A stretch of DNA of 64,000 bases from Epiperipatus broadwayi (lineage: Eukaryota; Animalia; Onychophora), in contig JAQFVV010000006.1 in the NCBI GenBank assembly GCA_028023455.1, forward strand, positions 8,246,001 to 8,310,000, in the 5' to 3' direction. A model generated the notes under the pieces. That model made no database searches. It was not told the DNA's origin and saw only the letters and a program-made list of their open reading frames with translations. Position numbers and translations under genes: made by a program. Shown here one piece after another: positions 1 to 64,000 of this stretch; the first letter of the stretch is position 1; every line of letters begins with the position of its first letter.

Positions 1-580
1 CTTTTTATATTTTACCACACAGCATTAGCAAATAAGAAATTTTCCATACATTCAATTACCATTTGATGGGTATAATAAGGTTAAAAAATAGTAAATATTT
101 ATTCCATCTTATAATAACTAAAATTTATGCTGATTTATTTAGAATTTCATTATTTCATGGATGATTTAAATTTCACACTCATTTGTCACTGTTTAAATAT
201 ACAATATCCTTGCAAAGATATTGGTAAAATTGGATCATTTCTGTTACTATTCAGTGATTTCTGAGCCTTTTTATCAGTAGGTACAAGTATTTTTTTCTAT
301 ATTTTTCCAAATAGCATTATGCAGGTGTAATTTTCCATATACAGAATTATTTTTTGGTGGATATAATAAGAGACAAAAAGAAAAACAAGTTTATTCTATC
401 TTATATAATTTAGTTTTAGATTGATTTGTAAACATTAATTCTTATTAAGCACAAGGTCAACCATGAGAGGAACCTCTACAAATCTTAACACAAGATTACA
501 ACTTTTATAAAGATAAGAGTGGCTGTCTTATCTTCAACCTACTTTCTAATTATACAGGAAAATCTAAAGCATTTTGATTT

Positions 581-1447
581 TTTTTTTTTTTAAATATTTT
601 ATTTATAAACATGAAGTGTTCTTTGTACACTGAAAAGTTTACATTGTATTTAAAGCATACAGATTTAAAAAAAGAGAGAGAGAGGTACACATTCTGCACA
701 GTCCTGATATTCATGGTGGGTTATTCATTTGGAAACTCAATCTTTTCCCAAATGTCTCTGTGTAACAGCTGAGGTGCAAGGGCTGAGTCTTTGACTTTAG
801 CCTGTGTGAGTAGCTTGATGTAAATCTAAAGTGGAGTACTTTTAAAATGTCCAAACATTAATTTGCATCTGGTTAGCCATAAGGTAAAGGTCAAGAAGAT
901 GGACAGTCTGATGGATGCATAGGTTTCCTGTTTGATCGTGTTTTGAATTGATAGGACATCTCTGATGTCTAGTGAAACTTTGTTAATGATGAAGTTCCTG
1001 ATAGGAGAGAAGGTGGGGCACATGTATAATAGATGGGATATGGTCTCATCAGCTGAGTGGCAGAGCGGCACTGGGGTCCAATCTTTGAGAAACCCTTCCT
1101 GGCCACAAAAAAGCAACTGGTGGGAAGAGAGGCCAGATTGAGCTTAAGAAGAAAGTCGATGTGTTTGGATTCAACATACCAGTGATTCAGCTTTTGGATC
1201 AAGGCTTTGTTGGAAAGCCCCAATACATTTTGAATCGGAGCTTGATCTTGGTGTTTTAATTTGTAGACAGTCCAGAAAGACTTTTTAGCATCAAGGGCTA
1301 GTTGGCTGGGATTCATGGCTATACTGATTTGATTCCAGATTTCACCCATCCAGTTACTTGTAAGTGGAGGTGGAGTATCAGTAGGGTCGACAACCACCGG
1401 AAGATTGAAGTTTGGCAATTTTAAGCATGTCGAGCACAGAAGGTAAA
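581..1447 (-). mobile_element. 5'-truncated L1/Tx1-clade LINE (3' end of ORF2 plus poly(A))
   Basis: Poly(T) at ~577-591 on +. 15-bp TSD AAAGCATTTTGATTT at 566-580 and 1448-1462. Two frameshifted minus ORFs give LLKLNLASLPT...PLCHSADETISHLLYMCP...LWLTRCKLMF, resembling the zf-RVT-type Cys/His region after L1/Tx1 RT. Confidence 0.85.
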
Positions 1448-1825
1448 AAAGCATTTTGATTTGAGAGTGTGAAGCTAGTAAATTCTTCCCTGATTCCATT
1501 GCCTCGTTTAGGAATCAACATTCGCGAAATCTTTCGATTCACAGCAAGTTAATATTTAGGTCTTATAAGTAGAAATATTTCGAATCAATTTAAATTTGTA
1601 AACATTAATTCTTATTAAACGCATGGTCAGGAGTTTATTATTTCTCATTTGATTTAAATTTCACATCCTGACAAACCAGTGGTAATATAGAACCATTCTT
1701 ATTACTAGTCGTGCTAGGCCTTTCTGAATCTTTTCATCAGCAAATTTAAAGTTACTATTAATATAAAGTTCTAATTATAAATTTATTTAAACGCACATTG
1801 ATTACGTAAGTAATATTCATTAAGG

Positions 1826-1991
1826 CTGTAGCCTCAAGCACATGCGTATAAAATGTGATAGTAGGGACCTCTACAGGACTTAAACCACAAGATTATTCTT
1901 CCCCTTTTTTCTTCCAAAGAGTAAGCTTGTGGTTTAAGTCCTGTAGAGGTCCCTACTATCGCATTTTATACACATGTGCTTGAGGCTACAG
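1826..1991. repeat. Near-perfect foldback (66-bp arms, ~34-nt loop)
   Basis: 1826-1891 is the reverse complement of 1926-1991 with ~3 mismatches. A diverged relative of the arm lies at ~463-495. Confidence 0.9.
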
Positions 1992-2941
1992 TATTAATAT
2001 ATAAATATATTTGTAAATTTAATGCTTAACATTTTTCAAACAAATGGCCAAATATATCAGAAAATGATAAGTGATCTCCGAAAAGCAATTCTACTGACTT
2101 AACTTATGTCAGTTGCCCAAACCTTCAAACTCTTCAACTGTCTTCATCGTTGTTCATTATTTATCCACTGCATTAGATTCCAAATTGGCATACAGATGTA
2201 CAATTCTTACACAAATTTAATATGTATTTACCAATATTATGGATAATTTACATCAAAGTTAATCAATAATTCTAAAGATGTTTATAATCAGCACTTCCAA
2301 GTAGTCTATAAAATTAAATGAAGTCAACCTGCACGCAACTTAGCTTGATCAAAAATAGATATTTATATAACAGAGCCATCAAAAATTAAGAATGGTCATC
2401 AATATTCACTAATCATAACAAAAGGCCACACCCAAATTGGAATAATCAAAAGCAAAAATTATATATATGGAGAGGGAGGACAGAAAGCAGAAAATTAAAG
2501 TGAGCGCTTTTCAATCAATAGAAAAAACACAAGTGTACCGCTGTCAAAGAAGTGGCCCTCTTAAATAAAATTTAAATATTTTGAATAGCTAATCGGTTAT
2601 TACTTATACATTAATACCAAGAACTCTTAAGTGACATTATTATATGCCAAGAATATGATATACATATTATATTGAAACATGCTAGGCAGTCATATTAAAG
2701 CTGACTATTTCCCCCAAAAAGCTATCTTTTCTGAGGATGCTTTCATTAGCTGAAAAAAGAATGAATTTATTTCCAGTTGAATAATAACAATTTAATAAGC
2801 TAACAACTGTTACATTAATATTAACTCAAATATAGGCTTTAAACCCAGTTAAAAATCATTTATTATTATAAATTTAAAACATGTTCTACATTATTTCAAT
2901 CTTCTTTTGTTCACACAAGGTTATTATTAAATATCTATATA

Positions 2942-3241
2942 TACATGGGTGAGAGAACAAACAGGGGTTACTGACATCATTGAAAGGATTAAGGGACTGA
3001 AGTGAAGTTGGGATGGACATATTGCTAGAAGAGATAATAATACATGAACAGTTGAAATCTTAAACTGGATTCCAAGAGATTGTAAAAGACATGGAAAGAG
3101 ACTGTGTGAAATGGATGGACGAAATAAAGAAGTGTGTTCAGATGATGTAAAGAAGAGAAGCTAGAGATCAGAGACGATGGATTAAACTTGGAGAGACCTT
3201 CATCCTAAAGTGGATGGATAATGGTTGAAAATGATGATGAT
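2942..3241 (+). mobile_element. RTE LINE 3' fragment
   Basis: Homologous to the 3' end of the 28413-29347 RTE; ends ...GGATAATGGTTGAAAATGATGATGAT. Confidence 0.85.
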
Positions 3242-3279
3242 ATATTTATAAATTTACTACTATCACTAAGTTTAATTCA

Positions 3280-3660
3280 TTTTCTTCAGTCTACGGCCAT
3301 TACCCTTCTCCACATTATTCCAAAACTACTTTATCCATCCATTCGATATGTAATCTCTTTCTAAGTCTTTTACAATCTCTTGGGATCCCAACTTCAATTG
3401 TCCATGTCCATCTTTACCATATCTTCTAAGAATATGATATCAAGGATATCTTTTTGTTCTCCTTCCATATATTTCACTTTCAATCCCTTCTTGATACTCC
3501 TAGCATACAACTCTCCATACCTTATTATATGGTCTGAGCTTTGTAAAATGCCCTGATTTCAGAGTCATATGTAAGATCTAGTAAGACATATCTATTAAAA
3601 ATCTTTTTCAAACATTCAGGCATAATCCTTTCAATATTAAATTATTTTTACAAAAAAGTA
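3280..3660 (-). mobile_element. Degenerate RTE LINE fragment
   Basis: Shares TTTTACAATCTCTTGG and TCAATTGTCCAT blocks with the 28.5-kb RTE. Confidence 0.55.
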
Positions 3661-3736
3661 TCAGTTTAATTTTGTCATTTATTCCAGCTATTGTGTTTCT
3701 ATCTGCAATAATGATTTAGCCAAGATATTTATAGTT

Positions 3737-4108
3737 TTAAAACAGGCAAAACTCACTATACGTATTGCCACACACAGCAAGCTAGAGTAATCAATGGATG
3801 CCAGAAGGCTTGTGCATAAAATCCCCATCTAGTGCCTACTCATCCAATATCCCCAGACTAGTTTCTGGCTTGTGGCCTTCGTCAGTGAGGAGTCTTGGAT
3901 CTGAGAGCACTCACTGGATGAGTAGGCGTCAGTGATGAGCCTTGGATCTGAGAGCACTCATTGGATGAGTAGGCACTAGATGGAGATTTGATGCACAAGC
4001 CATCTGGCATCCATTGATTACTCTAGCTTGCTGTGTGTGGCAATATGTATAGTGAGTTTTGCCTGTTTTAAAACAGTTATACACAAGCATAAGAAGTGGT
4101 GGTCATGT
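3737..4108. mobile_element. Family A hammerhead-bearing foldback retro-insertion
   Basis: Inverted arms ~3734-3847 and ~3960-4074. 13-bp TSD GATATTTATAGTT at 3724-3736 and 4109-4121. 47-nt tandem duplication at the junction. Confidence 0.85.
3850..3891 (-). ncRNA. Minimal type-I hammerhead ribozyme (family A)
   Basis: Minus strand: TCCTCA-CTGACGA-A GGC CACAA GCC A-GAAA-C TA G-TC^TGGGGA. Stem I pairs; stem III is palindromic (ACTAGT). Confidence 0.7.
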
Positions 4109-4239
4109 GATATTTATAGTTGTTAACTTCTTTTGTAATTCATGATAATTTATCTTTATTTTCTTCTACCATTAAAACGCATTTACCTTTAGTCCTTCTT
4201 TCTTGCTTTCATTTAACAACTTTTGTACCATTCCCTAAG

Positions 4240-4395
4240 GCTCTGAAACATTATTTGCAAACTCGACCATATCACTGATAATCTTCCAATATGTTTATTC
4301 CCGTAGTTCCCTATTTTAATCTACAAAATATTTATAGTAAAACTGCTGTAAAAAGTTTTGGAGATATGGAATAACCCTGTTCTACATTACTGTCC
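4240..4395 (-). mobile_element. RTE RT fragment
   Basis: ACTGCTGTAAAAAGTTTTGGAGATATGGA is identical to 29259-29287 (SISPKLFTAV). Confidence 0.7.
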
Positions 4396-4993
4396 TTCAA
4401 ATAAACCAATAAAAATCTTTAAAAAGGTTCCACTTTTAACCTAACAATATATATATATATATCCAAAAGAAAGTAAATCAACATTAAAATTGTATAAAAG
4501 TTATACACTGTAGATTAAATCATAATAAAAAATATATATAATTTATTTCTTGATCGGTCTCATCCCTTCCCTATTTTAAGTTTTTTTAAACAATTCGCTA
4601 CAATTAAAATGCTTCTTCAATAGCCTATCATAAAGGAGGAGCTAATGAAATAACACAGCTTTCCAAATTACTGCGAAATCAAAGTTTAAAGCCTTTTACA
4701 ACCTAGTTTTACTCTGCAGCTAAAAATACATTAAAATTCATATGGCTACGGATTCACTATCTGGAAAAAAAAATCTTATATCTGTTTGAAAGCTCGAAAA
4801 ATGTTTAAGTATTATCTGGCTGAGACTTGAATCCAGATGAAAGACAGGTACTGATTTAGTATGTGTTCATGGCCATTTTGAATTATAAGAACCATCCAAA
4901 ACCCAGGCTGACACATCCAAGCAATAAATGACATTGATCAATCTACAAGTTGTCGCGATCCGATCATTTGTTACAAAATCGCTATTTTTATCA

Positions 4994-5033
4994 TCAACAA
5001 CAACAACAACAACAATAATAATAATAATAAAAA
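4994..5033. repeat. Compound (CAA)n(TAA)n microsatellite
   Basis: Direct reading. Confidence 0.9.
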
Positions 5034-6726
5034 ATAAAAAAACAACTTTTGTACAGCTATAAAAATGTAATCATGTGATAAAAAATTTAAAATATTGAAA
5101 GTCATATAATTATACTATAAATACCTTACTATAAATTTTGTATAAATACTATTTACTAAAAACCTGTCAATACTTAGACAATCCCAATATCAATAACAAT
5201 CAAGAATTTCAAACTGTTGTCAAGGCAACCATCTTAAACAATAAAGATGGAATACAACCTTTACCAATGGTCTAATATAGGCATGAAAGATTGCATCTTG
5301 ACCACAGATATTGAAATTGTTTATACAAAGAACTTTAAATAAATCTCTTTAAACAGATAAATATAACCTTAATGTCAATTATAACATTACAAACTGCAAT
5401 TATAAATTTCAAATTGCACCCAAAGTATTACTTAAATAATAAGGGAAATAACGATCAAAGCTAACAAAAAAGTTTGCTACTAATTGAACAAAAACAATAT
5501 GTTGATTCACCAATGAGGCTTCAAAAAAAAAAGAGGTATGAATTTCTCATTTCCATTCTTATATATTGTTTGCACTGGTATCTGCAATTGAATGTTCTCA
5601 TAGTAAATGAACACAAAAAAACCATTTAGTAATACTTTATCATTGTCCTTATATTTTATACATTTTGGCACAGTTGATAGATCATCTGAATTGGGATTGG
5701 GAAATCCCAGGATTGATTCTGGTGATCACAGTTTTCTGGTGTTCAAACTTCTTATGAACTCCCATGCAATAAAGCCATAAGCACTTTTTATTATCCTTAT
5801 TAATAAAATAATCAAATGATATGTCTCTCAGGAGAATATATGATGTTCATACATTAAAAGTGACAGAGACAAATTATACATCCATGGACTTTTATCTTTC
5901 GAATCTACCACTTTACCAGAGCACTAAACAATACATGGGATTTTATTTTGTCATACCTCATTTACAAAATGGTTTTGTATCAATTTTTTAAAATGTAAGC
6001 AGCATTAAAGTATGCTTTGGTTCTTATTTATAAACTATTTCTTAAAGTATTATTTTTTATGATCGTCCACATTTTAAACAACTCTACTAGGAATCAAGGG
6101 TAATTAAATTACAAAAAAAATGGATTATACCCTAAGTTTACTAAACCAATGCAATTGTAGAGTGATGGATTATTGGCCATGGGTTGAAGCTCAACCTATC
6201 ATGATGAAGTTCAAATATATGACTTCTTGAATATCTAAACATTAGACAACTACCTAACCATTATGATAACTTTCTTAATCAAATAAGTTTTAGGAAAAAA
6301 GGTCTTCCCACTGTTAAATATAAACATAAAAATTAACAATAAAAATAAAAATTAGTTCATAATGATTGTAAGGGTTTTCGCTACAACCTGTAAAAAATAG
6401 AAAAACCAAATCTGTTGATATTTGTGAGAATAATCTTCAACAACTAGTTAGAAATTTAACTTAAACTGTAGCCAATACATTGAAAAGAAAAGATATCTAT
6501 ACTGATGCAAGAACCAAAGCCAAGAAAGTCAATCACTATTATTTTATAGCTTAGTAAGACTTTAGCTAACCTGAACTCCAACTTATAAAAGTATCAACAA
6601 AATATCACATGACTGTTTCGGTCCACCACAATGACAAAAGGGCATTAGAAAGTGATTCAGAAACCTTTAACTTTTCAATGCATCTCTCTTAGTATAACTT
6701 TTCAATGTAGATCTCTACAATACTGC

Positions 6727-7638
6727 TGTTGTATTTTTATAAAAATATTATACAAATTTATGCACTCCAGAAAAACTAGAATTTATTAGAGAGATTTTTT
6801 TTAGATCGCGAACTGATAACTGATAAAATTTTAATTAAAGAACTAACATAATGGCGATTGATTTGCTGATTGCAAATATTTCTTGATAAGAGACTAAACT
6901 GCTTGTCTTGCGTTGTTAGCCGAGAGGTATCGCAGCCGCCATGCAAGCAAGTAGTTGGTTGCAGACGGTTGTGGGTTCGCGTCCCGGCCGATGCTATGAC
7001 ACATGGAAAGAGACTAAACTGCCTTATATGGTAAGGAATTCTGAAGGCACAATTTAATTAGCTATGGACTTAAATACCTTATATGGAGAAGGTAATTACT
7101 TATAGGAGTAATCAGAAAGCTGTAAAAAGAGTATGTAACCTACACGGACTATTTGAGTGCATCTCCAGTAGATTTTCCATTTCAATTCTGGTGTAGCAGA
7201 GATCTAATGTCAGTGCTTCAGTTAATGTGCAGCACTCAGTGAAAAGGTGTTCACAGACAATAGCTGAATAGGCCCACAGAGATTCAGAGACCACAGCCAG
7301 AGAAAACCATCTGGATAGCAGCTAAATGAAGAGATGAGTTTCCAGTGGTTTTATTAGAGTTACAGGTAGTCTATTGCAAACAGAAGCTGTAAGGAGCTTA
7401 AAGTCAGTCACAGTGCTATACTACAATGTGTTCGTGTACAGCTAAACTGGACTGGGCCAAAGTGTGTGTAAACCAAGGTTCATGGGAACTGTTTTATGGC
7501 AGAGTCTGAAAGTAATTCGAGGGGGAACTGAAAATTAGTGAACTATTGATATATTATTGTTGCAGACTATTTTCTATTCTGATTATTCTTTTTATGTGTA
7601 TTTTGTTCACTGGTCACCCAGTCTTAGTTGGGGACACA
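6727..7638 (+). mobile_element. Solo-LTR-like element, copy 1 (with nested SINE)
   Basis: Collinear with 18735-19456. Homology begins at TGTTGTATTT and ends at GGACACA in both copies (TG...CA). Confidence 0.65.
6903..7007 (+). mobile_element. tRNA-derived SINE (family E variant) inserted in the LTR
   Basis: 15-bp TSD AAGAGACTAAACTGC at 6888-6902 and 7008-7022. B-box-like GGGTTCGCGTCCC; tail CCGATGCTATGACACATG shared with 39479. Confidence 0.85.
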
Positions 7639-9939
7639 GCATTGCAATGCACCAATTGAATTAACTTCGATCAGTAATTGCCAAGATAATAGTTTCTTAA
7701 AAAAAAATGCTAAAACAAATATAAATAGCTTTCTACTGGGCAAACTTTTCTTCAAGGGTCTCATTAAAAAACAATAAAAAAGAAGACATTCCTAACCAGA
7801 AATATCAATTGCAAATTTAGATAAAGCACCATTAATCAGAAATTCTTAATTCCTGAACTTTTTCGGATGAGTGGATTTTTCACATTCCATAACTAATCTT
7901 TTACTCCCCTCCTGTCAATATAAATCCAAGCTCTGCTATATATAGTTTTGCTTATGCAGAATACTTTCTGCATACTGTATAAATGTATTTTACTAAAACA
8001 ATAGAAAACTTTAAAAAAAAAGACAATACAGTAATAAATTATTCATTGTAAAGGATTAAAATTACTTTAAAAATTTTGTTTGGATCTTAAGTTTTTCAAT
8101 TTGAAATAACAGTACTTTATCTGTAGTAAGGTTTTGAGTATTTCCCATTCTTGCTCTCTGAAAAAAATAGCTAAACACCTATTTACTGACCAATATTAGA
8201 TGATTAACTGGGTCAACTGTAGAATGGTTTATCTGAAGGAAAAAAAATTAAGGTGATTAGAATAAAAAAAAAAAGACTTATTTATCGTGAGAAAAAAAAA
8301 AAAAAAACATTATTCGAATCTTAAAAAAAAAAAAAAAAATCTCCAAGTATATATTGTCAGTAAGCAAATATCTTTAGTTATTTAAAAAAAATTGCTTGCA
8401 AAGAAATTTATGCATAAACATTTTTTTCCTCTTTTCACTCTTACGAAAATGAAAAAAAATCAAATCTTATTCTTTTAAGCTAAATTGATTATTTATTTTT
8501 TAAACAGGCAATATATAGACCTACTTTTTTTTAATATCTCTATAAAATCGTCTGATTTTCTAATAATTTGGAAACCATTAAGCATTTAATCAATATTAAT
8601 ATTTCAAATTGCCTTTAAGTAAATGAGAAAAAAAAGAAAGAAGAAAGCTCTTAGACATATAGTTAAACAAGACTAATAAAAATGTTTACAGATTAAGAAA
8701 AAAAAAAAACCTCTTATCCATTTAATCATTTATTGATTTTTAGATGGAAAAAAAATTGAATATTAAGTTTTTATATACAAGCTCAAAGACTATTCAAATG
8801 TTATTAAACCGATAGCTTATTTACATAAGTAGATAGATAATATTTATTCATACATTAGTATCTACCAATAAATAAGAATGGTTATTTTATTTCTAGAAAA
8901 AAAAAAAGAAAGATTGAAACTAGAATTTACTGCATAAAATAAAGAATAGAAATGTATGGAAAGGATATATACTAACTTAAATGACTGTAGATAGCGAAGT
9001 TAACAACAACAACAAAAAATGTAAAGAGATGGAAGAAAGATATAAGATTTTCTGTTGTTATCCAATTATCTTATTCTATAAGCCAGAAAATACGAGAGTA
9101 TTACCAAGAGGTAAAAAAATAGAAGAAATATATTAGACTTTCCATTCTGATCCAATATCTTATCCTATAAATAAGTAGATACTCTTAATTGTAAGGAATT
9201 TGTAATGCAATATTATTTTGGCAGGCACATTTTTCTGCCTCTGGTTTGATTTTCAGTTTTTATAAATAAAAATCAAAAAAAATCCAATGCTTTTTGATAA
9301 TGTAAATAGAAAATAAAGAAATGCAAGCAAACCAATAATTTGCAGGTCTGAGAGAAGTCTAATTAACAAATTATTAATATGTACTACATATGTATAAATG
9401 TATTTAATTATTAACGAGCAAAATTGTCATCCTACAATATCACTTTACAACTTGCTACAAATCAGGGTTGGTGATAATCAAGACCTGAGTTATCTAACCC
9501 AGACACTGAAAAACATTGTGATTTATATTACATATGATGTAATAATTTGTCAACAAATACAAAAGAAACATTTCTAAAAAAACAGAGGTTGAACATATTA
9601 CGAATAGTCAATTTTTAATCAAGCAAATTTAATATTCAAATATATAAGGTAGGTAGGTGAAATATCTAGTAAGTATGCAAAGGCATTTCAAACAAAAAGG
9701 AAGACAGTGTTTACCATTGCCAGGAGGTGAAGATACGAGTGATTAGCCATCCTTGTTTTATTCAGTTGCTAAGAATACTAAATATGCATTTACAAACCAA
9801 TATTGGGTGATTGTCTAAACTGGCTATTTAAAAAACAGATCTTAAGCTTATTTCATATTGAATCGGCTTAGATTTGAACTCAGCTATATGATTAAACTAT
9901 AAATCCCCATATGTGTATGATCTGCAAAACATCACATGG

Positions 9940-10030
9940 TCATCAATGAAAACTTTAAGCTAGAAACTAGTCTGGGAATATTTAGAAAGGACAGTACTGG
10001 CTGATTACTGAAGCTGACACTAGATGGCAT
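9940..10030 (+). mobile_element. Degenerate family A fragment with HHR 3' half
   Basis: GCTAGAAACTAGTCTGGGAATATT and CACTAGATGG match family A. Confidence 0.55.
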
Positions 10031-10619
10031 AAATAGTCAGATCAAAAGAAAATTGGCAATAAACATATGTGTGTACATACACTTTAAAGAAAAAAACAAG
10101 TAGTTTTCTAAGCTCATTCACTCTTAAAGTCAATGTTAAATCTAGGCTGCATAACTCAATGAGCTAAAGAAAATGATACAATAAAATAAAAATAAATTAA
10201 CAAATGAAAGAAAATAGCATAGGGATGGATATGGCATGAAATTTGAATTCCTACAATCATCCATAAAAGATTTCTGACATTATATTTTGAATAATACTAT
10301 CTGTACTCATATTATCAATGTTTATGTTTCATTATTGAATTTAGAAAATTTCACATCCAAAGTGATTCTCCATTTTAGTGCCATTTATAGTAATTTCGCA
10401 TCATCGATGATTACTAGATGGCAGTGCACGTAAATCTTCATCCCGACTGCTTTTTGGTTTTGCCATAATAAATAAGAACTTAGGATTCACAACTGGGACT
10501 AATGTAATTATGTAGCTAACTTTTTATGCTTATTTTACGATCAAGATAAAACCCCAAATTTGTTTTAAAAATCTAAGATTTTGACAGTAAGTCAACTTCA
10601 GTGAATAATTGTAGATTTT

Positions 10620-10850
10620 ATAAACCAAATTAAAAAAACCTCCTTTCTTTTATTTTAACAATCTAGACTTTATTTTCGCTTCATTAACCTTACAGTTTTG
10701 ATTATCCAGCAATCTTCTTCAGAGTTTCTAGTAAAAAGATAGAATAAGTTCCGAAAAAGACTGCTGGTCAGTCGAAACTGTAAGATTGAACAAGTAAAAA
10801 AATAAAATATTTAAGTGATTAAAAAAAGAGGGATTTAGTTATTTATTTTA
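10620..10850. mobile_element. Family B foldback with two divergently oriented degenerate HHRs
   Basis: Minus 10689-10724: CTCTGAAGAAGATTGCTGGATAATCAAAACTGTAAGG. Plus 10749-10784: ...AAGACTGCTGGTCAGTCGAAACTGTAAG. Confidence 0.6.
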
Positions 10851-12547
10851 TAAAATTAATCAATGCTTAAAGAAGTATAAAATGAAAGAAGAATAAAACA
10901 GTTATACATCTTAATATCTTCAGTTCTTTTTCTATCTGTACACATCTTATCTGGGGGTAAAGAAAGGCAAAACATATGAAACCGGTCTGGAGATGGGGAT
11001 TTATGCAGTGAGTGCCATGTGGTAATCACAGTTATTCATTTACAACAGATGGCACTAAAGTAGAAAACTGTTCCTGGTTACATTGTAGTAAGCTAAAGAA
11101 TCAAATGATGTGTTGCTAGATGGTATTGCAACACAAAAAAAAATGGATATGCAGCGGAAGTTATGCAGCGGAAGTAGAAAATTATAATCCAAAGTTATTG
11201 AAAATAATAACAGTTCTATACACTAATGCTTTGTTAGTAATGATTTGTCATACGGATTACTTATAATATAAAAACTATAAAGAGATTTGGAAGCATCTAT
11301 ACTAAATCTAAGAATGTTTTACAAATTATGGTATGACTGGAATCAGTACACAAAAGTCATAATTATATGACCATTTAAAATCACAGATTGTTGACAGGAT
11401 AAAAAATTTAGTATGCTTCAAAGTTAAGATAATAATAAGTGAATGGCTTGTTACTATGGAGATCACAAGATGTTTGAACGTTGGAAGTAACATCGTTAGC
11501 TGCGATCTCTAGATGTTTAGCTTTCAAGTCGACCACTCTGCCCCAATGTTACAGACAGATTTTAAAAACATTTTAAGTTGTTGGATTATTGATTCTCTTT
11601 TGCCATTGGTTGTTTTTAGCAAATTGGTTACAGCAGCAAGTCAAGTTGATTGAAACTTTAATGACTTTTATGGATACTGAAAAAATAATCAAATGTTTTA
11701 TTTCTCAGAAAATCAGGTGACCATCGAGCACCAATCATAGTACGTTGAGCTTTAACTTAAAAACTTTTAGGTCTGAAGTCAATTTATTTTGCTAGGACTG
11801 TGAAACATGAATGTGGGCAAACATTTTAAATAAGTCAGAATAATGAATGTACTATAAAATTTACTACAGCAACAAGAATTTTAAAAGTGATCTTTAATCT
11901 TTTACAATAAATAAATCAGTTTGAAAAAGTTTACAAACAAAATAATATACGTATGTACTGTAAATACTTAGAAATTAATAAGCCTAATTGCAGTGAGCAG
12001 CTTTTTTTTTCGATCGTACCAATAGCAATACTACATGACCTTTCATATATTTACTCATATGCTTCCAAAAGCAATTAAGTTCACCCTAATCTAGAGCCAT
12101 CTATTGTTAGTTAGAGTAATCAATGGAAAACAGAAGAAATTTTACTATAAAACCCATGTGCAGACTGATCCATTTCTGATGTTTGTCTTTGTCGGAGGGG
12201 ACTAGGATTTAAAGCTGGAATTAAAACACATAACACATAAGTAATCATCTTTTGCTCTTTTATGTCCTAGAATGGTCTCAAGTTAAAATGAAGGCTAAAA
12301 GATCTACTCTTAAACCCAAAAAGATTATGGAAACTGGGATTTTCAATTAATGATGTTTTAGCTACATAAATAAATGACTTGGGTCATTGCCACCCTCTTG
12401 ATAATCGTTAGTAACACCAAATTAAATGTCTATAAACATTAAAAGAATACTAAGTGAATTTAACAATTAACAACTGATGCTTATAATGGATGCTTTTATT
12501 TACTATGGGAACTAAAAATCAGGAAAATAATTGTTTCTTCAACAACA

Positions 12548-12714
12548 ATTGGGGTTTTATATTTACCTTAAAATAAAAATGTGATTGGTGAGGGGGGAGG
12601 GGAGAGATTGAAATTAATCAAATCAATTCTTTGTTAGAAAAAAATAGGGATTGACTTAATTAATTTCTGGATCCCCCACACTTTTATTTTAAGTTAAATA
12701 TTAAAACCTCAATT
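12548..12714. repeat. Old inverted-repeat element (MITE-like or foldback)
   Basis: AATTGGGGTTTTATATTTACCTTAAAATAAAA pairs imperfectly with TTTTATTTTAAGTTAAATATTAAAACCTCAATT. Confidence 0.55.
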
Positions 12715-13284
12715 TTGGTTGTACATATTGAGAAAAAATATACTATAGGTTCTCAAGATACATTTCGATCCAGCAGCACTGTCAGTTAAATCAAAACCCA
12801 CATTACCCCAAATACCACTGCTCTCAATTTATAAATGTACATTGCAAATGCTTGCCAATAAATGCACCATATTTTCCACAAGACCCTAAATTCAGAGCAG
12901 CAGTTTCTCAATAGACTCTTATGCAACTTATTAACCATTTTTTATTAGGATAGAGTTTACTCTTTATCATTTAACAATAACTTTAATAAAGTCCAATTAC
13001 ATTCATTATTTCTCTTCGTACTCACGAATCACATTCTCCATTTTCTAAACGGTTATCTCTTTCGACACACATGCGCAATCTTATATTTTCAGAAATTAAA
13101 CACATTAGGAGTCACTAGAATTTTTCCCCAATGTAATTATTACGGTATTATTAAAAGAGAGCTGAGTTTTAAAAATATGAGACTGAATACGTGACCACAG
13201 AGGCGACTCATTAAAAGATGTTGGATTGTCATGCAACTGTACAAAAAATAAGACTAAAAGACAATAAATAAATAAATAGAAATT

Positions 13285-13828
13285 AGCAACTATAAATACC
13301 TTGATCAGATTATTAATCCAGATGGAAATCTAATGGATGAAATTAAGTATAGAATTAAAATTGGAGTGTGTGTTTATGTGTTTGAAAAGGAAGATTTTTA
13401 ATAGATACGTTTTACCATTTCTTATTTATGGATCTGAGATTTGGATACTTAACGAACGAGCAAAGCATAGACTTCAGGTAAAATAAAAAGGGATGTACAT
13501 TAGGGGTAATAAGAAGAAATTGAAAAAGAAATACATGGGTGAGAAAACAAACATGTATGACTGATAACACTGAAAGAATAAAGGGGCTAAAATGAAGCTG
13601 GGCTAAACATATTGATAGAAGAGATAATGAAAAATGAACAGTTGAAATTTTAACTTAAATCCCAAAAGATTGTAAAAGACGTAGACAAAAACCACATGTG
13701 AGATGGATGGATGAAATAAGAAAGTGTGTTGTGGATAAGAAGGGCTACAGATTGGGAAAATCTCGATTAATCTTGGAGAGACTTTCACTCTGCAGTGGAT
13801 CGATAATGTTGAAAATGATGATGATGAT
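13285..13828 (+). mobile_element. RTE LINE 3' fragment (internally deleted)
   Basis: TATAAATACCTTGATCAGATTATTAAT (YKYL.QIIN) through the (TGA)n tail; homologous to the 28.4-29.0 kb RTE. Confidence 0.8.
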
Positions 13829-13974
13829 TTGAATTTTCTTAAATTTGAAGTCTATGTTCAAGGTTAAATGAAATACATTAATTTCTACCTAATTAATCAC
13901 TATATATTTATTAAAGGGAAAATGTTGCGAATAAATTAAATGTTCACTGAAAATCCTTGCAGTATATATATATA

Positions 13975-14125
13975 TATATCATCATCATTAACCATTATCA
14001 ATCCACTGCAGGATGTAAGTCTCTACAAGTTCTATCCATCTTCTCTGATCTTTAGCTTCTCCTCTCCACATCACTCCTGCATACTTTATTTCATCCATCC
14101 ATCTCCATGTGGTCTCTTTCTGGGT
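13975..14125 (-). mobile_element. RTE 3' end
   Basis: ATCATCATCATTAACCATTATCAATCCACTGCAGGATG matches 28420-28455. Confidence 0.8.
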
Positions 14126-14149
14126 CTACATATATACACACTAATAAAT

Positions 14150-14370
14150 ACTAATATAACGAGCGTGCTAATAGCTTTAATCAAGCTTTTCCGATAAATG
14201 CCACAAGAGAATGCATTTACAATCTCTATCTAGAATTATTCCTATCCCCAAGCTGTTTTCGAGCTAATGGCTTTCTTTCCCAAGCTGTTTTCAAGCTAAT
14301 GGCTCTCTTTAGTGAGGCACTAGAATATTCAGACATTAGATTTAAAATATCAACCCAAGCTCAACATTTA
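14150..14370 (-). mobile_element. Family C HHR-bearing repeat (degenerate, 32-nt internal duplication)
   Basis: Collinear with 27300-27480. Minus strand CCTCA-CTAAAGA-GAGC CATTA GCTT-GAAA. Confidence 0.6.
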
Positions 14371-14674
14371 CCTAATACTTAACTAATTAATAAGTAACTG
14401 ATATTTAACTAATAAATACTATGCAATGGTAAAAGGTATTTGAGAATGGGAAAAAATTGGATGGATCAAAATGCATCTTAGAAGTACTAAGCATATCCCC
14501 CCCCCACCATTTCTATAACTGCTTGTTATTTACGAAATTAATATAACTGGAGTATTCTTTTCAACTCTAAAAACCACAATGCAAACAGCAAATAAAATTA
14601 GCAAATAATACGTGCCAGTACAGCCATATCCCCACAACTAATTCTTTCCAAGTATGAGACACTGGAATAGCATT

Positions 14675-15163
14675 AACAATTTTTATTAACCATTCTTTAG
14701 ACTAGAATTTCTCTAGTGTATTTTTACCACACCACTCTCACATAAGGTAGAGATTGATTTCTATTTACTTTTAGCACCTTGTGGAGGGTGAAAGGTGTGG
14801 TGAAAATTACACTACAGAAATATTATTCGTTAAATAAATAATCTCTATTCTAATGAATGACTGATAAAAAATATTAATGTACTTCCAACAAGTGGTTTGT
14901 GTCAAAGTGTAGTAATTCTTAACTATACATACTAAACAATGATAAAAATATGTGTAAGAAAATGTGATTTGGGCCAACTGGAGAGTGATGGTTCAGCAAA
15001 AAAAAAAAAAAAAGGCATCTTGGGGATCATACAGCTTTTTTACATTTTGGGCATAAGTTTATGGTTACTATCCTTCCACAAGGTGTTAAAAGGATAGAAA
15101 CCAATCCCTACCTTGTGTGAGAATGGTGCAGTAAAAATTACACTGCAGAAATGTTATTCATTA
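14675..15163 (+). mobile_element. Family G (retrozyme-like) insertion: short inverted arm plus >1 monomer
   Basis: 14-bp TSD ACTGGAAT(A/T)GCATT at 14661-14674 and 15164-15177. AAAATTACACT(A/G)CAGAAAT recurs at ~14803 and ~15134 (period ~330). HHR at 14974-15023 is disrupted by an A-run. Confidence 0.75.
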
Positions 15164-15331
15164 ACTGGAATTGCATTGTCTCTATCAAGAGCTTAGCTTC
15201 TAGTACCATTAACCATCCAAAATCAAGTAACTAATATTCAAACAATTGTTTGAAATTCAAATAAATTTGCTTTGTATAGCTATATATGTCGGGCATTTCA
15301 TTAGAAATTACCAACTTCTACGATTTCAGTG

Positions 15332-15555
15332 TGTGTTTATTGATCGGAGACCATGGTGTGTTTATTGACCGGAGACCATGGTATGTTCATTGACCGGAGA
15401 CCATGGTGTGTTTATTGACCGGAGACCATGATGTGTTTATTGACCGGAGACCATGGTGTGTTTATTGACCGGAGACCATGGTGTGTTTATTGATCGGAGA
15501 CCATGGTGTGTTTATTGACCAGTGACCATGGTGTGTTTATTGACCAAAGACCATG
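15332..15555. repeat. 25-bp minisatellite, 9 copies (TGTGTTTATTGACCGGAGACCATGG)
   Basis: Direct reading; no spacers; the last two units are the most diverged. Confidence 0.95.
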
Positions 15556-15989
15556 TATTTCCATGATAAAGTTAACTGCTACCAATCTCAAATATTTGTC
15601 AAAAGGATGACAAAATATGGGCGGTTATATTTATATATTTCATCAACAACATTAACACTCTGTGCGACAGAGTGATTAAAAATTCCTGGGCTGCAGCTCA
15701 GCCCATCATTTCTGGTGTTAAGCATCACATGATACTTATAACTGCTTTTTTAAATTGTGTTTTTAAAAATATAAATCTGTGACACTTGAGATGACAGTCT
15801 AAAAGTTAAACATATTAAGTATAAAAACTAATAATTGGGCTAACATGAGAGAAGTCATTTTATTTCAGAAATACATAAATTATTCCATTAAAACTTATTA
15901 CTTGAAAAGTTAATACATTTACTCAATTATATATACACTTGAAGTTATGTGTTACAAAGTGAATTTTACCAAATAATAATTTGGACACT

Positions 15990-16345
15990 AACGTGATTGA
16001 CAAAGCAATTTCAAAAATCATCTCATAAATAAATAAGTTTATTATCTTAAAAATGTACAAATTTCAACAATATATCATAAATAAATACTAAGTTTATGAT
16101 CTTAAATATATATATTACGTAGTTTGGCCATTAACATAACCGACAAACAAATTTCAATAATTATGTCATAAATAAATAATACGTTTATGATAGAGATATA
16201 TGTTACATAGTTTGGATATTACCATAACCTACGAATCAATTTTGACAGTCATGTCATAAATAAATAATAATTTTATGACCTTAAAAATATATGTTACATA
16301 GTTTGGACATTTCCACAACCGATAAACCAATTTCAACAACCATGC
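15990..16345. repeat. Degenerate ~90-bp tandem repeat (~4 units)
   Basis: CATAAATAAATA at 16024, 16076, 16167 and 16255; TA(C/T)(G/A)TAGTTTGG recurs at ~90-nt spacing. Confidence 0.75.
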
Positions 16346-17044
16346 TGTAAATATGAAACATTAAAATGGATATATTTGATATATAACTTTAAATTAAAGA
16401 TTAATTTACTCATACTCACAATTTGGCTCACACATGAACTTTGAACTTGGGTTATTTGTGAACAAGTGTTTAAAAAGAACACTTGAGTACTAATAAGTTA
16501 TATTATTAAATTAAGCCTATACTTTTACCCACAATGAATCTATTTCAAAGACACTGAGGAAAGGGAGCAATGTTTTCAGGCGGTGTTTCAACAAAGACAT
16601 GTGAATGTAATTAATATGTGTAACACCTGTAGCGACTGTTTTGGTCAAAATGACTCATTGGGAAGATTTATATTTTTCTAGGGTCTTTCCAAATAGATGA
16701 CTCATCAGTAAAAGTTGTAGATTTAATTTAATTACATAAGTAATTAATTGACAAATACACCTGAGATATTCCTGAAATCCAATAATTTTTTTTAGATTTA
16801 CAGTGCACCCCTCACTCGCTTGTTAGCAAATTCTAAATTACTCAGGTAAAAAATTTCTAAATTAATCTACTCACTATAGATGTGATTCATAGAAGCCATC
16901 TCCATTTGTTGGGTCAACTAATGAGCAGTTGAAATTACTGAACATCCACACAAAAACTATAAGTCAACTATATAATTATATGCCTCAAGTATAGCCTCTT
17001 TAAAAAAGACATGTGGCTTTATTGCTTGAGAGTTCATAAAAAGT

Positions 17045-17290
17045 TCAAATGCCAGACCTATAAGTGGCAGAATCAATCCTCGTACCTAACAATCCTAAGT
17101 TAGATGCTCTACCAACTAAGTCAAACCATGCAGGGCCTCTGGAAGATAAAAAAACTTCTCCAGCAGTCACTTCCCTAGCCTTACACAGGAGAATGGAAAG
17201 TAAAGCATTCCCAGATTTTCTGATTGAGAGTTTGAGCAGCTTCTCATCTTTGCTTGTGGCACTACTTAAAAAATAGATACCCATTTACTG
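17045..17290. other. Candidate host exon (unidentified)
   Basis: GC above background; stop-free on both strands for >210 nt. Minus strand has TCTATTTTTTAAG (acceptor-like) and AG|GTACGA (donor-like). Confidence 0.25.
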
Positions 17291-18424
17291 ACTAATATTA
17301 GATAGTTGTCTGAGTTGACTGTAGGCTAACCACCTAAAAATCAAAATATGACAGGAAACTGAACGAATTTTTAAGCTTCATTTGGCCAGGATTTAAACCT
17401 AGGCATGGACATAGCAGATCAAGATACTACTAATTTATTGTGGGGTGTTTTTATATATGAATAAATCTATTTAAACGTTTATATATTGTTTTCTCTTTAT
17501 ATGAGTGTTTAATAATATTATTAAATAAATGAAAGCCATTTAACATAACTATCTATCCATAAAAGCACTTAAAAATATTTAAAATTCTTTCAGACATCAC
17601 ATTTTTTATAGGAATCAAATTTTACGGCAGTCGCCATCAAATAACTGAGCTGTGTTAATTAACCTAATAAAATTCATATTGATATCAAAACTTTTCTCCT
17701 TAAAAAAATGCGAAAAGAATATTTTAACAGTGAAATATTTCAGACAGAACACAGCATAGAAAGCATTCGTAACATTCCACAAACTTATCTAACAGTCAGA
17801 ATTACTTAAATCACAAACTACAGTCACATAACTGGCACGTTTCTCATACCTTTCAATAAATCTAGAGGAAAAACTGATAAGATTTACTAAAGCTAATTAA
17901 ATAAATCTGAACTTCAGTATAAATTAGTACTCATAAAGTCATTATTAAGGTATTTCTGCTATTATTACAAATGTAATTATTATTTCTTAAGTTAAAATTA
18001 TAAATTTAAGATATAAGTAAAAGACATAAAGGGGAGAGCACAAATTCTCCCGCAACCGCCAGCTACCATCTCGAGATTTCAGTTAAGTGGGTGGGATTAA
18101 AAAAAAAAAAAAAAACAGGAAAAAAAAATAGAAAAAGACAATCTAATTTTCCCAAATTTAAATTTTAAATTTTTTACATTTCAGTGCGTATACAGTATTC
18201 CCAGGATCTATATATGTGAATGCTAAATATGTTTCAACAGGCCAATTCCATTAGTTTGTGCCGCCAGTGTAAAATTATATTGCCGCCCTTATATATCCCT
18301 ATAATAATGTATAAAAAAATAATGACTACACCCTCTACATTGCGCCAACCATATACTATGTCGCCCAGGTGCATTGTACCCTCTGCACCCCGCCATTGAA
18401 CAGTCTTGTATTATAATATATAAT

Positions 18425-18665
18425 TATAGCAAATCATTTTCAACCATAATCAATCCATTGCAGGATAAAAGTTTCTTCAAGTTTAACCCAATTTCTCCGG
18501 ACTGTAGCTTCTCTTTTCCACATCACTCCACAATTTTTTATTCATTTATTTCAAGTATAATCTTTTTTCTAAATCTTTTATAATCATTTGAGATACACTT
18601 TAACATCCTAAAAATGTTCCTTTCAATCCCTTCACAATTGCTACCTCATCATACATGTCTCCATA
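18425..18665 (-). mobile_element. RTE 3' fragment
   Basis: ACCATAATCAATCCATTGCAGGATAAAAG matches the RTE 3' terminus. Confidence 0.65.
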
Positions 18666-18734
18666 TTTTGTACTTAATATTTGTAGTCAATAATTTCAAA
18701 AATGTTGTGTTTCTGATGATTACGATATAAACAC

Positions 18735-19456
18735 TGTTGTATTTTGTAAAAATTGCATACAGATTTGTGCACTAACAGAAAAACTAGAATTTATTCGAGA
18801 GATTGTTTTTAGATCACGCACTGATAACTGGGGAATTAAAGCATTAACGTAATGGCGATCGACAATTCCAAGAAATATTTGCTGATTGCAAATATTTCTA
18901 GATAAGAGTTATCAGGAAGCTATAAAAAGAGTATGTAACAACTATGTGAGGCCATTTTTCATGTGCATCTCCGGTAGACGTTCCTGTTCAATTCCGGTAG
19001 GGGAAATCTCACATCAGTGTTTCAGTTAGTCCAGCGCTCAGTGGAAATGTAGTTCACAGGCATAGCTGAATAGGCCCCCAGAGATTGGGAGACCGTAGCC
19101 TGAGAAAACCGTCTGGATAACAGCTGAATAAAGAGTTGAGTTTCCAGCGGTTTCCAAGTGGAATTACTGGTAGACTGTTGCAGAGACGGAAGCTGTAAGA
19201 AGCTTAAGGTCAGTCGCAGTGCTATACTACGAAGTGTTCAGGTGCAGCTAAACTGGACTGGGGCCAAGGTATGCGTAAACCTAGCCCATTGTGAACCGTT
19301 TTTGTAGCAGCCAGACTGAATGTACATCGAGGGAATTGAACATTAGCGAACTGTAGAAATTGAGTTGTTGCGGACTACTCGCTATTCTGATTACCTAAAT
19401 GAGTCTTTTATTGTATAAATTTATTTGTTGACTGCCCAGTCATACTTGCGGACACA
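18735..19456 (+). mobile_element. Solo-LTR-like element, copy 2 (722 bp)
   Basis: TGT...ACA termini; flanked by the direct repeat ATAAACAC (18727-18734, 19457-19464). Confidence 0.7.
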
Positions 19457-21525
19457 ATAAACACAAATTCAAGAAATATGTTTAATATATTTGTTTATTA
19501 TAACAAATATACAAGTGCATATTTACACTATAAAATTATTATAGCTTCTCCTGATACTGTTTGCAAAGTATAACATCTAATTGCTGTGCCTCTATAAGGG
19601 AGATCATGTACCCTTTTACATTTTACTACCACTTCCAGCTGTACTGTGACAGCTTGCTTCACGAGTAGATATAGTGACATTTCTGGCTTTGTGTAGTATC
19701 TGATTTATGTACAAACAGCTTCCAGTCATGAATATGGACTTGTCTCACTGCATTAACTGTAAGGATCTAGCATTTTGCCATTCAGTTTTGACAATTGTTG
19801 CTTGCTGTCCTTATCTCCAAGTGGATTATTTATGGGCATATCCATAATGAGAGAAGTCATATTCAATGAGCATCATTGCCTATTCGCCCATTCTTGCCAT
19901 TTTATATATGTTATCTATTTGTATATGTATTGGTCCATGATGATGAATTCCCAATAGCTAGATGGAAACTGAACCAGTCCATTATTTGAAGGCAAGGTGA
20001 GATTTAACAAATACCTTGATCAGATTATTAATACAGGTACATACATAATGGCAGAAATTAATCACAGAATTAAACATGGAATGCATTTGGAGGAGTTTGA
20101 GGTTTATATCTATACTGTCATTATGTTAAGTGTTTAAGTTTCAGATTCATAAGGTAAAAATTTGTGAAACACATAGCTGTATACCTTTTTTAATAACAAT
20201 TTATTTTTATAGACACTGAGATATAAATGGTGTTTAAATACCTTAAATGGTCCAAATTTTCTTTTAGATTGATTATTTGAAATGGTATTTAAAATATATA
20301 TATATATATTATAATGTAGTGTATTATTACATATGAATATCAATAGATTAGGGGAAAAATATCACAGATATAAAAAAGGTGTTGTGTGCAATTAAGTTTT
20401 ATTAATGTTTCTAACAATATATACAAATAGGATATGTTAACTGAAATTAACTTAATAAAGTCTAAATGAACGATAATAATTATAAACATGATTTCAATTC
20501 CATTAATAACAAGTAGTTTCACAGTTTATAATAATTTTTCATTTCATTCACTAATTAGCAGCCATTTAAAGAAGCATAGAGACATTCTCACTCTAGAAAA
20601 AAAGCTAAAGGTGAATTTTATGATGACTATATAAAATCTATAAATTACAGATAAACCTACATATATCCCAATGTTGTTCCCAAAGTCTGTTTAGTCAAAA
20701 CAAGGGTCTAAAAGGATATACCTGGATACCAAAGTATGATAAAATGTATACATAGAAAGTAATAATAATTGCAAATAATAATTTATAACTATAGTAAATA
20801 ATTGGCAAAATGCTAAAGATTGGATGAAACTACCATAATGCAATTTTGAACTTGTTAGATTTTTTTATAATTCTATAGATTTTAATGACCATGTAATAAT
20901 TTTAAGACTTATCAAATATTTACTACTAAGAATATAACAAAAGATGAATGTTATTTACAAGATCATTTAAATGATTCTTTAGGGATGTTATTTACAAGTT
21001 CATTAAAATGATTCTTTATGGATCTAGCTTGCAAATTACCTTAAAACTGTGTTCAGAATTTTTTGTTCCATGAATGGGTTTACATTTATATATATATAAT
21101 CGCATTGTTTTTCCTTAATTTTTTTTTGTCAAATATTTATGGGATCTAGTATGACTATAAACATAACAAATACTGCAAACACCATGTTTAGTTGCCTGGA
21201 AGATCACGTGACATTTGAACAGCAGAAAAAATTTGAGCTGAGCTTTAATTCAGAAACATTAGTTCTTAAGTTCATCTCTCTATTATCACACTAAATATAT
21301 ATATATATATAAGATTAATTTTGACTATTACAAAGTTTTTAATATTATGAAAAACAGAGTGATAAAAAAGTTTAGTTTTTTCATTTTTATTATTATTAAA
21401 ATGTTATTTCTGATATAAACATTATTTTAAAAACTTTTTTTTTCTTTTAGATATATCCCAAATGTCCACTTCACAATATATTTTTGAAATATATAAATAA
21501 AGATATATTGAAAAAGATAAATGAT

Positions 21526-21565
21526 CCGATAATGCATTTCCTGATGAACTATCTCTTCAGTTGGG
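21526..21565 (-). ncRNA. Degenerate family G-like HHR
   Basis: Minus strand CCAA-CTGAAGA-GAT AGTTC ATC-AG-GAAA-TGCATT, preceded by ATGATCTGTC (cf. GTGATCTGGGCCAACTGATGAG). Confidence 0.4.
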
Positions 21566-22294
21566 ACAGATCATATCTTTTACATTGCTTCACTATTTCT
21601 TCATCATTTATCAATATCAAATTATTGCAATTTCATTTACAAATATCAAACTTTCTGCATTCCCAACTTTGAAATTATCAGCTCCATGTTTAACAAAGTG
21701 GAAGTTTTAAGAATATTTACAAAATATATTACACATAAAAAAAAATATGAAATTGGATTTAATAATGACTTGTGTTTGTGCTTAAATAAAAAGGTCGATT
21801 TATTAATAACTGGGGTTAAAAGTTTATATCTGCATTAGGAATTTTTTATGATAATCTCTAATGCAACAAATGATTACTAAAGATCATTGCTATATTTAGT
21901 TGAAGTGAGGGGTGTCAAAATTGTGTGCACAGAAAGTTTGAAACTGATCAGTCAAATTGTAATAATTTGCTATTGAAGTACTGAATATATGACAAAGACA
22001 TGTAAAAGAAACCGAGACTTGGGGCCAACACAAGAATGCTGTTCAGCATGAAATGTATCTTGAGACCAGTTATCTTTTTTCAGATGTCTTTATTCATATG
22101 TCTCAAGAATGTGTGGGAGAATGGAGGTTATAAGCATATTTTTTTAAAAAAATATTATACATGGAAAAAAAATATTGAAGGTGAAGTAATTATTCTAAAT
22201 GTTTATGTTTAAAAAAAATAGATAGATGCGTTAATCTTTAATTGCTACAACATCATGATTGCCATATTTGATATGCTATGCTTAGACAAGCTGT

Positions 22295-22675
22295 TGCAAC
22301 AATAGCAAACTCTCTATGTAATAGTGCCACCCAGTGTACACCATATCAATTGATGGATGATAATAAAGTTTGTGCATGAAATCCTATTTAGTGCACACTA
22401 CTCCAATATCTCCAGACCAGTTTCTAACTTGTGGTTTTCATCAGTGGGGATTCTCCAATATCCCCAGATTTACTTTTCTAGCTTGTGGCTTTCATCAGTG
22501 GAGAGTCTTGGATTTGCAAATCCAAGACTCCCTACTGAAGAAAGCCGTAAGCTAGAAACTGGTCTGAGGATATTGGAGGAGTACTAAATAAGCATTTTAC
22601 ACCCAAATCTTCTAGCATTTATTGATTGGTATGGCTTGCACTGGTTGGCATTATTGCTTGGGGGCTTTGCTATTG
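22295..22675. mobile_element. Family A foldback containing three HHR motifs
   Basis: Centre GAGTCTTGGATTTGCAAATCCAAGACTC (22503-22530). HHRs on minus 22409-22450 and 22461-22503, and on plus 22529-22570. Confidence 0.75.
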
Positions 22676-22744
22676 CTTTAACATTTAACTGATTTAAAGT
22701 TTATAACTGGAAAGAATCCTAGCCTAATAAATAATAAACACTAA

Positions 22745-23935
22745 TGTATTTATGTGAAGAATATGGTGTTAAAAATTGTGAATGAAAAAAAAAGCAAGAT
22801 GGAATTAAGTTTTAGGCTAGTGGATCATATCCAAGTAATGAGAGAAGTTATAGAAATGACCAGTGAATATGAGTTGACATTATGCTCAAGATTTGTAGGG
22901 TATAAAAAGGTATTTAATTCTATAAGCATTTCTACAGTGATTGGTGCTTTGGATCATTAAAATACAAAACTACCATACTGTCATATTCTAATGAATACTT
23001 ATCAAAATACGGTAACAATGATTAGATTAAATGATGATAGTATATTAGTGATTTCAAATCTCCAAAAAAAAATTTTTTTTTAATGTGTCAAAGCGTCGCC
23101 TGGGAAGCGAACCCTGGGACAACTGCTTGTAAGGCAATAACTATTCTATAGATTAAATGAAAAACTAGAAGAATAAAAGTCCATGGAGATTTGGAAAACT
23201 AAAAGAATAAAAGTCCATGGAGGTCCCCTAGATTCGGCAGATGATGTGATTGTTTTTGCAGATAATGTTGCAGTTTCAGGTGACATTGCAAGAATTATCA
23301 GATGAAAGTAAGAAAATGGGACCAAAGACGAATCCTAAAATGATTAAACAATGTTCAACGGATTTGTTCCAAAGAAAAGAATAAAGATTGACAATCATGA
23401 ATGAAAAAAATAACTAAAATACTTGATTAAGATATTAAAACACATGAAAACATATTGGATAAAATTAATCCCAAAATTAAACTTAGATGGTGCTTTTGGC
23501 ACAAATAACCCAAAAAAAACTATGTTCTTGAAAAGAAACATTTTTAACAGAAGTGTTTTACCAATTTTTATTTAAGGATCTGAAATTTGAGCATTTAGTA
23601 GAAAAGCAATACAGAAACTTAAGACCACTCAAAGAATTATGGAGAGATACATGTTGGGAATGAGAGAACAAAAAAGTATCATTGACATCAGTGAAAGAAC
23701 AAAGAATGAAATAAAGCTGGAATGGATATATTAAGTTGATAATAGATGAAGAGTTGAAGTGTTAAATTAGATATCAAGAGATAGTAAAACATCTAGAAAG
23801 TGACCATATGCTAGAGAGACAGATGAAAAAAGGAATTTTCTGGTATGGTGTAGTGAAGAGAGGCTATGGCTATGAAAAACATGATTAAACTAGGAGAGAC
23901 CTTTGTCCTGCAGAAAATCAATAATGAATGAAAAT
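22745..23935 (+). mobile_element. Degenerate RTE LINE (RT to 3' end)
   Basis: LVDHIQVMREVIEMTSEYELTLCSRFVGYKKVFNSI resembles the RTE DHI...EYN.PL...F.DYEKAFDS motif; GATTCGGCAGATGATGTGATTG (ADD); RTE-type 3' end. Confidence 0.75.
23093..23140 (-). mobile_element. Truncated family E SINE inside the RTE
   Basis: ATGTGTCAAAGCGTCG...GGGACAACTGCTTGTAAGGCA matches 29976-30037. Confidence 0.75.
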
Positions 23936-24149
23936 GATAAAGGTGAATTCTTAGGTTGCAGATTTATAATCATAATGAACAAAGGAAGAAGTAACCATCA
24001 TTCCATTTTTATCATCTTGGCTGTAAATGGAATATTTTAATCTTAGCAACATCTTGTATTTTATAAATAAATTTGTAGTTAGGTATCTTTTAATCCTCAT
24101 TCTCAAAACCTAGAAATTTAGCTCCAGCACAAAATGAAGAATCACTTGA

Positions 24150-24660
24150 AGCCTCTTCTTCAGAAACTGAGTCTTTGTATTACAAATCATCCTCTTTACT
24201 ATCACATTGAGTTCCTAATTCCACATTCCTTAAATGACTTTACAACTGCCTCATGTTTCACAGTAATCCATAAACTTTTGACTTATTCACAAATCTGAAA
24301 AATCATAGGCATCTTCTTTCACCCTGATGGTGTCACTTCAAAATCTGTAGACTGCTTCCAAGTGCTTCATTTCTCCTTCATGAATCCTTTAAATGGTTTA
24401 CACTGATACAGATATTTAAAGGTTGAAGCAGACTTGTTAGGCCATCTGGGATTACAGGTAATTGGGTTTTTAATTGGTTGGTTTTATTTTTCACAGCTTC
24501 TTTTCTATGACTCCAAAAGTGATCCCATAGTAGCAAGGCAGGTTTCTTAGTTTTCTTAATGGTCTACCAGGATGCATTAGACCACAATGTCTACCCACAT
24601 TTTCTCAATTCATCCATCCAGCCTTTAGGATGAATGTGCAGAAACACATCTTTAGATATA
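24150..24660 (-). mobile_element. pogo/Tigger (DDE_1) transposase remnant
   Basis: Minus translations VIPDGLTSLLQPLNI (24410-24455) and VVKSFKECGIRNS (24209-24246) match pogo-family IPGG.T..LQPLD and KSFKKCGI motifs; many stops and frameshifts. Confidence 0.75.
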
Positions 24661-24680
24661 TATTAATAAAAATTACCCCA

Positions 24681-24830
24681 CTCAACCAGACTAGCCAAAA
24701 AACTAAACTCTAAAACACTACCAATGATTTCACTGCTACAAGCAGACTTCTCAAGTATAAAGAAGTCTACTTGTAGCAGTGAAATCATTGATAGTGTTTT
24801 AAAATTTATTTTCTTGGCTAGTCTAGTTGA
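24681..24830. repeat. Foldback (~70-bp arms, 11-nt loop)
   Basis: ACTCAACCAGACTAGCCAA...GCAGACTTC tcaagtataaa GAAGTCTAC...TTGGCTAGTCTAGTTGAGT. Confidence 0.85.
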
Positions 24831-24961
24831 GTTATCAATTTTGGGTAATTTTGATGATTTTTTTTCTATTCTAACCTATGTATCATTCCACTTTTATTCT
24901 TTAATATATTATTCTTTTAATATATTTATTCTTTAATATATTTATTCTTTAATATGTTGTA

Positions 24962-24999
24962 GCTCTGATGAAGACTGCAGGACAAACAAAACTGTAAGC
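24962..24999 (+). ncRNA. Family B HHR (degenerate)
   Basis: GCT-CTGATGA-AGACTGCAGGACAAAC-AAAA-CTGTA^AGC; downstream sequence matches 35910-35997. Confidence 0.45.
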
Positions 25000-26007
25000 A
25001 AAATAAAAAAGAAATTATATTAAAAAAGGATTGCATTAAAGTGTATATGAGGAGATGATAAGAAAATTTTAATATTCATGAAGAGAGATGCAAAAAAAAT
25101 AAAGGAGAAGATATAAGAAAATTAATATTTATTAATATTCTTAGAAAAGTTTAGGTTGATAATGAAAATAGGAAAATTATTTTTGATATCCAAAAAAACC
25201 ACAATGAGAAAAGGCCATAAAACCAAAGATTAATTAATGGTGTTTTACTTGTATTCAACTTCTTGTTTCTTTACATTTCTATATATTCCTCACCACTACC
25301 TATCTACTCTTTGGATAAAACTACATCTAATTTATATTTATATCAATCAGTCATTTATTCAAAATTTTTTAAAAAAATACTTTTGGAGTAATTTATGTAT
25401 TTCACGTTTATTTACACTAACAATTATCTGATTGTTTGCAAATTTCAGTCTGAATATCTAATGACTTCTTATAATTGAAAGCATTTGTTGAAATGTAATT
25501 AATTTTGTATAAAACAAAAGCCCTTATAATAATTAGAATTCAGAAACTAAATTTGTCATTATAATTCACTGTAATGTCAAAAAATGCATTTCTAATTATT
25601 ATAATTTTATTATTTACAATTAAATTATTATTTTAAACTACAATAACTTCAATATACTTATATAGACGTGTGTTTATATATAGTTAACAGTTCACATCGT
25701 TGTTTTGGGTTGCCCTGTATAGTTTGATGTAGTCACAGAATGCAGATTCTGGGCTCACCAATCCATGGATCACAGCCACATCTGGAAATACAACTTCTTA
25801 AAAAATTCCCATGCTATAAAGCCATTCAATAATTTATTTATATTTTTGCGCCACCTGGTGACGAACCTTTCTCTGATTATAATATATAATTCAAGTCTTC
25901 ATCTTAGGCAGGCGTAACACAGTTCATTTAATTTCATCTTTAAACATTTTGATTAAATAAAAAAAAAAGGAATACTTGTACTAATTTGCTCAGGATCATG
26001 TGATATT

Positions 26008-26310
26008 AAGCCAATAAACATCACATGACCACCACTTCTTATGCTTCCTTATAACTGTTTTAAACCAGGCAAAACTCACTACACATATTGCCACACCCAG
26101 CAAGCTAGAGTGTTCAATGCTTGCCAGAAGGCTTGTGCATAAAATCCCCATCTCAGATCCAAGGCTCCTCGCTGACGAAGGCCACAAGCCAGAAACTAGT
26201 CTGGGGATGTTGGCTGAGTAGGCACTAGATGGGGATTTTATGCACAAGCCTTCTGGCATCCATTGATCACTCTAACTTGCTGTGTGTGGCAATACGTATA
26301 GTGAGTTTTG
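26008..26310. mobile_element. Family A foldback insertion
   Basis: 12-bp flanking repeat TCATGTGATATT (25996-26007, 26311-26322); inverted arms ~26055-26153 and ~26227-26310. Confidence 0.85.
26166..26207 (+). ncRNA. Minimal type-I hammerhead ribozyme (family A), core intact
   Basis: TCCTCG-CTGACGA-A GGC CACAA GCC A-GAAA-C TA G-TC^TGGGGA; predicted cleavage after 26201. Confidence 0.7.
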
Positions 26311-27385
26311 TCATGTGATATTCAATACCAACTGTTAGGTTTAGCATTATAGTTTGATTCAAATAATACAACAGAGTTACGTTTTTTGGTCTATCAACTG
26401 GAAAATGATCCAGGAACCTTAAACTCTTGAGGATGCCATTCTACAAAAGTAACACCTGTGTTTTATATGGATTGAGGGTTATTTCTTTGCCTGCAACACA
26501 CAACTTGAATCTTCACCCCAGACAGGCAAATCACAGTTTATTTAATTTGATTTTCAAACATTTTGGTAAGACTAAAAAATTTATGCCATCCTCACTCAGG
26601 TCAGGTGACATTTGAGACCTAAGTTACGGGTTTAGCATTTGATTGAAATGATCTGAGTTTTTATCAACATTCCTCAGATGGGAAAATGATTTAGAAATCT
26701 TTAAGTCTTGAGTAAGCTGGTCCATCATCGAGTTAAAAGACTCAAGGCAAACATTTTAATAATGAGTCCATGATTCATACTTATAAAATATCTCATTCTA
26801 AAAATATCTAATGCAAATCAATACTTCAATGAATTAGTACATCCAATAGGGTTTGAGCTGTGTTGAAGTAGCCGACTCTGGAGGCCAAGATCTCCAGAAG
26901 CTTAGTTCTGTGACATCCAGTACTCAAATTTTGTATAAACTTCCAAAAAATTAGCTATTTGATTGTTTAATTTAATCTTAATGTGTATGTTTCCCTAAGA
27001 AGTATAATCCAGTTAACAGATAAATTGTATCTATTTTCTCATCAATAGTAACTTTTGTCTGGCATTTGAAAAATAATCTTGTAAGGTGAAGAATTTAATT
27101 TACTTAAGCAAATCAAATTTATGGTGAAATCCAGATCTCATATCAGGATCCTAAATAAATTCTAGTAGGTCATTCTTAACAGCAATTTAAAAGTATTTTG
27201 TTAGTTAAATGTACAATGTTTTCTTAATAATCAATAAAGCAAGTCATATATAGTGTGACATTGCTTTTATGAGTTTTTATATACCAATATGTAATATAAA
27301 GAGCATACCAATAGCTCAAACAAGTTCTTAATTGATAAGTGTGGTAAGAGAAAAATATTTAAAATCTCTATCTAGAACATTCCTA

Positions 27386-27431
27386 TCCTCAGACCAATTG
27401 GTTTCGAGCTTTTGGCTTACCTCAGTGAGGA
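27386..27431 (-). ncRNA. Family C type-I hammerhead (two core substitutions)
   Basis: Minus strand TCCTCA-CTGAGGT-AAGC CAAAA GCTC-GAAA-C CAATTG G-TC^TGAGGA. Perfect 6-bp stem I; palindromic stem III ACCAATTGGT. Lies within repeat ~27300-27480. Confidence 0.65.
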
Positions 27432-28412
27432 GCTAGAATATTCAGACACTAGATCTAATATCACCTCAAAACCCAGTACTTATTTAATATATAACATTTA
27501 AATAGAAACTCTGAAATTTTCGGACATGAAAATATCTTTAACTCCAGCTATCTAACTTTTAGCTATATGGGACTCAACCAAATTCAGTTCTACCATATAT
27601 TAATAGCCTTAGTTTGTTAAACAAAATTATATAGAATTCTTTGTTTTAATTAACTAATTTTCTCACTTAGAAAGGGGGGGGGTCTTTTTCGCATGATAAA
27701 AACATTTAGATATTTAAAAAATAAATAATTTTACTTGCAAATATAGATATGTTAAAATTGCACAAATTGGTTCCTCTATATCCATGAAGTTTAGATGAAA
27801 TTATAGGGGATTTGAACCCAGACTTTCAAGCTCCATCTATCCATCCAATCTATCTCATACAACTGATACACACGATTTTGTGCAATTTTATTGAATCAAG
27901 ATTTGAAAAAACAAAATAGAATACATACAATGCACAAATATATATATACATTTTATTTTTTTCAATGTTTTATTGCGAATCCATTAATGTCTTCGTCCTA
28001 GTTTTATTATTATTTTTGCGTATTCTGATTCAATACTAATGAGGAGTTGACTTCACATTAACGTGACCAGAAAATTCCGAAACATTTAGGTAAACAACGT
28101 AACTGAAAAATCTGCATTACTACAAATTATAGTACATCTACAATTGTATTATTTCGCATACGATATTCGTTGTAGTACTTATAAATTAAAGACGAAAAAA
28201 AAAAAGGAAACGTAATTTCATTTAGCAAGTGATAAAATGTTTTAATTTTCGAAAGACATAGATCAAGCAGACCCGGGGCGTTGATAAATGCGAGGTCATA
28301 TGCCATCGCAATGCTCTCAGACCAATTCTGTTCATGAGATTAGGGGCGCTGACATTTATATTGCACAAAGGTGCCTCACAACCACATGGTGGGCCCGTGT
28401 ACATTCACATAT

Positions 28413-29347
28413 CATCAACATCATCATCAACCATTATCAATCCACTGCAGGATGAAGGTCTCTCCTAGTTCAATCCATCTTTTCCTATCTTTAGCTTCTC
28501 TTCTCCATATCACCCCTGCACACTTTCTTATTTCATCCACCCATCTCACATGTGGTCTCTTTCTGGGTCTTTTACAATCTCTTGGAAACCAGTTTAAAAT
28601 TTCAATTGTCCATCTGTTATCATCTCTTCTAACAATATGTCCAGCCCAACTCCACTTCAGTCTTTTAATTTTTTCAATGAGGTCAGTAACACCTGTTTGT
28701 TCTCTTGCCCATACATTGCGTTTTCGATCCCTTCTTATTATTCCCAACATGCATCTCTCCATACTTCTTTGAGTGGTCTGAAGTCTCTGTATTGCTCTTC
28801 TGTTAAGTGTCCATGTCTCAGATCCATAAGTAAGAACTGGCAAAACACATTTATTAAAAACCTTCCTCTTCAAACACATAGGCATATTTCCTTTTAGTAT
28901 CAAGTTATTTCTACCAAAAGCACTCCAACCAAGTTTAATTCTATGATTAATTTCATCCATTATATTTCCACCTGTATTAATAATCTGACCAAGGTATTTG
29001 TAACTGTTAACTTCTTCTAACTCATCATAATCAATCTTTATTTTTATATTTTGAGAAAATCTATTAAACATTACTTTAGTTTTTTTTAACATTTATCTTT
29101 AGTCCTACTTTCATCTGATAACTCCTGCAACATTTCCTGTAGCTCTAAAGCATTATTTGCAAAAACAACTACATCATCTGCAAAATCTAAATGATAATCT
29201 CCATTTATTTTCACTCCTTTAGCTTCCCATTTTAATCCACAAAATACTTCTTGCAGCACTGCTGTAAAAAGTTTTGGAGATATGGAGTCACCCTGTCTTA
29301 CACCCTTTTCAATGTTGATTTTCCTACTATCATTAGGTAATCTATTC
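28413..29347 (-). mobile_element. 5'-truncated RTE-clade LINE (RT C-terminal half)
   Basis: GVRQGDSISPKLF, FADD, YKYLG, LTYGSETW, KWSWAGHIVR, RW.DEI motifs; (TGA)n-like tail; 12-bp TSD ACATTCACATAT at 28401-28412 and 29348-29359; one frameshift near 29090. Confidence 0.95.
28427..29347 (-). pseudogene. RTE reverse transcriptase fragment (ORFs 29086-29355 and 28427-29092)
   Basis: ORF track; 5'-truncated and frameshifted. Confidence 0.9.
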
Positions 29348-29969
29348 ACATTCACATATAAGCCTTATTATATCTGTTACAATTATAATAATAAACACTT
29401 GATAGATAATTAGGGCCGTATTTGAGCAAGAAGGAAGAAAAATCGAAATTTTTTTTTTCCAAATAAAAGTTAATCAGAAGGCGCTATTTATTTATCAATG
29501 TATCAAGTTTCCCAAAATTCTACTTTTTAAAACTAATCTAAAACAGAAAATATCAACAAATGATAATATTTGATTATTTTCATTAGTAAGGATTTACCAC
29601 TACTGACACAACTTTCTGAATATAGCACGACAATTCTGGATATATACCATAAATTTTGAAGAGATTTTACGCAATTAAGATGCAGCTTTTTTTAAAAAAA
29701 AAAAATTTTTTACCTAAAGCTTGAATAATTTCATTTCGATTTAAGACAGAAACAATCTCAAAAATGCAAGTCTAATTGTGAGAATGTTAGCACTTAGCAG
29801 GGAAGAATTCAAATGACATTTGTTGAAATGAAATCATCTAATGAATTTCAAAGTATCTTATCAGTTAAATAAAACGTAAATGACTTCATTAAAATTTTTA
29901 TTGTAAATCTCCAATATTTTTATACTTCCTTTATATTTATCCAATGTTTAAAGATCTTATGTGGATTTT

Positions 29970-30064
29970 CCTTTCATGTGTCAAAGCATCGGCTTGGGAA
30001 GCGAACCCGCAAATCCGGGACAACTGCTTGTAAGGCAGCCGTGCTGACCACTCGACCACCAAAG
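29970..30064 (-). mobile_element. Family E tRNA(Val-like) SINE
   Basis: Minus strand TGGTGGTCGAGTGGTCAGC (A-box), CT-TAC-AA loop, GGGTTCGCTTCCC (B-box). 14-bp TSD CTTATGTGGA(T/C)TTT at 29956-29969 and 30065-30078. Confidence 0.85.
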
Positions 30065-30148
30065 CTTATGTGGACTTTTTTTTTAAAAAAAGAATTAAAT
30101 ATTTCTTTTTGTTTCATACACCCTTTTTTAGAAACAATTTTTATTCAT

Positions 30149-30431
30149 AAACAGACAAAACTCTCTCGATACAGTAATGCCACTCAAAGCAAGACAGAGT
30201 AATCAATGGGTGCCAGAAGGTTTGTGCATAAAATCCCTATCTAGGGCCTACTAGTTTGGAGATATTGGATGAGTAGGCACTAGATAGGGATTTTATGCAC
30301 AAGCCTTCTGGCATCCATTGATTACTCTGTCTTGCTTTGAGTGGCACTACTGTATGGAGAGAGTTTTGCCTATTTTAATAACAGTTATGAGCAAGCATGG
30401 GAAATAGTGATCATGTGATGTTTAAAGGTTT
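30149..30431. mobile_element. Family A foldback insertion
   Basis: 13-bp TSD AATTTTTATTCAT (30136-30148, 30432-30444); arms meet at ...GCCTA|CTAGTTTGGAGAT (HHR cleavage region). Confidence 0.85.
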
Positions 30432-30534
30432 AATTTTTATTCATCTAATCAACCATCTATTTTTAGTAGGGCATACTATTAACAAGAAGTACAAACCTAA
30501 TTAGCCCGAGTATATTAATAATTTTTAATATACT

Positions 30535-30835
30535 TTCATTAAATGATGTGTGTCAAAGTTATGAGGACTACACATGTGACACTTATCAGTTAAACTATAT
30601 AATTTGCTATCCACACATATATTCTTTTTTTAAAAAAATGATAATATGTGTAAGAATTTGTGATCTGGATCAACTGATGAGTGCTGCTTTAGCACAAAAT
30701 GTGCATCTTGGGGGATCATAGATATTTTTCACATCTTTGGTCATATGTTTATGTGTGCATCCCTCCTCAAGGTGTAAAAAGTTGATAAAATCCAGTCACA
30801 ACCTAGCATGAGAGTAATGTAGAAATATTATTCAT
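30535..30835 (+). mobile_element. Family G monomer with HHR at 30671-30711
   Basis: CAA-CTGATGA-GTGCT GCTTT AGCAC-AAAA-T GTGC A-TC^TTG (G12 mutated); ends at GAAATATTATTCAT like the other copies. Confidence 0.7.
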
Positions 30836-33124
30836 AATTAGCCTGAACTATTATAATTATTCTTTCTTAGAATTTAAATGCTAAGTTTCTTTCTTTAATT
30901 ATGTTCTCTTCTTAAAAAATGAGAGTGTATATAAGGTGTTTTGAAATAACATATGGACATAAAAAAATATTATCTTAATTCTATTAGCTCATATATGGAA
31001 CAATTGTGTGATAAAAGAGCATTTTGATACATGAATTTTTGGTAATCGCTTTCAATGATATATACATAACTATCAACTCATTTCCTTTTGATTAGTTATC
31101 CAGTGTGATGAAGTTAGATCATGTGTCTGATAGGATACCTGGAAAAAGTTTTAAAATATGGTGATAATATTATCTTTAAAATTCATCAAATATATGTGCA
31201 ACTTGATCTTAAGAATGCTTCTATCGTTTCAATTATTATATAAAAAGGCAATAAAAAGATAATAGTTATTTCCGTAGAGTATTAATGTCATCCACAAATG
31301 ACCAACATGCATATGTATACAATAGAGCAAAACAAAAGCCGGAATACTGAACAATGCTTTTTGATCACGAATGTGCCAAGGGTCACACGCTTTCGTCATC
31401 CAATGTTAGAACAATTTGCTCCGAAAGAGAGGATAAGAAACTACAAAGAGGTTTGGGCAATTGCAAAGGATCCACATTCCATCAAGAAAAAACATTTATA
31501 TGTTCATTTGACCAAAAAATGGAATATGTAATTGCCTTATTTGCATACTGTGTCCCATTTACATATTAGATCACCTCAATTACATAAGCACACTTGCACT
31601 GCATAACTTTACTCGGCATTATGAGTCTGACAGTATTTTACCCAAAAAGCTGGCTCAGTGCAATTAATTAGCGTATGTTTATTAATTTATACTTTTTCAT
31701 AAGAACTCTATGTTAATGGGTGCTTAAGAATTATATAGTTTAATGAAAAGAGTTAATATGTTGAGAATTAAAATTGTTTTGAAAATTGTAACTAAACAGG
31801 CTATTTCGGGGCATTAATAAATAGTCAACAGAGACCCGGTATGATTTTTATTGCTAGGGAAATGCGAGAAAAATATCATTAAAAAAATTGTAATTTATAT
31901 ATTATTTTAGGTGATTTAGTTGCAGTGTTTTAATCAAGAATGCATGTGGCAATTTGATAAGTATTGTATTATCTACGAGTTCCTTATGCAAAAATTACAT
32001 GATAATATGACAGGATTTCTTATTATGCACGTGAAAAATTAGGGAATACTTGAAATAAAAGCAGATGTTAAAATCAAAGTTTGGTTTTCATTCTTATAAC
32101 CCTGAACTTTGCGACAATTTACAGGTAGTTTCAAGAAGGAGCCATCAAGAATGGTACATGGATTTCATCCAAGATCTAGAATATATTTATGATTAAGCCA
32201 TAAATTGCAAATTCAAAGATAATCCATAAAACTCTCTCAATATTTCGAAGGCTACCTCTAAAGACTTTCATTTAATAACCAGTTTTCAAAAGATTTCAAG
32301 TCCTTTATCAGACAATAATGGGTTAAAAATCTTCAGAAAATTTTGGTTTGGATGGGTATTAAGAATGCAAAACAGCCCCCAGGGTGCTGTTGCTGGTCAT
32401 AACAAGTTAAATGATAGCATGCTTCAGCATAGTGCAATAACAATAAATCTGTTTGTATGGGAGGGGGTGTTATTCTGTCAAATTTATTGAACAGATATAA
32501 AACAAATTTTTATCAGCATAATTTAATATATATGTGGTAGAAAAAAATTAATTCAACATGCAATACAATTTTCTGAAAATATGATTGAACATCATAAGAT
32601 TTACTTGTCCTATTCTTCAATTGGTTAGACATTGTTATGAAATTTGCAATTATGAAGATACCTTTCCAGTGGATTGAGCATGTAAAGTAAAATGTATAAT
32701 AATAGACTTCCTAAAAAAAGAAAATTATGATAAACATGAGTAAGATTTTCATGATGAAAGCACATTACAAAAATGATTTCAAAGACTCTCTATAAAAATC
32801 AAAATTGACTGCTTTCAATAAAAGCATATACTCAAATTAGAATATGACATAGAATGGTAATGAGACAAGATGTTGAAATCTTTCAATTCATTGCTGAAGT
32901 TTAAAAAAAAGAAAACTGCTCTGCAAAATATTAACATACAAGTATAAGATATATGTGGAAATATTAGTGTATTATGGATTGGATTATATAGTCATTGTAA
33001 AATTCATCTTTTATTTATTCTTTATATTTCTTTACCATTTTTGTCCCTGAAATTGTAATAATTATTCTCATTGGTGGTTTAATGAGGTTAAGAAAAGCAT
33101 TACAGTTATCTAATTGTATGAAAA

Positions 33125-33730
33125 TTTTTATAAATATATGAAATAACCTCAATACTACCTCATATTCTTTTAAATTCATATAAATAAAAGATACAATAAA
33201 AGACAAATGACCCCCAAAAAGCATTTTGTTCAGAACCAGCACTCATCAGTTGGTCCAGGTCACTATCACTTTTATATATCTTTATTACATGAAGAATATT
33301 TATCTATATTAAATAATTACATTTTGAATTACAAGTGTCAAATTAACCCAACCCACATCATTTACACCATCCAATTTAGATAGATATAGTAATGCCTATT
33401 ATTAATCATTTACTAAATTAAAGATTGTCTCTAGCACAAATATAAACTTTAAAACTCAATTAATGATTAATATAATTGATTTTTTAAAATTAAACACCCA
33501 AACATATGAAGTAATTCATAATTATTTGTCCCACATGTAATATCTTTATAAATATATGAAATAACCTCAATATTACCACATATTCTTTTAAATTCATATA
33601 AATAAAGATTTAATAAAAAGACAATCTCTAGTTTAGTAAATGATTAATAAGAGTCATTACTATATTTATCTAAATTGGATGGTGTCAAAGATGTGGGTTG
33701 AGTTAATTTGACACTTGTAATTCAAAATGT
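33125..33730. mobile_element. Family G-related complex insertion (HHR minus 33214-33253, inverted arms, ~85-bp flank duplication)
   Basis: 33320-33430 is inverted relative to 33620-33730; TTTATAAATATATGAAATAACCTCAATA... at ~33127 and ~33546. Confidence 0.65.
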
Positions 33731-34356
33731 AATGAAGATTTTTCTATCTGGAGTCAGCACACAATTGTGCATTATAAACTTTGCTAGTATTTGCAATTAT
33801 TTATGTGAATTAAATCATTATACTCCATGTTAAGTGTGAGCCAAATAAAATCTGGTGGAAAATGTGTAAATTTTAAACAGTTACAAAGAATGTTCTGGAA
33901 ACAAATATCAGTTAATGTTTACCACTATTTCACACTTGTGGATAAAAGAGCACATATGTTTATGTCATAAAGTCTCTCACTATATGCAAATTCTTAGAAG
34001 AACTGTGATCAAATGAGCTTACAAATCTAAACCCTCAGACTCTCCAACCAGAAAAGTCAGTCCAACTTTTGTACCAGAGTCCACTATCATGGTATTAAAA
34101 TAGAAAGTCAGGCTACCATTGCAGGTGGGGAGATTCAGATGTTTAATGCTTTAGCTAACCTATTGATGGAAGATTAATCTAAGATGATAAGACAAGTAGA
34201 CAAGGTCCATTCAATGTCTTCTCTGATTGATAGCTTACAAGAAGGCGGGACTCATATCAGGAATGCTGTGAATTAATGTGGTTGCTTATATTTAGTTTTA
34301 AGTATATATATGTGTGTGTGTAATAATGCCCAAGGTTAAATGGGTTTGTAAGTAGT

Positions 34357-34532
34357 CATTAAAAACGAGGCAACACTTAAACAATCACAATATCAATAAC
34401 AATTCAACAATTTCAAACTGTTGTCAAGGCAACCTTCTTTTAACAATAAAGGAGGCTGACTAGACAACAGTTTGAAATTACTGATTGTTATTGATATTGG
34501 GATTGTCTAAGTGCTGCCTGGTTTTTAATGAC
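34357..34532. repeat. Foldback; same family as 5165-5245
   Basis: GTCATTAAAAAC...AAACTGTTGTC / GACAACAGTTTGAAA...GTTTTTAATGAC. Confidence 0.85.
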
Positions 34533-35743
34533 ATATATGTGATTCAGACTATAATTTCTTGTCAAAAAAGTAAATCTTGCATGTAAGTAAAGATTGACTT
34601 AATTTTACAAAAGAACTTAAATCTTATTATGACAGTTTTGTTCATTTTTAATACGAGATTCTTGTCACTTAAAGATTTAATAATGAGCTTCGCTAATAGT
34701 TTTCAATATAGAAAATTTTGTCAGCTTTATTTTACTTAAAACTCCCTAAAGGAAATTATATGAATTGAATGCGAACACTTTTTCTTTCTATATTTTTATA
34801 CTGTAAAATTGTTTTGTGGGAAAAAAATTTTTCATTAAAAACAAAAAAACCTCCGTGGTGTGTGTGTGATCAGTAAAATACATTTTTTTAACGTATTAGA
34901 GAGTGCTATATTCAAAAGGCAATTTGAAGATGAATTAACAACTGGGGTTAGCAATAAAATCATACTTGTCTCACGGAATTTCATAGGTGTTGAAATCTAG
35001 ACAGAATCTAAATGATATAGTTGTTGAGAGGTGATCGAACTGAAATAGGGTGAGACGTATTTACGAATGGATTTAAACTATATAAAGCACACACAAAATT
35101 TTTTTAGTATATATAATTTTTATTAGCTTGCATTTTTCATTATAAAGAAAGGGCTTTACATCATTTTTTGTTCAAAGCACACTTACTATGTACATTAACC
35201 CGCATGCTATAGAGGGACGGTAAAGTGACAACATTGAAAAGTTAAGGTGCTACCAATCTCAATTGGTGACTTTTTCTGCTCAAACATCAAATAACGTCCT
35301 ACCTCCTATGCAACAAATCATTGGATTAATTTTTATTATGTCTATTACATGTGTCTAGAGCAGGAGTACAGCAGCCAATCCAAATTAAACTTTCCTGGAT
35401 TGATTCTCAACGGGGTAAATTAAAACAATCACATCGATCTGAACAACTGAATAAAAATTGTTGCATTTAAATTTGGTTGATTGAATAAAATTCCTTGAAT
35501 TCAATCAATCTCTTGATGATCCAACATCAGATTCATTATTAGACAACTAACCAAAATTTACTATTGAGGCCCTGTGTGCTTTAACAAAGTAGTAGAATGG
35601 AAGAACTCAAAATTTAAAGATTCCTGGCTTGATTTTTACCTGTATGCATCGTAATATCCCATACAGTTATTTTTTTATATTACACTACATACATGTTAGC
35701 CATAAAGACATAAAGATCATGAGTGAATTTTGGAAGAACTCTG

Positions 35744-35997
35744 CAATTCTTCTTCATATATATATACTGCTTATAATACTCCTCTCATATACACTTTAAT
35801 GCAAAACATTTTTTAATAAAATTCTTTATTTTCCTGACAGTAAAATTTTAAAAGGTAAAGGAAATTGAGAATGCTCTGATGAAGACTGCTGGATAGTCGA
35901 AACTGTCAGGAAAATAAAGAAGTATTATTATTATTTTTTTTTTTTTTTGCATTAAAGTATATATGAGAGGAGTATTATAAGCAATATGTATGAAGAA
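35744..35997. mobile_element. Family B foldback with HHR in the loop (35873-35910, +)
   Basis: CTGATGA-A-GACT GCTGGAT AGTC-GAAA-CTG-TC^; arms ~35749-35841 and 35902-35997; flanking repeat GAAGAACTCTG at 35733-35743 and 35992-36002. Confidence 0.75.
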
Positions 35998-36755
35998 CTC
36001 TGAAACTTAATAGAATGATCATAATTAAAATTCACATTTTCAAAATTTACCAAAACATGGTGAACATAAGATCATCAAATGAATTTCCTTAAAGAAAAAA
36101 AATTGAGGAAAAAAAAAATTTATCTTGCATTTTAAATTTAAGCGTAATAATGATTAAAATTGCACCTCAAACTTTCTAAAATATTTTCATATTCAAATCA
36201 AACTCTTATTGCATATTGTATTACTAAATCAATAAAAGTTTTTTATCCTGGAGTTCCACATGCATTTTGAGCACTAGAAGTGGCATAGTTAAACTGCAAT
36301 CCACAGATCTTGACCTCTACAATCTGCAACATTACCAATACAATAAACTAAGTGGGGAATTATATTATTAAAAGTCAAAAGGTCAACACTGACTCCGAGT
36401 AATCACATATAGCATTTCTCCAAACTGCCACATCATCTGTAAATAGTAAACAAAACAATCATACATCATATGACTCAATTTTATAAGCTTGTAACTAAAA
36501 AATAATGAGGGTGTTAAGAGCTCCAACAAGTTTTATTGATAAATGCCACAAGAGAAAATATCATCTTTATTTTTTAGGTTTCTCATATGCATATTCATTA
36601 TTGCAATGATGGAATTTACCCACTCATTTCTTTATCTTTCTCCCCACGAATCTATCCAAGAAATATTATTTTCCTAAGAATCAGACTTCATCACATGATC
36701 AAACTAGGACAATCCTAGCCTATTTATATTTATACAAGCCAAAAACTAGTCAGTC

Positions 36756-36990
36756 ACTTTAAAATTCAATATTCATGAATCTAAGGGTTCAAGTTCAAAT
36801 CCCATGCTAGTGCCGTCATCCAGCCAGCAACACTTGAAGAAGAGAAAAAAATAATTTAGTTTTAAATGAGCTATACACTAATCTGTGTACTATTACTTGT
36901 AGTTGAACATATTTGAAAAGCTTATATACAACTTTTCTAAAAACATTTTACAATTAATAATAGTTATGGAAATAGTCTAACATATAATTA
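36756..36990 (+). mobile_element. Family D SINE copy (degenerate)
   Basis: GAATCTAAGGGTTCAAGTTCAAATCCCATGCTAGT...GCCAGCAACACTTGAAGAAGAG matches 40068-40140. Confidence 0.7.
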
Positions 36991-37249
36991 TTACTAACTT
37001 TCTGTTTTTTATGTATATAAACTAGCCTAACTAGTATATATTTTTCAGCATTTGCATATTCAAAACAATCATTTCCGATTACATATATAAGTACCTTTTA
37101 TCAGAATAAAGGTAATTACAATTTTTTTTAAACTTTACTATAAATTTTAAAAAATTTTTATGCAGTAAATCACAATTATTCATTTAAAATACAAGAGTGG
37201 ACCACTGGCGAAAGAGATTTGCATCTCTTAATAAACCTGAAAGCAATAC

Positions 37250-37740
37250 TGACAGAAGATGGATAGACCAAAATTAAGCGATCAAACAAAATACTCCAAT
37301 TTGGGAAATATTATATTGCCCCCCCCCCCTGCATACCAGCTAGTGTACATGAATTGTGCTTCAAAACCAAAAGTTAAGACAATAACAAAGAAAAATGAAC
37401 ATAGTACCTTTCTACAGAAATAGATTATTAAAGTGATAAGATGGAATGTGGACAAAAAAAGCAAATTAAGAGATCAAAGAAGTGCCAGGAATGAAGAAAC
37501 TGAAGAAAGATGATTTAGATGGTGTGATCATGATGAAAGAATAAATAAGAACAGAATGCAAGGTATGATGGATTGAAAAGTGGAAGGAATTAAAAAGAGA
37601 AGAAGTCTAAGGAAAGGAGAAAAAAGACATAAAGAACCGCAAACGATAAAATGGTCTTCAGATGCCAATATTATGGATAGGGAAATGTGGAGAATAAAAA
37701 TACTGGAGATTTTTGATTTAGAATACTTTCAGCAATGGGG
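37250..37740 (+). mobile_element. Old RTE-type LINE 3' fragment (different subfamily)
   Basis: Purine-rich degenerate coding remnant resembling the post-RT R.L.W.GHV.R...G.R.RGRP region. Confidence 0.4.
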
Positions 37741-38111
37741 AATTCTGGAGAAAATTTAATAAATCAGTGTTGATTGCTTATAGAGCATCTGACAAGAACA
37801 GAGTTTAAATACTATGCAATTTTTATGAACATTGTAGTATGTAAAAGTTTATAAAATCCTCTAGATAGCATAAAGAGTTAATATCACTTCAAATTACTAC
37901 GTATTTACAGCATCATTAAATTATCTATTTAATGAATAACTATATGTATCTAAAACCTTCCAATAATTAACCACTGAATATACTGAAATTCTCATTTTAA
38001 AATTATTTACTAAATTGTATATATTAATTTATACTAAATAATTCTATAAATCATTAATATTTTTTTAAAAAAAAAAAACATTAAATCAAATACAAACTAA
38101 ACTGTTCTAGT

Positions 38112-38760
38112 GAATAATATTTCTGTAGTGTAATTTTCACAAGACCACTCTCATGCAAGGTAGTTACTGGTTTCTATCCACTTTTAATACCTTGTGGGAG
38201 GGGGGGTGTAATCATAAGCATATATCCAAAGGCAAGATGTATGATTCCCCAAGATGCATATTTCATAATGAACCAGCACTCATCAGTTGGCCCAGATCAC
38301 ATTCTCTTACACCTACTTTTATCATTATTTAGTATATAGAGTGAAGGAATTACTACAGTTTAATTTATGTGTCAAACTTACTGCCCTAACAACTTTGACT
38401 CAAACCACTTGATGGAAGTATATTATTAATTTTTATTAATCATTTATTAGACTAAGATTATCCATTAATGAATAATATTTCTGTAGTGTAATTTTCACAA
38501 AACCACTCCCATGCAAGATCGTTACTGGTTTCTATCCATTTGTAATACCTCGTGGAGGGGTGGAAGCATAAACATATGACCAAAGACATGAAAAAGATGT
38601 GGATTCATGATTGCACCCCCCCCCACAAGGTGTTAAACATGGATAGAAACTAGTCCCTACTTTGTGTGAAAATGGGGCAGTAAAAATTATGCTACAGAAA
38701 TATTATTTCATTAAGTAAATAATCTCTATTCTAATGAATGACTAATGAAAATTATTAATA
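38112..38760. mobile_element. Family G: minus-strand tandem (~355-nt period) plus inverted plus-strand arm; HHR 38249-38290 (-)
   Basis: TGAATAATATTTCTGTAGTGTAATTTTCACAA at ~38112 and ~38469. Minus strand CCAA-CTGATGA-GTGCTGGTTCATTAT-GAAA-T ATGC A-TC^TTGG. Confidence 0.8.
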
Positions 38761-39450
38761 AATTGTATTAGTAGATTGTATAGTCTAGTCACTAGACTAG
38801 ACTACACACCATTTTGATACTGACAAAATACTATATCTATTTTATCATCTAAAAAATAAATTATTATTATGTAATTAAAAAAAATAAATTACTATTGAAA
38901 TTTATGTTTATATGTGAATCACTGAAAATAATTTCGGAACTGCACTCACTAAAATAGCATTTTAAATTTATTTTATCATTCCAAGAATGTTGGGAAAATA
39001 AGAAAAAGTAAATGAGTTTGAAAAACAAATATATTTATTAAAAAATGAAAGGAATTCTTATTTTTTATAATTTTAAAAATTCTAATATTTTGATAAATAA
39101 ATAATAATTTAATAAAATCTTAAAAAAAATAATTTTCATACAACTTAAAAATAATAATAATAATATAAAAACAATTTTTCTTTTACACGTGTCAAGACAT
39201 AAAAAAAAAAAAAAAACTTTTTTTTCTTAAGCAAAAATATATCAAACACACAGTATATCTATGCAGTAGTGACAGAAAAGGTTGAACACGATTATTTATA
39301 AATAATATTTATAATTGTAAGAAAGAAATGTATTAAATGTAAACATGAATGCGCTAAGCAATCTGATATTGTTGAAAAATTCCTTACAGAAAACATTTTA
39401 TTTTTTTTTTAAAACACACATATTTCTAAAAAATGACTATTAAATCAAAG

Positions 39451-39720
39451 TCGCATTCAAAATAAGCCATCATGTCAAGCGTTGGTGGTCGAATGGTCAG
39501 CACAGTTGCCTGACAAGCAGTTATCCCGGGTTTGCGGGTTCACTTCCCGGCCGATGCTATGACACATGAAAAAAAAAGCCATCGTATCGCATTAAAATAA
39601 GCCATCATGTCAAGCGTTGGTGGTCGAATGGTCAGCACAGTTGCCTGACAAGCAGTTATCCCGGGTTTGCGGGTTCACTTCCCGGCCGATGCTATGACAC
39701 ATGAAAAAAAAAGCCATCGT
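39451..39720 (+). mobile_element. Tandem duplication (135-136 bp) of a family E tRNA-SINE plus flank
   Basis: SINE bodies at 39479 and 39614 are identical. Acceptor-like GCGTTGG/CCGATGC, CT-GAC-AA loop, oligo-A tail, TSD AAGCCATC. Confidence 0.9.
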
Positions 39721-39821
39721 AATGGTTTCCTGTGGTAAAAAAGTTAATTTGTTACTATAGATTCAAAATATAGTATAAACTTTAAACTGAGAACCAGAAA
39801 TAATTTTTAATGAGTATATGT

Positions 39822-40287
39822 ATATGTTGGACTATTTCCATCATACTTTATTTAAATATTCCAAATACATTCAACTATTAGTAATAGCACACAGGTTAGT
39901 ATATGCACAATGTTTCAAGAGATATTATTCTCCCCTCTTCTTCAGTTGTTGCTGGCCTGACCAGTGACAGTACTAACATAGGAATCGAATCTGAACCCTT
40001 AGATTCTTTAAGTATTGGCAGGATGGTTCACTTGGTTAGAACATTACCTTAAATTTCATTACTCAAAGAATCTAAGGGTCCAGGTTCAATTCCCATACTA
40101 GTACTGTCATTGGTCAAGCCAGCAACACCTGAAGAAGAGAGGAGAATAATACCTCTGGAAACATGGTGCATATACTAATCTGTGTGCTATTACTAACAGA
40201 TGAATGTTTTTGGAATATTTAAATAAAGCTAAATTTTTCTCAAGACATTCAATACTCATATCAGATGATGAAAATAGTCCAACATAT
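39822..40287. mobile_element. Family D tRNA-SINE/HHR foldback
   Basis: Plus arm 40017-40287 has A-box TGGTTCACTTGG (40024), B-box GGTTCAATTCC (40083) and HHR-like 40126-40168. Minus arm 39822-40009 is 5'-truncated with HHR-like 39906-39948. Confidence 0.8.
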
Positions 40288-40991
40288 TAATACAACTAAA
40301 ACACATCATCACAAACCTTCAGGAAAATGTTAATCAATATAGTTTAAGTTAGCACATTGTTAATCAAAATAACAAATTTTTGTGCTCTACATGATTTAGT
40401 ACAGTGATAGAGTATTAGACTCACGAATGTATGGTCCTCAGATCAATTCCCTTTCGGACAACTCCGGCACTGGAATTTATGACCTCCCATGCAATAAAGC
40501 CTTTCGATTATTTTATATATTTTACTAACTTGTATGTAATCAGAAATATACAAACTGCTTATAATTAAACAATATGACTGCTGTAAAAAAATTTCCCCAC
40601 AAATTGTCAACAGTTTGTCAAAGCTACTGAACATATTTAAAAATAATGTCAACAACTTTTTGTAAATAAATTCACATAAAATAAAAAGATCGAATATATA
40701 TTTGCTAATATATATTCTCTATTTTATTTTTGGTGCACTTTATTAAGAAATCAAATTTTTTTAATACGATTTTACGTGGCTCATGGATTTTGTTTGTAAG
40801 GAAAAGAAAATGGCAGCCATTTTGGAACAATTACTAAAACAATCATTTGCGTGCATTTTGGACATAGTGGGCATAAGTTTATAATTCTTGCTACAATGAC
40901 TATTTGATTAAAGAACCAAATATTTGATAGTAAATTGAAGAATTCAAAGATATAATGAATATAAACTTCAAGTGTGCCTATATATATATAT

Positions 40992-41078
40992 TCATATGTC
41001 AAAGCGTTGACCTGGAAGCAAACCTGGCCAGCTGCTTGGAAGGCAGCTATGCTAACTGCTAGGCTACCAACGCTTGAC
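40992..41078 (-). mobile_element. Family E SINE (diverged)
   Basis: ATGTCAAAGCGTTGACCTGGAAGCAAACC...CCAACGCTTGAC matches family E ends. Confidence 0.75.
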
Positions 41079-41844
41079 AAGGGTTCCTATATTTTATAAA
41101 AAGATTGACATCTTTACGAAAACTGCACGCAGCAATGGATAAAGGGTAATTGAATGAATCTCAATTTATCACGGAATTTATGAAGCAACTAACTATGGGA
41201 ATCTTTTTTTTAAAAAAAATCTGGAATTAATTTGTAAAAAGTAGCAAAAAATAAGTTATGTATTGTAATTACTAGTTCTATTTACAAAGATGCTTCTTTG
41301 ATTAAAAAAAAGTCATATACTAAAGTGGTCGAGTGTCTCTAAAACTACCATCTAGATTTTAGAATGTTTAAAAACTGTATGCCAAAGTCAATAATTAATG
41401 GTATTATCTAAGCAATAGTGAACAAGTATTGATAACCAGTTGTAAGTCATTATAAAATTATATTCAGTCAGTTCAAACATTTATCTTAAAAATAAATACG
41501 AATAAAACTCAAATTTTAATATAACTGTATAAGAATAAAACAATGAATGAATGTAAAAATTATTAAAGATGTAGATAATTATACTTATCTATAACATGTA
41601 GAACGAATTAAAACAAATAATAAAATATGAAGTGTTAAATGACATGAAATATCCACCATAGTTAATATTAAAGAAAGCATACTCTTTTTCTTTGAAAGAC
41701 AAAAAATCAATGTAATTCTATTATTTGGATTAATGTTTAATTAACATAGACTAGAAATTTTAAAAGTGAACAAGAATTATGATAGTACAAAACATAGTAT
41801 TATAGGAACAGAAATAAATTGAATAAATCGGAACCCAAACAATT

Positions 41845-42102
41845 CACATAGTCAAAACTCTGCATATAGTAGTGCTACTCAGTGCAAGAATAATCAATGA
41901 ATATGGGAGGGTTTGTGCATAAAATCCCCATCTAGTGCCTACTCATCCAATATCCCCCGACTAGTTTCTAACTTGTGGCTTTTATCAGTGAGGAACCTTG
42001 GCTCTGAGAACCTTGCACCTACTGTATGGAGAGTTTTGCCTCAGTGAAAAACAGCTTGTGTAAGCATAAAGAATGGTGATCATGTGATATTTGATGGTTT
42101 CC
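41845..42102. mobile_element. Family A foldback with HHR 41953-41994 (-)
   Basis: Minus strand TCCTCA-CTGATAA-A AGC CACAA GTT A-GAAA-CTAG-TC^GGGGGA; possible degenerate TSD CCCAAAC(A/T)ATT. Confidence 0.7.
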
Positions 42103-44559
42103 CCCAAACTATTATTACTGATGTTAATAAAAAAATTTAAAAAAGAATTTAGGCAGAAATGATATCAGTCTTCAGCAAATAACGATTAAATTTATATACT
42201 TCTTGAGGAAATATTTAGCGATAAAATTCAACCTTGGAAAAAATCTAATATGAGAAGGCATGATGAGATCAGAAAAAGAAACCTTGCACAGTGAAATCAC
42301 AAATGCGTTATGTAAAAAAAATTAAATAAACAAGTGAAAACATTAAAATTCCTAAATTAAATAAATTTTATGATAAAACGGCAGCTTTTTTATTTATTAA
42401 TAACATTCCTTCAGATTATTTTGCTTTATTACTTTTTCTGAATTTGATGTATTTCATATAATAAAATGTTTTCTAGCCATAAAGCTAAAAGTTTTATGAA
42501 ATTTAATAAAACTTGTAAAATACCTTTCTTGTTAAATAATAAAATGAAAGATACCAATTTAGTACGATAGAAAAAAAAATTGTAAACCATTCTTACATTG
42601 CATCAGAAAGCTTAAAGTTAGAAGACTTTAATTTAGAAATGTAAAATGGGTAACAAAAAGTAGAGGAGACTTTATAAATTCTGAAATTGATAAGGACTTA
42701 AAAACTATAATCTGCTGATAACTAGACTGCTAAAATGTTATTGAAGAAAAAGAATATCCTCCAAAGTCTACTTAATTGTGATGAAAATCTAACATTTCGC
42801 TGTTCCTTTTATTTAAAAAAAATAGGTATTTCAATAACTTTGTTATTACTTTTAATTTTCGATTAAAAAGTGAATTAAAAAATATACTCATATGTAAATA
42901 TGCTCTCTCAGTTTATTATAATAATAACGTAGTTATTAATACAAATTTCTGAATACATTTAATATATGTATAAAATGTCTGTCATATGCATGTGCACATT
43001 GAAAAGTATTGTGCAATGCAGTTCAGTAAGCAACACATAATCTGTTGAAATCAAAGCTTATCAATAAAACATAAACATATATGTGATGTATGATATATAT
43101 GAGAAAGGCTTGGAGACACAACAGATATTGCAATTTAGCTATAATAGGTTCTTATAAGAAATATAAAGATGCCTTTGCTCAAAAGAGTACTATTAATGAC
43201 TATCAAAATAATAATACAAAATCACAAGGGCTTTTCAAACAAAATAATAAACCACTGAATACCCCTTATAATGTTTATGTCTGTGCAAATAAATCTTCTC
43301 TAGGTTGAATAAAACAGTTTTGACTTTAATTCTGAAAAGAACATGTTCATTTATTATGCTCGTAGTTTTTGCGAAAGAAGATCTTGCCCTTCATTATGAA
43401 GATTTGTCATAAGAAACAGGTAAAAAACAAAGAAGCTAATAAATCACTGCACATTAACTTAATGAAGTTGCCTTAATTTTTGTACTCATTTCTAGAATAC
43501 CCCATTCATCTAAATGCTTATTCTCCAGTCAAATACTCTTTTAAAAAGTTGACTATCATGACAGTGAGGGTTTAGAAGAAATAAATGTATCCAAATCTCA
43601 TGAATCTCTAAAATTTCATAATGTTATGCCTCGGAACAGAATAATGACTATGAGAAATACTAAAGACTATCTTTTGATTAATTTTGAAGAACAAGATTTT
43701 GGAAAAGAATATTCTACAAATTTTAATGTATTATAAATTTTCTAGAGTCTGGTCAATGTCTGTATCCTTTTACATTAGAATGGACAGTAATTTAAGTGGA
43801 AGACTCAACACTGCACCAAAGTTCATATGGTACTTCAGAGATTTCATGGTGATATATCCAATTCCCAAAACCACAGGATGCTTAAGCTTATCAAACTCTC
43901 AATGAATTTCTACAAAAACCAACTTGCCTATTACTGCCTCAAAATTATTCCTGTTAATTGGACCACTAATGAAACTGCAGCGAGAATATTGGTCACATGA
44001 CTAAATGTAGATCTGTTACAGTTAAATCAGTAAAGTTGAAATTATAGAACTAGACACTATTCAAAATTCTCTATTAATGATAGAAATACTTATTAAATAA
44101 GCAGCTTCCTTATCTTTCTACAGATAGAATAATATTAACCCAAATACTTATTTTTTAAAAGCTTCTATTGTATTGTATTATATGGGAATATTTGTAAAGT
44201 ACTTGATGGATTTGTGAAGTTTAGTGCAATGATCTGTGTGCTTTACTACTCATGTAACTGTATTGCAGCGGTAAAGTGTCAGACTCCAGATCGTAAAGTC
44301 CTCAGATCGATTTCAGTTATGGTATTTCCGACCTTAAATTTATTATGAACCCCTAAGTAATAAAGTTATCTAATTGTCCATGTTGTTGAGGTTTGCTGCA
44401 TTTCTGGTGTCATGTTTAAGAGCTGAAGATCACAGTTCAATCTGTCAATTCTGGTGACTCCTGAATGCAAAGCAATTATGTTTCGTAATGCAATGATACA
44501 ATAGTGGTTTCAAAAAATGAAAGTTCCTAGATCGATTTCAAACTTAAGATAATAATTAA

Positions 44560-45540
44560 ATGGAGCTTGTGGTTAAGCTATCACTTTGATGTGCAAACAT
44601 TAAAACATCTTCAAAGCAATAAACTGTACGATTATTATTATTAACAGGTCAATAATGTTGAAAAGCCTTATTTGAACTATCAGGACCCGTGTCTGCCAGG
44701 CTTACAAACCTGAGTTAGATCCTGGCCAGAATCAACTTGAAAGTTTTTTCAGCTTTCTTCATCTGGTCCGCAGCCAAGCAATTAATGGGTTTCTAGCTAG
44801 TCTCACCAAAGAAACATGGAGACGTGGTGATGTGACCAGGAGTCCATGACTTGAAGTCTGTTCCCAAAGATATCACCTTCTCTTTCACATCTTACAATCA
44901 GTCTCAACATGAAAAACATATAAGAAATGGAATCAAGACTCCACATTGCACTACGGTAGTGTTAGGATAGATGGATTTAGCCAATTGGGCTACCGGACTT
45001 TCTTGAAAGCTTTGACCTGAAATTGAAAAATTCAGGATCTCCCATTTTTAGCTTTCACAACACCAAATGCTATTGGCGCTATTGTTCAAGAATCAGATGT
45101 TTGAGCACCAAAAATACAGCTTCAAATCAAGACAATCTTTCTGGCTTACTGGTAATTCTAAGCAGCCACCCACATTGGATATTAACACCATGTGGATCCA
45201 TGACTGGAGTAACTCTAACACAAATAATCACCCTCTAATAGTTGACCCTACCCTCTGAGAACCTGATTTCCCCCTTTCAAAAAAGGCCAAAGTTAACAGA
45301 ATTTCAATGGACCAGTAAATATGGCTATATGTTGCAGAAGAAGGGACTTACAGACTCTCCAAACTGTGAGTGTGGAAGATCACAAACCATGCTGCATATT
45401 TTACAAGGAGTCGCCAATTTACCAGGCCCCTGTCGATCTCTTGGTTCTACATAACTTGGAGGAGGCGGCTCATGATTGGTTAAGAACTGTTGATGATGAG
45501 TTTTGATGCACTGATATCATAAGCTAAATAAATAAAAAGC
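44560..45540 (+). mobile_element. Degenerate Vingi/Ingi-like LINE 3' portion
   Basis: GLTDSPNCECGRSQTMLHI C-terminal motif; (TAAA)n tail at ~45525; same family as 56830. Confidence 0.6.
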
Positions 45541-46620
45541 TATTCTTAATTAGAAAATAAAAATATGAATGAAAACTTGCTCCATAAGTAATTGGTAAAC
45601 CAGGAGAGTAAAATTTTCCTGTTATTCTGTTAGGCGATCGAATAAGCTTGTCCTACAGGAACAGATATTAAAAAAAAACTTTTATATTTACATAACTTAC
45701 TCTAATGAGAGAACATGTAAATCACAATATACTTCTACCGGTTTTAAATGATAATAGCAGTTTTGATTTTCAGGTATCAATACCTTTTTGATTTGAAATC
45801 TGACAATTAGAGGACACATTATTATTAGTTCCAGCAAAATTAATTGTTTATTTATTTTTAAAATTTTATTCGAAATTTGACAATTGCTTTACCTTATGCA
45901 TCACCAGGTGGCTAAATGCAGAACTAATTTGGAAAGGATAAAAAAAAAATCTGTCAAATTAATCAGAAAATGTAAAACTCTGTTTTTTTCCCTCTAATAT
46001 TTGCAGAAAAACTGATAATAAAAAGAGTAGTTTTGAAATTAAATGCATCGTATAACAAACAAGTGTTTACATATACAAATAAAAATTGTGCGGCACTAAA
46101 CTATTTATAAAACAATATACACATCAAAATCCTAGCTTTTATTTATTAATAATAAATAACATACATTTAAAAATATTACAAAAAACAAAAGTTTATAATA
46201 TATATAAGAAAAAAAATCATCAGCTATTTCTACAAGGCGGTATATAGATGCTATCAATTTACGTGTGCGTACACGTTTCAATGTGCATATATAAAGAAAT
46301 GTTTTATTTTTTTAATTATAATACTATACATGTATATATAGCATAGAATATGACTAGTGTGTCTATATTGCCATAAGGACCAATCCGGGGCTCACGATAA
46401 AAAAAAAAAACTTCATTGGAGATTACCGTATTAATAAATAAAAAAAATCACAAAACATATACAGTAATCACATTTACATTAGTTAAAAAAATAAATCAAG
46501 AAATCATCCGTTATAAAAAATTATTCTGTGGCTATTGATACAAATTTAACCAGTTTTCCGATTAGTTGTTACTGGCCGATATAATAAAATGTTCGAGTTT
46601 ATCGCTTAGTAGAGTATAAA

Positions 46621-46658
46621 GCCTTGATAAGGACTCAAACGAGTTGAAAGCGCTTGGC
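46621..46658 (+). ncRNA. Hammerhead-like motif with variant 5' core
   Basis: GCC-TTGATAA-G GACTC AAAC GAGTT-GAAA-GCGC-TT^GGC: all three stems pair; palindromic AGCGCT. Confidence 0.5.
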
Positions 46659-48221
46659 AATAGTATTTTTTATATTATTTTAAAGTTTCCCTACATACAA
46701 TAGTCCTATTGTTATATTGTGATTTATATTTTATAATAACAAAAGTATTAGATTTATTATTACTAACACTGGTAATATAAAAAAAGACAATTGTTTGTAT
46801 ACATATATTGTTTATCAAAACAAAATCACAAATTGAAATCACTTATTACTAACATACCAGAATAATAGGCGGCCATTCCCATTTCGGGAAAATCACTGAT
46901 TACCCAATCAAACAGACACTAAATGAATAAATATTAAATATAAAGTTAAAAGTAAAAATAAAAATGAATGCTTAACAAAATCAGGACAATGAACTGTTTC
47001 AAAAAAATATGTCGGCACACAAGAACAAGAAACGTAAAACTAGAACAAATCGAGGTAAACCAGGGTGTATGGGTTCCATAATTATGACTGAATTTTATGC
47101 GCAATTCACCATATTGATCACCATCAATTTGTACCCAGTGTTTTGATTCACAATTAGTTGTTATTCATTACTGTGATTGATTGTTAAAAAAAAATTTGAA
47201 TTTTATTTTTAAAAAAAAAAAACATTTCTAATTTTTTTTAAAATGGTGGCCATTTTGTAAGATTGATGATACTGTAGGATAATGATTTCATTAGAGCTAC
47301 ATTGTCGGAGAATAATATGATGACCTTCATGCTAAAAATGTACGGTAAAGAAATTTAAAAAATAATCATTTATATTATTAAAACGACAGCAATCAACTGT
47401 ATACTGCATTTCTTTATTTAATTTTGATTGCATCTGCATAAAATAAAGGTGTGGGTCGCTTTTTTAAAAAAAAATTAATAGCACTGCAAAAAAAAAAAAG
47501 TTTTATTGGTTAGATGACACAAAAAAAAAATTTTGATAATAGTACATAAAGTGCATTTAAAAAATAAATTTTAAATTATACATTTTTTGAAATGCTTTAC
47601 TTTAACAAAAGATCAATGAAGAAATTATATTTAAAAAAAAATATGGTTACTGAAATGTTTTTATACGAAATATTTACGAATTTAAAATATCATTTACTCA
47701 GGGGGGTTTTTTTTGTATTCATTTATACATATACGGAATATTTACCCTCAGGTTGGTACTTTTATTTTTTATTATCGATATGAATAATAAAATGTTTATA
47801 CATTAATTAACACTTTTTTTCAATTTCATGCTTTATCTTTTAATCAGCCTGACACATATTTTGAATTTATGGTGACAATTTTTCATCATAGGAATTCATT
47901 ATAATTGATTATTTTTAAGCAATATTTTTTTATTTAAAAGGCATTTGGGGGAATCAATTGAACTCACTGTCCATGAAAAAGGTGTTTATATAATATGGAA
48001 ATATTTTTTGAAATATGAATTGAAAAATGTATAATCGTTAACTAAAAATCATTTGTAAAAGTTTCCATTGGTATTACATATACTATTAAAGCATTTATTC
48101 AATTTATCTAATGCTAACAGTATCTTCAAGAAATAAACATTAATATCAGAACAATATCACCTGACTTTGATGTTTTTAAGAGCTATTATCTTCACTCTAC
48201 CCGAGAGTCATCTATTATAAG

Positions 48222-48320
48222 CTTGAGTAATCAATGGATGCTAGATGGCATATAATCATCTTCAGACCAGTTTCTAACTTTTATCCTTCATCAGTAAAGA
48301 CTCTGACTCAGAGCTGAATT
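48222..48320 (-). mobile_element. Family A fragment with HHR 48259-48300
   Basis: Minus strand TCTTTA-CTGATGA-AGGATAAAAGTTA-GAAA-CTGG-TC^TGAAGA; stem I sequence differs but still pairs. Confidence 0.6.
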
Positions 48321-50329
48321 AAACAACTTACACCATCTAATAACCAGTATTTACTTCTTTATATCACTTCAAGCTAATATCATGAAAATATAAAAACTTC
48401 AAGTATTGCACTGAAAAACATAAGTACATTTGTTGATATCAATGATCACATTGTTTGCAGAACAATTATTATAAGTTTGGGAAAACCCTCGATTACAGAT
48501 TTTGAATTAAAATATCAAAACTAACTGTATTATCATTGACACTCAACAAAGAATTACATGACATAAATTACATTAAGCATACATGTTAGGAGCTATAACC
48601 ATGAAGGGTAAATCAAACTTTAAATAGTTTGATGGAATGCAAAGACCTTTCAACAATCCCCCAACTTCTTGCAAATTTCTGGGTGAAAAAAAAACCATTT
48701 TGAATTCCTTTCCAGCTATTAGTAATAATAATTCATTCAATTTATTCTATACTAGAGCCATTTGTTGTAAATTTAAGTAATTATCACACAAGTTACAGAA
48801 ATTTCAAATCCAAATTCTCACATTAACGTTTGGCTATTGGCCTTTATTATCTGGAGGATGTCAAACTAGCTATCAAATGTTCAATACCTATTCAATTCAG
48901 AAGACTAACAGACAAAAATTAGATCAGAAATTTGGTTGGGCTGATATCATTAGTGCTCATTAATTAATTAAGCTAACAATAGATGGCTTTGAAGTTGAGA
49001 AAATAGAATGTTTTAATGCTCCCAATACCAACCCTAGTAGAGAATAGATATTTTCCTTCCAATTTTTTACCACGTAAAAAAATTGTCTCTGTGTGAAAGA
49101 AAGGAAGACGAATAAACATATTAGTTTACACAAGGCTTTTTGTTAATAGGATAGTAAATTTTGACCAGTGGCAATAGTAATCTCCATTGTTAAAGTTTCA
49201 CACAACATATAAGACAATTATGAAAGGTAAGGTGTTTAGACAAAAAATAATCTTAAAAGTACTTGGTTTGAGTCTTGCGCAAAACAAGTGTCACATAGAT
49301 TATAGCATATTTAAAACTTTGAATGTAAAAGTACTATAATGTAAGAGTATTTACAAATGCAGATTGGAGACCAGATAAACATTAATATGCTTCAAGGCTA
49401 AAATAAAAGTTACATTAAAAAATGATATTGGTAGAAAATTTGATGTCTGCTTTTAAGAACCAGCTACTCTTCATGCCAAATTTCAACTAACTATTATACA
49501 CTTAAACTTGCCAATTTGGGAATTATTTGTATACTGAAGCATAACATTTTTTTGAGGAGTGTGTTGTGGGTATAAGTAGGCTTATTCTTAGGTTCACTAA
49601 AATCAAGATTCTTGACTAACTTTTTTCTCCGATTCTAGTATTTATGGTGATTCGATTAAATGGAAATATGTGGCATTATTTTCTTGGCAGAATTATAAAC
49701 CGAATGAGAAGCTAAATAAGCAATATCAAAGTTTAAATGCAGAAATTAAGCCATTCCCCAAAAGAGCTTTAAAATGTCTGGTGGATTGAAACATCCAAGG
49801 AAATCGTCACTTGCTGCTAACGGTCATTTCAGATGTTTTTTTTTTTCAATGCAGTGAAACCATAACATATGAACCTGAAAATTGAATCAAGTCCTTTTAA
49901 ATTCTTGGAAAGCAACTGGATGGAAAACTTTGACAACTTTTTAAATAATACAAGCATCTGAAAATATATTGGCATTGATATACGAAAAGGGTATTATTTG
50001 CAAGTTCATTCAAACTGATTTGTTAGGAATCTGGTTTGTGAATTACCAGTGACATTTTTAGACTCGGATTGTCCAATGAATAGATTTTATCAGAGCTCCA
50101 TATTTGATAAATTTGTAATTTATTTCTAAGCCTGTTAAAATTATTAGAAGAATGCATATGGTTGTTATTAATAATATATCTACCTGTTTAGTTTTGGACA
50201 AATGTATTCACCTTAAGTATGTTACCTTCAAAACAACAAAAAAACGTTTAGAATATACTGATCCATGATGTTGCATCGCCTAATCTTAAATAACCTTCTA
50301 TTAAATCCAATTTATAAAACTGACAGAAA

Positions 50330-51560
50330 TGGAATGTAGTAATTATCAAAGAATATAACTATTATCCACTAGCAGAAAAGTACTTTACAGAATTATTGAA
50401 AAGACTTATTCTAATCATAAATGAGTAGTTATTATAGATATTGGACGTGAAGTAGAAAATCAAAATAGAGTTTCTTGGACTATGCAAAAAAAAAAAAAAA
50501 GAGATATGTAATTTAGGATTGATTATACCTAATTTGTCAAAGCATTTGGTTCAATTGGCCAAAGAAGTTTATGGCAATGTTTGAAGTTGATTGGTTGTTC
50601 ACTCATATTGAGCAGCTCTTCGATGTCAAAATGAGTTCAAGCCATAATACTGCTGGGAGAAAATTAAAAGCATTTAAAATAACTGCTGCTATATTGAAAT
50701 GTATCCTAGCGATAATTTTTACTTTCCAATTGAATAACAGAAGTTCTTGAAACAGATTACGCACAGCTTCATGAATAAGGTATGAAGATGAATTAGGCAT
50801 GCTCTTCATGGCAAAGTTTTAAATCTGAATTGATTAAAATCAGAAACAAAACATCACCTTTATTGCTTCTAGATTTAAAGTATTCAAATGATTATGCCTT
50901 TCTAGTCAATTTGAAGGATTATGTACAAAATACTATTAATTTTGCAACGTATAAAAATATTTCTGTAATTAAAATTTAAAAAACAACTGCTTTAGGGGAA
51001 AAAACTTCAGTAATTTTTAGCTTGGAAAACTTATCAGATCAAGAATATGAGTAACTTTTTTGGTAAAACAGAAGATGTAAGTGTTGAAATACAAGGGAGA
51101 CTCCCATATACTGCAGCATTTAATACCATATATCATGTTATAACTACTCTCAATTAAATAGCAGTACATATAGAAAGGTTGCTATATTTTTCAATTTACT
51201 GTATATTAGTGAGACCTAATCCCTATTGATATAACATAAAAACATTAGAAAATGTTTATCTAAAGGTATTCTATGAGATTCTAAAAAGATAAAAAGACTA
51301 GCCATTATTTATTTCACCTTGCTGTCCATGTTTATGTTGAATCTTCTACTGCAAAGGCAAATCATCATTGAATTGTCCTTGTAAAATAGATGAATGATAA
51401 CAGATTTCCAAAAAATATATATTATAGGGTTTTTGAGGATGGTTTTCTTTGACAAAGCAGATTTTGAAGATGTAGTAAAGATTCTATCAAAAACCCTGAG
51501 GAAGATATTGATTGCTTTAACTGAAAAGATATAGATGATGATGAGGGAAAATAAAAAACA
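50330..51560 (+). mobile_element. Highly degenerate RTE LINE (BovB-like motif spacing)
   Basis: Plus-frame remnants ECSNYQRI*LLSTSRKVLYRII (50330), FVKAFGSIGQRSLWQCLKLIGC (50535) and MNDNRFPKNIYYR (51390); may extend upstream to ~49.4 kb. Confidence 0.6.
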
Positions 51561-54500
51561 AAAAAGACCATGCATCACAAAATATCTAATAAACAACCAA
51601 AGGACAAAAAGACTGCTCATATGTATATTATTATGAAACCAGAGCTAATCTTAGAACTAGAATAATTCAACGTTCATTAATATATAAAAACTCTAAAATT
51701 AAGCTCAAAGTTATTAATTCATCTGTCTTTCGTAATCATGAAAGAGATATGGCCATAGTCATAATCCTAGTGTTGTCAAAATTATGTGCGAAGAAAAAAA
51801 CCATGGTGAACATAAAGAAGGTATGGTTCATTACACAAAATGAATATGTACTAAACAAAAAATCAAATTAAATTAAAATCAGCATAAAATTAATGTTCTC
51901 AGCAGACTAACCATGAATATGACATAAAAACATTGAAAGTACACTTAATACAATAAATCTTTATAAATTTTATATTTAACTTTTGTTTTAGTATCTTTTA
52001 TATTAATATATAATTTATAATAAAATTATAAACATTTTTATTTTGTCGTAAATCCTCATACTACAAATATTACAAAATCGGTAAATGAGAATAATATTTA
52101 GGCCTGCTTTTATAAGTGATCCAATTACTAATCAAGTTATGTAATTGAAAGAGTCAATAAATATCTTGGGGTACCTTTTTTCTTCTTTCAAAACTGGCTT
52201 ATTAATTCCAATATAAGAATGATCTTTCCTATACTCAATTTTATTTATAAATTTTGTTTTGTTGTATGAACCAAAATGATTCCAAATCCATATATATATA
52301 TTATAACGGTCAGAGTATAGTGAGTCTTACTGTATCTGCCGTACAGGGCGCCACCAGGCTATTCGAACCTGGAATATTTATATAGTAGGCAGATACTTAC
52401 TGTTAAGATCCAAATTTATTTTATATTGACCGTTAGCCCGTGTCACTAATTCATGGAGATGCAGAGATTTGTAATGAAACTTTTTAAAAATATATTTTTA
52501 ATATTAAAAAAATAAAATAAGCCACTGCCAGTAATAACACATACAAAAAAATTTATTAATGCACACATATAAATATTTAAAATTGAGGAATAAATTTAGA
52601 CTTTACTATTAATTTTAAATTTTAATTATTTAAGTAAGTTCACACAGATGGACATTTTAATAATATTTTTACTTAAAAATGTTGAGTATAGATAGGCTAC
52701 ATAGATTATGCAATTAAAAACTTTCAAAAAAAACAAAAACATTTAATCCCAGGCTAAAAGTTTGCAGCCAAACCAACGCTTGCTTCCTGATATACAGACA
52801 CAACCAATGCAATATGAAGATGCTAACATAAAATTATGCTGAACAGAAATGTGCATCTGCAGTATGATATTATTTAAAGGACAAGATCCTTGTCCAGAAC
52901 AGGAATGTGCATCTGTCTGGCGAAGGAATCGTGTATATAAAATATTTAAAGAGAAATGCTACATATGGGGGAGAGCGGTCTATCTGCCAACTTATAGTCC
53001 CTATCCATAGAGCTAAAGGAAGTCAATGTCGCAGGAAATACATCGGCGTACATTGCAACGCAATGACTACAGTTTTGGACATGCATTCAGTTAGGCTTTG
53101 CCCTATATGCTAACATGCTTCACAATGCATTAATATAAACGCCCATATATCTCTACTAGCATCGATTTAGATTTAACTACGAGGCAAATAATTTGAAATT
53201 TAACCTTTTACAATAAATATAAACGATTTTAATTCTAAAATTATTGATGGAATTGCTGAAGGAAATTTACAATAAAGTAAACCCAATGGCACTCATCATA
53301 TGGTGCTGCATTGACAACAACTTAAAAGATATACCAGTAAGTACATTTAGACACTCAGCATGAGGTATCATATTTACTGATATACATATATTTTCACGTA
53401 TAAAAATATTAAAACATAATCAACATAATGAATCTATGCAGCCATCTACACCCAATTTAAATTTAATACATTTCTAATAATTTAGTTATTAAACAAAACA
53501 TAAAATAAATTATTACTGAAACACAAAAATAGAAGTGATTAGCAAACATTATACAAAGAAAATGACTAGTTTGAATTTACATTCAGTCAGATAAGAAATT
53601 TTCTTAAAGATTTATGTATTTGAAAAAGTTCTTTAGATAGTCAGATTAAAAGTTCATTTAAAAATTGTGTTTAGTAGGCACATTAAAAAAAAACTTGTTT
53701 GAGAGATCTAAAAGTTCATATTTATAAAAGTCTATACTTTCCATTTGATCCTGGTGATTCCTTAGACTTTGTTTGTTTTATGAATTCCCTCACTGATTAT
53801 ATTATTTGCTAAAGTTTCTTAGAGACGTATCTGCTGCAAGCCATTCATTCTATCGGGAGTTTGTCTCAGCCGGCGTAGATAAAGAAAACTAAATCTATTG
53901 CGTGACCCTTATATCATGGAATCCGCAATATAGCTAGCTATAAGATGTTTTAACTGCTCAGCATCATTCTATGAATAATCAATCACCTCTTTTAAATTCA
54001 ATTATTTTTCTTTTTATAGTATCTGGCTTCCTTATCTCCAATCCTCCGGATCGATTGAACATGATGTCACTTATTCTAATGTTCCATTTTTGGTCCATGC
54101 TGTGGCTTCATGCTTGCATTGGTCAATCTAATTTTTTTTTCTCTTATCTGATTTTTCTATTGTACATGCCCAAGGCCTCGTCTACTTAAGATTTAATTAA
54201 TAAAACAACTTCCATTTTCAGATTCAAATATGACTTTTAAATAGAAATTAATTAACATTTATTTTTATTTTATACAACTTTTTCCTTTAAAAATATTTAT
54301 CTATCTTTAGATCTTCCCCCCCCCCCCAAAAAAAAGTACTTTTAAATACTTTTCTTTTTTAAAAAAAAAATAGTTTTAAAGTTTTCCATCTGTGCGATAT
54401 ATATCTATGTTAACATAACTCTTTTAATTTTGACTTTTAGTTTTTAATAATTTTAGTTTTAAAATAATGTAACTGCATATGTATGCCATTACAATATATA

Positions 54501-56829
54501 TATATACATCAAATACAGCTCCAGTTACATTTCAACCATGTCTTATGATCATTTTCAAAATCCATTCCTATCTCCAATTACTTTCATTTCAATTGAAAGT
54601 AAAGGAATGTGGAGAAAGTAATTGACCTTGAAAACAACTATAATATATGGCTGAAATGTAGGTGAAGCTGTATGTTGATATATACATATCAATGTGAGAA
54701 AATTTTGAATTACACAGCAAAACAAATATTTAAAAAACAAGCATGTAAAAAATAATTATATAAGCTTGCAAAATATATATATATATAATGTTTTTACATT
54801 TTTTTAAGAAGTGAAATGCTAATTAGAATCCCAATAAATATATTCACTTTTTTACTGTTTTTTATAATTTTAGTGATTCGGTTATTAAAAATTACCATGA
54901 CCATAATTTACCATATCATATAAATTTAAATTATTTAAAAGTTTTCTATAAAATAACCAACATTTTATTCAGTGATATTTATATTTTTAAAATATGATTT
55001 ATTATTAATTCCATTTCTAGAAATAGTTCAGTGAAATAAAAATTGTTTTTTTTTTTTTTTAATTAGAAAAGTGGCAAGTATATGTCTAAGTTGATGTTAC
55101 TTCTATATTTCTTTTTTTTTTTTATTGCTATCCAAAATTCTAGAAAATGTTTTATGATTTTTTTCTATTTTGTAAGATACATCTGATGACTCTTTTTTTT
55201 CTTTTCCCAATTAAAATACATATTTTATTAAATGTATTAAAAAGGTGTTGTGAGAAGTTACAACAGAATTCCTTATTAATTGTGATGTTACCTAATGTGT
55301 ACGATATTTTCTGTATCTGAAACTAGAATATTTTAAGCCAATAAACATCACATGACAAATATTATGACAAATGATAATACTTGATCATTGTTGCTGGTAA
55401 ATTCCAATTGTTTTTCATTCTTCTAACTTTGTTACTGATATATGTGCCACATTGAATATTTATACATGTCTGAAGATGCAATTTTCATAATAGCTTTCGT
55501 TTGTATGATGACGTTAGTGATAAAATATTCTATGTTCCATAAAATTTATCATACCATAACAAACAAGCTGAAAAAATGTGTTCATTAAAAAAATTTAAAC
55601 ATTTTTGAAGTTTTTAAATTTATTCAAAAATTGTGAGTTTTGATATACAAGTCCTTTTAAAATAATCACTTTAAAACAAAATTGAAACAGTCAATTAAAT
55701 ATAAATTAAAAAATGTATTTATTGCATCTAACGAGGCTTTCATTCATTAGTGGAAACTTATCAAGAACTTTCTGTTTATAAAATCACATGTAATGTGATG
55801 CACTGTGGCTTCTCCTTTTTCGAACTAAGAAATCTCTCAGCCACATGCCTAGAGAAACCTGTTAACCACCTTCCCTTCCCTTTCCATTCCCCACCCTAAG
55901 TTTTTTCCCTAATCTTTATTATCATGTTCTATCCCATTTCCACAACATAATCTTTGTCAACTCTATAGGCTATATATCTAAATCTCCCTTATCTTATCTT
56001 TTCCCAAACCCAGCATAAAAACCAAGAACCCCACTTTCTGTCTAATCACTTTGTTTACATTTATTCTCCCACAATTTCATTATTTGTACCTTTCTGCTTG
56101 TAGTCATTTACATTCAATTAACAGATGCCTAATATTTTCTAAGCCTTCCTTACATGACCTGCTGACTAACTCACCCATATTTTTTCCATTTATGTGTATA
56201 TTCCCTTTTACTAAAGATCCTGTTCAAATTAAACAGTAAATTACTTTCCTTGTTGTTATCATAAATTAATTCGCACAATATTCTGTTTACTTCTATATAT
56301 ATTTATATTTAAACTCTTTTTACTCACCATACTAGTTCTCCATCTCTCCAACTCCTTATTTTTTATTAATGTATCTATTCTTCTATCCTATTCCTTGCCA
56401 CTATAACATTCTGACCAAATAATCCATAGCAACTCCACCCAAGGAAAACTATCTATATCACATTACAATAAATATAATAAAATAATAATTGTATTCCTAA
56501 GTTTAAATTAATCTGCATAAAACCGTATTAAAATGACATATGATAGATCTTACTGAGCGCTTATTATGCAATCTATTTTGTAAAATGGAGAATATTTTTA
56601 TTACTTTATTTTTAAACCAAGACTCACTGACGAAAACATGTATTTAAAGTAAGGGGATGGGAAGTATTTTTTAACAAATATTTATCTCGTAGTATTATTG
56701 AAAAATTATAACTAAAAGGAAAATTATACCTTTCTAAAAGCATTTGAACAATTTATGCATTCACCCATATGCATAAATGCACAATCATAAACTTTACATA
56801 TCAACAGCATAGGAGTACATGACTTGAAT

Positions 56830-57160
56830 AACTCCAATATAATAACACTCTAATAGCTGGTCCTATTTTCCGAATATCTAGTTTCTCCCTACCAAGAAAA
56901 CTCTGGTCGCAAATTAACAGAATCAGAACAGGCCAGCGTATAATGCCATTATACGTTGCACAAGTGAAGATTTATAGATTCTCCAAACTGTGTGTGGTAG
57001 ACCACATACTGTGGTACACACTCACAAGAAGTGTCCAATTTACTAGGCCCCTGCTGGTCTCTTTGCTCTACATAACTTGGAGGAGTCGGCTCTAGATTGG
57101 TTCAGAACTGTAGGTGTTGAATTTTAATGTGTCGACACCATAGGCTAAATAAATAAATAA
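56830..57160 (+). mobile_element. Vingi/Ingi-like LINE 3' end
   Basis: FSLPRKLWSQINRIRTGQ and DSPNC motifs; (TAAA)n tail. Confidence 0.7.
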
Positions 57161-57701
57161 TATAAGCAATTGCCTACATGAACTACTGATAAATATTTAG
57201 TAGTTTTTATTTTATTTTAATAAAAAATAATTTCACTTTCTGCAGAATATATTTGAGATAATTTAAGGACATAATTCAATTCTGTATATTGTAAATTATT
57301 ATTAAAAATATAATTATTAAAACGTTACTAATTCTGAAATTACCAATTAGTTGTTTTTAAAATGTCTGGTTTGTAGGAATTCTCAGTAGTTTTCCTTTTC
57401 CACAAAGACATTATTTAAAAATAATATCCTTTACAAAAAAAAAAGTTCATAAAAAATAAACTATAAGATTTTTTTTTTTTTTTATTAAGGAAAAAAAAAT
57501 GCAGGTGACTGATCACCCACTACATAATGTAAATACATTTGTTTAAAAGGAATCTTTAGATCATACTACAGTCAATAACCCTAGTCTTCTCCATTGATTC
57601 ATAAGAGTCTTTGAATTGCCAAGTTCTTTAATTCACAGATCCTTAAAACTTCATCTATGTTGCCATGTCTTTGTATAAACCGCATTTATGGAATTCATAC
57701 T

Positions 57702-58682
57702 TTAATCCGTTTCTGAATTTCTATTGCTTTCCTGTTCGGAGTTTTCTTCAAAATTTTCCTCTTGTGAGCTTATTTCTTCATCATCTGTGATTTCTTCTGT
57801 TTCATCAGTACACACAGGACTAGTACTAATTTGTTGCTGCATTTCCTTTGGATAGCCATCTACTTCCTCGCTTCCAGAACTGTCACTATGAGCCTCATCG
57901 CTCCATTGCTCTTCTACATTATCAAGTTCTTCGACTGGATTATCAGACTTTTCTACGATACCCTGCACTACTTCACCTTGCCTGCTTCCAGACCTGTCAC
58001 TACAAGCCTCATCATTCCATTGCTCTTCTATGTTATTGATTTTTTCCTCTGGATTATCTGCCTCTTCTGAAATTATCTGCCCTACTTCACTGTTGCTACA
58101 TACATGCCCCTTCCAAAAAAGACATGCCCCTTTAGATTCAACAATACATTTGAAGATCATGGGATGAGCTAAAATATCATGTTCCATTACCTCTGAGTCA
58201 TTGACTATCTGACCTTCTGATTCAGTTTCCATCTCATCCCCTGACTCCTGTTGAGCAAACTTCTTCTGTCTTCTTTTCCTTTTTCTCTTTCTCCTTGAGA
58301 GACCCTCAGTTTTCTTTTCTTGCTCACCACACAGCTCGATGTTTGAGCCCACAACACTATGCTCATCAGTTTGTGAGCCAGAGCCATTCTTATTTTTCCT
58401 CTTGAAACTTGCACCTTGTGTCATTTTACCCATTTGAGTTGAACCATTCTCACTTAGTTCTGTATCACTGAACATGTTAGCTTCTTTTAATTGACCTATT
58501 TCTTCTAATGTGCCTTCAGATTCTTCAGATTGTATTGATTCGGAGTTGGTCAGTTCTGCCTGTGCTGATTGTTTCTTTATCTCTTTGGCTGTATCTCTAG
58601 CTTGACCTGCATTTGTCCCATCTTCAAATCTACTGTGCAAGGTTTCTTGATTTTCCTTATAATGTAGCTTATTTGTTTTCAC
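57702..58682 (-). CDS. Acidic low-complexity C-terminal part of ORF1p (frameshifted), with NLS-like RRKRKRKRRQKK and a 38-aa duplication
   Basis: Open 326 codons immediately after the knuckle ORF in the +1 frame; 114-nt repeat at 57871 and 57985. Confidence 0.65.
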   Translation of the reverse strand: MKTNKLHYKENQETLHSRFEDGTNAGQARDTAKEIKKQSAQAELTNSESIQSEESEGTLEEIGQLKEANMFSDTELSENGSTQMGKMTQGASFKRKNKNGSGSQTDEHSVVGSNIELCGEQEKKTEGLSRRKRKRKRRQKKFAQQESGDEMETESEGQIVNDSEVMEHDILAHPMIFKCIVESKGACLFWKGHVCSNSEVGQIISEEADNPEEKINNIEEQWNDEACSDRSGSRQGEVVQGIVEKSDNPVEELDNVEEQWSDEAHSDSSGSEEVDGYPKEMQQQISTSPVCTDETEEITDDEEISSQEENFEENSEQESNRNSETD

Positions 58683-58683
58683 T

Positions 58684-59802
58684 TTATCTTTTAAATGAGA
58701 TTCTTGTGCTCAGTTCTAATTGTTGATTTATAAGTGAAGGATTGCTTGATGTTATTGTACATTTGTGGAATCCACTATAGCTTTCCCCACATTCTGTGCA
58801 TACTCTTTTTGGACAGGCCCTAATTAAATGGCCAGTGTCTCCACATCCATAACACTGTGGTTGAATTCCTCGAATTACTATGTATATTGGGCTTTTATTC
58901 TGCTCAAGAATAGATGGTATATCCAGTGGACTGATACCTTTAGTCAGCCTCATTGTAAATATTGCGTTATTGGATGGCAGCTGAATCCCTGCTCTTCTTT
59001 CCATTAGGAAAGTGAACCATTCAATAGAGCCAAACTGTACTAATAGTCCCTGCAATTCATCTTTTCCAAATGCCACATGACAATTCCGCACCATACCTGT
59101 TATCAATCTTGGTCTTTCCAGGTCAATTTTCACTAAATATTTTCCATCTAGAAACATTTGAGATCTTTTGAATCTTTCTTTGGCTAAAGTGTTCTCAAAT
59201 TCTAGTGTGACATATTTTTTGTTAGGGTGATAGTAGACCCTTCTTATTGAATCAATGATATTTAAGTCCTTGATTAAGACAAATAGCTCATTTATTGGAA
59301 ATATGAAAAGTTCACATTTTTTATTCGTTGTGCTCAATGTTAAAGTATACTGATTCCGGAAGCTAAGAAAGGAATTAAACAATTTCTGAGGAATTCTATT
59401 ATTAAATTCATCATTGACTGATTGAAAGTCTTCTGGAATTAAATTATTTCTATCCTGATTAGAGTTGTTTGTACTTGACTCAACATTATGATATATTAAG
59501 CCATTCTCAAATTTATTCTCATGGGAGATGCCAGCATGTCTAGTTTTCCCATACTTTGCATTGTTCAGATTGTTTTCATGACCTCTGACCACTAGCTCTA
59601 GCTTTGTCTCAAGGGCCATAAGCCCCTGCTCCATTTGAAAGCCATTGGCATATGGGGTTTTGAAACCTTGCCATTTGGAAGTCTTAGTTTCCTTTTTTAA
59701 CTTTTTTGCAAACGTTGGAAGGGTTAGTTCTGCATTATTGCTCTCACCAGCAGGTTCAACTGGATACTTCTGGGCTTCTGTAACTAACCCTAACCCTAAC
59801 CC
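58684..59802 (-). CDS. Non-LTR ORF1p (gag-like): RRM-like region plus CCHC zinc knuckle
   Basis: CYGCGDTGHLIRAC (CX2CX4HX4C, 58813-58854), followed by CTECGESYSGFHKC. Frame is open to the insertion boundary; first internal ATG at 59634. Confidence 0.8.
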   Translation of the reverse strand, partial: GLGLGLVTEAQKYPVEPAGESNNAELTLPTFAKKLKKETKTSKWQGFKTPYANGFQMEQGLMALETKLELVVRGHENNLNNAKYGKTRHAGISHENKFENGLIYHNVESSTNNSNQDRNNLIPEDFQSVNDEFNNRIPQKLFNSFLSFRNQYTLTLSTTNKKCELFIFPINELFVLIKDLNIIDSIRRVYYHPNKKYVTLEFENTLAKERFKRSQMFLDGKYLVKIDLERPRLITGMVRNCHVAFGKDELQGLLVQFGSIEWFTFLMERRAGIQLPSNNAIFTMRLTKGISPLDIPSILEQNKSPIYIVIRGIQPQCYGCGDTGHLIRACPKRVCTECGESYSGFHKCTITSSNPSLINQQLELSTRISFKR

Positions 59803-59805
59803 TAA
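59784..59805 (-). repeat. Telomere-type (TTAGGG)3.7
   Basis: CTAACCCTAACCCTAACCCTAA; the outermost TTA overlaps the TSD. Confidence 0.9.
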
Positions 59806-60030
59806 ACTATAAGATTTTAACATGCCATTTCTACTAACACAACAAAAGTTGAATTTTCTATTAGATAACGGGCAATATACAGGCATAGCACAAATTATTT
59901 TTCCAGTAAATTTAAAGAGAACAATAAAGCATTTTATATTAGTCGCTCTGTGCACTAGACATGCAAAAGTGAGTAAAACATATAAATAAATATTAGTTAA
60001 ATATTTCAATTCATCTACTGCACTCAAAAT

Positions 60031-62220
60031 CAGAGCCTCTCAAATTAGGGGGTGTGAAACTTGTTAAAGTGATCCAAAAAAATAAATTTCAACTTGTTAA
60101 ATTAGAAGTAGCATTTATTTTTATAAAACCATCAAAACACCACGATCCCTATTTCATATGCTTACACATGGTATTAATAAGAGTAACAAACTCTCCATAC
60201 AGTAGTGCCATCCTGCATCCATTGATTACGAAGGCTTGCACTTGGTGGCACTACTGTATGGACATTTTGGTACTCTTACATTTACTTTTATAGATAGATA
60301 TATTTGTAAATTTTAAAGTGAAAATTTATACACAACCTAAGAATCACTCTGTTTATTTTACAATTCATATACAACAGTGCTATAAACACTGGGAAATATC
60401 CTTATGCAGTTTATTAGTTTCATCTTTATAACAAATGTCACTGGTACTAGTACGTTTGATAGTTCTTCATTAAAAATTTAATCCTGAGATGGGTAAATGG
60501 CTAATAAAAACAAAATGTATTTGTAGAAGCCAGTCAAAGGTGACAAACAGATCAAAGAATCTGAGTTGCAGATGGCATATAACTTAAGGAGTCAATTAGT
60601 AATACAAATGACATTAATTTAAAAGTTTTTGTCAAGATACCTGTATAATGCAGTCTTGTAGAAATTTCTCTGATACAACTAAAAGAAGTCACATATTTGA
60701 AAAAAATAGACACACTTTTATAGAAAATGAGTTAGAATGGCAAAAGTGCATTAGGATTTACATCGATGGAGCTGCAGTCACAATTAGCAGGATTCCAGGA
60801 TTTATAGAAGAATTAAAATAGGATTGTACTGAATGCAAGACACATTCTATGCATTATCCACAGAGAAAACTTAGTAGTTTAACAGATGGAATTAGTAAAG
60901 AGTTATCAGAAGTTTCCACAATAATTAATTATAATAAATAACAGAGGGAATAATCCTTCAGTCATAAACTGTTTGCAAATATTTTTAAATTTACAAATGC
61001 CTACTCATCAGCAAGAGTTTAAAAAACACAAATGAATCATTTGTGCTTAGAGCTTATTTTTATATAAACCAATCACAGATTATCATGCTTAAGTCAGGGC
61101 TTGAACCGGTTGTATATTACTAATACGAGACTCTCAAATTTTATGCCAAGAGATCGACTGCACACACAAATTTTTTTTCTAACAGAAGTAAGATGATTAT
61201 ATTTTAAAATTAATTATCAATTTTTCTTCTTGGTAAAAAAATCTCATTAGCATCTCATTTTTCTGACCCATATTTAATATATTTGCTTTCTTATCTGGTG
61301 GATTATTTTTTTTTGAAAAAAATCAAAAGAACCCCTTTCTCTGCAAGGTAAGTGTACCAATATATTAACCCCAAATATAAAATTGCACACATTTCAAAAT
61401 AAAGTTGTGGGATGGTTAAAAAGTTTTAGAGATAATAATATACAAATGTATGCTCCTCTCTATAAATTTCTTGAGGAAAATAATGTTTTATTATCAGCAA
61501 AAAATAAAAGACTAAAAATAAACCATGTCACAAATTCAGCTTCTTATTAAAAATTTTCCTAACTTCGGTGAAAATAAAGAATACGGTGGGATAAGAATGT
61601 CATCTATTCCAACTGTACAATTTAAGAACATCCCATGGTGATCCAAGAAGAACTAATTGACTTGAAAGCAGATCCAACTCTTGAATCGAAATTTTTTAAT
61701 ATGGGTTTGTCAGAATTTTGGATCCGGTGACAAAAAGAATATCCTTTAAAGGCCAACATACCCATAAATATTCTGGTTCCATTCACATCTACATATCTTT
61801 CCACAACTGCATTTTCATTGCTATTACTAATTAAAAATAAGCATAGATCCTATTTATTAATGGAATCATTGAAAAAACATCTTCACCAATAGCAATTTTT
61901 TTGTGGAACAATAATTCAAACACATCCATCACAATAAAGCATTATTAAAATATTTTTTCTTGTATTCTTTTTTTTTCTTCTAATTATTATTAAAGAGGTT
62001 TGTATTTCATATTTTATAATATTTGTAATATTTCTAACTCTTTAAATATTTTGTACTGAAATGAAAATAGAAATAAAAAAATTATTTAAATAAACTAGAT
62101 ATAAATACAATAAAAATACACAATAACTGCACGTCCTTATTGAGAATTTTTTCTTTTGGGGGACAGAATGTTTCTGATATTCAAGGTGAGTCTTTATATC
62201 AATTAGTTTGAGAAGCACTG
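60031..62220 (+). mobile_element. hAT Buster/Charlie-type transposon, degenerate and internally deleted
   Basis: TIRs CAGAGCCTCTCAAATTA / TAGTTTGAGAAGCACTG. 8-bp flanks CTCAAAAT / CTTTAAAT. Remnants ENELEWQKCIRIYIDGAA, IIHRE and EELIDLKAD...FW...KEYP...PFTSTYL..AFS. Confidence 0.85.
60181..60275. mobile_element. Miniature family A foldback nested in the hAT
   Basis: CTCTCCATACAGTAGTGCCA / TGGCACTACTGTATGGA match family A 3' arm (cf. 30345-30362). Confidence 0.7.
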
Positions 62221-62844
62221 CTTTAAATTAAAAGAACTACTAGTATTTATAATAAACAAAGAAAAATAAAATAAAATGAAATTTATTTATAATTCGAAAA
62301 TATCAAGCAGTTTTCAGCATTTTCACACTATAAACAATTACTGATATTAAAATAATTTTGATCAATAAAGATCCAAGTATTTGTTAATATTCCGAAATTG
62401 GCTATGATTAAGAATGTTTCTAGAATTTCGTTACATTAAACGGATGATGTAATATTCAACGGAAATTTAAATTGTAACCCACTTTGCTGACTTTTGTTTT
62501 TGAAATTATTTTTTAATGTGGAAAATCACATTTTTTTTTTTTTTAAAAATGCCTCATAGAAAATTTGAAGTTATTCTCATTTTTATCTTGTTTGTAATTA
62601 GTTGCCCAAAATGTTTCTAAAGTTGGCTAAAGAAAAAGGTTTATTCCAATGAAACTGGCTTTTCTAGTTGAAAGCACACTTAGCTAATCTTAATAAATGA
62701 AAAGATGGAATAAATCTTTTTCTTAGCAAACGTTAGAAATGTTTTCAGCAAATGTACAGAAAACTGAGATTTTTTTAAAATACCTTAAAAGTAACTTTAA
62801 ATTTCTTATAACAGTTTTGTCAGAAATATTAAACTCTGTCGTTG

Positions 62845-63178
62845 TATGTTGGACTATTTCCATCATCTATCAGTAAATGTTGACTGTATAGAAAATTTTA
62901 AACTTTATTTAAACTTTTCAAATAGTCACAACTCGTTAGTAATACAGCACAAATAGACAACACAGGTTAGACTCCTATGTGAATGCTATCACAGTCAGGT
63001 CAGCAACACCTGAAACAGAGTGGAGAATAATACTACTCAAAATGTTGTAATTACTAGCCTGTGTTGTCTTTTTGGTGTTATTACCAACAAGATGTTTGTA
63101 TTTGAAAAGTTTAAATAAAGTTTAAAATTTTCTCTACATTCAACGTTTATTGATAGATGATGGAAATAGTCCAACATA
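62845..63178. mobile_element. Family D foldback, second locus; HHR-like 63007-63048 (+)
   Basis: TATGTTGGACTATTTCCATCAT ... ATGATGGAAATAGTCCAACATA; stem II GAGTGG/CTACTC. Confidence 0.75.
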
Positions 63179-64000
63179 TTATCACATATAATATACCATC
63201 ATCACAAATAAATCTTCAGGCAAATATTTTTTTTCTTTAATTCTACATTGATGTAATAATTTACCAATTTGATATTAGAAATTGCATATTATCTTTAATT
63301 TGTTATTAAAAACAACTTTAAATATAGAATTGTAGAACTTAAACATTTAACTTTTTTTTATTAAAATATTCAGAAAGAAAATGAACTTTGTTGTTTTTCA
63401 TTTTGCATCTAAAACACTAATAATTTGATAATAGAAGGTACTACTACATTATATGTTGTATTTATTACAGAAAATAAACTTTTAACATAGAATTGTGATT
63501 TTTTTCTGTTTCTGGGCTATACAGTCTATTCAAAATTTTATATAACTTAAAGGTAAGTTTATTTTCTTTATAAAAAATTTTCGATAGAAAACTGATTACG
63601 TGATTTCCCTAACTTTTTTTATGATGTTAACTGCTAAAAAATAATTTAATGTTAAACTGCTGCATTTTTCTTGTTTCCCTTTTTAAATTAATCAAAATAA
63701 ATTTTTTAAATGTTTTTATATGCCATGTACACTTGGAAAACAAAAATTAAAAGTATACACAAAGCAATAAAGTTTCAAGTAATTTTTTTTAACAATTCAA
63801 CTTTTTCATTAATATATTCACTGCAGAAATTGTAATCTGCATATATCTTTGTGAAGCCATGTTGCAGATGTAGAAGTTTTTGAAAAAAGGACTTGGAGTC
63901 ATGAATTTTGGAATAACAATAGAATATCCGTATGTAAGAAACTCTGTTTAATCATACTATATTGAATGGTACCTGAAATTTGAACACTTCCTATGACTTT

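Follow-up and report, generated by a model that had tools for sequence, protein, structure and literature searches.

A perfect TTAGGG tract at the 5' junction of a truncated retroposon in Epiperipatus broadwayi, possibly left by telomerase on an integration intermediate

How can telomeric repeats come to lie at the 5' junction of a retroposon that is inserted at an internal chromosomal site? The question is raised by a locus within the 64,000-nt stretch of Epiperipatus broadwayi DNA analysed here (the window), for which a preliminary description, made from the letters alone, had reported TTAGGG repeats at the 5' junction of a TSD-flanked retro-insertion. Our analysis confirms this arrangement. 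Read in the sense orientation, which is that of the minus strand, the locus consists of flanking DNA, a 16-bp TSD, a tract of TTAGGG repeats, a 5'-truncated retroposon, AATAAA with an A tail and finally the second copy of the TSD. The individual features are as follows:

57457-57472, minus strand: 3' TSD copy, sense AAAATCTTATAGTTTA, an exact repeat of the 5' copy
57473-59785, minus strand: 5'-truncated poly(A) retroposon, about 2.3 kb of about 3.16 kb, beginning AGTTACAGAAG, as mapped to the reference copy L002
57481-57486, minus strand: AATAAA, followed by 8-12 A directly before the 3' TSD
57702-58682, minus strand: acidic C-terminal part of the family ORF, continuous with the CCHC part in L002
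58684-59784, minus strand: remnant of the family ORF with a putative CCHC zinc knuckle (LINE ORF1 / ZCCHC3-like), from a sub-threshold Pfam match and embedding neighbours
59784-59805, minus strand: perfect telomeric G-strand tract TTAGGGTTAGGGTTAGGGTTAG, TTAGGG three times plus TTAG, 22 nt, exact at 22/22 positions
59803-59818, minus strand: 5' TSD copy, sense AAAATCTTATAGTTTA, a 16/16 exact match to the 3' copy

In the sense orientation the 5' flank reads ...catgtt before the TSD, and tttttt follows the 3' TSD copy. The tract overlaps its neighbours on both sides: TTA (59803-59805) forms the final 3 nt of the 5' TSD copy and is in register with the telomeric repeats, while AG (59784-59785) is common to the tract and to the first retained bases of the element. 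This leaves 17 nt of unambiguous filler (59786-59802) that has no source in the target or in the parent element. The sharing of TTA had been noted in the preliminary description, to which the sharing of AG is now added. A TSD of 16 bp had also been given there; the exact repeat over 16 positions stands, but the A's with which it starts are indistinguishable from the tail, so its length is properly 12-16 bp (12 bp if these A's are given to the tail). Telomeric repeats are present only on the 5' side of the element, inside the TSD pair, and the site is internal, 8.3 Mb inside the large contig C6, with both outer flanks non-telomeric. This is not the arrangement of a telomere-specific LINE of the TRAS/SART type. 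The insertion carries the features of L1-type target-primed integration, namely AATAAA and poly(A), a TSD within the range of about 7-20 bp, a TTTT/A-like nick and 5' truncation, and the first nick reconstructed on the plus strand (TTTT/AACATG) is an L1-type TTTT/AA site.

The carrier belongs to a large family in the host assembly, which comprises 5.6 Gb and is AT-rich (about 30% GC). Two first-look searches yielded 1162 and 889 candidates, of which about 40 were scored in each, with identities of 89-100%. Full-length copies of about 3.16 kb start with (T)AGAGGGCGTGGCGCACGAA and contain one long ORF, and family copies end with AATAAA and poly(A), flanked by TSDs of 7-17 bp that begin with runs of A. 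As reference we used L002, a single natural copy, and no built sequence of a consensus, ancestral or repaired kind; the ORF of L002 encodes 917 aa and is whole in this copy only among the 28 sampled. In the window copy a stop at 58684-58686 splits the CCHC part from the acidic part. The knuckle is matched by Pfam zf-CCHC with an E value of 0.002, which is below the Pfam cut-off, and the nearest language-model neighbours of the ORF fall in CCHC and RBD_ZCCHC3 clusters (scores 0.93-0.94), which we take to be LINE-ORF1-like proteins. A word search found no protein relatives of the carrier ORF, and no RT or endonuclease was found in the 3.16-kb L002-type element. Judged from its sequence organisation, the family is a candidate ORF1-only LINE derivative that would be mobilised in trans. 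It is similar to the HAL1-type half-LINEs in having a CCHC ORF1-like protein only, with no RT or endonuclease, in carrying AATAAA, poly(A) and TSDs of 7-17 bp, and in numbering hundreds of copies or more. However, the resemblance is one of organisation only, there being no sequence relationship between HAL1-type elements and the carrier.

Homology between the window copy and L002 begins at reference position 854 of 3160, about a quarter of the way into the single ORF, and the two are 99.2% identical over 2298 aligned nt. This identity and the perfect TSDs mark the window copy as a young insertion. All other copies that are readable at this point (27/27) continue upstream as non-telomeric coding sequence, with ...ACCATGACAATTAAAAGCCAAAGCTTGGAAAAAAATAGGGAAAAAGTT upstream of ACAGAAGCCC, and the window copy is therefore truncated at position 854. 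The parent encodes ...KNREKV... at the position of the GLGLGL that appears in the window, a spurious peptide that arises because a listed 447-aa ORF extends across the tract and on into the flanking DNA. The preliminary description had allowed that GLGLGL might be native to the ORF; this was rejected on the evidence of the 27 non-telomeric copies, and the ORF starts further upstream. At least nine truncated copies with clear TSDs (L021, L028, L045, L049, L058, L059, L061, L063 and L069) have 0-1 extra nt between the TSD and the element. Against this family pattern the window copy, with 17 nt of filler, stands out, and its filler is telomeric.

The tract is real, non-random and specific to the window copy. 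The 22-mer has no other match in the window even at 3 mismatches, and no second tract of two or more units was found across about 320 kb, comprising the window and the fetched loci. An origin by chance or as an assembly artefact would require a sequence that none of 100 shuffles matches, even at 3 mismatches, and the tract is embedded in a self-consistent TSD-flanked insertion deep within a large contig; we consider such an origin extremely improbable. That the repeats came with the insertion had been argued earlier from their location inside the TSD pair, and this agrees with their being peculiar to this copy and absent from the 27 others. No empty-site haplotig or paralogue was found in the assembly, in which the 5' flank is single-copy over its first 122 bp; we infer from the position of the tract inside the TSD pair, and from this only, that the ancestral site was free of the repeats.

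The comparison of 5' junctions proposed in the preliminary description gives the same answer at the scale of the assembly. A search of the 5.6 Gb with one mismatch allowed gave a single occurrence of the tract-element junction, as did a relaxed pattern that accepts a junction anywhere within 30 nt, and no donor or sibling copies carrying it were found in the assembly. Telomeric repeats were absent from the 30 nt upstream of every one of the 24 exact full-length 5'-end motifs. These counts bear on a 5' transduction, in which a truncated donor lying inside a telomeric or interstitial TTAGGG array would have been transcribed from the upstream repeats and the chimeric RNA retrotransposed. Mobilisation in trans could indeed copy a promoterless, truncated element read through from outside, and telomeric regions are poorly assembled, so that a donor may reside in an unassembled telomere. 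However, the junction has no second copy in the assembly, and none of the 24 exact 5'-end motifs is closely preceded by telomeric repeats. The telomeric-array donor, one of the three options offered in the preliminary description, is accordingly disfavoured, and we regard it as very unlikely. A spliced telomeric exon was also considered and rejected, since the junction lacks GT-AG-compatible boundaries.

The repeats match the telomere motif of the host. The assembly contains 3974 sixty-base windows of TTAGGG (ten units) compared with 24 of TTAGG (twelve units), and no such windows occur in the reversed-sequence control. Because long TTAGGG arrays far outnumber those of TTAGG, the assignment of TTAGGG as the host motif, which the preliminary description had expected in place of arthropod TTAGG if the repeat is telomeric, is supported. 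One array was inspected, at 5.4-9 kb in contig C27, counted from the contig start. Its plus strand is the C-rich one, as a left end would have it; innermost it is pure TTAGGG, and nearer the contig end this gives way to TTAGG and then to (GAA)n. It serves as evidence for the motif, but it is not a clean terminal telomere.

Given a host that uses TTAGGG, the reading that we favour, albeit tentatively, is that telomerase added the tract as a patch to an intermediate of retroposon integration. Of the options put forward earlier, the one in which telomerase lengthens the exposed 3' end of the target fits every feature of the locus and is the best reading of it. The anatomy of the insertion, the uniqueness of the tract, the register at both of its ends and the host motif are observed directly; the agent is a different matter, and telomerase would be preferred to another templated route on the following grounds. 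Second-strand cleavage frees a 3'-OH on one strand of the target, and it is this strand that runs on without interruption into the G-rich repeats, which is the polarity to be expected if the freed end was extended. The tract takes up the hexamer register where the target end TTA leaves it, continuing GGGTTAG, a fit that has a chance of 1/64. In-register ends characterise about 75% of the telomerase-attributed ITS insertions at breaks; a register of 3 nt or more occurs at no fewer than 33% of ITS loci, where less than 2% would be expected, and in-register ends were the signature on which Nergadze et al. based the involvement of telomerase (PMC2246262). The tract departs from the host hexamer at none of its 22 positions, and such exactness also marks the telomerase-attributed ITSs (PMC2246262). 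The tract stops at the ...GGGTTAG permutation, the point at which human telomerase ends each repeat and releases its product most readily (PMC12920920). By analogy with the human enzyme this end point would support telomerase, although the support is weakened by the 2-nt ambiguity of AG. In addition, telomere repeats are known to patch I-SceI-induced breaks in cells (PMC5110952).

The same polarity separates telomerase acting as an enzyme from its RNA acting as a template. Rodent ITS loci that contain retrotranscribed segments of telomerase RNA exist (PMC2246262), and an RT that switched onto the template region of this RNA might in principle leave telomeric sequence behind. However, a C-rich template gives G-rich cDNA, so that the sense strand would read CTAACCC; moreover, a template of about 11 nt is too short to yield 17-22 nt in one pass, and the tract is not flanked by any non-template telomerase RNA sequence. 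We have rejected this possibility, to which we attach the lowest probability of all. In the case of telomerase acting as an enzyme, the length of 17-22 nt means that repeat-addition cycling is needed.

The sequence of events under the telomerase reading may be envisaged as follows. An L1-like endonuclease/RT acting in trans would carry out a single target-primed reverse transcription of the ORF1-only poly(A) retroposon. The process would begin with a nick in the plus strand at TTTT/AA, from which cDNA synthesis would be primed on the poly(A) tail and would halt about 850 nt before the 5' end of the element. A second nick 16 nt away would then turn the sense target strand into a 16-nt 3' overhang ending ...GTTTA-3'. 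The telomerase template could align on the TTA-3' end of this overhang and the enzyme could add GGGTTAG, GGTTAG and GGTTAG, a total of 19 nt in three template passes, with release of the product at the usual ...TTAG end. Annealing of the terminal AG to the 3' end of the truncated cDNA would prime second-strand synthesis and allow the insertion to be completed. It is possible, although we hold this more loosely than the patch itself, that telomerase competes for the 3' overhang exposed by the endonuclease, in which case the locus would represent a germline fossil of aborted chromosome healing that was rescued by cDNA annealing. Targeted pattern searches of the assembly found no second telomere-capped copy of the family.

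The polarity, the TTA and AG microhomologies and the perfect repeats would be predicted equally, as far as the letters go, by a template switch onto TERRA or the telomeric G-strand. Here the RT would leave the element RNA at ...AG and jump, through a 2-nt CT/AG pairing, onto TERRA (UUAGGG)n or single-stranded G-strand DNA; after about 20 nt had been copied, the ...CCCTAA-3' end of the cDNA would anneal to the TTA-3' of the overhang, giving a chimera of the U6-L1 type. A G-rich template places TTAGGG in the sense strand, as observed, and short homologies at the two joints are what one would expect if an RT jumps between templates and the 5' end is joined through microhomology. Chimeric retrocopies that L1 makes by switching templates, with all parts enclosed by a single TSD pair, are well established, and Buzdin et al. 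reportedly described them in 2002. On the other hand, two premature exits are needed, the first from the element RNA and the second from TERRA after only about 20 nt and before any subtelomeric sequence is reached, the known chimeras usually carry a whole small RNA, and no telomeric repeat at the 5' junction of a retro-insertion is described in the open-access literature that was searched. None of these points is decisive. The preliminary description had proposed a template switch to telomerase RNA or to TERRA, and of these the second survives, having the right polarity, as a live rival that we consider rather unlikely, whereas the first fails on polarity and length.

Two further explanations dissociate the repeats from the joining of the cDNA by telomerase or RT. 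In the first, a longer or full-length copy would have been inserted, and repair of a later break at its 5' junction would have cost the element its first 850 nt or so, perhaps together with some bases of the TSD, and added a telomeric patch of the type described by Nergadze et al. Among mammalian loci with ITS insertions, about 50% also show a deletion (PMC2246262, Table 1), and the TTTTTT that follows the 3' TSD copy is compatible with a TSD that was once longer. Nevertheless, the left end of the break must coincide with the TSD boundary or fall a few nt inside it, the retained TSD, at up to 16 bp, already approaches the upper limit of the family range, and the copy is young, as judged by its identity to L002, its perfect TSDs and its perfect repeats. 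A single event suffices to account for the locus. This two-step history seems improbable to us. The second explanation, to which we would assign a still lower likelihood, is that a fragment of extrachromosomal telomeric DNA, double- or single-stranded, was captured as filler during end-joining at the 5' junction. Such capture is one of the two original proposals for the origin of ITSs (PMC2246262), and filler DNA is common at end-joining junctions. However, a blunt capture predicts neither the register with the target nor the overlap with the element, and the other truncated copies of the family are without filler.

Several known systems can be compared with this locus. The short ITSs attributed to telomerase action at breaks (Nergadze et al. 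2004, 2007; PMC2246262) likewise consist of a few exact TTAGGG hexamers at an internal site, and their insertion may bring added sequence or a target duplication (PMC2246262). In contrast to these, the break in the present case is a staggered cut made by a retroposon endonuclease, if the proposed mechanism is correct, and the patch joins a truncated cDNA rather than the other chromosomal end, so that tract and retroposon lie within one TSD pair. Breaks induced by I-SceI (Onozawa et al. 2014, reviewed in PMC5110952) can similarly acquire templated insertions of (TTAGGG)n at a site cut by an enzyme, although these are experimental events in human cells that are not coupled to retro-insertion. 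We found no description of a telomeric tract inside a TSD at the 5' junction of a retro-insertion in the open-access literature searched, which is not proof of novelty. The U6-L1-type chimeras share with the window copy a foreign sequence fused in sense to a 5'-truncated poly(A) insert, a single TSD pair and microhomology, but their 5' partner is a whole small RNA, whereas here it is only about 20 nt of telomeric repeat. To our knowledge, TERRA has not been reported as the partner in a template-switch chimera.

Telomerase repeats beside the 5'-truncated end of a retroelement are also a feature of elements at chromosome ends. Morrish et al. are said to have found in 2007 that endonuclease-independent L1 (ENi-L1) insertion at chromosome ends is followed by telomerase addition. 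The endonuclease-deficient Penelope-like elements known as Athena occur at chromosome ends with addition by telomerase to their truncated 5' end, as described in PMC3846280. These insertions are primed by the chromosome end, are terminal and lack a TSD, and it is the cDNA that telomerase extends, so that the repeats are C-rich in the sense orientation. The window insertion, in contrast, has a TSD, occupies an internal site and is G-rich in sense, as would follow from extension of the target strand. A scenario of the Athena or ENi-L1 kind was rejected on these three grounds.

The 5'-end joining is the least understood step of LINE-type target-primed reverse transcription. The event described here is a variant of known phenomena, namely the patching of breaks by telomere repeats and the formation of chimeras, and it is a singleton, represented by one locus and constituting no new system. 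If a telomerase patch is the true explanation, the target sense strand must have been a free 3' overhang before second-strand synthesis, and the locus would be naturally occurring evidence that the second strand is cut before second-strand synthesis is primed and that host end-processing enzymes can reach the overhang. The scars of break repair represented by ITSs and the breaks induced by retrotransposons, which have been treated in separate literatures, would then become linked, with the cuts of retroposon endonucleases being one natural source of short interstitial telomeric scars. With a single locus, and with a TERRA switch that is equally good in sequence terms, the value of the observation is that of a lead for wider study.

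A minor observation concerns the position of the truncation. The 3160 nt of the parent contain four TAGGG pentamers, one of which ends 4 nt upstream of the first retained base, a proximity with a post hoc probability of about 0.01. Annealing to this parental TAGGG, or a switch guided by its homology, was rejected, the window copy being without the AAAA that would separate GGG from AG. At the other three TAGGG sites of the family no telomere-capped copies were found with exact-match patterns, which are of limited sensitivity. Because the truncation point lies so near to a TAGGG, which is a post hoc coincidence, one might speculate that base pairing between the template of a telomerase RNP and UAGGG of the element RNA brought the RT to a halt, and that the RNP then acted on the target end close by.

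In full-length copies of the retroposon family, 3-11 variable extra nucleotides frequently separate the TSD from the canonical 5' end, at the following loci:

L003, L007, L012, L013, L016, L024, L025 and L026: 5' junctions of full-length copies with extra nucleotides

These nucleotides may stem from donor transcripts with heterogeneous start sites, or may have been added at the capped ends of RNAs. Truncated copies of the family, by contrast, show no such extra nucleotides (0-1) at the 5' junction. In the insertion, comparison of window positions 59790-59802 with element positions 845-855 of the reference copy, L002, places the truncation point 4 nt to the downstream side of a TAGGG pentamer. 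The window copy no longer has this pentamer in the parental context. Only four TAGGG pentamers are present in the whole 3.16-kb element, and the probability of such closeness is about 0.01, calculated post hoc.

Telomeric repeats elsewhere in the assembly form an array on contig C27:

G000:C27:5435-9091: telomeric array, comprising loci L032-L043

On its inner side this array is pure TTAGGG; towards the contig start it gives way first to a mixture of TTAGGG and TTAGG, next to TTAGG and finally to (GAA)n. It could represent a subtelomere with variant repeats or degraded sequence at the contig end. TTAGG runs are also present on two small contigs, C11510 and C11640.

Approximately eight of the 28 sampled retroposon copies (L004, L005, L006, L011, L017 and L027-L029) belong to a composite subfamily that carries a nested, sense-oriented LINE ORF2 3' end ~185 bp upstream of the anchor, as exemplified by one copy:

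L004:1-1322: composite copy, with the LINE ORF2 3' end in the same sense as the element

The nested ORF extends over at least 394 amino acids and matches the Pfam zf-RVT family (E 5.5e-5), and the ORF2 fragment is terminated by an (ACATC)n tail. Since the 5' motif of the retroposon family is found on the same contigs, 2.9-3.6 kb further upstream, the composite itself has been amplified. Copies L012 and L029 have a common 3' flank (TTTTTTTCATACATTCACAATGTGC...) and are therefore either segmental duplicates or insertions within another repeat.

On the minus strand of the window (55810-56450), ~1 kb from the insertion on its downstream side, a decayed 3' end of the CR1/L2-like LINE that the composite copies carry was recognised by eye; read against the LINE of those copies, it includes the RT C-terminus with a zinc motif. 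The upstream side contains a further repeat:

Window 60121-60278: palindromic, very abundant repeat, ~300 bp upstream of the insertion in the element sense

This sequence matches many loci on both strands at 69-94% identity (1362 first-look candidates) and may represent a palindromic hammerhead family.
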